Source: Trichodelitschia bisporula
Lineage: Eukaryota
Assembly: GCA_010356995.1 (NCBI GenBank)
Contig: ML996694.1
Span: 681,224 to 745,223, forward strand
Length of the DNA: 64,000 nt
Direction: 5' to 3'
This document shows positions 1-64,000 of this stretch, in pieces. How positions within the stretch are numbered: position 1 is the stretch's first letter; every line of letters starts with the position of its first letter. Position numbers and translations under genes: made by a program. A model generated the notes under the pieces. It did no database searches. It was not told the DNA's origin and saw nothing but the letters and a program-made list of their open reading frames with translations.

Positions 1-1658
1 GTGACGAACAGCGAAATGGGGACCAAATTGGAGTACAACACCCAATACGTCAGGATATCGGAGAAGAACTGTTTGGCGCCATTGAAAGCCCCGTATTGCA
101 GGTACCACATCTTCTTCGCTGTGGTGGACCGCACAATCATATCACCGACGGAACTGATGATACTAAGAGAGATCAAAATTGCACCGAGCATCAGAATCTG
201 GTTGTTGAGCATGCGCTCGACGGCTGTCTTCTTGATCGGCGTCGCAGTCGCGTTGCGCATCAGCTTCGTTTCGTGGCCGGTGAAGACAACGACTCCATGA
301 ATCCAGGGAGTATTGCGCAAAGTAGCACCGCGCAGCAGCAGCTGCTCGGGTGACAGCGGGAGCTCCTTTTCACCACCGCCGGCTTGCATGGTAAGAGTGC
401 CCTCATAGGTGTAGAGACTGCTATTCGGCTGTTCAGACCGGACTCTACCGCCGAGCCGACTAAGTTCGCTGTGGCTGACAAGATGTGCCGTCTCGGGGAT
501 CGCTTGCTTGATCTTGAGATTCGTCTCCCCATCCAAGTTGGCGGTCTCGATGTAGCACAGACCTTCGGGCTCTGAGGACGCGAGGAGGATCAAATCCGCA
601 GGGAACGGCTCTTCTGATTCAACGCGGACGATATCTCCGACGGCAACCTTGATCCAACGGGTGTCCTCAAAGCTCGATCCACGTAAAATGCGGGCCTTAG
701 AATGGTTCAGCGACTGGTCAGAAGTCTTGCGGCGAAAATCTTCCACGAGTTCCTTGACGGCGGAGACAACCAACACGATGAAGAGAGGAACGATGGTGGT
801 ATATCGGTTGGTGGGTGAGATGTTGGGGATCTGTTGAAGGATGGCGGTGAAGAGGAAGAAGATGTTGGCGTACTTGGAGAACTGTTCGTAGAGAAATTTC
901 GGGAGGAAGGTAGCGATGTTGTATTTGGCGGTGGAAACGTGGTTATCGACGTATTTGTTCGCCGCATTGGCGGGTGGATTGTTGAGATGTATGAGGCGCG
1001 GACCCAAGGTCGACGGATCTGGTGCAGCTCGGCCGAAACCAAACTTGAATTTGCCTTTGGCCTTATGATCTGGCGGTTTTGGCTCCTCTGGACGCGCTCT
1101 CGACCCGGCCGCACCGGTCTCCGTCAGCGGCAGATCCATCTCCGATTCCGCATACTTCGGCTCCATGCCCAGCATGTGCTTTGCTCGTCCCACCAGCCCG
1201 CCACCCAAGCTCAGGATGCTGTTGCGACTTTGGGCATTCCGCACGGCAGAGTTTGAGTGGATGGGGGGATCATCGATGCCCCCCGTGGCGTAGTAGTTTG
1301 TTGTGGGGCGGTCATCGTGAAACTCGTCCATATCGGCATACCGGTCGTAGTTTCCTAGTACAGACGTCTGGGAGTATGTATGTTGCACCGGAGGCATGCT
1401 TAGATGGTCGTCAAAAGAGCCTGGTCTACCGGGGCCGTGAGCAGGCGTGGAGCGGTCGCGCTGGCTACCAATGAACTCGTCATAGGTGACGCTCGGGCGT
1501 GACGGGGTCTCGGTGTCGTCGATATTATATCGGCGTAAAAGCTCGTCATCAGGTGCAGGTGGACGAGATCCAGAGTTGTAGATTGGCTGGGAATCGTCGA
1601 GATCGAGAAGGAGGTCGTCGCGGGCAGGGGCTGGGCCTCCGGGGGGCCGTCCCGCCAT
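1..1658 (-). CDS. DRS2: P4-type ATPase / phospholipid flippase, 5' part (runs off window start)
   Basis: Hand translation from ATG 1658: MAGRPPGGP..DDLLLDLDD..RNSILSLGGG..NHVSTAKYNIATFLPKFLYEQFSKYAN..ANLDGETNLKIKQ. No stop in the window, so absent from the ORF track. Confidence 0.93.
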   Translation of the reverse strand, partial: MAGRPPGGPAPARDDLLLDLDDSQPIYNSGSRPPAPDDELLRRYNIDDTETPSRPSVTYDEFIGSQRDRSTPAHGPGRPGSFDDHLSMPPVQHTYSQTSVLGNYDRYADMDEFHDDRPTTNYYATGGIDDPPIHSNSAVRNAQSRNSILSLGGGLVGRAKHMLGMEPKYAESEMDLPLTETGAAGSRARPEEPKPPDHKAKGKFKFGFGRAAPDPSTLGPRLIHLNNPPANAANKYVDNHVSTAKYNIATFLPKFLYEQFSKYANIFFLFTAILQQIPNISPTNRYTTIVPLFIVLVVSAVKELVEDFRRKTSDQSLNHSKARILRGSSFEDTRWIKVAVGDIVRVESEEPFPADLILLASSEPEGLCYIETANLDGETNLKIKQAIPETAHLVSHSELSRLGGRVRSEQPNSSLYTYEGTLTMQAGGGEKELPLSPEQLLLRGATLRNTPWIHGVVVFTGHETKLMRNATATPIKKTAVERMLNNQILMLGAILISLSIISSVGDMIVRSTTAKKMWYLQYGAFNGAKQFFSDILTYWVLYSNLVPISLFV

Positions 1659-2499
1659 CTTTTCGGCGCGCTGAAGTTGCTCAAAAGGGTATTTGTATGT
1701 CTGTCGTCCTCAAGGTCATGGTGCAGCGGTACAGCTGCTGGGATGGAGCTGTCGTTGCCGCAGCGCTTGGTTGCTGGTTTGAAGCGCTGGCGTCACAGGG
1801 CTGGGGACGATGGAGCGATTGGCGCGGTGGTGGAGGGCGCAGCTGAAAACTAGCGGCAGCGCGGAAGGAGACTAGTGACTGGACCGGCGGGGTACCACGG
1901 GAGAGCGAGATTGCCGTGGTATGATTGAAGGTATTGAACCGTCGTCGAAGTGGTGATGTTCGTATGAATGTATTGTGGAGTTGGTTGCTCAGCTAGGATA
2001 AGCCGTGCAGCGCTGGGCTCTGGGCCTGAGGAGTTGAGGGCTCAAAGACGCCTCAGCCACATTCCAAGCAAACCAATCAGACCTCTCCGTCGTATAATTA
2101 GACCCCACAAGGCCCACCTGGCGGCGACTATTCGCACAGCAGTTTATGCGCCCATCGTTTCGACTTCTCTGAGTACGTATGCGCCAATCTGATTAACTCC
2201 CAGAGATGGATGACGTGCATTATACTTCGATAAGATGTGGCCTGGAGACTATCAGAGATGGAGGACAGACCCTTGAACAAACCTCCTCTCAAACCTCCAG
2301 GATTGAGAATTTGATTCAAAGGCATACTACCGTAGATGCTGAGGGACATCAAGTGACATGGTATTGGTGTAGAACGAACTCAAGGGTAACCGAAGTTCTC
2401 GAGCCGAGCAAGAGTCAAAATCGAAAAGACTGCACCTTATGATGCATGTAGAGAAGAAGTACTTCCTATTGTACACCGTCTACCGAACCCCACACTATG

Positions 2500-3663
2500 C
2501 TATCGCTCTAGTATCATGCCGCGGACCGACTTCCAGTACAGGGGACTGACATGCGTCTGCAGCTCTTCGCCCGAAAGCCACTTGAAGTCCTTCAAGCCGA
2601 ACAGGTTGGTCGCCAGATCCGCCTGGCCGGCCATGATCCTCGCCTTCATGAAGAACACCTTCTCCCCCAGTACCTGGTTGGGGCCGTCAACAACCGGTTT
2701 TAGGAGGTCGAACTTGTAGTAGCCGATGGGGGCATTGCCAACCACCCATGTGTTCATGTTGATACCGCCCGTTTGGACGAGCACACGTTCCGCAGCCTGA
2801 TCCAATTAGAATAATTGTAACATGGCCATGACCAGACGTACCATGTGGAGGTTCTCCCTTCCTTGCAGAATGTCGTTGGGAAAGACCCACCGGCCCTGTT
2901 GGTTCTGGACTAGCAGGTATAGGGTGCGCTGCAGCAGACGGTTCAAGCTCTTCTGATCGTTCAGCTTGTCAGCCTCAGTGATGCGGGGCATGGGTTGCTC
3001 GAGGGACGTGGCCGTCTCCTCCTCCTTGGTCGGCTCCTCAGCATCCTTCAAGAGCTCCTGCATTTGGTGCTCTGGCTCGCTCTCCACTGCCCCGACCAGC
3101 AGCTCGTCATTCCATCCCTCTGCGCCGTACGCATTGTACTTCCCGATGTCGCGAGCAGGCGTCTGCCGTTCCTTGACCCGGCGCTTGTATTGGATGTCGG
3201 CAGGGGTATCTTTGCGGAAGTAGAAGTAGCGGGTAAAGGGCAAAGCGAGTCGTTCATTCAGCCGGCGCTGGTAGAGGAAGAAGGACTTCTCAAAGGGTGT
3301 GAGGTCGCGCGTGATCTGCGGAGGGCGGGAGAGAACCACGCCTGCGCGCATCTGGTAGGACTGGGTGACGGCCGGTGCGGCTTTCGGGATATGTTCAGCA
3401 GTGCGGGGAATCTGCTCTGCGAGGATATTGATTTCGGGGGCTGGCGCAGCTTCAGCTGCAGCAGCGGAGCTGGAGGCATGACGGCGAACGATGCCCGCAC
3501 GACAGGACCGACATATGACGCCCTTGGCCGGATGTGCTTGTTGGTGAGCTCAATTGCAGTAGAAAGGGGGTAGAAAAATACCTTGGGCTGTAAAGGCCCG
3601 GCGAAGGGTGTGCTGGGTCGCGCTCATCTCATATCGATGCAACAGGCGGACGGAGGCTTCCAT
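2500..3663 (-). CDS. MRPL17: Mitochondrial large ribosomal subunit protein mL46 (yeast MRPL17-like), 3 exons
   Basis: AGVVLSRPPQITRDLTPFEKSF, PRITEADKLNDQKSLNRLLQRTLYLLV, C-terminal Nudix-like NTWVVGNAPIG..KVFFMKARIMAGQ; two short GT-AG introns near 3540-3580 and 2800-2840. Confidence 0.88.
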
Positions 3664-3854
3664 GTTGGCGGCCGATGCTGAAAAGTTTGGAGAGACACTT
3701 TAGCGCGCGCTGGGCGGAAAGCGGAGGGCGGAGCCGCAGACCGATGGGCTAGGTAAGCGATTAAGCGCGCTTAGAGGGCAACGAGTATTTAAGAGTTTGA
3801 AGGCTCCTCCCCTCTCCGCCTTTTCTTCTTCTTCCAGACACCAAATCCTTATCA

Positions 3855-3980
3855 CCACTCGACTCTTTGCGCAATGGCGAACTGGTCATTTGACGGTGTC
3901 GAGATAAACTTGCAGACTATTCGCTAACAGTACCTTCGCAAATCTCAAGGCGTACAGTTAGATAGTTTCTGCGGACATAC
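3855..3980 (+). ncRNA. Probable box H/ACA snoRNA
   Basis: Hairpin 1 (CTCGAC/GTCGAG lower stem, AATGGC/GTCATT upper stem), H box AGATAA 3902-3907, long hairpin 2 (TTGCAG/CTGCGG, ACTAT/ATAGT, CTAAC/GTTAG, GTAC/GTAC), then ACA at 3975-3977. TATA-like TATTTAAG at ~3786 and a CT-rich leader upstream. Confidence 0.7.
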
Positions 3981-4481
3981 ATGCATTCACCGTGACGTCT
4001 CTTGAACGTGAATGCCTCCGAGGGACAAGAGCTCAGTACTACGCTGGTGCTGTGCGAATCAAGTGACGGCGAGAAGATCTTGAACATCATTCTCGTGTTC
4101 TAAGCTCGTATGCAGAGTTGCAGGCGCTTTACCGTAGCCTTCTGAGCAGCGGCAGGATATTCATAGTCAGCTTCGGCTTCAGCTTTCAGCTCCAGCTCTA
4201 GCCTAGCTTCAAATCATCACTGCAAGATATCAAATTTTGCTACTACGTGCCCAGTTGCCACTACTATATTTCACCAGTGCCTGCTCAGCGCATAAGCATC
4301 GCCATCTATTCTCACGCGCCCTTAACGCTCCCCATCCAACTAGAGCCGCCCAGTCAAAACCACCCGCCACCAGCGACAACACACTGGACCTGCGCATGCA
4401 GCTCGCCTTGCAACCTCCCGTCGCACCCCAACGCCGGACAAGTCTCTCGAAGGCTGTTGCCCACGGAGGGCATCTTTCGCC

Positions 4482-7173
4482 ATGGCAGAGGGAACCCATA
4501 ATGCGCACATAGATCTCGAGAAGGAGTTGACCTGCTCAGTGCGTGCCCCTGCCTACCCCGCAATGTCCGCCGCTAACACCTCCGCCTTAGATCTGTACAG
4601 ACGTCTTATTCCAGCCTCTCACCCTTCTCGACTGCCTCCACACCTTCTGCGGGGCCTGTCTTAAGGAGTGGTTCCTGTCACAAGCTTCGAGCGCTACCAG
4701 CCTCCATCCTTACACCTGCCCATCATGTCGTGCTTCCGTTCGCGGCACCAAGGCAAATGCCACAGTCACAACGCTACTCGACATGTTCCTACATGCCAAC
4801 CCGGGCAAAGGCAAGACAACCGAGGAGCAGGATGAACAGCGGCGCATCTACAAGCCCGGTGACAACGTGCTCCCTCGTTTGCGCCGCCGCGCCCCAGACA
4901 ACGAGGATGACGAGGACCGCCGTGTACTCGATGAGGTGCGCGAGCTCAGCTTACGCGAGGTGGGCGTGTCAACCACCACACACTCTGCCGAACCAAGAGA
5001 AAGCAGGAGGCGAGGTGGAGGCCACAGTCGGGAACCCTCGCGCGACCGTACTCGCGCCCGCCTTGCCACTCGGCCCGATGGTCAGCGAAGCCGCACCGCC
5101 TCACGCGCCGCCTCGCGAGACACGTCACAAGTTCCGCCACGTCAGGTTGAGCACCAAGCGAGTCTGCGGTCGCTCTTGTCAGCATCAGAAGTAGATCCGC
5201 GGGATTTGGAAGAGGAGATAATGCGTCAGATCGAGGAGGAAGGGCTCTTGGATGGAATCGATCTGAACAACGTAGATGCGGTCCAAGAGAATGAGATAAG
5301 TGAGCGAATCGCCGAGGCTCTCAGGAGAAGGCATGAGGACAGACGGCGAGAAAGGCGTGAAAGAGACCACGCCCTAGCCGCGTCGCAACCTGCAATACCG
5401 ACGACTCGCGAGGCTCCTCCTAGGAGCGTTCCTACAACGGCGCAAAATTCTAGGGACCGGTCGCGACCACCCAACCGGGTGGAGAGCCGACATCAGCGAA
5501 CCGCTTCAGCTCAGCGACCCATCCACTCGTCGTCGGATCTCCCTCCGAATCCAACTCCTTCAGCGGCACTCGGCATGAGAAGGCGAAGTTCGGCCCACGA
5601 GCGGTCTCCCACCGAAATGGAGCGTCAGCGTGTCACGCAGCGAAGCAATTCCGGTCAAACAGGGGAAACACCTGCAAATACCACACGTGTGAGGAGCACT
5701 ACTCAAACCATTGCTGCTGAACCCCGTATGCGCCGTTCTCCTAGGATTGGTAGCTCAACTTTCCCGGTCGACAATCAAAATAGGCGCGCGAACCACAGCT
5801 CGCCGTCCCTTGTCTCCAGCCAGCCAGCTCCGATTGTCGTATCACCGCAGCCGTCTACGCCAACCGGCTCTACTCTATCTGCACAAGCCGTGGTCAATGC
5901 GCCCACATTATCTGAGAGACCAAGAGCGACTTCCGCGACTGCACCAGCTGCTCGACCAACAATGTACACGGAGCCCTCCATTAGCTGTAACCGCTGCGGG
6001 CTGTCGGATATCCAGTACGAGGTTTACTACAACTGTCAACGCTGCCAGTCGGGGAACTACAACCTGTGCCTACGTTGCTACCGCCATGGGAAAGGCTGCC
6101 TCCAATGGTATGGATTCGGCCGGGCCGCTATGCAGAAATACAAGCGGCTGGAGCCTCCGGAAGGCTACCCCCAAGGTCACGAGGAGCCTCATGTACTGAT
6201 CGGCCATCGATATCTGCACCCAACTCACGCAACGCTTCCGGCCTCCCATCCGTCGCGACTGGTTACAGACGAAGATCCTGCAAAGCGGTTACAGAGCGGC
6301 GTCTTCTGTGACATATGCAGCGCATTTGCCAACTCCTGTTACTGGAAATGCGACTCATGCAACGAGGGGGCATGGGGTTTCTGTAACGACTGCGTCAACA
6401 CCGGCCATCATTGCACGCACCCGCTTTTACCCTTGAAGCAAAAACCAGCAAGCCCAGCGCCATCACACCTGGCAGCCCCTTCAGAACCCCATCTCCCCTC
6501 ACCTCCCTCAACCCCTAAGTCCGCCACCTTCCTTCCCGGCCCAAACTCCACGCAACTAGCGAACTCCACCTTCTATCCTCTTACCTTCACCACCAAATGC
6601 AACCGCTGCTCCTACCCCATCTCGCCCTCGCACTCCCGCTTTCACTGCTCCAGCTGCGACAACGGCGACTACGACCTCTGCTCCAGCTGCTACTCCGCCC
6701 TCGCTGCTGCAGGCCGCGTATCGCCCGAAAACGGAGTCGGAGGCTGGCGCCGCTGCCCAAGCGGCCACCGGATGGTGGTCGTAGGCTTCGAAGACCGCGA
6801 CGGAGGCCAGAGACGCGTGGTCGTGCGGGACTTGGTCGGGGGGCATGCGCTGCGTGAGGACGGGGAGTCGCATGGCGCGCTTGCCACGCCGAATTGGAGC
6901 TGGAGGGATGCGGACGGGACGGTTCGCCGGGCGAGGTCGGCACGGGCTAATGTCTCGGGCCTAGGCCGGTTTCCGCCTGATAGTGGCGTGGGTATGCGCG
7001 TGCTGGGTGAGTGGGGCTATTTCCCGGCTGATGGTGTGGTGGATGAACTTATGTTCCCGAGAGGAGCGGAGGTGCGTGAGGTGGAGGATATCAATGGGGA
7101 TTGGTTTTGGGGAGTTTATGCTGGGGCGAAGGGGTTATTTCCTGGGAACTATGTGCGGTATCTAGCGGGGTAG
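4482..7173 (+). CDS. RING finger + three ZZ-type zinc fingers + C-terminal SH3 protein (putative E3 ligase)
   Basis: Intron 4539-4590 joins LEKELTCS|ICTDVLFQPLTLLDCLHTFCGAC..CPSCR (RING-HC); three CxxC..CxxC..CxxC ZZ-like units; SH3 ELMFPRGAEVREVEDINGDWFWG..GLFPGNYV. Confidence 0.88.
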
Positions 7174-7549
7174 GGTGAACTGTGGAGACGCGGTGATTGC
7201 ATGTTGGTCTTGCTAGTTTAGAGCATTGGCGCCGATGTATTTGGTCTTGGGATTTATGACAAAGTTTGGACTATGTTTGCCGTTCGTTTGAGTGCAGCCT
7301 TGATGCATATCTCCAGCCTGGGGATCACCGTTGCTGATCGTTCAAGTCGTTTGACTGTATGACGTTCGAGTGCAAAGATTTTATGCATGTGCCTCTTGCC
7401 TCGGTGATCCCCGTCGCTGATCGTTCAAGCGTTGGAAAAGCTAAGGCCCTAATGCAAGAATCCTAGGCTCTGATGGGCTCCAGCCCCCAGTTCGGCAGTC
7501 ACAACCTTGATGTCCCCTCCAAGACTTCCTTCCTGAACGGTCTAGTTCG

Positions 7550-7734
7550 ATCAGATAAGCAGCCACACGAAAACGTCTGCAGGCCACGCCTTCCCTCCTC
7601 CGATTGGCCACTACACTGCAAATTCGAGCGGAACTGCGGGGCCACTTCGACAAATAGCACCGACGTCGCGCCGCCCGCATCTTTAAAAAGCCCAAACTCC
7701 ACCTTGATCATGATTGATCTTATCAATCTGATAA
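7550..7734 (+). promoter_or_regulatory. SreA/SRE-type iron-repression GATA elements
   Basis: ATCAGATAA at 7550-7558, ATCTGATAA at 7726-7734 and an adjacent inverted GATAAG at 7719-7724, 115-300 bp upstream of a siderophore transporter; matches ATCWGATAA. Confidence 0.75.
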
Positions 7735-7849
7735 CTTTTCAATCCAACTAAAAGCACGTGACAGCGCCTTGTGGTCGACGTCACTCTGATTCGTCACTCT
7801 CCGGACCTCCCATTTCGACTGTACGGGCTCCGTCGGGGCGAAGATCATA

Positions 7850-9915
7850 ATGGACGAGCCACGTGCAGAGGGTAAGGTGGGCAGCGGGCCCAAAGCTCTT
7901 GAGAAGAGCGATTCGCCGGTCTCCAATCAGCCTGAGGCCAGTTCGAGCAGCTCAGCCCAGAGCCATGACGAGGCTGAGGCGGATGTGGGCGTGCGGCGGA
8001 TGGAGGCCGTGAGCCGGAGTTGGTCGAAGTGGGGAATCATCGTGGCTTATGTCTCGTGAGTGAACCAAGTGATTGTACGGACGAATGCTAACGACCAGAC
8101 TGCTGTTGATGGCAAATATCACGTCGCTTGAGGTTCAAGTAACGAGTACCCTGACACCGTTCGCAACGAGCGCGTTCCTGGCCCACTCCCTCGTGTCAAC
8201 GGTCACCGTGGTACAGGGCGTGGTAAACTGTGCGACCCTGACCCCCTCATTCATCCGAAGAACACGCAGCTAACCGACACCAGCCGTGATCAAACCGCCA
8301 ATCTCCAAAATCGCCAACGTCTTCGGCCGCTTCGAGTCCTTCACCCTAGCCGTGACTATCTACATCGTGGGCTACATCCAGCAGGCGGCGTCACACAACG
8401 TGCGCACCTATGCCTCGGCGCAGATCTTCTACGCAGCCGGCTCGCAGGGCGTGCAGATTCTGCAGCAGATCTTTGTCGCTGATACGACGGACCTGCTGAA
8501 CCGCGCTCTGTTCAGCACGCTCTTTGATCTCCCCTTCTTGTGGACCGTCTGGGCGGGCGCACCCATTGCGCAGCGCTTCCTCGCGGGCCCCGGCTGGCGC
8601 TGGGGATATGCGACCTGGGCGATCGTGTTGCCGGTTGCGTTTGCGCCGCTCGCAGTGACGTTGTGGTGGAATCAGCGAAGAGCGGCGCAGAGGGGGATTT
8701 TGCCTAAGTCCGCGCTTGCGGGGTTGAGTTTCTGGCAGGGAGCGAAGAAGTTGTGGTTCGAGATGGATGTGTTCGGTCTGCTGCTTCTGTCGGCTGCGAT
8801 TTCGCTGGTGCTCATCCCGTTGACGCTGGCGGCGTCGGCGAAGGGTGGCTGGAATAACGCCAGCATCATTGCTATGCTCGTTGTTGGCGGCGTGTGTCTC
8901 GTCGTGTTCCCGTTCTGGGAGCGAAGCAGACTTCTCGCACCGCATGCTTTCTTCCCGGCGCGCATGTTCAAAGAGCGGACCGTGATGGCAGGCATCGGAA
9001 TTGGGTTCTTCTACTTCAGTAAGCACCCCTCCCCCTCTCACTCAAACCTACTAACCCGTCCCCAGTGGCCTTCTACCTCTCCGTCTTTCCCTACTTCTTC
9101 TCCTACCTCCTCATCGTGCAAGGCGAATCCGTCACCGCCGCGGGGCACATAACCCAAACCTTCAGCTTCACTTCCACCGTCTCCTCCATTGTCGTCTCCC
9201 TCCTGATCAAATACACCCGCGTGTACAAGCCCTTCCTCATCCTCGGCAGCTGCATCTATATGATGGGTTTGGGCCTCATGCTGCGCTACCGCGACCAAGG
9301 CTCCAGCACGGGGACACTGGTCGGGTGCCAGATAGCCGTCGGCATCGGCGGAGGCATGCTCAATGTGCCCGCGCAGCTCGGCGTGCAAGCTGCCGTCGCC
9401 CACACCGACGTCGCCGCCGCCACAGCCATTTTTCTGACATTTGTCGAGATCGGTGGCGCGGTTGGCGGGGCTATTTCGGGGGCGATTTGGGGCGCGACGG
9501 TGCCGAAGCGCCTGGCGATGTATCTGCCGGAGCGCAGCAAGCACCTCGCGCCGCTGATTTATGGGAATGTGACGATGGCGGCGCATGGTTGGGCTCCGGG
9601 AACGGAGGAGGGAATTGCGATTAGGCGGGCGTATCAGGAGGGGATGAGTGCGTTGCTTAAGGTTGCGGTAGGGGTTGCGGCGCCGATTGTTGTCCTGAGC
9701 TTCTTTATGAAGGGAGGAAGGCTGGATAAGGTGAGTTCTGCGAGTGCGTGTGGTCTAGGAGTGACGCTGATGGGATATAGATGGACCAGAAGGTTCGGGG
9801 GAATGTTATCGGCGTTGAGAGGAGGGATGGTGAGAGTGAAAGCGAAGGCGGACAGCCGCAGAGTACATATGGGGCGATTCGGGAACGGTTTAGCGCGTGG
9901 ACTGGGAGGAAGTAG
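7850..9915 (+). CDS. Siderophore-iron transporter (MFS, SIT/ARN/MirB family), 5 exons
   Basis: GVRRMEAVSRSW, HSLVSTVTVVQGVVN|SVIKPPISKIANVFGR, IFVADTTDLLNRAL, WRWGY, terminal DQKVRGNVIG; introns ~8056-8098, 8230-8283, 9019-9065, 9731-9780. Confidence 0.9.
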
Positions 9916-12014
9916 GTAATGCTAGCAGGTTGGGGATGTATAAAATAGCGGTGGGTTGTTGATATCCTTGAGAATGTCATGAGAGAGCGCTCATCGTTGC
10001 GCAAATGGTATGATGACTCCAAATAATTGTATTCAATTCCTAGGCATTCAAATAAGCCCGTGATGCCGACTGTCGTAAATTGTTCACCACATACCACCTG
10101 GATACCATCGCTTCCCATCGTATACAATCAATAAGTGCCCTCGTCCGTCATCTTGACCATGATCTCCAGAGTGTCAACCAAAACTGAGAACGGTTCTTGA
10201 TCTGGAGATGACCCCTGTGCCACACGCATTGACACCCACCGGCCGGGCCGGGTAGGGCTGATTGTGTATCGATCGCCGATCGCTGTGCGAGTCTGTATGA
10301 CCGAGGAGCTTGTGTGCTGTCTCAGAGCCGTTGAAAGCAGTTATTGGTGGGTTGTCAGACTTTGGATAGCGAACCATAGACGCCGAACTACGGCAGTCGG
10401 TATGCAGGGTCTTCCAGGAAGGTTAACGATGCTCTTTTCGGTTGACAAGGGTGTCAACTGTCAAACTGGTTCGGAGATTTAAGGCTGGAGTGGTGGAGAA
10501 ACATGTGCGATAACTCATGCACTTTTGGCTATGGAAAAGTGCATATTGTCAGCCAGCTCGGTTCAAGATTCCATAGCTGCCCAAATCAGACCATATCGAC
10601 TCTACAAAAGGCGATGAGTAGGACAAACCTGGGTCAGGCGTCGCTAAACTGGTCCTTTGTACGTATTGCAGTGCAAGGGCTGGGCCAGCAAGCGAATCCC
10701 CCGATTCCTAAAACGGCGATATCCGGGGAACCAAAAGCTTCACCGTGTCTGAGTACGTGCGGGGTCTCATTCTCCGGACAACGAAGCGAAGCCTGTGCTC
10801 ACTAGAGTTACGAGGCCTGGCGATCCTCACACTGTACAATGAGGAAGATTCTTCAGGAAGAGTTTGAGCAACGTGTCTTTGTTCCAATGCGGGGAAGCCT
10901 CTGCAAGAGGTAGAACTAAAAGCGGACGGAAAAAAAAGTGCTGTGGTCGAAGCCTTGAAAGACGTCACGCTTCCTGCCCTTGTGGCCTCCACGCGAACCA
11001 TGCTGAGATAACACGCGAGCGTCGGCTCCGGCGCTTACTGTGTACTCCGAAACCATTCTGCTTTGTCCGTCGACCACGAGGCTGAGGGACGAGGCTGCGC
11101 ACACGACGCAAGTGGTGTAACTCCCGAAGATCTTTGACACTAGGTTAGCAGATGGTGTACGAGTGTGGCAGCTACTGTAAACTCTCCGCGCCCCTTTGGT
11201 CAGCTTGTATCGCAAAGGACCCCTGAGTGGCAGCAAGGATTTCACAATGCACGTGAAAGGGAGGGGGAAGAGGTTCACTGAGGGATTTAGAGCCGAATTG
11301 GGATAGAAGCAGATACTCAAATACTGTAGGAATCAGTGAAAGGAAGATAGATTGCTCCCAGGGCCTTTATCATGCACTGACATCATCTTTGTGCGGTCAA
11401 GTTCGGCACAGCGGCGGTGAGATGGAGCGGTGGCCAGAACCCCCCCGTTGGGCTTCACCAGCCACTTTGCTGCATCAGAGCTTAGAGGCACAACAGGCCA
11501 CCCTTGCCAATTGAGGCGGTGCAAGCGCGGTTAGCAGCGTTTCGGGCGGGTCTTGGAGTCTTGGGGGGCTTCTGGTGAACGACAACTTCACGTCTTCTTT
11601 CGTCCCAACCACCACCTTCCGACCACCTCCTCAACGCCCATTCTCTCCGCCTTCGGCCCCGCAGGCGTATTTCTTTGCCGGCGCTGTTCATTTGATTGAG
11701 ATATCGTGTTTGTCCGCTGCGGCGCTCCAGTGCATTGTTCCCTCAAGAGCCTCCCAGCACAGTCCCCCTTCCCCGCTCTCAGAAAGACTGCTATCGAGTC
11801 CCCCGCGGCACTTTTGACAGTCAGGCTCCCTGTTACCTTCCTATATATGCATCTGCTAATAAAGCGCGTTTAGTTCCAAACTCGCGCAATCCTCAAGTCC
11901 TGCCCGCCCGCTCTCCCGTTCCCAATCCGCCTCCTTCACCGTACGCTTTTCTCCTTGCCTTAGTGTCGACCTGGCATCTGCCTGATACGGCGCCTTTGCT
12001 CAAGCTCCGGCTGA

Positions 12015-12789
<775 letters not shown>

Positions 12790-13419
12790 GCAAGGCTGGG
12801 AGGGGGGTGGGTGTAGTTTTTTGCTAGCTATTGGGTGAATTCGTTTACGGCGCCTCGGATACCTTCAGTCTGTTTTTTGGCGCTCCAGGACACGTACCCC
12901 GTTTTGCATGTAGAATTGCCGACCGATTCTCAGGCCAACTCAGCTTATGGGATTTTATGGAGTTTTGTCTCAGTGTCTAGTGAGCCCCCTGGGATGCTGC
13001 TTCTCTCTGACCCCGTTAGATTCATGAAGGAATGGCCGCCAAGTCCTGTTCATTCAGTCCTGGCCGCTCAAGTCTCTGTGAAGAATTTGCCATCTAACTT
13101 TTCCTTTCCGCACGACCTCTCTGCGCGCTCTCACCACCACGTGCAAGATTCTTCCCAGCAGCTACACTCTTCCTTATAAGTCGCCCATCTGAGCTCTGAC
13201 CATATACTATATTGATGTGAGAGCTCCTGAGTATAGTAGTCTTTCATCAGCTATAGAGAATGGATCGCTTCTGGATCCACCGATTCAGGAACTTCGAATT
13301 GGAGGGGCGTATGCCTCGTGCCGGAATGTATGCGAAATAAGGTACTGAATTTCCATCCATTCCGTTTTACTGGTATTTAATGCTATCACAGGGGCTTTAT
13401 AAATATAAAAATATGGCGT

Positions 13420-14250
13420 GGGGCCGTTGGCAAGCACCAGAATGATCCTCTTCCTTACCAGGCCAACATCAATCAGGGTGCTCATCATCCTGGGCAGGCC
13501 CACTTCACTCAGCATGGTCCTCGTTCCAAGGAAGCTGGTAAGATCCCTCTTAAAACCGCGTCACTGCGCATTCCCAGCTCCAGCACCATACTAACCGAAA
13601 CTAGAAGAAGCTGCAAAGAAGGCCAAAATGCTGGCTAACCGTGAATGGGCTCGCAAGAAGCACAGGTTCCGCCTCTATAACGGCATCCCGAAGGCGCTCT
13701 ATCGCGACTCGAGCGAAGAAGATGCACCGCGGAAGCTGGCACCTGGCGTCAAGGTTGGCATCGTCACATTTGACAAGCAGATGCATATCTACAATTTGAG
13801 CTCGAAGCTGCATTAAGCGCAGAGGCTGGTCATGCCCGACATTGAAGATCCCTTCGTGCCTGAGCACCGCGCCAAACTCCTGGCTTATACCGTATAGCTC
13901 TTCACTGAGGGCAAGTTCTCGTATATTGCGGCGACTGCGACGACGCGGGTTGTTGCGATGGTGGCTCATCAAGGAGGCCCGGACCTCATGAAGCAGACCG
14001 AAGAGGCTGTCATGAACGGCAACGCCAACATTAATTTCCCTATACCAGAGTTGTAAGTAACTGAGCCCCTATCCCAAAATACCAGCTGAGGTCGTTGACT
14101 GGTTCAGTAGCGTTGACAGAAGTATACTGGAAGAGGGTATGTGTGCCCCTTTACCTGCCGACTTGGGACAAAACCCCTTACGCTCTCATCCCGTATACTA
14201 CACTCGTGCACCTGCCAACAGGAAATGGTTCCTCTGGTGACGGGGGTCGC
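13420..14250 (+). pseudogene. Decayed chimeric sequence containing a Sec24/Sfb3-like trunk-domain fragment
   Basis: 13679-13861 reads NGIPKALY..KLAPGVKVGIVTFDKQMHIYNLSSKLH*AQRLVMPDIEDPFVP, resembling the Sec24 vWA trunk; in-frame TAA at 13814 and TAG at 13895; flanked by unrelated coding-like sequence and intron-like segments. Confidence 0.6.
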
Positions 14251-14510
14251 TCCTTCCCTCGGTGGTGGCCTCCTTCCCTCGCTTAGCCTTCTACGTCCAT
14301 TTGATTTCTCGCTTGGCGCGTGAGGAAGGTATCGCCAAGAAGGAATGCAATGCTTCCCCCTACTTATATTTCTCTGTCTCCCTCTCTCTCTTCCTCTCTC
14401 CAACCCTCTTCACCTTTCCCCAAATCCCCCACTCGTTCCCAAATCCAGTTTTCACCACCCAGCCCGGATTTTCTGCGCTGTATCTCGCGAGACTTGTCTC
14501 TGTTTCTACA

Positions 14511-17500
14511 ATGGATCCTCCCGCTATCCCCCCCAAGGGTCTGAGGCGCCCCGGAGCGTCCCAAGGCACGGGAGCCAGTCCGGGTGCTACACCGGGCAAG
14601 CTGTCTTTGTTCCCTCGTATCCCCGAGCAGAAGCCTCAGCAGCTCGCTAGAGGCACCCCTTACAAGGCCACTGGCAGCAGCATTCCTCGGGCGGCGACTG
14701 GCGCTCGGAACTTTACAGCGCCCGCGCGTGACGCTCCTGCTGCTCTCTTTGGCCGCGAAGAGGTCAACGCTGCGATGCCGCCAAAGATCGATCGCGACGC
14801 GTTTGCTAAAGCGCAGCCTATGAGCGTTCGATTTGCGGCTGCCGCACCTGTTGGGGTACGTATACCACCTAAGTTTGTCTGCGCGAGTGCTAACCATTGC
14901 TAGGCCCAAGCTCCATCTTTCGGCTTTTCACAGACTCCGGGGCGTCGCAACGTGACGCAGGGGAGCTTCTTCGACCACGACTCGGATGATGACTTGCTGT
15001 ATGACCGTCCTCAGGGTAACAGGGCGGCCAGCACCCCGACGGTCTCGCGGAGCAACACCGACGAGAGTGGCAAGTCCACTAGCGGGAAGAAAAGCGGCTC
15101 GTTCAGCAAGATGTTCAAAAAGAAGAAGGACATTGCTGTGTACGACTCTACCACTCCCATGCCGGATAAGGCCGCGCGGCTTCTTGGGCATCAAATGGCG
15201 TCTACCTCCTCTCTGCCTCTCAAGAAAGTGAGGAAGTCGCCTTTCGATCCGGTACCATCGTCGTCGACTTCGTCCTCGTCGGACCAGTGGCCTCTGCTCG
15301 GCAACCATGATGCCACTCTTTCGGTTCCGGACCTCAAGAAAAAGAAGTCGTTCACCTTCGGAGAGGCAAACGCCTCGATGACATCCTTCAGCCGCTACGC
15401 GCTTAAGACGAAGAAGTCGATGCCAGGTCAGGCTCTGCGTGCTGCATTCCGCAGCACCAGCCAAAACACCAAGAAGCACGACTCGGGTGACTCCTGGGAT
15501 TTTAAGTGCGATGGTCTGATGGACAACTATCCTGGGAACTTCTACCAGCAAGCGGGCCCGTCTGCCGCTTCTGAGGCTTCACAGGACACGCAGAGCGTCG
15601 AGGATACCACGTCGCCTGCCCAGATTATCTATGGTCGTGCCGCCGGAATGAGCTTCGAGGGGGTTAGAGAGGTTGATAACATGGTTCGTTATAATCGCGT
15701 AGCTCGCGACGAGCAGATTTCGTTTAGCTATATCTATAGCCGGCCTGTTATAAGGTGTATATATACTTTCTTACGTCTGGTTTCAATCTCGTTCATACAT
15801 ATATCGCAATCCGCTTGTCTCATTCTGACTTGCTTGTTACCTCTCTCTTACTTATATCGCAAGCGGCTTGTCATCCTGACTTGTTTGTCGACCTCTCTCG
15901 TCTCAGGGCAACTTTCTGCCATCGGCCTCAGGGCCTCTCTTTGCGTATCTTGGTCGGGATTACTACTCCCCACATTTCACCTTTCCATCCGGTCTCAAGC
16001 AAGCTAACATCTGCAGAACACGCCTCCAGTCCCTCCAGTCCCGGAAGAACTAAAGGACCGTCTCCGTCTTCGCGGTGGAGATACTTCTCCGGAGCCTGCT
16101 TCGCGCCTTCCTATTCCATCTTCCAAGACTGGACTCGCGAGCCCGCGCTCGTACACTCCGACGCTGCCGGCGAATGGTTCCTCTGAGCAGCCTGGCTTCT
16201 TTCTCGCTCCCTGTGATCAGGAGTCCCGTGCTTCGTCGCGCGCCAGCAGCACTGGCACCGTTATTCCCGCGCCATTCACACAAGCTCCTGCGCAGACCAC
16301 CAACACCGCTGGATCCGCGCCGTCACTTCGCACGCAATCAAGCTGGGAGACCGTGTCGAGCGCCAACACAATTCGCCCCGCCAATACTGACGAAAACGCG
16401 GAGAATATTCCCGCCATCCGCGATTCCATTTTGGTCGCACGGCAAAAAACTCTGGACCTCCTGACTGGCCGCGATCGTGACATGAATGAGGAGGTTGACT
16501 CTGCGCCTGACGTCGAGGCGTGGTACGAAGAGCGATCGCGCAACGCCGCCAATCGCGATACCCAGTCACCCTCGCAGTCGCAGCACGCCGATAATCATTC
16601 CACCACCGAAAACCTTGCGAGCGGCAACGAAGACGACGATAGCATGGGTCGATTCCGTGTTAACTCGTGCGGTTCCGTGGAGGATACCGAGGGTTCGCTT
16701 CGCCCGATTCCGGAGCACCTCATCCGCTCATCTACCCCGCCGCGTCCTACACACGCTACTGCTCAGATTCCACCGCCTGTGTTCCGGCAGTCTGATGACG
16801 TGAGCTCCTCCATGGCTAATCTGAACATTGCGGCGAACGAAGCTCTGAGGGCTGCGCAGTCTGCGCTTCAGGGGCAAGCGGACAACGGCGATGAGCACGT
16901 GACCCAGGCTAACATGAACACTGGCACTCAGCATCTGCACCCTCCATCGCTCGCGCAGCGTCTGGCGGCTGGCAGCACGGAGAGCCTTGCGTCCACTGCT
17001 ATCGAAGTCAACAACGAGGAGGTCGTTGCTCCGGTTCCTCCTGGCAACACCAACATTGCTGCAGGGGTGTCTTTCAACGCCTACCTGGATGCCCAGACGA
17101 CAAACATGAATGCTTCCCAGCGCCATGTCAATTCCGCGGCTCAGGCGCCGACCGTCATCGTCACGGACGACCAGCCTCCAGCCTACGCCGAGGTCCAGGG
17201 GTCCAGCTTCACTGTTTCTGACTCGCCTAACAACGACCACCCGGTGTCGTCGAACAACATCAACATCGGTGGATCGTCCAACAGCATGTCCTCCCGCATG
17301 GCTCTGCTTGAGCAGATCGTTCGCGCTCAAGCCGACAAAATCTCTTCGCTCGAGGAGCAAGTTGCCATCGGCCGTGCTTTCATGCAGCGCGCCCACGACG
17401 GCGTCTCTCTCGCCGTTGGCACAGACAGCCTGCTGGCCATCATGGTCGCAGAGCAAGCCTCTCGGATCCGCTCGCTCAACGCCGAAGTCGACCAACTCAA

Positions 17501-18059
17501 CAATCAAGTCACTCACCAGAAGCGCGGCCTTGGTCTCATGAATCGCCACGTCTCTGGTGTTATCCAGTGGGTCACTGAGGAGATCAAGCCTGTCGCTGGT
17601 CATTCCGAGATGTTCGAGAAGTTCGAATATGCCCTCCAGCACGTCTTGTGCGAGCAGGACCAGATCAAGGAGAAGCTTGAAGCCATCGAGGGTCGTCAAG
17701 ATGACTTCCACGCGGACCTGGAGTCGCTCTTCCTGAAGAACCGGGATATCGTGGCGAAGATCAACGAGAACCGCGAGCTTATAGACCTTGGTGACCGGCA
17801 GCTGCACAAGCACACCGCCGAGACAGCTGAGGCCGTCAGCCTCATCACCACCCGCCTTGAGAAGCTGACTGCTCAATCCTCGACCACAACCTCTATCTTG
17901 AGCGCCGCGATCCCTCCCCTCGTTCGAGATTTCACATCTCGCTCGACTGAAGAATCCAACGACTGGCATCATCAGGACCTTGCGGCGATCAGCGGCGCTT
18001 TGACTCGTCTTCAGGGTCTGGCTCAGGCGCGTCTCTCGGGCTCTCGCCGCTTTGAGTAA
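14511..18059 (+). CDS. Uncharacterised large low-complexity protein with C-terminal coiled coil, 3 exons
   Basis: Introns 14856-14903 and 15684-16016 (both phase 0) join the 14511, 14952 and 16017/16353 frames without stops; heptad-like C-terminus. Confidence 0.7.
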
Positions 18060-18762
18060 TGCGCTTTCGATCTCAACACATGACACGAGATTTAATTATC
18101 GGCATTTTTTCCGGAGTCCGGAGTCCAGCGGCGGCGAGCCACTCACGGCATCAACGCTGCTCACTGCTATGCTTATGATACCCCACCCCGCGATTGACTT
18201 TTCCCTTCCCCCTTGCTCATCTAACACAACGTTAACGAACGCCAGCAAACCCGATTGACAGTGGGCGGTCTTTGAGACAGTCTGGAATCACGGGTGGTTA
18301 GTAGTCGACATGGTTGTTAATGGATTTTCGAGGAGGATAACCCCATAGAACCGTGTAAGCTAGATAGTGACAACTCTTAGAGTAGTTGCAATCCAAGTTT
18401 TCACAAAATACTGCGCCCCTTGACATACATGTGATGGTGATGTTTATGTGATCCTCGGCTTAGTGTCCAAGAAAACAAGGTAGCTGTTGCAACTCAGGCC
18501 GTAGTCAGTCAACCTTTCAGCACTGACATATCGTGAAATATCAGCCTAAGCCTCGTCTTTTGTCTTTCACCTACGGAACTCCGCCGCTCAATGAGTAATG
18601 TATCAGCAATACAGCATCCTGCATGCACCCAGCTTCCATGTGCCAACCCTCCAAAGCGCCTTCCTTTAATCGAAGGAATCGGCCCAGTCATTACCAAAGC
18701 CGTAGTTAAAAACATCCGCCAGTCAAGATCGCGCGTGCCACCACCATCCCATCATCACTGCC

Positions 18763-20360
18763 CTACTTACTTGCCGTCATCGCCGAACTCATCCCCAAGA
18801 TCCCCATTCCCACAAACGCAAACGTCATGCACAGGTTCCGATTATGCGTCCGCTCCAAGCTCTCGGAGAACAGCTGCAACGCAACACTAGCCATGATACC
18901 CGCTGCGCACCATAAATTAGCACCATCCAAATCTGCCAAACTCACATCCACAGAGAAGAAAAACTTACCAACAACCGCAAACAAACTCCCGTAAACCGCC
19001 TCCCCAACCGGACCCGCCCCACCGTCTCCATACTTCCCACCCAGCCAAATCGCCGCAATTCCAGCGCCAAGCGGCTGCGTCAGCCCGCCGAGCAGCGTAC
19101 TCCACAACATGGCCTTAGGCCGGGAATTGAAGGCGAGGTACAGCGGAAGGGCCATGGCGAAGCCTTCGGTTATGTTGTGGATGAAGAGGGTGAGGAAGAC
19201 GGAGACGCCGAGGCGCGGATTTACGTGGTTGGTGGCGTAGGTTATGAAGCCTTCGGGGATTTTGTGGAGGGCGATGGCGAGACTGGTTTGCAGGCCGATG
19301 GAGAGGAAGGCGTTTTCGGGGACGTGGTGGTGGTGGGAGGCGGCATGGTTGTGGTCGTGGGAGTGGTGGCTGTGGTTGGCGTGGGAGTTGTGGGAATGGT
19401 GGGAGTGATGGGAGTGGGAGCTGCGGGCACGGTGGGGGGAGCGGGCAGAAGTATTGGTCTCACTATCAGAGAAGGGGCCATCGAGCTGTGTGAGAGTCGT
19501 AGCCTCTTCTCCCACATGAGGAAGCAGATGCTCTGATGGCATCGCTGCCTTTTGGTGCATGTGAGACAGCGGACGAAGTGACGCCCTATTGACAATCTTG
19601 AAGCACTCCGCGCCGCACGGATCCGTAAATCCGTAGCAGCGACCGTTATCGTCACAGATTTTGGTATTCAGGACGAGTTGACTGACGGTCTCCTTCAGCG
19701 TTGGCCGGCGGATAGGCTTCAGGTCCTCCCTCTCTCGCGTCTCAGCGAGCAGCGGTTGCGTCTCGGCATGAGATTGACCGTTGGTCCCGTACGCCTTCTG
19801 GATGTGGCTGCTACGGCGGCGGGGCATGTGTGGTGGATGGTCAGGCAGATGGGGAAAGCCGTTCTCCTCATCCTCGTGGGTGTGCTCACAGTCGACGATA
19901 TGCGTCGGGATGAAGCGATGCAGCACCCGCGAGGCAACCTGGATCCCAAGAGCACCCACAAGAAACAAAGCAATGAGGATCCAGGCTGACGCACTGGGAG
20001 AGAATCCTCCTTGCTGAAGCGACGACCTTGCCTTGGGCAACATGCTGTACAGCGCTAGGAAAAGCTGGGCACGTGAGTTTCGAGTCGTACTCTCGTGAAC
20101 ACCCGACCACATACCATGACACCGAAACTGAGGCTGAGCGCTGAGGAGAGAAACGGATCGCTATCTTGGATTCTGAAGGTGCTGCTAGGCCGTATCCACC
20201 TTGCCACGATGTCGACGCAAATGAACGAGGCTCCGATCATGTTGGCTACAAAGGATAATTAGGCTTCCCCATTCCGGAACATCCAAGAAATCGTGAAGAG
20301 CATACCGACTCCGCTCAAGACTGACATGATCCATCCTCGCGTGTCATTGTCTAATAGCAT
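18763..20360 (-). CDS. ZIP-family zinc transporter (Zrt3-like), 4 exons
   Basis: MLLDNDTRGWIMS.., His-rich loop (HSHHSHHSHNSH..HHHH), AIALHKIPEG and HNITEG motifs. Confidence 0.9.
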
Positions 20361-21307
20361 TGTGGGAGCTTGTTGAGGTCGGGCTCTGGGCTGGTGGCGC
20401 AGCGAGGGTACCAAGTACACTACGGATGTAGATCGGCAGGATCCGACGGAGAACGGCCGGTAGAGACGACAAAGCTATACTAAGAAGCGGAGACGACCGA
20501 ATATGGGGGCTAAACAAGAAGAACCGGTGAGAATGTCAGGACTTTGATGATTTGCACACCTTCGCGATGTTGATGGAGGTTGTCGCGCTGGTGCCGTCAC
20601 CGTTGCCAACCCGATCTTGGCAGGCCCCTGCGGGCCATTTGCCATGTGGAGCTGGAGAAGGTTCATCGCCAACTGTCCAATCACGAACAAGATAGTAGGA
20701 TTGCGGCCACAACCCAACGTTCGTCAAGCAAGTCCTACTGCTAAGTTGAGGAACAACGAGAGGAAAACGATGTCCGTGTTACTAAACCATGTAACACCTC
20801 CTGTCAATCTGCCTTGCCTTCATCGACATTCAAGACTGCCTTTGACCGCTTATACGAGTATCGGCCTACGGCCGTCTACGCACCCCGGCTGCTCGCTTGC
20901 ACACAGCCCGCTATCAGCTGCTCATGAGGTCCTGTGGCTGCTGTCAGCCTCAGAGACTGGCGTAAGGATGACTGGCCCCCACTTTGCTTTAGGATCATTC
21001 CAAAGCGCCTGAAAACGGCAAGAAGCGACGGCGACCTGACTTTGGGTCTCCTATAAGTTCCCTCTTGTAGCCACCCTCCTCACTCCAAACCAGCCACTTC
21101 TGTCCCATTCGCCCATCGGAAGATATCGCCGCCAATCGCCAGTTACTTGACGCGCAACCCCACTTCAAAGGTGCCCACATCCTCCCTTACCCGCAGAGTA
21201 ACCCCGCCCCCACACTTGGAACCAACAAAGCCAAGCGAAGCGTCCACGAACCTAACTCTAACTTCCATACAGGAACGAACATCTGTAGTTGCATCTACTG
21301 TACCGCC

Positions 21308-21820
21308 ATGTCACTTCAACACTCTCAGTTTACGGTCTCCATAGCGCCGGAGCCGCTTCCCTCCGCCCGGACGCCGGTGTCCATCTTCCTCGCCGGCTCC
21401 ATCGAAATGGGCAAGGCAGTCGACTGGCAGGCGGAAGTCACGAAGGGGCTGACTCACTTACCCGTTACCATCTTCAATCCGCGGCGCAGCGACTGGGACG
21501 GCAACTGGAAGCAGGACATCGCTGAGCCCCAGTTCAAGGAGCAGGTCGACTGGGAGATGGACCGCCTGGAGTCGTCCGACGTGATTGCGCTCTATCTGCA
21601 GCCGACGACCATGAGCCCCATCAGCTTGTTGGAGCTGGGAATGCACGCGGCTGGCGGCAAGGTGGTGGTGTGCTGTCCCGAGGGGTTTTGGCGCCGCGGC
21701 AACGTCCAGATTGTTTGTCACCGGTACGGTCTTGAGCTTGTCAAGGATATCCCGACGCTGGTCAAGCGCCTTGAGGCACGCCTGCATCAAGCGATGGAGA
21801 ACAAGGCCAACATCCCTTGA
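21308..21820 (+). CDS. Nucleoside 2-deoxyribosyltransferase-like protein, intronless
   Basis: IFLAGSIEMG..DWQ..IFNPRRSDWD..QVDWE..SPISLLELG..VCCPEGFWRRGNV. Confidence 0.85.
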   Translation: MSLQHSQFTVSIAPEPLPSARTPVSIFLAGSIEMGKAVDWQAEVTKGLTHLPVTIFNPRRSDWDGNWKQDIAEPQFKEQVDWEMDRLESSDVIALYLQPTTMSPISLLELGMHAAGGKVVVCCPEGFWRRGNVQIVCHRYGLELVKDIPTLVKRLEARLHQAMENKANIP

Positions 21821-22711
21821 TCAGAGAGCAATGGACCATACGTTCTGCGAGGCCTTTTGGGATTTCCGGGTTATGGGAGCGCCACGGGTTCGACTTTACG
21901 AGCGTTACTGCCTCACGGCTCTTATGATTGGATTGGGGGTTAGCCCACATCGACTGGTACGTATCTGCGGAGTACAGGCGTGCATATTTTCCTTAGTCTC
22001 GCAAGTTATGAACCTACAGTTTTCCTGCTCTGTATCAGATTATCTGCTTTCCACTGTGTCTACCAGCCGCCGCTTGCCGTTGTTTGCCTATTGCCGTCGT
22101 CCGCAGGGTCCATGCCGACATGAGCATAAATCGCGCCCAGCCAGGCTGCATTGGCAAATTGGCCGGTATGGCTCCGTCGGCACAATATTAGCTGTCCAGC
22201 TGCCTTCTGCAAGCGAAGTGTGGGCATATAGGTTCCCATAGGACGTGGAAGTAACGTGATAGCAGGTAACGTGATAGCAGTTCGTCCCTTCATCGTGCCT
22301 TCCTCCACAACAAAGGCCTGCTCACCGCCTTCTCCACGAACCAGGCGTCTCTCCCTCGATGCCCGGTGACGCTCCTTCCTCCGTATCTCCTGGACTGTTC
22401 CACTAGCTTCGTAATCGGCCTCCGTGGTCCAACGCACGACCCCACACTCCAGGAGGTAGTTCCAGTAGCACAGGCCAATTCACTCATGGCTTCATCCTCT
22501 CCACGGCTCCCATATTTACCTCCTCCGCAACCTCCTCATCCTCCTCTCCCCGCACCCGCACCCTCACTTGCATCTTCGTCACCTTGCCCACAGCAGCATT
22601 CGCACACTGCGTTTCTCGCTTGACAGCGTCATAGGTATTCAGGCTCCCTGTGTCTGGACATATTGCTGACTTTTGCAGTACTTCGGAATTTCGCTTGTTC
22701 AGCGTCGACAT

Positions 22712-24925
22712 CATGATGCCTCCCAAGGCTTTCGATTGGTCAGCCCGTGTGGATGATCCGAGCAATCTCTCTTTCTTCTCGTTCTCGCCCCCGCGCGGGG
22801 ACGGGAACATGAGCAAGGCCGGAGCGAAGGCAGATGCGAAGGCCCAGAAAGTCGAGACCAACACAACCCCTACTCCCCAATCGAACAGCCATGATTTCAC
22901 AGGTCAGCGTGCTCCAGTTCCAATCTCGTTCATCAACGGCCTCTTGTCCGGTCAATCGGGTTCCCACATGGAGACATCTGTCTATCGTCAAGGTACGCTC
23001 TTTTGTAGACCATCTGGAATTTCTGCAAGCTTAGTGCGCTTGGATATATCCGGTTCAGAACTGACAGTTTGAAAGGTTCCTCCAAGCAGCCTGTGGCAGA
23101 GCGTGGTCTCGAGAACTCAGAGGTCACCCCACGCGGCCTTCAAGCTTCCAAGCATGCCATGCGTGGTCAGGTGGTCTCATCCGCCATGAGTAGTCTTGAA
23201 CGCTCGAATCACGCTGTCGTTGCCAATGATGGCCAGGAGAGCTTCTCCACCCAGTCCGTTGCTTCTGTCGCGGGCGGTGCCTCGCGTTCTCAGGTGGTCT
23301 CGTCCAACATGCGTGGTCTTGAACGCTCGAAGCACACCGTTCCTGCCGATGTTCGCCAGGAAAACTTCTTCAACAAGTCCGTTGCTTCTATCACGGGCGG
23401 TATCTCGCGTTCTCAGACGTCCACCGTCGCGCAGGGTCTTGAGGCGTCAAAGAATACCACCAGCGCCGCGATTAGCAAGGATATCATTTTGAACAAGCTC
23501 TTTGCTACTCTCTCGATCGATACCGCGGACTCGCTTCAAGTTCATCGTGAGGTGGAAGATGAGTCGAAGCCTAATTCTGAGGTTTCCGCATGGCAGATGA
23601 AAATCGACCGGTATGAGCGGGAGTTCGCAGCTCTGCGCCTTAAGCTCGAGAAAGCTCTGGATGCCGTCATTAATTCTGGTAAACATCTGAAGGAGGCCTC
23701 CGATCAGTCCCCGGATCTTCGCGACCCGGTCATGGCTGCGCATATTGGTGCCATTCGTGCGGGCGGTATGACTCATATGGAGCAGAGCCGCCAGATCAAA
23801 AAGATAGGGGAGGCCATGATCGCGCTTGAGAAGGCTTACCTCTCCCGCAAGAAGGAACTTGAGGGTTGCATGGCAGAGCACCTCGCAGCGAACAAGTCCA
23901 CGAACGAGAAAATGGCGGAGCACGGTGATATGGCCCTCCAAGTTCACACCAAATCTGCGGCTCATCGGACAGTCGTGCTGAAGAAAGCTCGTCTTCAGCA
24001 GGAAGTCGCTCAGCACGAGGCCGATGCTGCCAGGATAGACAAGGAGCTCAAAATGCGCCATCATGAGCTTCAGAAGGCTCGGGCGTCTCACAAGGCAGCC
24101 CTTGCGGAAGTAGCCAAGGGGCATGGCGCGGCTGACCGTTCTACGGCGGATCGAGCTCCTATCGAACATGCTGCTGCTCAGGACGAAGCTTCCATCGAGC
24201 ATCATGGTACTCAGAATGAAGATGATCAGGACCAGGATGATGAGGCCGTGGATCATCCCAAGTTTTGGCCTATCCCTGTACTGCGCCAGCGTAAGTGAAA
24301 TGTATGCGCTCACCGATTGAGCTAATGTATGACAGGTACCGACCTGCGGGCGGTTCGTCTCTTGAACATCCCAGAGGGCGGGACTATCCAGTTTGTTGAG
24401 CGCCTAATCTGGGGTGGTCCGCTTGAGAGGCTCGACTTTACGCCTGGCCAGACCACCGCCGTAGCGACCTTTATGTGTCACAAGCACCTGGTTCGCTACT
24501 ACCGCGACGCGCATATCGGGGTTGAGTGGCCTGATAGCTCGCGCGTCGTGGACCTGGAGATTCTTGAAGGTACTCCGCCTCTTGAGCGTCGCTGGGAGGC
24601 TATTTCGGCGACGCGCTGTGTCCGTATCACTGGCTTGCCCTCGCACTGGAGCATTGACGCTTGCACAAACTTCGCTGGGGCCTCCGCGAACAACATCGTC
24701 AAGGTGCGCACGGGTAAAACCGACGGTCATGTAAGCCCTCCTCGTAAACTGGCATTCCCCTTAGCCCAGCTCATCGATTCTCAGGAGCGTGCCGTCGAAT
24801 ATCGTTTCAACTCGGTTCAGGATGCGGACGCTCTCATGACCAAGGTGCGTAATGAACTTCGTTTCAAGCACTGCGCTGTCGTCTTTGCGGATGATCCTTG
24901 CCAGTTTCAACCTGCGGAGGCCTAG
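22712..24925 (+). CDS. Uncharacterised protein: internal repeats, coiled coil, C-terminal RRM-like folds; ~4 exons
   Basis: Introns ~22992-23067, 24291-24335, 24731-24784; RAVRLLNIP..LIWGGPLE..AVATF and TRCVRITGLP..VEYRFNSVQDA..VVFADDPC resemble fungal tandem RRM-like domains. Confidence 0.7.
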
Positions 24926-25050
24926 GCGTAGACGACAGCAACTCGGCGGCATCCTCCTGCGTACTTGTGTCATCGGCTGGGAAATCCTAAGTTTGCGGGT
25001 TGAATGCTGTTTCGTGTTTTGTAGGCGAGGGGAGGAAGCATCATGCTTTA

Positions 25051-25179
25051 CGGATCCTTCTTGACAATGCCGCTTTAGTGATAATCGTAATCGGAGTTTC
25101 CGCAGTTTGTGTGCGGATCTTTCTTGACAAGGCCGCTTTTAGTGGTAATCGTAATCGGAGTTTCCGCAGTTTTTGTGTG
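25051..25179. repeat. Tandem duplication, ~63 bp x2
   Basis: CGGATC(C/T)TTCTTGACAA(T/G)GCCGCTTT..TAATCGTAATCGGAGTTTCCGCAGTTT..GTGTG occurs twice head to tail. Confidence 0.9.
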
Positions 25180-25213
25180 CCTGTGATATGCGTGATGATG
25201 TGGAACGTGTTAG

Positions 25214-25770
25214 CTAGACCAGGTCCGCCAGTCTGCTAGAGGGTATGATCGAGTGCTCTGCATTGCCCTCTGGATGCGAAGGCGGTTTCTTGCCGGTTTC
25301 TTGAACTCCGGTTTCTTGTAGAGATGTCCATCGATGTGGTCCTTCGGTGTGGTTGATCGTTGTGATCCTTCGGTGCGATCCTTTGGTGTTCCTTGCGTTC
25401 AGGTCGATGGCCTGCCATCTGTTAACTGGCAATGCGCTTCCATTTACGAGTACTCACTCTACTCCATGCTCGATGAAAGCGACCTCCTTCCGTGCAATCC
25501 GGCCTTTAGGCTTCGGGACTGAGGGCCGCGGTCGGTAATGTCCGAGATGCCGAATGTAAGGTTGCACGACAATGCGCTGACGTTAGCAAGTGAGAACGAA
25601 AGTGTAAGGAGTCGAGTTCTTCGTGAATTAACTTGCTGAAATGGAGGACGGGCCCCGGGTACCCGGAAAAGGCTGTGGGTGTCCTGATTAGGCATTGTCG
25701 AGGGCAGGGGGGTCACGTAGTTTACCGATGGCCTGGGAGTATCGGTGAGGAAGGTATTCGACTTGTTCAT
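25214..25770 (-). other. Putative spliced orphan gene or lncRNA
   Basis: Three intron-like segments (25684-25725, 25577-~25632, 25419-25457) with donor, branch site and AG; pyrimidine-rich leader at 25810-25970; no recognisable homology. Confidence 0.35.
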
Positions 25771-26821
25771 GACTTCGGTCTCTCATGCTGACCATTGCAT
25801 GCAGTAACTGAAGCCGAAGGTATTGTAGAGGGAGAAGAGTGGAGAAGGTGATGGAGAAGTAGTGAGGATAGTTTCGGAGGTGGAGTGAAGGAGAAGTGGA
25901 AGAAGATGATGAAAAGAACTGAAGGATATACTAAGCAGGACACAATGGGGAATGACAAGGAGGAGCAATGACAGGGATAATGGATAACCTGAAGAAGAAC
26001 TTGGTGAGGGCAGGTGCTACCGGTTTACAATGCTTCGCGTACACAGTCCTATGGAGTCATCGACGCGTTGCGACGCGTTGAGGCGCGCGTGATTCAGCCT
26101 TGTGGCAGTCTTCTAATCATTATTGCAGCCGACTTCGAGTACCGTCGTACCTTCTCAATCTTCGGTTCAGCTGGGGCCACTTCCCTGTGCCGAAGGTTAG
26201 AGGCGGAAGTCGCCGCGAGCACCTGGCGTTGAGAGATCTTCATAAATCACCCAAGCCTTTTCGGTTCCTCATCTCTTCATACCTCTTAGTCATCCCAAGA
26301 ATGTTTGTGAGCACCACACGCTTGGCAACTCATACTCCTATTTATGGACCTTGCGCTACCCGGTTGTCCTTTCCATGTTGTCCGTGAAGTCGAGTTCATC
26401 TGGGGAGGGTCGGCGATACGTACTTCCGGACCGCACTGAAGGACGAGATCAGGGCACCCATCAGATATGTCGCGTCATCATGAGGAGCCCGGGGAGATGC
26501 AGCTTCGTCTTTGCAATATTATTTCCTCGTTCCTATCAGGATATGGAAAGCACGAAGAGAAGCCGGCAGCTCTAACAGGGAGATGTTGAGCTGCTGCAAA
26601 AGCCGAGCCCATGGATCGAAAGGGAAAGAATGGCGTGAAGAGGAAGGAAGTTCGTCTCGAAGACTAGATTGACTATGTCCAAAAAGTGGTAAGCTCCTGG
26701 TATCTGCCCCAACGCCCGAAGTCTACCCAAAGAAATTTAATATGGAAAGCAGAGCCGGCAATAATCCAGCCTTGATTTTGACGCAGAATCCTTCGCGCAA
26801 CAAACTTGCCAATATCTCGTA

Positions 26822-27675
26822 TTACAATGTAACCATCATCATTCCCGCAACTACGCAAACGCCCACCCAGGCCAGTGGGCCTACTAAACCTAGGCCGCTC
26901 AAATCCCGCAGCGCCGAAGCAGCAGATTTGCTAGTCGCTGTCGCCTTGGTAGCCGACGTCGACGCGCCCGCCTCGCCAGTCGGCGTAATGATATCTGTCC
27001 CGTCAGCCTTGCGCCTCTCACATTAGGCACACACTCACTATCCGCCGAGCTCGAGCTCGAACTCGCACTAGTCTTACTCGGCGTCACCGTCGTCATCACA
27101 CTAATCACTGTGTGGGAGCTCGTAGTCGTAGGCGTAACCGTGGTCTTCGTCCGAGATGCAGTGCCGTTCCCCGTACTAGAACCAGTACCTCCGGTCAACT
27201 TCGCCGCGCCGGCTGTGACACCCACTTCGCCCCACAGCCAGTCACTCCCAGTGGCCGTCCACTCCGTCTCTGTGGCGTGCGCCGCGGCCAAGGCCTCCGT
27301 GACATCCGGCCCCTGCGTGATCCCTGGCGCGATGAACGCGCTGTTGCTGCACACTGCGCTCGTTGTCCCGCCCAGGGAGCAGGAGACCGCGTTCGCGAAT
27401 CCGGCGTACGAGCCTGTCGTTACGGTGGCTGTGTAGGCGAACACCTCGCTGCCAACCGTGACGGTCACGCCTTGCAAGACGGAGCAGGCGGAAGCGGCGG
27501 AAGCGGCGGTGGGGAACGGAAGGCAATTGACGGTATATGTTGTGCCGGCTGGGTTGACGGTGACGACGGAGGCCGAGACGGAGACGCCTTCGTAGTCGAT
27601 CAGGTTTGGCATTTTCACTTTTGCGGAGAGCGCGGAAGACGCCAGAGCCCCGAGGACGGCGGCGGAGCGGCGCAT
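26822..27675 (-). CDS. Secreted Ser/Thr-rich, probably GPI-anchored cell-wall protein
   Basis: Signal peptide MRRSAAVLGALASSALSA, Cys-containing domain, T/S-rich stalk; intron ~26995-27038 gives a hydrophobic tail ..SKSAASALRDLSGLGLVGPLAWVGVCVVAGMMMVTL*. Confidence 0.82.
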
Positions 27676-28437
27676 TTTGGTGGTGGGAGAGGGGGCTTAT
27701 TGTGAGATGTGGGGGGATTAGGCGTGTCGCGGAGAGAATGGGCGGAGGCGCGGGTGTTTGAGGTGTGGGCAAGGCAGCGCGGTGCCCAATATAGTGGTGC
27801 GCTGCGCTGGGGAGAAAGCGCTGGGCTTCATTTCGCTATATTGAGGGCACGGGCACCAAGCTTTGATTTGCGGGCCAATTTAGGGTTGTTGGGGCGAGGT
27901 CGAGGGACCTTTGGCCGGGATTTTGGGTTTCTGTGCCTGCATTTTGGAGGATCTTTTCGTTTTGAAGCCTGTCTTTGTCTGTCTTGTGATCGATGGAGTA
28001 ATGATGTGATGGGCGTGTGCCGTTGTCCAGGTTGACTACCCGGAGTTCAGCCTTGCCCAGCCTTGTGGCGCTTCATCGCTGCTCGCACCGTCCCTCCGCA
28101 ACTGAGGCTGCTGTATTAATGTTGCCGTACCTGTGGCTGTTTATCCCCGACTGTGGCTCTGTGCCAGCATTGTGCGTCATGCTTTCTCGCTCTTGTTCAG
28201 GGCACTATGCACCCGTGTCTAGCTAGATGATTCTAGACGCCTAACCTGGACTGTGCGCGATGCGGTTTGGAATTGGCCCGCTTCCCACGCGTTTCCACGT
28301 GAGCATGTTTATCCGCGGCCACGCGACGTATTGCCAGATCGCTTGTCTAAGCGCACACAGAACAGAACAGATTTTAGTATCAAACACCGCCTTTACGTAC
28401 AACCGCATTACCCCATCCACCTTCAACCGCACCGCAC

Positions 28438-29986
28438 CTACAACCCGGCCGCAAGCACATCCTTCTTCATCGCCTTACACCCCACCTTATCATCCAACTC
28501 AGGCCCGACAAGCTGATCATCATACTCCCCAAACACCAACACCGGCCCCTCGCCCGCCGTAACCTTCGGCCACCCCGCCGGTTGCCCCGTGTACGCCAAA
28601 TCCGCCCACCGGCCCTGCATCGCGCCGCTGACCCGCGCCAACTCACTCTCATTATACGTCCTAAACACCGCCCCGATCTCAAAGCTATGCCACGCGCCGG
28701 CGTGCGGGAAGGGCGCGCTCTTCGCCTTTACGTCGAACACGTACCGATACACGTCGTACCCGGACTTCGCAGCGTGGTCCGCGAGCTCGGCGGCGGGGCA
28801 TTGGAAGGTTAGGGCTGTGACTGCGGCGGCGGTAGCGGGGAAAGAGGTAGCGGCGAAGTCCAGTCCGCCGAAGATGCCGGCGAAGGCGGAGCCGTCGTCC
28901 GCATTTGACCCGATGATCAGCGGCACTTTCGCCGCTTTGCCGCTCGTGAAGCGCGCGGCAACGTCAGCCGTGCGCGTAATTTCGTCGGCCACGGGATCGA
29001 ACCCGAGATTTGCGCGCTCGATGGTGTCCTTGATCGCCTCGGCGGGTACGGCGCGGAGACACGTCAGCGGCGAAGGGGCGAAGGTGCAGTTCGTGGCTTT
29101 CAGCAAGGTCGTATAGCTCGTTTCCCCGCCGGTCACGCCCATGGCGTTGGATTCGAGGATGGCGGCGCGGAAGGGGAGCGGGTTGGGCGGGAGCGCAACG
29201 AGTTGCTTAACCGACCAAGCGCCCGCGCTCTCGCCAAAGATGGTGACTTGGGCTGGGTTGCCGGAGAAGGAGGCGATGTTGGCCTGCACCCACTTCAGTG
29301 CGAGGCGTTGGTCAAGGAAGCCCGGGTTTGCCTCGCCGTTGGGGAGTTCGGGGGAGTTGGGGAAGCCGAAGACTGCTTACGTTAGGAGGGGTGTGGAAGG
29401 AGTGGTTTCTGGGGGGGACGTACCATTGGTGCGGTAGTTAATATTCACGAGCACGACATCGCGCTGCAGCGCAAACTTCTCCCCGTTATACACCGGTAGA
29501 CTCGCGGCGCCGGCCTGCAGATTCCCGCCGTAGATCCACACCATGACCGGGAAGCCGCCTTTAGGCGCGGGGCCGGACGGGCTCCACACGTTTAGGTACA
29601 GGCAGTCTTCGCTCTCGGGCTGGATGGGCATGTTGAAGACTTCGATGGTGAAGTTGCGGACTTTTTCCGGATCTGTGCGAGTCAGTATCTGGAGTTAGAG
29701 CAAGGAGGAGGGGAGGGCCGTGAGACGCACAATTGAACTGCGTGATGCAGCTCGGCTTGTAGTTTGTTGCATCCAGCGCCTCGGTCCACGCATTCGGCTC
29801 CTTGGGGGCGCCGAACCGCAGAGGCGGCGATTCGGCGAAGGGAATACCGAGGAATTCATTGACGCCGCTGTCCAGCGTCTTTCCCGTCACGGGACCCTGC
29901 GCCGTCTTCGCAGTCGGAGCGGTAGCGAGCGGCGCGGCGGCGGCGACGGCGGCCAGCGCCGCGGTGAGGAGGGCGCGCGGCGACAT
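28438..29986 (-). CDS. Secreted type-B carboxylesterase/lipase, 3 exons
   Basis: Signal peptide, FLGIPFA, SEDCLYLNVW, WIYGG, NYR, nucleophile elbow GESAG, catalytic His in GAWHSFEI. Confidence 0.92.
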
Positions 29987-30396
29987 TCCTCTAACTTTTA
30001 CTTCGAAAACGAGGGACTGGTAGGATTTCCTACGTAGAGCAAGCGAATGTGGGAAGCAAACGAGGGAAGTGTGTTCCTGGGCCTGGCCGCCCTGGGCGAT
30101 TGAGCTACATACATACTTACCCGCCGTTCCTGACGGTTGCCCGCGAGTCCACGGCGCCGGGACCTGAGCGTTCGCTCGCAGCCGAGGAAGAGGGTGTGGG
30201 ATAGATGGGGCGCGGGCCCGGGGGCGGGCAGGGCGGTATGAAGTGATATGGGGACGGGTCGGCGGGTGCAATATCGCGGCATGGCGCGGCGGGAGGTGGA
30301 AGGCGAACGGCAGGCCGGCACCACAGTGGTGACAGATGTGTGCAGTTTCGCCCCGCGAATGCCATAACTTACGTGCTTGTAGTATCCATGGGCGCC

Positions 30397-32212
30397 CTAC
30401 GTGCGGCTCGGGGCATGCATACCCAAGTCTTTGAGTATGATATCCGCCATCTGCAGAACCTTCTCCTCCTCGAGTCGCCGGCCTACGAGCTGCAGATTAA
30501 CCGGCATGTCGTGCACGGCCTCCTCGTTGTCTGCAGCTGGTTAGCCCTACGCCCTCACCCCCAAGTAGGTAACGTACATGAACCGCTTATTTCAGCGCAG
30601 ACGTCGCTGAGTGGTGCATGGGCCTCTGCCGCTGCGCGGTCCAGCTCGCGGTGCGCCGTTACCCCACTAGGGAAGGAGAGTGCCGTGTAGTCAAGCACGT
30701 TGAAGACGCCGGTGTAGCCGACGTATTTGAAGTCCTGGTGCGCGACGGAGGCGTAGGGCGTTGTGGGGCCTAGGGAAGTCAGCCTTATCAGTGACTTCCA
30801 GGTAAACCGGAAGGGAAGGTATACACAAAATGCCATCCAGCCCCGCGACGCCATTCCACCGATCCAAATACGCCTTACACAGCTCCGTGCGCTCAGCTTG
30901 CAGCTTCCACAGCTCGGCGACGCCCATTTCGCTCGCAGCCTTGTAGTACGCCATCTCCGGGCGCCACGGCTCGCCCACCGGATCCAGAATCGACTTCACC
31001 GTCTTCCCGCCATCCGCGACGAAAAACCTCCCCAAAATCTCCGCAATCCGCTCATGTCCCTCCGCGCGCCACTCCACGACCTCATGCCCAGCGGCTTGTA
31101 ACTGTTCCACCGTCTCGCGCAGTGCGCGCCGCACCGGTGGCGTCGGCATTACCACGCCATCGTGCCACATCACGGCTAGCTTCAGCTTCCGGCCCAGACT
31201 AACCTCGCGCCAGGGAATCGGCAGGCAACGCGGATCCGCCAGCCACGGCCTTGCCTCAACGACGGTCTTACTAAACAGAACCAAGTCCTCGAGACTCCGC
31301 GCCATCGGGCCGTTAACGCTCTGCACAGCTTCTTGTCCCGCGAGTCCGGACTTCGCGCCCAGGGTGGGGAAACGGCCGAACGAGGGGCGGAGGGTGAATA
31401 TCCCAGTACAGGCAGCGGGGATGCGTAGCGAGCCACCTGTCCCGTTAGCTCCGCATAAGAGAGCAGGAAAAAGGGCGCACCGATATCCGTCCCGACCCCG
31501 AGCGCACTGCCGCCAAACGCAATCAGTGCGCTCTCGCCTCCCGAACTGCCCCCGCTCGTCAAGGCCCTGTTCAGCGGATTCAGCGTCCGGCCGAAGACGT
31601 TATTTACCGTCTCGGCGATCATCATTGCTGTCGGGACGTTGGTCTTGACGTAGAACACTGCGCCTGCGTTGCGGAGGAGCTGCACCAGCGTGGAGTCGTA
31701 GGTCGCGGGCTGGTTGACCCAGGACACGAAGCCGACTGTGCTGTCCACGCCCATAATGTTGAAGTTGTCCTTCAGGCTAATTGGCAGCCCGTGGAGCGGC
31801 CCTTTCGGGCGCCCAGTCGTGCGTAAGTGCTCGTCCAGGGCCGCGGCCGTGGACCGCGCGGTGTCGAACAATGTCTCGGAGAGGCAATTCGTCTGCCGAT
31901 TACATCAGTCACGTCCGTAGCCTGAGGAAGACGTACGAGCTGATGCGCAACGGCGGCGCGCTTGCAGTATGCCTCTGCAACCTCCACCGCGGACCATGCG
32001 CCGCTGGCCAGCTTCTCGAGCAGCGACGCCGCACCCAGGCTCGTGAGCTCCAGCTCGCGCGAGGTGAAGAAGCGGGATTCAGCGGGGAAGCGGGTGACAT
32101 TGAGCTGCGAGTCGGGCGGCTTGATGGCGTCCGGGAGGAACCAGTCAGGTGGGATGGAGGCGAGGAGCAGGTTGCGCTTGAGAGCGGCGATGTCTTCCCA
32201 CTTTTCGGGCAT
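30397..32212 (-). CDS. Amidase-signature enzyme (acetamidase/FAAH-like), 5 exons
   Basis: GPLHGLPISLKD, GGSSGGE, GTDIG|GSLRIP, C-terminal MPVNLQLVGRRLEEEKVL. Confidence 0.93.
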
Positions 32213-32630
32213 TGTGGATGGGTGGAAAGAGGCGAGAGGGAAAAGGGAGAGGGTGAGGCATTGTGAGGCCGAGGAAGATAGCGATATGTATGTCGGGTGT
32301 TGGCGTGATCGGTACCCCGCGCATGTAGACGCGGGGTGCGATGCGGGGTGAGTTCGCCCGATGATGCACGCCGATTCCCGATGCGCCACCCGCACTTGGC
32401 GGGGATTGGATTGCCGGATGGGGAAGGTCGTGATAACGGGATAACTCACAGGAGATTAATAGAAGCATACACTTGACAATTGCAAAGCCTACGGTGTAAA
32501 TCGAAAGGTTGATAAAAGACGAAGAGAAGAGAGAGTCTCTTGACTCTTGAGACTAAAATACCTGATGATGCCCAGTTTCCTATGCTCCTTCCCTCCATCA
32601 TGCGCACATTACATTATGTCCCTTCCTCCG

Positions 32631-32710
32631 ATAAGTATGCTCCCTCCTGGCATAAGAATGCTCTTCCCTGGCTTAAGAACGCTCTTTTCTGGCACAACAA
32701 TCCTGCTTCA
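32631..32710. repeat. Degenerate 21-bp minisatellite x3-4
   Basis: ATAAGTATGCTCCCTCCTGGC / ATAAGAATGCTCTTCCCTGGC / TTAAGAACGCTCTTTTCTGGC / ACAACAATCC.. Confidence 0.75.
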
Positions 32711-32891
32711 TGTCTACATCAGAGATGAGGGAGATAGACAACAGTTGTAACACGGCCTCATATTTCGAAGAGAAAAAGACCATGGGAAGTATAGCGATAC
32801 CCATCTACCACCTTACTCCAGTCGTAAATCCTAACACCCGCACAAAGGATGGACATCGTCAACGCCTTAAACACCATTCAGTCCTCACCCC

Positions 32892-33322
32892 TCACGCCAT
32901 GCTCTCCAACATCGCCCCCTCCTTCACCGACTCCGTAATTCCTTCCGCCGCCATCCTCTCTGGCGTCTTCTCCTGCACATAACGCACCTGCCCCTTCATC
33001 AGCCTCAAAAAGCCCCCAAGCACTAAACCTCCAAACTCACATTCGGATCCCCCCTCAGCCTTCCCACCTCCTCCTCCCCCAGCCCAAGAACCGTATAAAC
33101 CTTCAACTGCCCAAAATTCCACACCTTCATCACCTCCGCGCCCACACATACCCCGCCACCAAGCCGCTCAATCGGATTCGCGCTAGGCCACGCATTGTCC
33201 TCGACGAAGGCGACGATGTGTTCCGGAGCGTGGGTACCGGCTACGCGGTGGAGAGCCCGGCGGTGGGGAGCGAGACGTGTGTGCCAGAAGAGGGAGCGGG
33301 AGAGAGAGGGGGTGCGATACAT
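32892..33322 (-). CDS. Small (~125 aa) peptidase inhibitor I9 / subtilisin-propeptide-like protein, 2 exons
   Basis: Intron 32988-33040 gives EHIVAFVED..VMKVWNFGQLKVYTV..EEVGRLRGDPN|VRYVQE, matching the I9 pattern; Arg-rich N-terminus. Confidence 0.6.
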
Positions 33323-34097
33323 TGTTGTGTGAGGTAAGGCTGAGAGTATTTGAAGATGGAGTTTGAATGATTCGACGAGAAATTCACCGAGACTGTCCCG
33401 GAGGGAATGGGAGGAGCGATTTAAATGCTCAATTAGCATGAGGCCGGATTGCGCGGAGGGCTAATACCTCGCCTTGCCGCCGATTGCCGGATGTCGCGGA
33501 CGGGCGGACGGAGACGCGTGAGCAGAGTCCGCAACTCGGGCCGGAGCGCGGGATAGGAGAGTTCGGGCGGAAGGAGGTAAAATTACCGCGCCTGAGCCGG
33601 AAGACGAGATCGAACCTTCACATTCAAAACATATCTCATCTTCATATAATGTTGAATGCATCTTTCAGCCTTCCAGAGCTTCCCCACATCCCCACTCATC
33701 GTGACCTCACCCTTGTCAGATGCTCCATTTCTCCGCAACCTATGCTCCACCATGACACTCGCTCCGATCCCTCCCCACCTATTCATTAATGCCAGAGGTC
33801 TTCAACAGAGCATCACAGCCTCACAGTGCACAAGCCACAAATATTCACAAAGTCCTCATTCCATCTCAAACCCCCAAGCCACGCCGCCCACCCATCCCAT
33901 AGCCACATGCATATATTAAAACGCACAAACGCACCCATTGGATGCCGCAGAAGAGTCAAAAGCATGCCACACAGAGTTTTCAGAGTAAGGTTCATCGCAT
34001 ACAGGCCCAGCACCCATAAAGCCCCAGCCCCCCTCTCACAACGCCGCCATGCCGAAAAGCCCACAACCGACCCGGACCCGCGCGTCAAAGAGCAATG

Positions 34098-36905
34098 TTA
34101 ATGAGGGCGTGAGAGACCCTGCTTGGCCTACGAGATGTCAGCACTTGTCTCACTCCGTAAAACCGCAAGACCAACCTTCATCATCTCAATCCTCGCCTTA
34201 AGATTCTGCGTAACCTCCGCCGCACGTTTCCAACTCTCCGCACCCCCAGCCTGCCCCGCGCCCGCCCCAGCACTCGGCAAACTCCGCTCCTCAGCTGGCG
34301 TCGCGAAGCGACTATTCCTTGGACTGCTGGCGGCGTACGAACTTGGCGCACCGCTCCCCCCATACCCGAACCCGGCCGACGAACCCCCTGTCAAAGGCGG
34401 CGATCTCAGCTTCTGCCTAAGGGCCACAGGGTGGTCCATGTTCTCCTTACCTTCTACCGAGGCCGTGGGGCTGGTGACGAAGGAGCGGCTGCTGCGGTAG
34501 CCCGCCATGCCGTTGTGGCCCGCTGCGGCGGCCGCCTGCGCCGTCCGCTCGTCTTGGTAGATCTGCTCGGAGAGATCCATAGGTGGGGGACTGTTGGCGC
34601 GCACTTGCCGGCTGAGTTCGCGCTTGAGCCGGTCGACCTCGCGCTGCTGATGCGATACCATTTGCTGTGCTTCCTCAGCGTCGGACCGCGCACGCACCAG
34701 TTGCGTCTCCTTCGCTTTGATGGATAGCACGTCGCGTGTGTGGTCCTCGATCAGCTGCGCGTTCTGGTTCGTCAGCTCGTGGATTTGGCTGCTGAGCCGC
34801 GACTTCTCCACTCGCAGACCCTCGTTCTCCCGCCGGATACGCTCGATCTCGAGGCGCAACTCCTCCAGCTCGGCACGTTCCGCTGTGCTCAAGCCAGACA
34901 ACCCGGAGGCCGTGTATTGCACCGCGTCGGGATCGGCGCGCATGGGCGTCGCAGCTGGCTTACCAAGCGGGCGGCCGGCGAGACCGCGCCCGGGCCCAAG
35001 TCCCAGCTTGGGCTGTGGCGGTGGTGGTGCATCTTCGACTGGCGATGCGACCCTGCGAGCTGGTGACGGTGCCGCAGAGGAGGTCCCGAGGGGCCGCTTG
35101 AGCGCAGGAGGGCGCGCGCCGCCGGGGCCAGTAAGTCCAGATTTGGCACCTGCGAGCTTGGACACGCCGGGGCGGGTGCTAGGCCGCACAGCCAGGGGTG
35201 TGGGAGGTTCCTCGACAGGCGGCGGCGGGGCAGCGGCTGGGGGAGCCTTTTTAACACCTGCGGCAGGTTTCTTGCCGACCATGCCCATGCGCTTGGTGTT
35301 CGCTGCGGGGGCAGGCTTCGGTGGTGGGGCCACCTTGGGCTTGAACTTCGCTTTGACTTCGGCGGCCTCGTAGAACTCCTTAATCTTCGTTTTGCGGATT
35401 TCGTCCAGACCCTCCAGATGGGCGAGCATGGGACGGTCGCCCATGATCTTCCACAATGTGCCTAGTACCTCGGCACCGGCGGACCGCTGGGTTTCTTGCG
35501 AGTCGGTGAGCAGCTTTATGGAAGCCTCCGCGATGGACTTGACTTGGGGCGGCTCCGGCACATCGCGTGTAGTCTTGAGAGCGCGGATCAGGAAACGCGT
35601 CGACTCGAGCTTCACCTGAGGATTCTTATGCTTGAGGAACTCGAGAACCTCCTCGAGACAGTCGGTGAGGTTGGTAGTGGCAAATACAGCATCCAAAGCC
35701 GCGCCAATCGCGTCAGTCACGGTCTGCTTCTTCTCCTTCAAGCGCTCCATCATTGGCGACATTACAGTACCGCGGTACCGCGCAAAGCCTCTACGCAGAC
35801 CCTTGGCGAGCAGTTCGATACTGTTGGCGGCGGCTGTTACAACTGCAATGTTGGCGTCCTTCATGCACTTGGCGAGAGCGCGCAGGATGTCGTCGAACTG
35901 TCCCTCTTCAATCCTCGGGTGGTTGATGGCCACCAGAAGATCGTCAAGAGCCTCTTTGCGGTCCTTCCACTTGGTCGAGCTTATCCGTTCCTGGAAGTCC
36001 TTCGGGATCTTGGGGAACACATTGACAATCTCAAACTCAGGCTCCAGGTCGATCTCCGCCTCCTCTTCCTCCTCTTCTTCGACTTCGCCTTCTACCTCAG
36101 CTGGTGCTGCGGCTTTGGCCGCCTGCTGTGACCTAAGCAGCCGCTCCTGCTTCGGGGCTGCCTCATCCCGGACTTTCTCGAAGAGCTTCTCCAGGTCCGT
36201 CTGCTGCACGGGCTTCAAGTCGTTCCAAAAGAGCGGCTTCATGGCCTCCTTAATCCAGCGGTAGAACTCCACTGTGAGATTGGTTGCCTCGGCACGCACG
36301 TTCTTGTCCGCATGGCCGAACATTTTGGGGAGGAGTTTGATCGTGGGCTTGGGCTCCACGACCTTGACGCCGTATGCATGGTAAATCGCCGTGAGCGCCG
36401 CAAGGGTAGCGGCGATGATTTTGGGCTGCTTGTGAGAGAGAAGAGGCAGCAGCTCCTCGACGATTGGGTCTGCCTTGTCCAGCTCAATATATAGCAGCAG
36501 AGCCTCAAGCGCCTTTTGCTTCGCTGCCGGACGAGTAGCAGCAAGGCCCTTCTCGACTATGGAGGTGATGGTGAGGTTGCGCGTCCTGTGTCAGTGCCAT
36601 TAGCGTGAAGCCATGGTATGCGCGCAAGCTACTTACCGCGTGCAGCCCTGGATACCTGCGATTTGCAAGAAGGAACACAACGCGCCGAGCGCCTCTTGTT
36701 GCGCCGCAACGTTGGAGTCTGCTACGGCGGCCTTCCATAGTCCCGGATCTTGTAGGAATGTGCGTACCGTGGGGTCGCTCTCGCTGGCAGCTATGTCAAA
36801 GGCCTTAGTAGCGGTCTCGTAGGCCTCTTTCCGAACCTTCCAGTTCTTGTGAGCAAAGCGGTCGGGCAGCGGCAGCGAAGAGAAGTCTTCCTCCTGTTCG
36901 GCCAT
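34098..36905 (-). CDS. STU2: XMAP215/Dis1-family microtubule polymerase (two TOG domains + coiled coil)
   Basis: MAEQEEDFSSLPLPDRFAHKNWKVRKE (TOG1), SSTKWKDRKEAL (TOG2), basic linker, coiled coil, tail ESWKRAAEVTQNLKARIEMMK|AKQG. Confidence 0.93.
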
Positions 36906-37251
36906 CGTGTCGGATATCCGGCGTCGAAGAGAGTCGTGTGGACCTGCAAGTAAGGATCTTAGCCGCCGCATTCCCTCAATAGTGACGCAGCACGGTGAAA
37001 GACATGCTAGTCACAACGCGCAAAGGCGAAGATGAAGGATATGCTGTAGGAGAGGGTGAGGACTAACAACCTCGGGCGCTTCCAAGCCTATTTGGGCGTG
37101 TTTGACTCTACACAAGATATGACAATGGGTGTTGTTGACAGTCGGACCACACTGCTTCCCGAGACAGGATGGAAGCGTAAAGAAAGTTAGACAAGACGAT
37201 GCGTAGGTATGAAGGAGAAAGGAAGAAGAAGTGGTGCGCAGAGGTATGAGG

Positions 37252-37272
37252 TTGTTGTTGTTGTTGTTGTTG
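37252..37272. repeat. (TTG)n microsatellite
   Basis: About 7 TTG units in the STU2 5' region. Confidence 0.85.
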
Positions 37273-37844
37273 TGGGTAGAGCTTGTTTAGAAGCGTAGGA
37301 CGGTGGGACGTTTGGAGATGCTGTTGTGCGTTATTTGCAGATGGCGTTGCGATTATTTGTTTTTTCCCTTCCCGCAGTCGACGGAATCGGAGGGAGAAGT
37401 CGTTGCCCGTGCAGCGGAGAGAAACGTCACTCTTCTCAACCTCCACCACAAGCTTCTTTTTCGACAATACCGAGCGTGGAACAGACGTTTCACTTCTGTC
37501 TATCTTACTGCATTCAAGACAGGTATGTATACAACTCTTTCTTCGTCTTTATATGTCACTGGTATATCTCCACGCTCCTCAACTACAGCATCTAACGCCT
37601 TCCGCGCCCCTCTTGCAGCTATCACGCACCCCTGCATCTTCCGTCTCTCCCCACACTCTCCACCATCGCCGCCAGCGAGAATCCCAACGGCCTATCAACT
37701 CGCCGACTACATTTTCCGTCTTCCGACCCTACAAGCACCTACCCACCCGCCGCGCGCAAGATACGGAGTGTGCCTGCAATTCATCGGCGACAGATTCCTT
37801 GCAAATAGTCTGGGTAGTGGGGTTCCCGGAGGTAGAGCTCCGCC

Positions 37845-39311
37845 ATGAGCGCACTTTTGACGACAAGGCAGGCAGAGGAGCTGTGGGTTTTCCTGAATCG
37901 CTATCGGTCCCAGCGCGCAACTAACGCCCTATAGCCACAAGTCCATAATAGCCTATCTAACGGCGTGCAAGCTTACTAAGAGCGCCGCTGCCCTGCGCGA
38001 GGAATTGAGTATCGGCGAGAGCTTCGACGATGCCACGCGCGAGAAGTACCAAGGGCTGCTGGAGAAGAAGTGGACAAGTGTGATACGTCTCCAAAAGAAG
38101 GTACATTTGCTCTCATATACACCCCTCGCTGGAGTCTGACATGTCAGATATTTGATCTCGAATCCCGTAATTCCAGTCTGCAACAAGAACTCGATTCCGC
38201 CACTCCTACATCTCTCTTGCGCAAGAATCAAGACCCCGCCGAATGGCTTCCTAGGTCTCCCGCACGGCACGGCCTCACCGGTCATCGTCAGCCCGTCACT
38301 TGCGTCGCCTTCCATCCTATATTTTCATCACTGGCCTCGGGTTCGGAGGATACTACAATCAAGATATGGGACTGGGAGTTAGGCGAGCTTGAGCGTACCA
38401 TCAAGGGCCACACCAAGGGTGTACTGGACGTTGACTTTGGCGGTCCGCGTGGCGGCACACTGCTTGCGTCTTGCAGCTCCGACCTGACCATCAAGCTGTG
38501 GGACCCCAGCGACGAGTACAAAAACATTCGGACATTACCCGGACATGACCATTCTGTATCCGCCATCCGGTTCATACCCTCTGGCGCGGCGGGAAGTCCT
38601 GCGTCGGGCAACCTCCTTGTGTCGGCATCACGTGATAGAACCCTCAAGATCTGGGATGTGACGACGGGATACTGCGTCAAGACGATCCGAGGACACGCCG
38701 ATTGGGTGCGTGATGTGGCACCATCCTTTGACGGCCGGTGGCTTCTATCAGGCGGCAATGATCAGTCTGCGCGACTGTGGGATGCCAGCAGCGGTGAGAT
38801 GAAGGGTACGTTTGTCGGGCACGAGCATGTGGTGGAGTGCGTCGCGATTGCGCCGCCGGCAGCCTACGAACATCTCGCCAAGTTGGCAGGGTTGCAACGG
38901 GCACCGGCAGCGAGCAGTTCGGCCGAGTTCGTTGCGACAGGTAGTCGGGACAAGACCATCAAACTGTGGGACACGCGGGGGACGATGATTAAGTCGTTGG
39001 CGGGACATGATAACTGGGTACGTGCGCTCGTCTTCCACCCCGGCGGCAAGTACCTGCTGTCTTGCGGTGATGACAAGACGATCCGCTGCTGGGACCTCTC
39101 GCAGGAGGGCAAGTGCGTGAAGACGGTCGAGAATGCGCACAACCACTTCGTCGCGGGCATGCGGTGGGCGCCGGGGATAGTCAAGGAGCCGCAACCGACG
39201 AACGGCGAAAACGGGACGACGGCGAATGGGACGGCACCGGCGCAAGTAGCCATCCGATGCGTGATTGCGACGGCATGCGTCGATAGCGTAGTGAGAGTTT
39301 TCGCCTCGTGA
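37845..39311 (+). CDS. nudF: Dynein regulator LIS1/NudF (LisH, coiled coil, WD40), 3 coding exons
   Basis: [42 protein letters not shown], followed by GH..WD repeats. Confidence 0.96.
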
Positions 39312-40376
39312 TGTGCACAGGGAAAGGATATATGTATGCGGCAGGTGGCCGAGGCTGTGTGTCTGGTTGGATCAAGTGGTTGCCGTCTGCATGCTGGCGG
39401 CGTTCGCAGGGGGCGTCATGAGTGTTTTTACGTGACAACGGTGGGCAGTATGTGGGAGTTCGGGACGCCGTGCTTTGGACGATGGGGATATGAATACATT
39501 TACGCCGTCACATCGCAGATTTGATGCTTCATCGCCTTGCTTTACCTGAGCTTTGCCTTGTTTGTTGACGTTGAATGGTGCCATGGTGATCACGGGCTAT
39601 ATGTATTTAATTTAGAGCCTGCTGCATTTGCCCGTCTCCAATGAAGAATCAAGGACGTGCCGTGTCACGGTACTCGGGTTGCAAGCCATCCGCAGGCCTG
39701 TAGAGGCGCTTATCGGCACTGTTATACCCTGCTGCAGCTGAGGTACATGGATACATCTTGTTCACGGCGGGCGAAGCGGCTCGGCATTGTTGATGTTTTG
39801 ATGCCTCCCTGTACGGTTTTGGAGTAAGAAAAATATCTTCAAAAATCAGACTTTGGCGACGAGAAGTTATAACTCGAGGCACGAACTGTAGAAGGCATGC
39901 TGCTCAAGGTAGAAGCTGGGCTATATGATCCGCAATATGCCATCTGTGTTTTGGCAGGCGAAGAGGACAACCCGGTGCAAGGCTCTTGAGAATTGGATAT
40001 TGACATGGCCCGTGCACAGGACGTTGTGGGGTGTCAGGTTGTTGTTGGTTGCTCCGTTTCCGTGACAACCTCCCGCAGCTCCAACAACATCCACTTAACC
40101 ACCTGCTCCGCCTCAAGCTGCGCGCAGCTGCTTCGCTTCGCAAACACACTGCCGTTGTCACTTTGTTTCTGCTCGTCCGCCTTTCCCCCATCTCTCCTAC
40201 GCCAACGCCCGTTCGTTTCTCTTCCTCAACACTCATTGTCAATTGCCTGCCGCTGCTGAGCAACGTCGAGTATCAAAATCTATTCTTGCCTCGCCGGCTT
40301 GCTGCCGTCATTGCCATTGTTTTGAGCAGCATTCCACTGCGACAGTGCTACAGGTTAGGACAATTTACATTCCATC

Positions 40377-43300
40377 ATGTCCACCGAAGCGGTACGCTCT
40401 CTCCTCAAGAATGCCTTTGTCTATGCGCCGCCTACTGACATTGCCAAACAGGTGCATCCGCTGAGAATTCAAAAAAACCCGACATCTTCACCGTTCAGGC
40501 CAAAGAGCAGCGCACTTCCGCGTCCGCTCACCGAGATCAGCCCCATGGAGCGCCGACGCAACTCGCCGAGCTTCCAGCAAGGCAAGGTGAGCGATCGCCG
40601 CATTCCGGGTCTGAAACCCGCTAATGATACCCAGATGGCACTCAACCGCGAATCGTCGCCTTTCGATTCTTCTCCTTACCACAAGAATTCTCCGCACAGC
40701 TTTTGGAAGGAGCGGGAGGTTACCGCTTCGCCCAGTCTTTTCTCGTCGGAGAACGACTTCTCGCGTGACTTGTCGCCTTCGGCTGCAAAGCGTCGCTCCA
40801 TCGAAAACCTCATGAAGGCATCCCGCGTCAAGAACAGCAGCATGTTTGCTCGTGAGCACAAGAACGAGTACGACCCGACGAGCACGCCGGTTGTCGAGCG
40901 TCCGCTTGCTGCTGGCCGTCCGCTGTCGCTTATGACCACCAATGCCTTTTCTCCTCGTCCCGAGAGCCCGGCTCCTTCGAACCCCGCCTATCGCGGACAT
41001 CGCCGTGGCGAGAGTCAGAATAAGATTCCGCTTCTCAGCCCGACAAAGGTTGCTTCCACTTTCAAGGAGAACTCGCCTTCGCCGCGCGATACGGGCTCGC
41101 CGACCAAGTCGTCACTCGCAAACAAGAACAACACGCTCCCGCGCAACTTCAACCCTTACAAGCAGGACAATTGGTCCGACGAAACGGTGTCCAAGGTTGA
41201 GCCGCAGCGCCCTCTGCGTCGTCATGCTAAGAGCGTGACCTTTGACACGGCGCCGCCTGAGATCAACGAGTACGAGATGGTCACGCCAGACCCATCATCT
41301 GTGGCATCTGGTTCCCGCGAGGGCAGCTATGACATGGATCTCGAAGATGAGGAAGTGAGCTTTGATAACACATATTCCGATCATGACGACAGCTTCGATG
41401 CGTCTCTTGAGGATACGGACAAGACGCCCATTGTTCTTCCTGGCGACTGGAACATGACTCCTGATCCTGGAAACGCGACACTGACGAGCAAATTTCATGA
41501 TTCCTTCGGGAAGAGCGATACGCCGTCCCGGCAGTGGCATGCTTACCGTACCGCATCGGTGAACTCCGACGAGTCACGTCCCCTTCCTCCGCTGCCTTCG
41601 GGCGACAACAGCTTCAACGCTGGTCCCGCTCAGCGCTCGCTTCCGCAGCTGCCCGATGTGCGTACTGGATCCCAGGGCGATGTTCTCGGGATGAAGGAGC
41701 ACGCGATGGAGCTCGAGGACCGCTTGCGGTTGATGGAGATCCGCGACTCGCCTCAGCCCACTGAGAAGAGCCACTACACGGAGAATGCTCTGCATATCAA
41801 GAAGAACGGCCTTGGCATTCAGATCCACGAGGAAGAGGTTGAGGTTGAACAGGAGGTGCAGGTGAAGTGCGAGCAGTCGACTGATGAAGACTACGAGCCC
41901 AAGCCCATTTCTCGTGAGTCCATCCTGCGCAAGGTCAAGAGTCGCACCTTCCATTATGACGGGCGCGAGTACGGTCCGCTTGAGGATGAGGAGGACTACC
42001 TCAATCTCGATCCCGATGTTCCGATCCCGTCTCGCGAAGCGTCATCCAACTTCGACGAGGTTGTCCAGGATGCGGAGATTCGTGCGCAGATCAAGATGGA
42101 AGAGGAAGAGATTGATCTCTACTCCATTCCTGAACTGTACGCGCGCTCTCCCGAGAGCGAGGAGCATGAAGAGCGTGAGGGCTCCGTTATTCGTCATCCC
42201 ATGCCTGAGTACGATGATGACGACGACGCCAGCCAGTACTCTCAGCAGCACTCGGAGGAGCCAACCCAACAGTCTAACGGCAGCGCAGAGGACGACGGTC
42301 CACCAACCCCCAAGATTGAGAGCGGCATCAGTACCAGCACTCCTCACAAGGAGGATGCGAGTCAGATTCTCCCTGACTTCCCTTCAATGCTTGATGATTC
42401 GAACTTCGGGACTGGGTTTGAAGCCTACATGAGCTCTACCTCGACACCCCCACCTCCGCCGCCCAAGGATGAGTTCAAGCAGGAGACGACTCGTGCTCTT
42501 CCCGCTCTTGAGCCAGTGCAAAAGTTCTTCGAGCGCCCTCAAACACCTGAGCGTCAGATCACTCCTGAGTACGACGACACCGAGTCTGAGCCGAGCACTC
42601 CGACCTCGGTCGTTCATCGTCCGATGGATCGTGAGGAGGAGGAGGAGCGTGCCCCATCTCCTGTCGTGCCTGAGCGTCATGCAACTATCAAGGCTCCCGG
42701 TAGCGGGTTGAAGACTCGTCCGTCTGCCACTCCAGCCGATATCCAAGCCATGGCCGCTACTCGTCGCCAAGTCAGCGGTCAAATTGCACCACCCATTCCG
42801 GATAAGAGCCCCAAGCGCTTCTCCATGAGCTTGGAGCCCGAACCGCAGCCCGAGGAATTTGAAGAGGGTACCTCGAGCGAGGGATCTGAAGAGACGGAGA
42901 ACGGCAATGGCTCGCCCAAGCGTCGTGAGTCCTTCAAGATGAAGCTCGATCTGCCCGACACCCTTGAATGGGGCGAAGATCTCAGCTTCGGCTTGGACAA
43001 GGAATTTGATCGCGTCATTGAGTCTTCAAAGGTAGACTTCCTCCAACCCCGTTTGCGTGTACCGTCCTCCACTCCGGCATCTCATGCAGCGGCGCGGGGG
43101 ATGATGCGTCGCGACCCCTCTAGAACTCATCATGCTAACCCACTTTCGTATAAAAAGAAGGGCTACCTTATGCGTCAAAACACCAAGGTCGTCGTTGCGA
43201 AGCGCAACTTCAGCAATGAATTGCCTCCTCCTGGGTCACCTACGCGACCTAGCTCAGCGCACTCAGTGTCGGCGCATCCCGCGCAGCGCAAGCCTAGCCA

Positions 43301-44983
43301 TGAGCGCACCAAATCGTGGACTACGGAGCCTTGGAACCCGAAGGCACGCCGCAAGAGTGGTCGTACGCCTTCTGGGAAGCGCCAGTCCATGGGCCCGCCT
43401 ATGGGTCCGGCGCCGCCTATGCCCGGTCAGGAGAGCGCCGTTAGCAACAACCTCGGCACCGTTGTTGAGGGGCAGATGATGGGAGTGGAAGAGATGGAGG
43501 AGGGTGCTGAACGCGGTCGCCTGTTTGTTAAGGTGGTTGGCGTCAAGAATCTTGAGCTGCCGCTGCCGACAAGTAAGTCTTACCCTTGCTTCCAACTACT
43601 CTTTACTAACAGCTACAGGCGAGCGTACTTACTTCCAACTCACGCTGGACAACGGCCTCCACTGCGTGACAACCTCCTGGCTCGAGCTCGGCAAAACCGC
43701 CCCCATCGCGCAAGAATTCGAACTCGTCGTCCTCTCCGACCTCGAATTCCAACTCACGCTGCAAACCAAACTCACCCCTCCCCCCAAGATGGCCCCGCCC
43801 ATCACCCCCTCTTCACCCACAAAAGCTAAAGCGCCCATTAAAAAGTCCTCCTTCTCGCGCTTCCTCTCCTCCCCCAAGAAGCGGCGCGAAGCCGAGCGCC
43901 AAGCGGCGGCCGAAGAAGAGGATAGGCAAACGCGCGCCCACCGTGCCGCACTCGACGCCCAGCGTCGTGCTGCGCAGCTGAACCCGTCTGCCTGGGACCT
44001 GCTGCATGAGCTTGTTGGTGGCGATGGCAGCTTCGGGCGCGCGTATGTGAGCCTCAAGAGCCATGAGCAGGGGTGCTTCGGCAGGCCGTTCACCGTCGAT
44101 GTGCCTGTTTTCAACGAGTGGGCGCTCGAGCAGGACGCCGCTATTGCGAGCTCTGTTAAGTCGAAGCGTGCTGGGGGCGCGGCCCGCCGCCCGCCGTATA
44201 AGGTCGCGGAGTTGGAGTTGCAGTTGCTATTTGTGCCCCGTGTTAAGGGCGCGCGGGATGAGGATTTGCCGAAGAGTATGAATGCTTGTGTGCGGGAGAT
44301 GAGAGAGGCGGAGGAGGAGGGCAAGCGGGAGTGGGAGGGGTTTTTGAGTCAGCAGGGTGGTGACTGCCCGGTAAGGCCTTTTTTGATTGATATAATGGGA
44401 CACAAGCTAATCACAACAGTACTGGCGCCGCCGCTTCTTCCGTCTGCAAGGCACACAATTCACCGCCTTCCACGAGACGACGCGGCAACCGCGGGCCAAA
44501 ATCGATCTCTCAAAAGCCACCAAGCTCATTGATGACAAATCCGCCCTCATGAAGCCCGACGGCGCTAAGGCCAGCAAGGGGCGGCGCAAATCCGCCTTCG
44601 GCGAAGAAGAAGAGGGCTACATGTTCGTGGAGGAGGGCTTTAGGATCCGCTTCGCCAATGGCGAGATCATTGATTTTTACGCCGATAATGAGAAGGATAA
44701 GGCGGGGTGGATGGCTGTGCTGGCGAAGACGGTGGGGCGTGAGGCTGGTGCGGGGAGTAAGGGGTGGTGTCGCGCGGTGCTGGAGCGGGAGCGAAGGGCG
44801 AGGTCTGCGGCACGGAAGGCGAATGGCCTGCCGGAGCAGCAGGTTCAGGGCACGCGCTCGGTTCCGGTGTCCCCGCGGAAGCCGAGCCGCGAGGCGCCCG
44901 CTGTTATGCAGGCGCAGATGGAGAGGGAGGGGGTGGAACAGAGGCGGGAGCGCAGGAAGCAGGTCCAGAGCATGATCTTTTAA
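40377..44983 (+). CDS. BUD4: Anillin-related septation/bud-site protein Bud4 (AH + PH domains)
   Basis: VHPLRIQK, RRSIENLMKASRVKNSSMFARE, GYLMRQNTKVVVA, GRLFVKVVGVK, FQLTLDNGLHCVTT, EGFLSQQGGDCP|YWRRRFF, FRIRFANGEIIDFYAD. Confidence 0.92.
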
Positions 44984-45538
44984 GCGACCGGTCGGTGGGA
45001 CTGGCGTTCGGGGCTCTGCTTTGCGGTCGGTGTTCAAGGAGTGTGGGGGTGGATGGTGGGAATTTGATCAAACTGGTGGATATGGGGATGGGGGGAGTTG
45101 AGGCTGCTTTGGGCGTTTTTGCGGATTTTGTACGTGGCGTCGTGTTCATGTCTCGTTTGGTCCGAACGCCCGGCGTAGGAATACGCTTTGAGCCCGTGGC
45201 GATGTTTGTTAATGAGTGGATGAAGATCAATTATTGTTGCTACTACCTTGTGTCTATGGTGATATGCCTGGATCTATCCCTCTTGATACGTAGAGCTTGC
45301 CTGCGTGATGATATACCTAAGGTGCGCAACGCTCTACCCGCTCCAGAGCAAACAATCTCAACCTTGCAATGTGGTAGCACCAGATCCGCGCAACCACCCA
45401 GCCAAACTCGCGAGCAAACTCGCGTCTATGACAACGATCTGCCAATCTCCTCTCCTCCCCTTTGTTTTCTAACTCATCCGTCTAACTCATCCAGCCCCTT
45501 AGACCTGAACCCATACCATCTCAACGATCTACATCTCG

Positions 45539-47337
45539 ATGGGCGCCTCGGTATCAACCACTGCCCCTCTACCCCCGCCAAAAGGCTACCTCCTCCCCGT
45601 CTGCGACCACGACCCCGCGCCCCCGCCTTATCACGCTCATCCTCCCGCTTATAGTCGTGGGAAGTGGGGCTGGCCCCGCGAAGGCTATGGGTACGCCGAC
45701 GACTGCGGACCGGGAGGCGGGTATGGTCCCGGTCCAGGCTGTGACGGAGGCGGAGGCTGCGGACCAGAGGGGTGCTATGCCCCAAAGGCAAAATACAGCC
45801 CACCATCGCCGCAGCAGGAGTACCCCCAGCATCACAGGCGCGGACAGGAGGGGCAGTATCCGCGGCAACATGCTCAGCGCCAACCGGGGTGTGGATGTGA
45901 CTGCCACGGGTGTGGTGGTGAGCAGGGCCAGGGGCAGGCGTATCCGGTCCACCAGCCTAGTAGTACGAACTTGCACCACCCACCGCATGCGTATCACCCG
46001 CATCCTCCAGCGCACCTACATGCCCATCCGCCCGCCCCGGCGTGTCTACAACCTCCTAAGCCGAGGAAGTTCCATATCCGGGGCACGCTAGGCCCTGAGG
46101 CTGTGGATCTTGCGCTCGCAGAGGCGGAGACATGTCCGTGCTGTGGATGCGAAGAGAAGGGGAAGTGCGGGGAGAGGGTTAAAGAGCTTGAGTTAAGGGG
46201 ATTGAAGGAAGAGGGCAAGGCCCGGGTGAAGAGCGAGGAGCGGGGGCGGAGGAGGAGGAGTAGAACTGCTGAGAGTGTAGGAGTGGGGAAGAGGAGGAGT
46301 GACAGCCGGTTAGCGGATATGGAGCGCAGGGTTGGGGAGTTAGGGAGGGAGTGGCGGGCTTTGAGGGGCGGTGCGGGGGAAGACGGGGGATTTGACGGCG
46401 GTTATGGGCGGGGTTTTGGGAGAGGGGGGCCTGGGGAGGGGGACATGGAGGGGATAAGGCGCATGAGTACTGGTCTCGACGGCCTGGGCCGGGCCATGGA
46501 TTCGCGGGCGCGGCCGAGGGATCCTGGACTCGGTATGGGACGTCTAGGCGACCGGCTTGGCGATGACCGGTTCGGCGGCCTCGGTATGGGTGGAATGGGC
46601 GGAATGGGGGACCGACTCGGAGGCGATAGACTCCAAGGGCTAGGTGACAGACTCGGCGGTGAACGACTGGGCGGCCTAGGAGACCGTCTCAACACCGACC
46701 GGCTAGGCGCGCTAAACGAGCGTCTCGCCGCCGACCGCCTCGGGCCTGGCCCCGGCCTCCCCGGCCCCAGCGCCCCCGGGTTCGACTCCTTCGAAGACGA
46801 CAACTTCGGCCCGTCGGATCCGCGCTTTGCGATGCCGCGCCTCGGGCACGGAGGCCCAGGTCCGATGCCGCTGGGGCGCTGGGGCGGGGCGGGCGCCGCA
46901 CGCCGGAAGCGGAAGCCGGGAAGAAGAAGGGAACGGGACGAGGGTGAGGGGTTCGGGGAGGCGCCCGAGGGGGCGGGCGAGGAGGAGGGCTGGGAGGACG
47001 GTGAGTTCCCCTGCTTTTTGCGAGGTGGTGCTAAGGGTAGTGCGCTGATGGTGTAGTGCGCTCGCCGGGGGCGGAGGTGCCGCCAGCGCCGGGACTGGGG
47101 CTAGGGGGGTTTGGAATAGGGAAGGGCGCAAAGAGGAGTCGGGCCAGTGAGCCGCCGAGGGCATCGGTGCCGATGGAGCGGGAGGTGAGGAGTCCGCCGC
47201 CGTTTACGTTTCCGGGTGCGCCGGGGCAGATTGCGGTGCTGAGGCCGTTGGTTGGAGGGGGGCGGGAGGAGAAGAGGGCGATGGCGGAGACGGTGGATGA
47301 GGGGAGTGTGGGGCGCGCTGGGCAGCAGATGACGTGA
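45539..47337 (+). CDS. Orphan Gly/Pro/Arg-rich low-complexity protein, 2 exons
   Basis: 505-aa ORF joined by intron ~47002-47056 to the 47057-47337 frame; MGASVS N-terminus, Cys clusters, GDRLGG repeats. Confidence 0.6.
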
Positions 47338-47749
47338 CGATCGTGGCGGAGGTGGAGATGAAGTGTTTGGGGGAGGAGCCTGTTGGGTTTCGGGTTGGAA
47401 GTGAAGATGGGAGATGGGATGATTGAGTGCGTGCAATCTGAGATGACGTGAAGCAAGGAAGAAGCATTGGCATTCTCGGAAGGAGTATATTTACCGGGGG
47501 AAGTCACAGAAAGCAGGACTAGAAGGAAACCTGGGATAGCGGGAAGGAGGATACGTTGCCAAAGTCATGGTGATGTTCCCATCATGGGATGGCGAGGGGC
47601 GGATATGGAACCCTACGCGGTCATAATTGAGACGTGAGGCGGATTAGCTATTCATGAGCTATCATCAGCAGTTTATTGATGAATGAAGACTCGCCTTTTG
47701 GGCATTGCTAGGTCCATCTGATGTACCCTCCATTTTCTTACAATAGACT

Positions 47750-48486
47750 GCTTCCAGCTCTCGACCATCCGGTCCAGCTCGAGGCTTCACGCAGCTCTAC
47801 GCCTCATTGACTGTCGAGGCCGCTTATAGTACTTCTGCCACCTATACTGATAGTGCGTCCGGAACATTTTCGACGGCAGTGTGCCACCCCACTGATCCGC
47901 CTCAGTAGTCGCTGCTAACTCCCGCTGAAGATTCTTCAGGGCAATCTTCATCATGGAAGCATGACCGCGATAGACACGGATCCGTGCCTCATCAACATCG
48001 GCTCAGGCCTTTAGAGCGTCTCTCTGGGCATGGACAGCACGCATCTGTCCCTCATCAACAGTGTACCGGGCTCTTGCAGCATCAGTCATGGCATGCGCAG
48101 CGCGCTCTGTGGCGATCCCAGCCATCGCCCTTTGTTGCTTCGCCTGGTCTTCGGCCCGGTCGTGCTGACTTTGGGCCTTCTTTGCTTGGATTTTCAGTTT
48201 CTCGGTATGTGAGCATTTCCTTCCGTAAACTTAAGGGAAGAGAACGGAGTATATCTGAAGGGTCCCAGACAGTATCCGGTTTCCGATGCTTCGTGCTAGA
48301 GGACTGCGGTGCGGCGGAGTAGCTAGGAGGAGCATCGGAGGGAGGGACATTGACGAGAGTGGCACCGGAGGGAGGGTCATCGACGAGAGGGGCATCGGAG
48401 AGAGGGCTACGGAAATGCTAGGATCTGGCAATATGCGGCATAGGAGTAATGACACTCACGATCTGGAAGCGTTGGACACGGGCCAT
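47750..48486 (-). pseudogene. Decayed coiled-coil protein gene with an internal 30-bp tandem repeat
   Basis: ATG 48486, intron-like 48418-48459, 10-aa repeats (48331-48408), then EKLKIQAKKAQSQHDRAEDQAKQQRA..ALKA*ADVDEARIR; frameshift near 48205, stop at 48003-48005 and further stops. Confidence 0.45.
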
Positions 48487-49223
48487 TTCAAGTTGCTGCT
48501 AATGCGCAAGACCGTCGTGAGGCCCCGTAAAGGCTAGGATGGAAACGCTTGAAAGCTGATATGATGGAATAGACCTAGTGAAGGCCACTGTGACTTCTTT
48601 AATGTGAATATGATAACACATATCAGCGTACAAGACAGGTGGCTGGAGAAGTGCTGCTGTTGATGGTGATGTTCGATGTATGGTTCAGTACTCATGCTAA
48701 ATATGTCCGCATCTTGGGCAAAAAACACTGAATCTCATTTGGGCCTTCCTCCACCGGCGAGACCCAAACCACATATGGACGGCAGTGGCCTTGCTGCCCC
48801 TAGGCAGGATGATCATCGACGGAATTGAAGAAGCTTAAGCGGGTTGCAAAGGCTTCAAGCATGTAGCATGGAGGTCGGAGCCCGCTGAGACACATCTGCT
48901 TGCATGGTTTCGTTTGTCTACAAAGGATGATGTTTGAGTGTTTGTGTGGGTGCGGACGTGGAACAATGAGGCAAAGATGTTGACGTTGTGACTCCATGGA
49001 TATTTATGTCGCCAAGGCATCAATGTCAGCCTCAGGGGCCTTTTCACAACAGCGCTAAACCGGATACAGCCATCCCACCCCTCTCCAACTGCCAAGGCGC
49101 CTCCTAACCCCCAGACTCCACTTTGCGAGTGGAACCTCTCGACTTCCTTAGGTCGCCACCTGCATCACGCCCCAACTCCTCCCCCACTATCATCACCACC
49201 AAACACCTTTCCACTCGTTGCCT

Positions 49224-50595
49224 ATGGCCGCTTCCAACGGCTCTCGCAAAGGTACTGTGGCCTCCCGATCACGACCCACCAACGCCGCCACTAACGACGC
49301 CTCAGCACCCTCCGCCATGCCCCCCGCAAAGACGAATATCATCGATCGCAGCGTCTTCGACAAGTACCTCACTCCTGCCGACAAGAAGACCTTCAAGGCC
49401 GTCAAGTTTCGCAAACCCCTCCCCAAGCAAACAGAGCCCGGCAGTTGGTCCGAGAGCAAGGTCTTCGACGACAAGGACAAGCCGCCCACCCCTACGTCAC
49501 CCCTTATCAATCCCCTCAATGACAAGATCGCCGCCGCTTTCCCTACGGGACGCCCGTTTGATGACCGCGTCGACACGGTTCAGTGCAAGCACTGCAAGAA
49601 GCCCGTCCTCCCTATCGCCGCCCCGGCCCACATCAAGGAGTGTTTGAAGAAGAAGCAGGAGAAGCTGCAGCGGAAGAAGGAGGCCAAGGAGGCCAAAGAC
49701 GCAGCACTACGCAAGGAACGCAACGGTGGAGTTTCTCCGGCACCGTCAGAGGCAGGGGACGGAGGGGAGAAGCGTACCACGGGCGGTGCACGGAAGTCGG
49801 CCGCTGCCGTCGTCGACGGCGAGTCTGTCGCGAAGAAGACGGGCAAAAAGCGCAAGGCGGATGATGAAGGAAAAACGACGGTCGCGACGAAGAAGAAAAA
49901 GAAGGAAGAACCCAAGGCCAAGGTTCCCAAGCCAAAGGGGCCGGTCGACGTCGAGAAGCAGTGCGGTGTGTTGCTGGCCAACGGATCGCAGTGCGCGCGT
50001 AGCTTGACGTGCAAGAGTCACTCGATGGGAGCTAAGCGTGCTGTGCAGGGTCGGAGTCTCCCATACGACGTCCTCTTGCACCAGTACCAGAAGAAGAACC
50101 AGGCGAGGCAGCAGCGTACGTCATTCTCGTAGTTATCATCATTTACTAACAGAATCAGGGGCCGCTATGGACGCAAACGCTCCTCTTGAAGACGACTTCG
50201 AGCCTCCAGGAACGGTCGACTCGGACGAGGAGCGCGATGCCGTCATGTCTGCCATTCATCGCTCCCTACACCACAATCCTATCACGGGATCACGGTTGTC
50301 TGGCACGCCCATCGTTGCAGCACCGCTGTTCTCCATACGCAATCGCTACAAGCACGTGCGCATCAAGGACATGCTCGCAAATGCCTTGGGGGGCTCCCGA
50401 GGCGGTGGGCTCTTTACCACCAATCATGCTCAGGCTCTGGGTGGGGGACTGTTTGGTACTGGCGCCATGCAGATGCCTGACAGTGCGAGCACGGTTGGCC
50501 CGGCTGATGGGTTCGAGAGTCGCCGTCAGAGCATTGCGCCTGGGCGTCCGCCGCTGCCTGGTAGTCGGAAGCAGAGCATTGTTGGGGCTGCTTGA
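49224..50595 (+). CDS. SGF73: SAGA deubiquitination-module subunit Sgf73/ataxin-7
   Basis: ZnF VQCKHCKKPV..HIKEC; SCA7 domain GPVDVEKQCGV..CARSLTCKSHSMGAKRAVQGRSLPYD; intron 50117-50158. Confidence 0.93.
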
Positions 50596-51010
50596 GACGT
50601 TTCGCTATTGCTCGTTTGTGCTGGTTTAGCAGGGTCAGGAAATGCACCTAGGTTGGTGTACCCCCTCTTGCTTTCGATATGGCCTGCTAACGGGATAGGC
50701 ATCATTTTTGGAAATATTTGTTCGGAGTTGGGGCGTTGCGCTCGCTGATGATTTTACCACGACAAAACTGAAAGATGATATGAATGGTCCATTGCAGCAA
50801 CTGTAGGATATGAGCGTTAAGCTGGGATTGAGAAGAGGTTCTACGACAGCCATATAGGCATAGTCTCACCTCCGCACATCAATAAGAGCAATGTTGATGC
50901 TCACAACCACCTCATTGCCACGCAAGTTTCCTGTCGTGCCGCCTCCGTGCACGTGCTTGTACCATCCCTGCCACGCACCGGCATCGCCTGATCTGATTCT
51001 CCGGCATCAC

Positions 51011-51071
51011 CACTTTAACGTCGTGCATCACTTTCAACGTCGTGCATCACTTTCAACGTCGTGCGCCACTT
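51011..51071. repeat. 19-bp tandem repeat x3
   Basis: CACTTT(C)AACGTCGTGCAT repeated three times. Confidence 0.85.
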
Positions 51072-51614
51072 CCACCTGCAGTACCTCTTCCATCTGTCCA
51101 GCTATTACCAAATTGGGCTCATATCCGCGCAAACTGAGCCCCCCGTTGGGATATAAGACGTAACTGTATGACGCCTCCCCGCCACGTTTCCTCTTAATAG
51201 CCATATACGCCCTGACGAAGCCCTACCCCATACCCCTTGGAGCTAATATAGTAGACCGGAGAATTGCAGCGCCCATCCACATTCGGCGCGGGATGGAAGC
51301 CCACACTGCGGTCCTCGCTGCTGCCCACGCTTACCGGGTGGAATATTTCCCACAAAGGACCAAGCGGACTAATACCTTCGACCTCGATCCGGCGCGGCGA
51401 CGCCGTGCCCCCACACAATGGCACGCTAAACACACTGCCCAGAGTATCTGTGCCTGGACACGGGGTCGCGGAATGATTATGGGCACGGGTCCTGGGTTGA
51501 GCCACGACCGAATATTGGATGGGCTCGGCACCAGAGTGTATAATGCGCACACGTCGGCCTGATTGTTTCTAATCCCAGTATTCCACACCATCGTTTTTGC
51601 AATCACGAACGACG

Positions 51615-54018
51615 ATGTGGTGTCTCGGCCTCCTAGCCCTCGCCACAGCGGCGACCGCGTGTGACGCCATCCAGCCTGAACTCTGTACGCTGGCCTCCCC
51701 CCACCCATCTCTCTCCCTCCTAACATCCTTAGACCCGTTCTCCTCCACCCCGAACCCCGCCGGAATATCCTGGGCCACCGCCCAATCCAAAGCCAACACC
51801 GCTTTACAGCAACTCTCCTCCTCCGACAAAATCGCCCTCGCCACGGGCCAAGGCTGGCAAGCCGGCCCCTGCGTCGGGGTCACAGCCCGCATCAGCAAAA
51901 TCAGTTTCCCAGGCCTATGTCTGCAAGATGGGCCCACGGGGGTACGCTGGGCGGCGAATGTCACCGTGTTCCCGGCGGGCGTGCACGCGGCGAGCACTTG
52001 GGATGTGGATTTGATACGAGCGCGGGGCAGGGCGCTGGGCGAAGAATCGAAGGGGTTGGGCGTGCATGTACAGCTGGGCCCGGTGGTGGGGCCGCTGGGG
52101 AAGATTCCGTATGGTGGGCGGAATTGGGAGGGTTTCGGGGCGGATGCGTATCTGGCGGGTATCGCAGGTGGGGTGACGGTGGAGGGCATGCAGGCCGCGG
52201 GGGTTATGGCGAATGCGAAGCACTACCTCGGGAACGAGCAGGAACTCAATCGCACGACGATTGATGCGCGGATTCCGGATCGTGTGCTACATGAGGTGTA
52301 CCTTTGGCCTTTTGCGGATTTGGTAAGGGCGGGGGTGGCGAGTGTGATGTGCTCGTATAATAAGGTGAATGGGAGCTGGGCCTGTGAGAATCCGGCGTTG
52401 ATACGCCTCCTTAAGGAAGAGTTGGAGTTCAAGGGGTTTGTGGTGTCTGATTGGGATGCCCAGCATACGACGCTGGGGAGTGCGAATGCGGGGCTTGACA
52501 GTAAGCCTTACACCCTCCCCCCTCCCTCCTTCTTTGAGCCTCCTAACTCGCGCCGCAGTGACCCAACCCGGCACAGACTTCGGCAAGCAAAACCCCCTCT
52601 GGGGCCCGAAACTCCAATCCGCCCTCCCGCAACTCCCCCCCGGCCGCCTCGACGACATGGCGCGGCGCATCCTCACGGCCTGGTACTACCTCGGCCAGGA
52701 CGCGGGGTATCCCGCCGTGACATTCAACAGCTGGAACGGCGGGCGGGGCCACGCGCCCGTCCGGGCCAACCACGCCTCGATCGCTCGAGCGGTGGCGCGG
52801 GATGGTATCGTGCTGCTGAAGAACGAGGGCGGGGTGTTGCCCTTGAAGCCTGGGACAAGTTATGCGGTGGTGGGCGAGGATGCGGGTGAGAATGCGCAGG
52901 GCCCGAATGCATGCGAGGATCGGAAGTGTGATACGGGGACGCTGGGGATGGGGTGGGGGAGTGGGGTTGCTGAGTATCCGTACCTGACGAGTCCGCTGGC
53001 GGCACTGCGCGCCTGGGCCCCGGCGCATAATATCACGCTCACCGCGTCGCCGACCAACGACCACGGTTCCGCAGCCCGCGCCGCACAAGCCGCGGCCACG
53101 GCGCTCGTGTTCATCAACGCGGATAGCGGAGAGGGATACATCACCGTCGAAGGCCAGGAAGGCGACCGCGCGGACCTCAACCCGTGGCACGACGGCAACG
53201 GACTCGTCGCCTCCGTTGCCAGCATCGGCAAACCCGTCATCGTGATCATCCATTCCGTTGGCCCCGTAATCCTGGAGAAAATCCTTGCGCTGCCCGCCGT
53301 CAAAGCGGTCGTCTGGGCCGGGCTCCCGGGGCAAGAATCTGGTTCCGCGCTCGTGGATGTGCTTTCCGGGGCAACGGCGCCGAGCGGCAAGTTGCCGTAT
53401 ACGATTGCGAAGCAGGAGGCGGACTACGGGACGGTAATCCATAAAAACCTGGTGGATCGGTTTGAGGAGGGGGTGTATGTGGATTATCGTGGGTTTGATA
53501 AGAAGGGGTTGACGCCGAGGTTTGAGTTTGGGTACGGGTTGAGTTATACTACGTTTGGGTATAAGGGGCTTGACGTTGCGAACCGTCTGGCGTGCCGTGG
53601 GGTTGAGGATGTGGACGGAGCGGCTGTGCCGGTGCCGGCTGGACCTGCGGTCGAGGGGACGAGCATTGCGGGTTCGCTGCCGCAGGCGATCCTGTATTCA
53701 GCGTACGGGCCGGTGATCCGTACGACCATCACGAACACGGGTTCAGTTGCTGGGGCGGAGGTTGCGCAGCTGTATCTCTCATTCCCAAAGCAGGCGGGCG
53801 GCGAGGAGTTCCCGCCGGCGCAGTTGAGGGGGTTTAAAAAGGTTCTCCTAAAAGCGGGGGAGAGTCGGGTTGTGGAGTTTGGGCTGCGGAGGAAGGATGT
53901 TAGTTACTGGGATGTGAGGAGGCAGACTTGGGTGGTTGTTAAGGGGACGATTGGGGTGCGGGTTGCGGGGAGTTCGAGGGCGGAGGGGGTGAGTTCGAGT
54001 TTTGTGTTGGAGGAGTAG
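51615..54018 (+). CDS. Secreted GH3 beta-glucosidase with Fn3-like domain, 2 exons
   Basis: Signal peptide, CLQDGP, GGRNWEGF, KHY, VMCSYN, nucleophile SDW, intron 52501-52558 (GLDM|TQPG), NTGSVAGAEVAQLY..QLRGF. Confidence 0.95.
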
Positions 54019-55429
54019 GGGGAGGTTGAGATGAGAGAGGATGTCGTTTAAACGTGGAGTGAATCCAAATCCGTAATCTACCCGTAGTGAACTGCCCGCT
54101 TCTAGGCTCTTTTATGTACCCGGGTGCTCTGCCTGCTAGTGGGCTGGCCTAGCAACCCAAGACGTGAGTTGACGCGATGATCACGGCGAAAGCGGATACG
54201 ACGTCGTACGATGACGGGTATCGAGCCGAACCGAAGGGGAAGGCTGAGATGCGGGGGTTAGGTGTGCCGCTTTGCACGTGATATAGCACCATGTCCTCCA
54301 CAATCGCGATCTCAGCCTTTCCCTTCACGGTTTTAGATGTTGTTTTTGGTCATCCATCGTGCCCGTTAATTAGGATGTGGTCCAAGAGCCGCGTGGATGT
54401 TGCGACGTGGTCCGCTAAAGGCCCAGCCTCGGCCGAAATATATCCAGTGCCAGTCGAGACCTTTTCCAGGCTTTGGATGACTCCTTTGCGGTCGACTGGC
54501 GATGCATCGGGCCGGCAGTCCTCGGGTGGTAACTAAAGTACTCCAAAGGCCGGTTAGCTATGATCCTAACAACAACTCCAACTGCTGGAGAATCGACAAC
54601 GGCTCCTGTTAGCATATCAGTCTCTTATCACGGCTCTTTTATCGTCAGTCTCGCCATGATTAGCTGCGCACTCTGCATGCGTCCGCCTTGAACTCTGTTG
54701 AGAAAAGCTGCAGATACCAGGCTGCAAGGCATACCGGCCTAACGCACCCGAAAACTTCCCTCACAACAATCCGCCAATGGCGGCGAGGCGATTTTGAATG
54801 GCCGACGGAGCAAGGGCATTTGAGCATAGTGTACGGTAGCGCAAAGAGCTAGATGGACATGCGGCACTAAACATTTTGGCGCGACCATGAGGGTCTTGAC
54901 TCTTTTGAGTGTTTGGCTGGAAAGCATGTGAGGGGTTAAACAGGTCTGACGGGTCGTCGGCCCTGGGACACGCGCACTGGAAGTTCGTCTGTGAGAAGAT
55001 ATTGCCCAATGCTTCATAGCAGTACGTGTTATGTCGAAATGATATCGACGAGAGCGTAGAACACCGAATTGGGCAGTGAGTGACAGCAAATTCTGATAAC
55101 AAAGGTCACGTGTGAACGCCAAAATCTGACGATGACGTTTTGCCTCCGATTCCGATGGCGGCGTGCAGGGGGTTGTCGTCCCCCACTTGAGAGCCAAGAC
55201 CAACCGTCCACATCGGATGTGAAGGAATTTTTTGCCCTGGCCCGCCCCCGCCGTCGTCTTCTTCCCGCACCAACGCACAGCTATCCCTTCGCCTCTTCTA
55301 CGCCCAAACAACCACTCCACCAGCTTGTGACCCTCATAAACCCTATCCTATCGCCCTTTCTCGCCGTCTTTTAGACAGAAGCGAGAACCTCTTTTCCCTC
55401 CCTTTATCCCCCCCGGCCCCCAAGCCTTC

Positions 55430-55726
55430 ATGAGTGCTGCTCCCACCGTCTTCACCTCTCAGGTACGTCAGTGAACGGTGTCATTGCGGCTCTTCCCTTA
55501 TCGAGATTGTCGCTGCGGATTGTCGTAGCGGTCTATCCTCTCCGTTGTCTTTCTTTCATTCATTCATTCATTCATTGCTTCTCGTACTCACTCTCATCCT
55601 ATCTACTCTCTCTCCCCGCTTCAAGATCTCGATCGCCGAGTCACCGTTTAGCGAAGCGCCCAACTGACCCCACTCTCCCCTTAGGACTATATTTCGGACC
55701 ATCTGTGGAAGGCTTCAGCCAACTGA
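55430..55726 (+). CDS. Arginine attenuator peptide (AAP) uORF, 24 aa, split by intron 55463-55684
   Basis: Spliced MSAAPTVFTSQ|DYISDHLWKASAN*, matching the N. crassa arg-2 AAP (MNGRPSVFTSQDYLSDHLWRALNA); ends 98 nt before the CPA1 ATG. Confidence 0.95.
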
Positions 55727-55824
55727 GAGGTGTAATCGAACGAAGAAAAACTTGATCCTGTAATACAACCAACCTCCCTCATCACCACACGTCGACTTCG
55801 ACCTCGACACCGACAATCGCTGCC

Positions 55825-57331
55825 ATGTTCGCCGCTACTATCCGCTCGTCGGCCGCCATGGCGCGCCCCCGCATCTTCCAGACTCGGGCCCGCTTCCTGG
55901 CCACCGTCCAGCCCAACACGCCCCGTCAGATGCCAGAGACAAACACTCGCGGCACGCCCAAGTCTCACGACCGCGCCACATTCACCATCAAGGTATGCGG
56001 TGAACGCTCCACTCAGCGAACACAGGCTCACTAACACCCAACCAGGATGGCCCAATTTTCCACGGAAAGTCGTTTGGTGCAAAGGCCAACATCTCGGGCG
56101 AGGCTGTCTTCACGACGTCGCTCGTCGGCTACCCTGAGTCTATGACGGACCCGTCCTACCGCGGTCAGATTCTCGTGTTCACGCAGCCGCTCATTGGCAA
56201 CTACGGCGTGCCGTCGTCGGCCCGTGACGAGCACGGCCTGCTCCGCTACTTTGAGTCCCCCCACATCCAGGCCGCGGGCATCGTCGTGCAAGACGCGGCG
56301 ATGCATCACAGCCATTGGACCGCCGTCGAGGGTCTGGGCGATTGGTGCGCTCGCGAGGGCGTCCCCGCCATCAGCGGCGTCGACACCCGCGCCATCGTCA
56401 CCTACCTGCGGGAGCAGGGTTCGTCGCTGGGCAAGATTAGCATTGGCGAAGAGTACGATGCGGACGAGGACGAGGCGTACGTTGACCCCGAGGCCATTCA
56501 CCTGGTGCGCCGCGTGTCGACCAAGGCGCCATTCCACGTTAACTCGTCGCTCGGCGACCTGCATGTGGCGCTGATCGACTGTGGTGTCAAGGAGAACATC
56601 CTGCGCAGCCTGGTCAACCGTGGGGCATCGGTAACGGCCTTCCCATATAACTACCCGATTCACAAGGTGGCGCACCACTTTGACGGCGTATTCATTTCCA
56701 ACGGGCCGGGTGATCCCACGCACTGCACGGAGACGGTGTACCACCTGCGCAAGCTGATGGAGACGTCGCAGATCCCGATCATGGGGATTTGCATGGGTCA
56801 CCAGCTGCTGGCGTTGGCGGCTGGCGCGCGTACCATCAAGCTCAAGTACGGCAACCGGGCGCACAACATCCCGGCCCTCGACCTATCGACGGGCAAGTGC
56901 CACATCACGTCGCAGAATCACGGGTACGCGGTGGACGCGACCTCGCTGCCGGCGGATTGGAAGGAGTACTTCGTGAACCTGAACGACTCGAGCAACGAGG
57001 GCATTATGCACAAATCTCGCCCTATTTTCTCGGCGCAGTTCCATCCGGAGGCCAAGGGCGGGCCGCTTGACTCTGCCTGTGAGTTCTTTTCGTAATTGTT
57101 GGAGGTATATCGAAGCTAATGGGATGTCCAGACCTTTTCGACGCCTACATTGACAGCGTCACCAAGTACAAGCAGAACCAGTCCGTCTTCGCCGCGGGCA
57201 AGGACAATCGTCCTTCGCCGCTGCTCGTCGACCTGCTCAGCAAGGAGCGCGTGGGCGTTCATCCGTCGCAGACGTCCTTTAGTGGCCACGCCCCCGGCAT
57301 GACGCAGCCCGAACCTGTGGCCGTTGCTTGA
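55825..57331 (+). CDS. CPA1: Arginine-specific carbamoyl-phosphate synthetase small subunit (arg-2), mitochondrial presequence, 3 exons
   Basis: [63 protein letters not shown]; introns 55993-56045 and ~57079-57132. Confidence 0.97.
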
Positions 57332-57772
57332 GGAGGGTCCGTATGAAATCGATGTTGACGACGATGTGTGGGCTAAGTGATTTTGCGCGGCTGATTGGTG
57401 CCATGGATTTTCGGGTTTCGTGGGGTTTCAGCGCAAAAGTTGCGTCGCTTATGATGCATTTAAGCGCGCTGTTCGCGATGTACTTAGTTTGTTCGTGTTC
57501 CAGGCGTATAACTGGGGGTTCGGGTGAGGAATGAAACAATTTATGAGAATTCTTAGCTTTTTGTCTGCTTTGCTTGTGTGCACCGGTGGATGAGTGTGAT
57601 GATGATAGATCTACACGTTGTGGCACGGGAGGCACCCTGGGCGCTTGGGGGACCTTACTTGATGGGCTGGCACTCCAGCAGCAGAAGGGATAGATTAATC
57701 AAAAGCTCATCAAGCAGCCTACTTAAGCACTTTTGCGGGTATTTAATTGGTAATACAGCGAATGAATCTGCT

Positions 57773-58587
57773 CTACGCAGATCTAAGTAGCTTTACCACC
57801 CTATCCATCGCCAACTGCTTTATTTTGGCCCGTAGTATCCGGCGTACGACAGCCGTGTCGATAGACCACATGTCCGGCCGGACGAGGGCAGGAAATTCAA
57901 GACGGCCGCCTTCGAGAAGGCTCTATCAACGATAAGTACTAGACGTTATCGAGAGTTAGTTACTTACGATTCGAGGCACGGCACATGATGTGCCGCCCTC
58001 GGCATTCTTGACCCAGACTTCTATATCCGCCGTCTCGATCCTGCCCGCCCTATTCCCGCCCGCCAAAAGTAACGGGCCCCAGGTCGCCAGCAAGAATAAA
58101 CTGGCTTGAGTCCAGCGGTAGTTCGGTACCGCTAGGGAGGCGAGCGTACGGGCCTACGAAGTCTTGTACGCCCTGTCCGGTGGACAGGAAGACGTCCGAG
58201 CCCATGGCGGCTCTAAGCGTATCCCTAATGGCCGTGACGAAGGCCCCGTGAACCGGCGAATGGCTATGTGTGATGGTGGCTTCGCCGGTTAACGCGTTCC
58301 ACTCGTAGCGGGGGAACCTAGGTCCCGATTTACTGGTAAGCTCGACATAGCGAGGGGCGGATGATGAGAGGGTGGGTTGACGGCACATACAAATCCTCCG
58401 TGTGGAGGGCCGTGAACTCCTGCTTCGACATTTGCGTACGCATTGTTACGCCCTGCATGGCATTAGCCAGGGAGATAGACATGTGAGGCCTACGAGACTT
58501 ACTTCGGCGCTCGGAAAGGTTGAGCTTACGGGCCCGTCGTAAGCGGGTCAAACGGCACAGGTTTGTAGGTGCGAGTAAGGGACGCAT
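57773..58587 (-). pseudogene. Degenerate gene resembling fungal Uma2-like/PD-(D/E)XK-fold proteins
   Basis: Intron 58333-58390 joins in frame to FPRYEWNALTGEATITHSHSPVHGAF; 1-nt frameshift with TAG at 58050 (GRE[W]AGRIETADIEVW); a second intron, then IKQLAMDRVVKLL; expected catalytic segment not seen. Confidence 0.45.
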
Positions 58588-59942
58588 TGCCGGGCCTTTG
58601 TCCGGATGCGGGGTGTCAAGAAACCGAAGACGATGATTCGAAAACTTAGGATTGAGAAGTTGATCTCGTAGACATGTTAGCGATGAACAGAAAATGTAAC
58701 TTGGTGAATGTCATGTTTATGAAGATACTGGGAGGCTGGGCGTAATTTTACTCACCTTACTCCGTAAATCACAGATGGAAGCCGCTCTGGACTAAGGATC
58801 CACCTTCTGAAATACTTTGAGCAGGTACCAAGCCAACTGCGAGAAATGGAAGTGGTGAACTTTAAGGTAGAAGTACGGGTAAGTGCTTAGCTGTGCAGGA
58901 AGTAAGTGAAAATAAGCTATGGGGGAGGAAGAAGTGAGGGTTATTGGCCATATGTACTACTACTACTAGTAACGTAGCATCTTGCATCTTGGTTAGGAGC
59001 GTCATAAGGGTTTAAGTATACTACGTATGCATCCGTATGCTGATGATATTGAGGAGCCTAAACCACTGATGAGGGTCCAACTAGTCAAAAGTGTAATCGT
59101 CTGTCATCCGTAGTGAACTGCTGTTGCCAACCGCCCCGACCGACCTCGAGCGACCGAATTTAGCTAAAGGCCGGGCCGATTCCGCCATACTGAGATCTCG
59201 TCGCGCTCAAATCTCAACAACGAGGTCAATCGCGACCCGCTCCGCTCCGCCCCGCCCCGCCCCTCCCCGGCCCGCGCCACTCCCATTCGCCTGTGCCACA
59301 AAACTGGGCATGAACGAAACCGTGGGGCAGAAAGATTTGCGGGTAAATTGGAGTGAGGGGTGCGGGCCGGTTTGTGGAGTCTCTTAGATTGAGGCTTGAG
59401 TGGACATCATTTTAAGGCCACCAAGGCGAATGCGGGGATGACATAAGACCTGCAAGCCAAGAAAGGGGAGAGATGAGAATGGGGGGACAGAATAACGGGG
59501 GGCAAGGGTTACGCTCCTACGGCTCCGTTGTTGGTGTTGGTGAAAGAAACTCCAACAAACTTGACACAAACTCACCGGCAACAAACCTTTCCCAGAACTC
59601 GAGGAGACACGAAATATTCGTTCTATCGCATTGCGCTTGCGCGTTTCCTCATCGGGACCCACTGAAATAGCATACCCGCATCCTTCTTTGGCTTTAGGGC
59701 CCCCGCTCCCGTCGTCGCATCGTAAGCGCGAGGCGGTGCCCTGCGCCACGCTTGCTCTACCGCACCTCTACCACCACCTCCCCTCCACTTCACTGTCGCT
59801 CACTCCAACGCTGCGCATACTTATGCGCCCGCTACCGCACACGCCCGCACCCAAAACACAGCGCGGCGTCTCCTAGAACCCGCAATCGCCCCGTTGGACC
59901 CTCGTTTGCGCCGAAGACCGCATCACCATCGCGGCCGTCGCC

Positions 59943-61616
59943 ATGTCCGTGTGCAATAACTCGCTGATCACGGCGGGCGATGAGCTTGGTACGTTCGCCG
60001 GGTCGATGGTATAGAGGGAATACGGAAGCTGATACGCGTAGTCAAACATGAGACGCCGCTATGGAAGGGGTTTACCTTTCACCATTTTGGGCTCATCATT
60101 ACGGCTACGTTTGGCCTGATTGCGGTGCTGTTGGCGCTGTTTCTCATGATGCAGCATGCAAGGCATTACAGCGTGCCCGGGCAGCAAAAGCAGTACGTTT
60201 TGCACCTCCCTTAAAGTGCGGGGAATAAGCAGGCTAACCGCGGGCGCACAGCATCATCCGCATCGTCTTCATGATCCCCGTCTACGCGACCATCTCGTTC
60301 GTCAGCTACGTCTTTTACCGGCACGCCATCTACTGGGAGGTGCTGCGCGACTGCTACGAGGCGTTTGCGATTGCTGCCTTCTTCGCCCTCATGTCTAGTT
60401 ACATCGAGCCGACGCTACATGACCAGAAAGAGTACTTCCGCAAGATCCAAGTCGATAATTGGGTCTGGCCTGTGCCGTGGATGCAGAAGTGTACAGGTGG
60501 CAAGGAGCGCGGCTTGCTACGTCGGCCAAGGAGTGGGTTGACGTGGTTTAACGTGGGTCTCTTCCCTCTGTGAGTGATGCGGCTAACGTGCTGGACAGAT
60601 CATCTGGGTCGCCATCTTCCAGTACTGTGCCATCCGCGTACTCTGCACCTTTGTGAGCATGATCTCACAGCTGCTGGACCGCTACTGCGAGAGCTCGCTA
60701 TCGCCCGCCTTTGCCCACGTGTGGGTCATGGTCATCGAGGGCACCTCCGTTTCTGTCGCCATGTACTGCGTGATCCAGTTCTACTTCCAACTCAAAACCG
60801 ATCTCGCCGAGTACAGACCCTTCCTCAAGGTGCTCTGCATCAAACTCGTCATCTTCTTTTCCTTCTGGCAAGCCGTGCGTCGCCCCTCCCCTACCCACCT
60901 CCCCCCCCTGGTTAACACCCCTGTAGATCGTAATATCCTTCCTCTCCTCCTCCTCCTCCTCCCGCGACGCCATCCTCAAACCAAGCGACAAAATCGCCTA
61001 CCCGGATATCAAAATCGGTATTCCGTCTATGCTCATCGCTGTTGAAATGTCCATTTTTGCGGGAATGCATATGTTCGCCTTCTCTTGGAAGCCTTACGAC
61101 ATACGTAACAACCCCGACCCCGCGGCAAGGTATCAAGGCGGTCCGCTTGGCTTGTACGCCTTTGTCGATGCCTTCAATCTCTGGGACGTGGTCAAGGCGA
61201 GTGCCCGCGGATTTAGGTGGCTATTCCACGGCCGGAGGCGCCGTATGACGGACCCGAGTTATCGCGATCACTTGGGCGCTGGCGCGGGCGCTGGCGCGGC
61301 GGCGGGAGCCGGAGTGGGCGCCGCGCCGCGGAAGGGCGCCGAGGATGTGGAGCTGCACAGCCCGCCCCGTGGCAGGACCGATGATCCGCGACCGCCCATT
61401 GTCCGACGGCCCACGGACGATGATCACCAAGCGTTGCTGGCGGATCCGCAGGGTGTGCCGAGGATTGCGGTCCGCGCGCCCAGCCCGTATTCCCAGCAGA
61501 GTGTGAGTGATAACGAGAGTTTGGGGTATGGTGGGGGCGGGTATGGGGGGCGGGGGAGGGTGAGTGAGGATGAGTGGGGACTCGGGAAGGGTGCACAGGG
61601 GCCTAGGAGGATATAG
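59943..61616 (+). CDS. OST-alpha/TMEM184 (DUF300) membrane protein, 5 exons
   Basis: HARHYSVPGQQKH|IIRIVFMIPVYA, RDCYEAFAIAAFF, IFQYC, KVLCIKLVIFFSFWQ, EM..HMFAFSWKPY. Confidence 0.92.
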
Positions 61617-61859
61617 GTGGGGTAAGGGATGGGGGTTGGGATGGGGAGGTGGGATGGTGAGATTGAAAGGATACCCCGTTTTGTGATTTTGCGGATTGGG
61701 TTGTTGGATGGCGTTTGGTTTCCGGGGACACTGGGACGGCGCTATGACAATGGTTGATGGCGCGAACGGATGTACGATTTCGAAGGTAGGCATTGGGGAT
61801 CTTTTACCGGTGGCATTTGTCGGCTTCCAATGTGTTAAAAAACGTTGGTTCACCTTAAG

Positions 61860-61915
61860 GTTACTGCTACGTGATGGGTGTTGACGTTACTGCTACGTGA
61901 TGGATGTTGACGTTA
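61860..61915. repeat. 26-bp tandem duplication
   Basis: GTTACTGCTACGTGATGG(G/A)TGTTGAC x2. Confidence 0.85.
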
Positions 61916-62498
61916 GGACATGCTCTCACCTGCACGCCTAGATCGCCAACCCGAGAGGTCGTGGCGTGGCGAGGGTTCGGGGATCTCGCGAGAAGGGTCG
62001 GGCGCTTCGCGGCTAGCCGATCGGTGCCTCTCAACCCGTGGGCCTGATATCTCGGCCCCGACCCGTTGCGGGTCGTGCCAGCGACGGTATGCCCGGCTCC
62101 GCATCTCTCACGTAGCTCCGGCGGGCCGAAACCTACCTGCGCGGTGAGAGGCGTATTCACCAAGGCGTGGTCATTACGATGCAGTGGACGTGGGACAAAT
62201 GGGGCTTGAGGATACTTGCACTGTGGTATTGGCTCGAGCATTTGCAGTGGAAAGGTCTTGTTCATATGAGAGACAAAGCACGTGATAGCGGGTGAGCGAT
62301 GCAATGAAAAGCGGATGGATGAGACTAGCTAATGGCGAGGGGCAGCTCGCTACAAATACTATACGAGTGTTTACACTTGTAGGCGCTGCTGCCACTCTAA
62401 TGATGGCAACTACATACTTGAATGAATGCAACTCCCATTGGGAGCCTCAGGAGCAGTGGGAAGTGACCCACCGATACCCCCTGCTCCTGACATCATAT

Positions 62499-63192
62499 CT
62501 ATATACATGGTATCTGCCACGGAACTCGCAGGATTCGATTCTTTAATCGAATATGAGTTCGAGGGTTATGATACCGACGGCAAATAGCGCTGCCCGAGTT
62601 TCTTCTTCCGATACTGTCACAGGCAGCATCCCTGTCAGTCTTCGTCCAATTCTCCCGGAAGCCATATGCCCTCAGAACTCGAAATTTGCACACAAATTCT
62701 TCGAAGCTCTGCCACGTGGTATTTCCAGAGAGTTTACCCGGTGCATTTTCCGTCTTTAGAAGCTCGTTGTAGTCATTAAAGCCCCAATGCGAGAGGTACT
62801 TCAAAACGGGCTCAACTGGTTGGCCACTGGGCGCAGCCGCATCGGAAGGTGAAGTAGACCCGCAGACATTTGCACGTGACCGGGGTTCTTTCGATTCGCC
62901 AGAGTCCCTCTCAACCCCGATCTTAGCACGATCGCAGCTAAGCGTTCGCCGACAGCCTGAAACACGTCGAGAAATCAACGTCGTGCCTCTTCACACCTAA
63001 GATGCCCAGGTGGGCCTCCAGCCATCCGGACGTTGATACTACGAACTTTGCGGAGAGACTGTCGTTCATGAGGACATCTTTGAATTCCAACTCGCGCGAG
63101 AGCTGCAGGTCCTCGTCGGCTTGCTGGGCGCTCCCGGCCTCTGGCTTGGGGGCCTTTGGCTTGGGGGCCATTTTCAACTTGCGGCCCATTGA
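62499..63192 (-). other. Possible orphan or decayed gene
   Basis: Two overlapping out-of-frame ORFs (MGRKLKMAPKPKAPK.. and ..LKYLSHWGFNDY..); no family recognised. Confidence 0.3.
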
Positions 63193-63551
63193 TGCAGACA
63201 GGTTGGTGTTGAACTGAAGACGAAAGGAGAGCTGGGGTCGAGTTGACAAAGGGAGAGAGCTGGTTAAGCGACGAAAGGACAGAGCTGGCGTTCTGGCTCG
63301 TCAGAGTCGACGACCAGCAAACCAGGCCCGACTTGACAGGCATCAAAACTGAGCACGTTTTAGCGGCCGAACGAAATTATTGGGAGAGGAAGCATACTAT
63401 AAGAGATGTTGAACAGCCTTGAACACATTCCCGGACGTTCTGGATCCGTAAACCGAACCGCTGTCGAGTTCGGCCGGGTGCGTTGTTGACCGTGTGGCCA
63501 CTGTGGCCCCATTGGTGGAACAACCACGAACGAAGGGTTGTCAGGGTCATC

Positions 63552-63634
63552 GTAGTAGTCGTGAACCAGGTGGGCCGTTGTAGTAGTCGTGGACCAGGTG
63601 GGTCGTTGAAGTAGTCGTGGAGAAGGTGGACCAT
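63552..63634. repeat. 28-bp tandem repeat x3
   Basis: GTAGTAGTCGTG(A/G)ACCAGGTGGG(C/T)CGTT twice plus a degenerate third copy. Confidence 0.85.
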
Positions 63635-64000
63635 GCCTTTGTTCTCCCTCAAGTGCAGCTTTAAGGGTCCGTCGATCGACGAGGAGGTCTGGGGTGATGT
63701 AACGGTTCCACCGCACCGTTGCAATATAGCTGAAAGTTTTGAACAAAATCCCGAGGTCGATTGTGCCGGGTCCTTGTGATAGGACAAGTGAAAGGCAGTC
63801 TCGTGGTATATCGTTGATAAAATTTTGATAATGCCGGGGTGCGGACTCGAGAGCAGCGAAGCAGGGGGATTTGAATGGAGGGGTAGGGGTTGGAGGTGTG
63901 GAAAGCCCACCAGGGCGAGCAGAGAGTAGCAACTCACGGAAAGACATAATGACCATGAAGTGCGCTTGTTCAGCCAGATCAATGATCAGAATGTTTTTCG

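Follow-up and report, generated by a model that had tools for sequence, protein, structure and literature searches.

A probable Nc ACA2/HACA_2 ortholog next to mL46 in Trichodelitschia bisporula and its two predicted target sites in LSU rRNA

Known Nc ACA2/HACA_2 guides and the T. bisporula locus

The closest described relative of the RNA reported here is Nc ACA2 (EU780981) of Neurospora crassa, a 159-nt intergenic box H/ACA snoRNA that was detected by northern blot and RT (Liu et al. 2009, PMC2780460). According to Table 2 of that study, its H-box hairpin is predicted to guide 26S-Psi1868, for which the table gives no homologue in S. pombe, S. cerevisiae, A. thaliana or human, and its ACA hairpin is predicted to guide 26S-Psi2313, with snR82 as the S. 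cerevisiae homologue. Additional file 5 of the same study draws both pairings, UUAUC...CAUU(N12)AGAGGA with 26S 5'-AAUG-Psi-A-GAUAA and UUCGC...GAUAG(N9)ACA with 26S 5'-CUAUC-Psi-A-GCGAA. Human E2 is listed there as the homologue of Nc ACA18 (Psi2309), a different guide from Nc ACA2. Of the 20 H/ACA genes in this N. crassa survey, 16 are intergenic and two lie in a 3' UTR or in an exon plus 3' UTR, and the survey applies the rule that bipartite complementarity spans 9–13 bp, with the H or ACA box 14–16 nt away from the target U (PMC2780460).

In "The fungal snoRNAome" (Canzler et al. 2018, PMC5824354), the family HACA_2 (Nc_HACA_2) is described as a double guide that dates back to the root of Dikarya or earlier and is reported as absent in Saccharomycotina. 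The target given for its second hairpin (HP2) is 25S-2351, a function taken over in Saccharomycotina by snR82 (HACA_31). According to the same source, HACA_2 and HACA_31 are convincingly homologous in their second hairpin but "fairly diverged" in the first, and HACA_31 is specific to Saccharomycotina. For snR82, Table 1 of PMC5699541 gives the sites 25S-Psi1110, Psi2349 and Psi2351.

We analysed a 64-kb stretch of T. bisporula DNA (the window) and found that positions 3837–3980 of its plus strand very probably encode a canonical two-hairpin box H/ACA snoRNA that is an ortholog of Nc ACA2/HACA_2 and a predicted guide of two LSU rRNA sites. The predicted mature RNA is about 144 nt long compared with 159 nt in N. 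crassa, and both RNAs share the two hairpins and the four guide strands (UUAUC/CAUU and UUCGC/GAUAG). In the window, UUAUC (3849–3853) is followed by CAUU (3887–3890), N11 and AGAUAA, and UUCGC (3920–3924) is followed by GAUAG (3961–3965), N9 and ACA, as in Nc ACA2. The guide strands of HACA_2 were thus recovered for both HP1 and HP2; in HP1, the spacer that separates CAUU from the H box is N11 in the window and N12 in Nc ACA2. Both RNAs open with a corresponding lower stem (GGCAC in N. crassa, GACAC in the window), both are intergenic, and both have 26S-Psi1868 and Psi2313 as predicted targets. In contrast, the H box reads AGAGGA in Nc ACA2 and AGAUAA in the window, and the upper stem and loop sequences differ in a comparison made by eye.

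The cloned Nc ACA2 starts with GGCACCAUUCCUUAUCAUCA (PMC2780460), which agrees with the 5' end that we redrew for the window RNA. Aligning the two RNAs by eye revealed a series of common blocks in the same order, namely G[G/A]CACCA, UCCUUAUCA, CUG[A/G]UCAUUU, G[U/G]G[C/U]CGAGA and GCAGAC in the first half, and AUUCGCUA, GUACC, GUUAGAUAG, UCUGC and ACAUA in the second half.

The second hairpin of S. cerevisiae snR82 guides the same 25S-Psi2351 site as hairpin 2 of the window RNA, but snR82 additionally guides Psi1110 and Psi2349. Because the first hairpins have diverged and HACA_31 is Saccharomycotina-specific (PMC5824354), we did not file the window RNA under snR82/HACA_31. The snoRNA family is already known, and the RNA is very probably an ordinary ortholog of the described HACA_2; the snoStrip supplements may already list a T. 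bisporula copy.

Hairpin architecture and metagenomic homologues

Hairpin 2 (3' hairpin) spans 3910–3974 and is directly abutted by the ACA box. Its lower stem is formed over 7 bp by the 5' strand UUGCAGA (3910–3916) and the 3' strand UCUGCGG (3968–3974), and its upper stem-loop (3925–3960) was placed by folding and alignment. The 5' guide strand UUCGC lies between the two stems, and the 3' guide strand GAUAGU (3961–3966) lies 14 nt before ACA. A preliminary description of this DNA, made from the letters alone, had drawn the pocket strands as CTATTCG and ATAGTTT, which is off by 1–2 nt. The ACA element that it had listed is present at 3975–3977, immediately 3' of the lower stem and one base to the left of the earlier numbering. 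The H box AGAUAA (3902–3907) agrees with the ANANNA hinge consensus.

At gathering scores, Rfam gave no match in the entire window. In a permissive cmscan of 3600–4500, SNORA62/SNORA6 (RF00091, clan CL00040) reached 16.2 bits (E = 2; gathering score 80) and ceN58 (RF01645) 13.4 bits (gathering score 60). The Rfam comparison that the preliminary description had proposed therefore assigned the RNA to no family at threshold and returned weak SNORA62 and ceN58 matches. The aligned blocks are identical in the two matches, UUCGCUAACA ... AGUUnGAUAG ... ACA, and comprise the 3' pocket, including the UUCGC strand, and the ACA box. Since this 3' pocket is shared, hairpin 2 would work like that of SNORA62/ceN58. 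In contrast, the 5' hairpin of the SNORA62 model is unmatched, with 5 nt in the window against 64 model positions; the 3' hairpin is aligned alone, and the score does not reach membership of RF00091. Rfam at curated thresholds thus misses HACA_2, a fungal family.

Homologues were collected in one metagenome scan, for which the search pattern consisted of the two conserved hairpin 2 pocket blocks and ACA. The scan returned 42 matches at 39 loci, corresponding to 33 unique sequences. Five of these (L027, L028, L030, L041 and L046) form no hairpin; they were regarded as chance matches and excluded from alignment A3. Most of the 28 hairpin-forming homologues have a SNORA62-like GAUAGUAG strand. 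In 22 of 34 sequences (the 33 plus the window), the lower stem comprises 6 bp or more, compared with 14.5% when the 3' strands were shuffled as a control, and these stems mostly terminate at ACA. A cut-off of 5 bp is reached by 26 sequences, which contain 20 distinct lower-stem 3' strands. Likewise, an upper stem of 4 bp or more begins right after the conserved block in 24 of the 34, with 11 distinct sequences. In L021, the lower stem UAGCAGU/ACUGCUA is compensatory relative to hairpin 2 of the window. The window, L021 and L045 have a distance of 14 nt from GAUAG to ACA, whereas most of the other homologues have 16 nt, and this spacing would shift or widen the choice of the U in the ACUAUCUAG cluster that the pocket accommodates.

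The 5' part of the RNA differs from what had been drawn before. The conserved hairpin 1 begins at 3837 with the lower stem strand GACACC (3837–3842), which pairs with GGUGUC (3895–3900) in the MFE structure of 3837–3907 and in constrained folds and is supported by covariation. The pocket is bounded by strands 3843–3853 and 3887–3894, and its top lies 15 nt from the H box at 3902. Its 5' guide strand UCCUUAUC (3846–3853) had been read as part of a leader; CCUUAUC instead belongs to this guide strand. The upper stem-loop (3854–3886), with ACCA (3854–3857) and UGGU (3883–3886) at its base, was obtained by RNAalifold and by constrained folding, and it is followed by CAUU, the 3' guide strand, which precedes the H box by 15 nt. 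Because this conserved fold starts upstream of the hairpin drawn earlier, the RNA is about 144 nt long and not about 125 nt as had been estimated. Its predicted 5' end was placed from the conserved lower stem together with the N. crassa clone, which begins at the equivalent GGCAC, and its predicted 3' end (3980) by the ACA+3 rule.

Conservation of hairpin 1 is seen in both sequence and structure. The block CCTTATCA, which was absent from the search pattern, occurs in all five fungal-type sequences, including the metagenomic homologues L021, L045, L049 and L040, and is invariant in alignment A1. The lower stem covaries, with GGCGC/GUGCC in L021, GGCAC/GUGCC in L045 and GGCA/UGCC in L049, and by eye the N. 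crassa equivalent is GGCAC/GUGCC. RNAalifold recovered a helix (columns 20–25/48–53) in which the bases after CCTTATCA pair with the conserved UGGU/UGAU before CAUU and which contains a compensatory change, C-G in the window versus U-A in L021; in the MAFFT alignment, L040 and L049 are misaligned in hairpin 1. When folded alone, the revised hairpin 1 is the MFE structure in L021 (z -2.0), L045 (z -3.6) and L040 (z -2.8), and folding 3837–3907 of the window alone gave the same architecture. The H boxes of L021 (AGAGUU) and L045 (AGAGCC) depart from ANANNA.

Folding the full-length window RNA gave a different picture, with -25.5 kcal/mol for the open-pocket canonical fold versus -33.0 kcal/mol for the MFE structure. 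The latter contains the 5' hairpin of the preliminary description (CUCGAC 3858–3863/GUCGAG 3898–3903) with an almost closed pocket, as would be expected if that hairpin were the functional fold in this species and hairpin 1 purely structural, without guide activity. However, the earlier fold is not conserved, as it was not recovered in L021, L045 and L040, where the revised fold is the MFE structure. Its upper stem ends at 3890, and the top of its pocket is therefore separated from the H box by just about 11 nt. Furthermore, the invariant CCUUAUC and CAUU can be explained only as guide strands. The best rRNA match of the earlier pocket (GACATTGTCAGG-TG-GGGAGTT in L010, 12+7 bp) was rejected because it invades the lower stem, needs G-U pairs and, by eye, is not kept in L021. 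We therefore regard the earlier 5' hairpin as an improbable functional form and retain the redrawn hairpin 1. This case illustrates that single-sequence MFE folding can draw the wrong 5' hairpin, so that a guide strand is mistaken for a leader.

The fold energy itself did not differ significantly from that of shuffled sequences (z -1.25 and -1.14; 18 and 29 of 200 shuffles fold as well). Together with the missing Rfam match at threshold, these values would fit H/ACA-like motifs that came together by chance in a promoter or 5' UTR, with no RNA gene at all. Such a chance arrangement is scarcely credible, given that the RNA is conserved over its full length, with stems that covary in unrelated contigs, and matches an N. 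crassa snoRNA that has been cloned. The compensatory stem changes in the homologues and the block-by-block N. crassa match show that the H/ACA architecture is beyond chance.

Predicted target sites in LSU rRNA

To obtain LSU loci, we searched with a 22-nt LSU motif, which has matches in at least 17 contaminant contigs of bacterial assemblies, and all five of the fetched contigs that were tested are eukaryotic LSU rRNA according to Rfam. In each of these five loci, the hairpin 2 pocket pairs over 6+5 bp, all Watson-Crick, with ACUAUC-U-A-GCGAA, GAUAGU binding ACUAUC and UUCGC binding GCGAA. As the fetching motif contains this site, its presence in the fetched loci is by construction, and the independent element of the set is solely its Rfam identity as LSU rRNA. 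An 18-nt LSU motif had three matches in viral contigs, none of which is rRNA by Rfam, and these were treated as chance matches. An initial assignment of the hairpin 2 target to the snR3 site (25S-Psi2133) was dropped in favour of 25S-2351, the snR82 site, based on the literature and on the fact that the site in L010 is 1040 nt away from the 3' end of the LSU. Higher-scoring matches of hairpin 2 located 8–9 nt from ACA were rejected for their non-canonical distance.

For hairpin 1, UCCUUAUC and CAUU pair over 8+4 bp with AATG-T-A-GGTAAGGG in the LSU rRNA of L006 and L008, with CAUU binding AAUG. The pairing between UCCUUAUC and GGTAAGGG in these two loci comprises 8 bp, two of which are G-U, and the target site there reads AATG-TA-GGTAA. 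The site AATG-TA-GGTAAGGG was found by four of the five fungal-type homologues. The motif is absent from L020, the one full-length LSU locus, which is divergent. A match in SSU rRNA (L020_SSU 564, TGAT-TA-ATAGGGA), likewise found for hairpin 1 by four of the five homologues, was kept as an alternative and ranked weaker because it lies 15–17 nt from the box, includes G-U pairs and uses upper-stem bases.

Both hairpins thus show the bipartite complementarity that is typical of the class, with 9–13 bp around a target U and 14–16 nt between this U and the respective box (PMC2780460). From these pairings, the two targets in LSU rRNA are predicted to be N. crassa 26S-Psi2313 (S. cerevisiae 25S-Psi2351) and 26S-Psi1868. 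In the preliminary description, the target had been left unresolved and an orphan guide had been considered. An H/ACA guide without an rRNA target would be in line with the missing Rfam family at gathering score and with the fact that no clean target was apparent among the rRNA stretches considered in that description. In contrast, both pockets form bipartite pairings with LSU rRNA, 14 and 15 nt from their boxes, and the guide strands and pairings are identical to those drawn for Nc ACA2 in Additional file 5 (PMC2780460), which makes an orphan guide highly improbable.

By analogy with its class, the predicted LSU guide would assemble with Cbf5/dyskerin, Nop10, Gar1 and Nhp2 into an snoRNP that directs two uridine-to-pseudouridine conversions in LSU rRNA. 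The pocket of hairpin 2 would hold CUAUC-U-A-GCGAA (S. cerevisiae 25S-2351, the snR82 site), and that of hairpin 1 would hold AAUG-U-A-GAUAA(GG), which corresponds to 26S-1868 of N. crassa. The mature ends given above, the RNP assembly and both modifications are thus expected for T. bisporula from the known members of the class.

Gene layout and transcription

The sequence features listed in the preliminary description (TATA-like element, CT-rich tract, AGATAA, long hairpin and ACA) are all present on the plus strand. The TATA-like element TATTTAA (3786–3792) is situated 51 nt 5' of the RNA start and may act as a promoter element, and a CT-rich tract of putative function (3806–3834) separates it from the RNA. 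Among the homologues, TATATA occurs upstream of the RNA in L021, as a run at -42 to -31, and in L045 at -17. No ORF of at least 60 aa overlaps 3574–4229 on either strand. The minus-strand neighbour encodes mL46 (Pfam MRP-L46, E 6.5e-33 for the main exon), and its in-frame ATGs at 3663 and 3627 are separated from the RNA start by 174 and 210 bp, which bears out the divergent mL46 gene about 200 bp away that had been proposed. On the plus strand, a gene with an ATG at 4482 and an intron at 4539–4590 follows, which carries a ZZ zinc finger (ZZ) domain. The proposed H/ACA layout also held, as a two-hairpin guide RNA gene lies between protein genes, recurs in the homologues and matches an N. crassa snoRNA. 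Searching the metagenomic loci by tblastn with both neighbouring proteins revealed an mL46 or ZZ-gene homologue beside the snoRNA in none of the 39, and synteny therefore gives no support. A box C/D look-alike on the minus strand (4150–4224; Rfam E 2.6–4.4) was dismissed, as it is without a terminal stem.

To follow expression of the locus, we used contigs from two runs (X1 and X2) of one sample and one study, which are unstranded and cannot define ends. These runs represent RNA, since their contigs skip three introns of the neighbouring genes, 2796–2840 and 3537–3581 in mL46 and 4539–4590 (GT..AG) in the downstream gene. The shortness of these introns would suit a filamentous fungus. Separate contigs cover the snoRNA region at 3848–4253 (X1) and 3835–4165 (X2) with no other letters, and the region is thus transcribed, beginning close to the RNA start. 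Both contigs extend beyond ACA+3, by 185–273 nt, and the stretch 3981–4253 past the predicted 3' end, for which the contigs give no strand, would correspond to a 3'-extended precursor or to the 5' UTR of the next gene. Contigs of the downstream gene begin at 4382 and 4408. The gaps between contigs at 3641–3834 and 4254–4381 were not counted as evidence.

The preliminary description had proposed an independently transcribed RNA. In its favour are the TATA-like element at -51, the contigs beginning at 3835 and 3848, and the intergenic N. crassa ortholog, whereas the contigs overrun the predicted 3' end. This overrun, reaching 4165 and 4253 from the snoRNA start, would also be expected if a genuine snoRNA were carried by a ZZ-gene transcript, either in an extended 5' UTR or in an upstream exon, or by a long precursor, and were then processed out of it, and there is precedent for exonic hosts in the two of 20 N. 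crassa H/ACA snoRNAs mentioned above (PMC2780460). Against such a carrier transcript, the TATA-like element lies at -51, and Nc ACA2 as well as most N. crassa H/ACA genes in that survey are intergenic. In addition, no listed contig spans 4254–4381 to join the downstream contigs, although the gap itself proves nothing. Processing from a carrier is therefore unlikely, if the most serious of the alternatives considered here. Based on the TATA-like element and the mostly intergenic N. crassa H/ACA genes, we favour an independent unit, and the snoRNA seems to have a TATA-containing promoter of its own. The 3' extension may be a precursor.

A further, rather doubtful option is that the extension is more than a short-lived precursor, that is, a stable, 3'-extended and possibly polyadenylated RNA headed by the snoRNA, or an upstream-initiated form of the ZZ mRNA. 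If true, such a stable extended RNA or mRNA form would couple snoRNA output to expression of the ZZ gene. The finding matters mainly for annotation, as it adds to the T. bisporula genome a probable ortholog of HACA_2/Nc ACA2 with two predicted LSU pseudouridylation sites.

Flanking sequences and neighbours of the snoRNA gene

The minus-strand neighbour mL46 carries two in-frame candidate start codons within its 3582-3663 segment, at 3663 and 3627, and the unstranded, spliced-transcript RNA contigs, which derive from one study, stop between them, at 3639/3640. Both mL46 introns (2796-2840 and 3537-3581) are 45 nt long. A weak mir-1281 match at 3773-3816 on the plus strand, over the CT-rich putative promoter tract (19.7 bits against a gathering threshold of 70, E = 2), is most likely a composition effect.

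Downstream of the snoRNA gene, the minus strand at 4150-4224 contains a C-box-like GUGAUGA followed by three CUGA motifs, all within a GCT/GAA-rich stretch. Rfam C/D matches to this box C/D-like motif were weak (sno_ZL63, 15.7 bits; sR14, 11.6 bits; E 2.6-4.4), and no terminal stem was visible around it. The motif falls within the stretch 3981-4253, which is transcribed according to the unstranded RNA contigs.

One-mismatch copies of the hairpin 1 guide block

The conserved hairpin 1 block CCTTATCAYCA has five further one-mismatch copies in the window, at 28485-28495 on the plus strand and in four other places. Allowing one mismatch, six matches were observed compared to 1.45 expected, a number reached in none of 100 shuffles.

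Metagenomic homologues and eukaryotic rDNA in prokaryote assemblies

A eukaryotic LSU rRNA motif was found in at least 17 genome contigs filed as bacterial isolates or MAGs (L004-L020). All five motif-bearing contigs tested with Rfam contained eukaryotic rRNA; L020 holds a nearly complete SSU-5.8S-LSU unit and L010 an LSU-5S link. The eukaryotic rRNA in these contigs is eukaryotic rDNA contamination of prokaryote assemblies.

Among the metagenomic loci matching the snoRNA pocket block and ACA pattern, L040 (355-438) has a small additional hairpin (UCUAGUGCUAGA) between the hairpin 1 lower stem and the AGAAUA box, and because this hairpin intervenes, its pocket lies 19 nt from that box. The hairpin 1 3' guide strand of L040 also differs (UAUUGU) and, judged by eye, pairs with the same LSU site in a different register. 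Two further contigs each carry tandem SNORA62-like H/ACA genes, three in L044 (2099-2532) and two in L026 (92-328). The copies, identified as metagenome pattern matches, are spaced about 170-210 nt apart within each contig, an arrangement pointing to a eukaryotic gene cluster that is either polycistronic or the product of tandem duplication.
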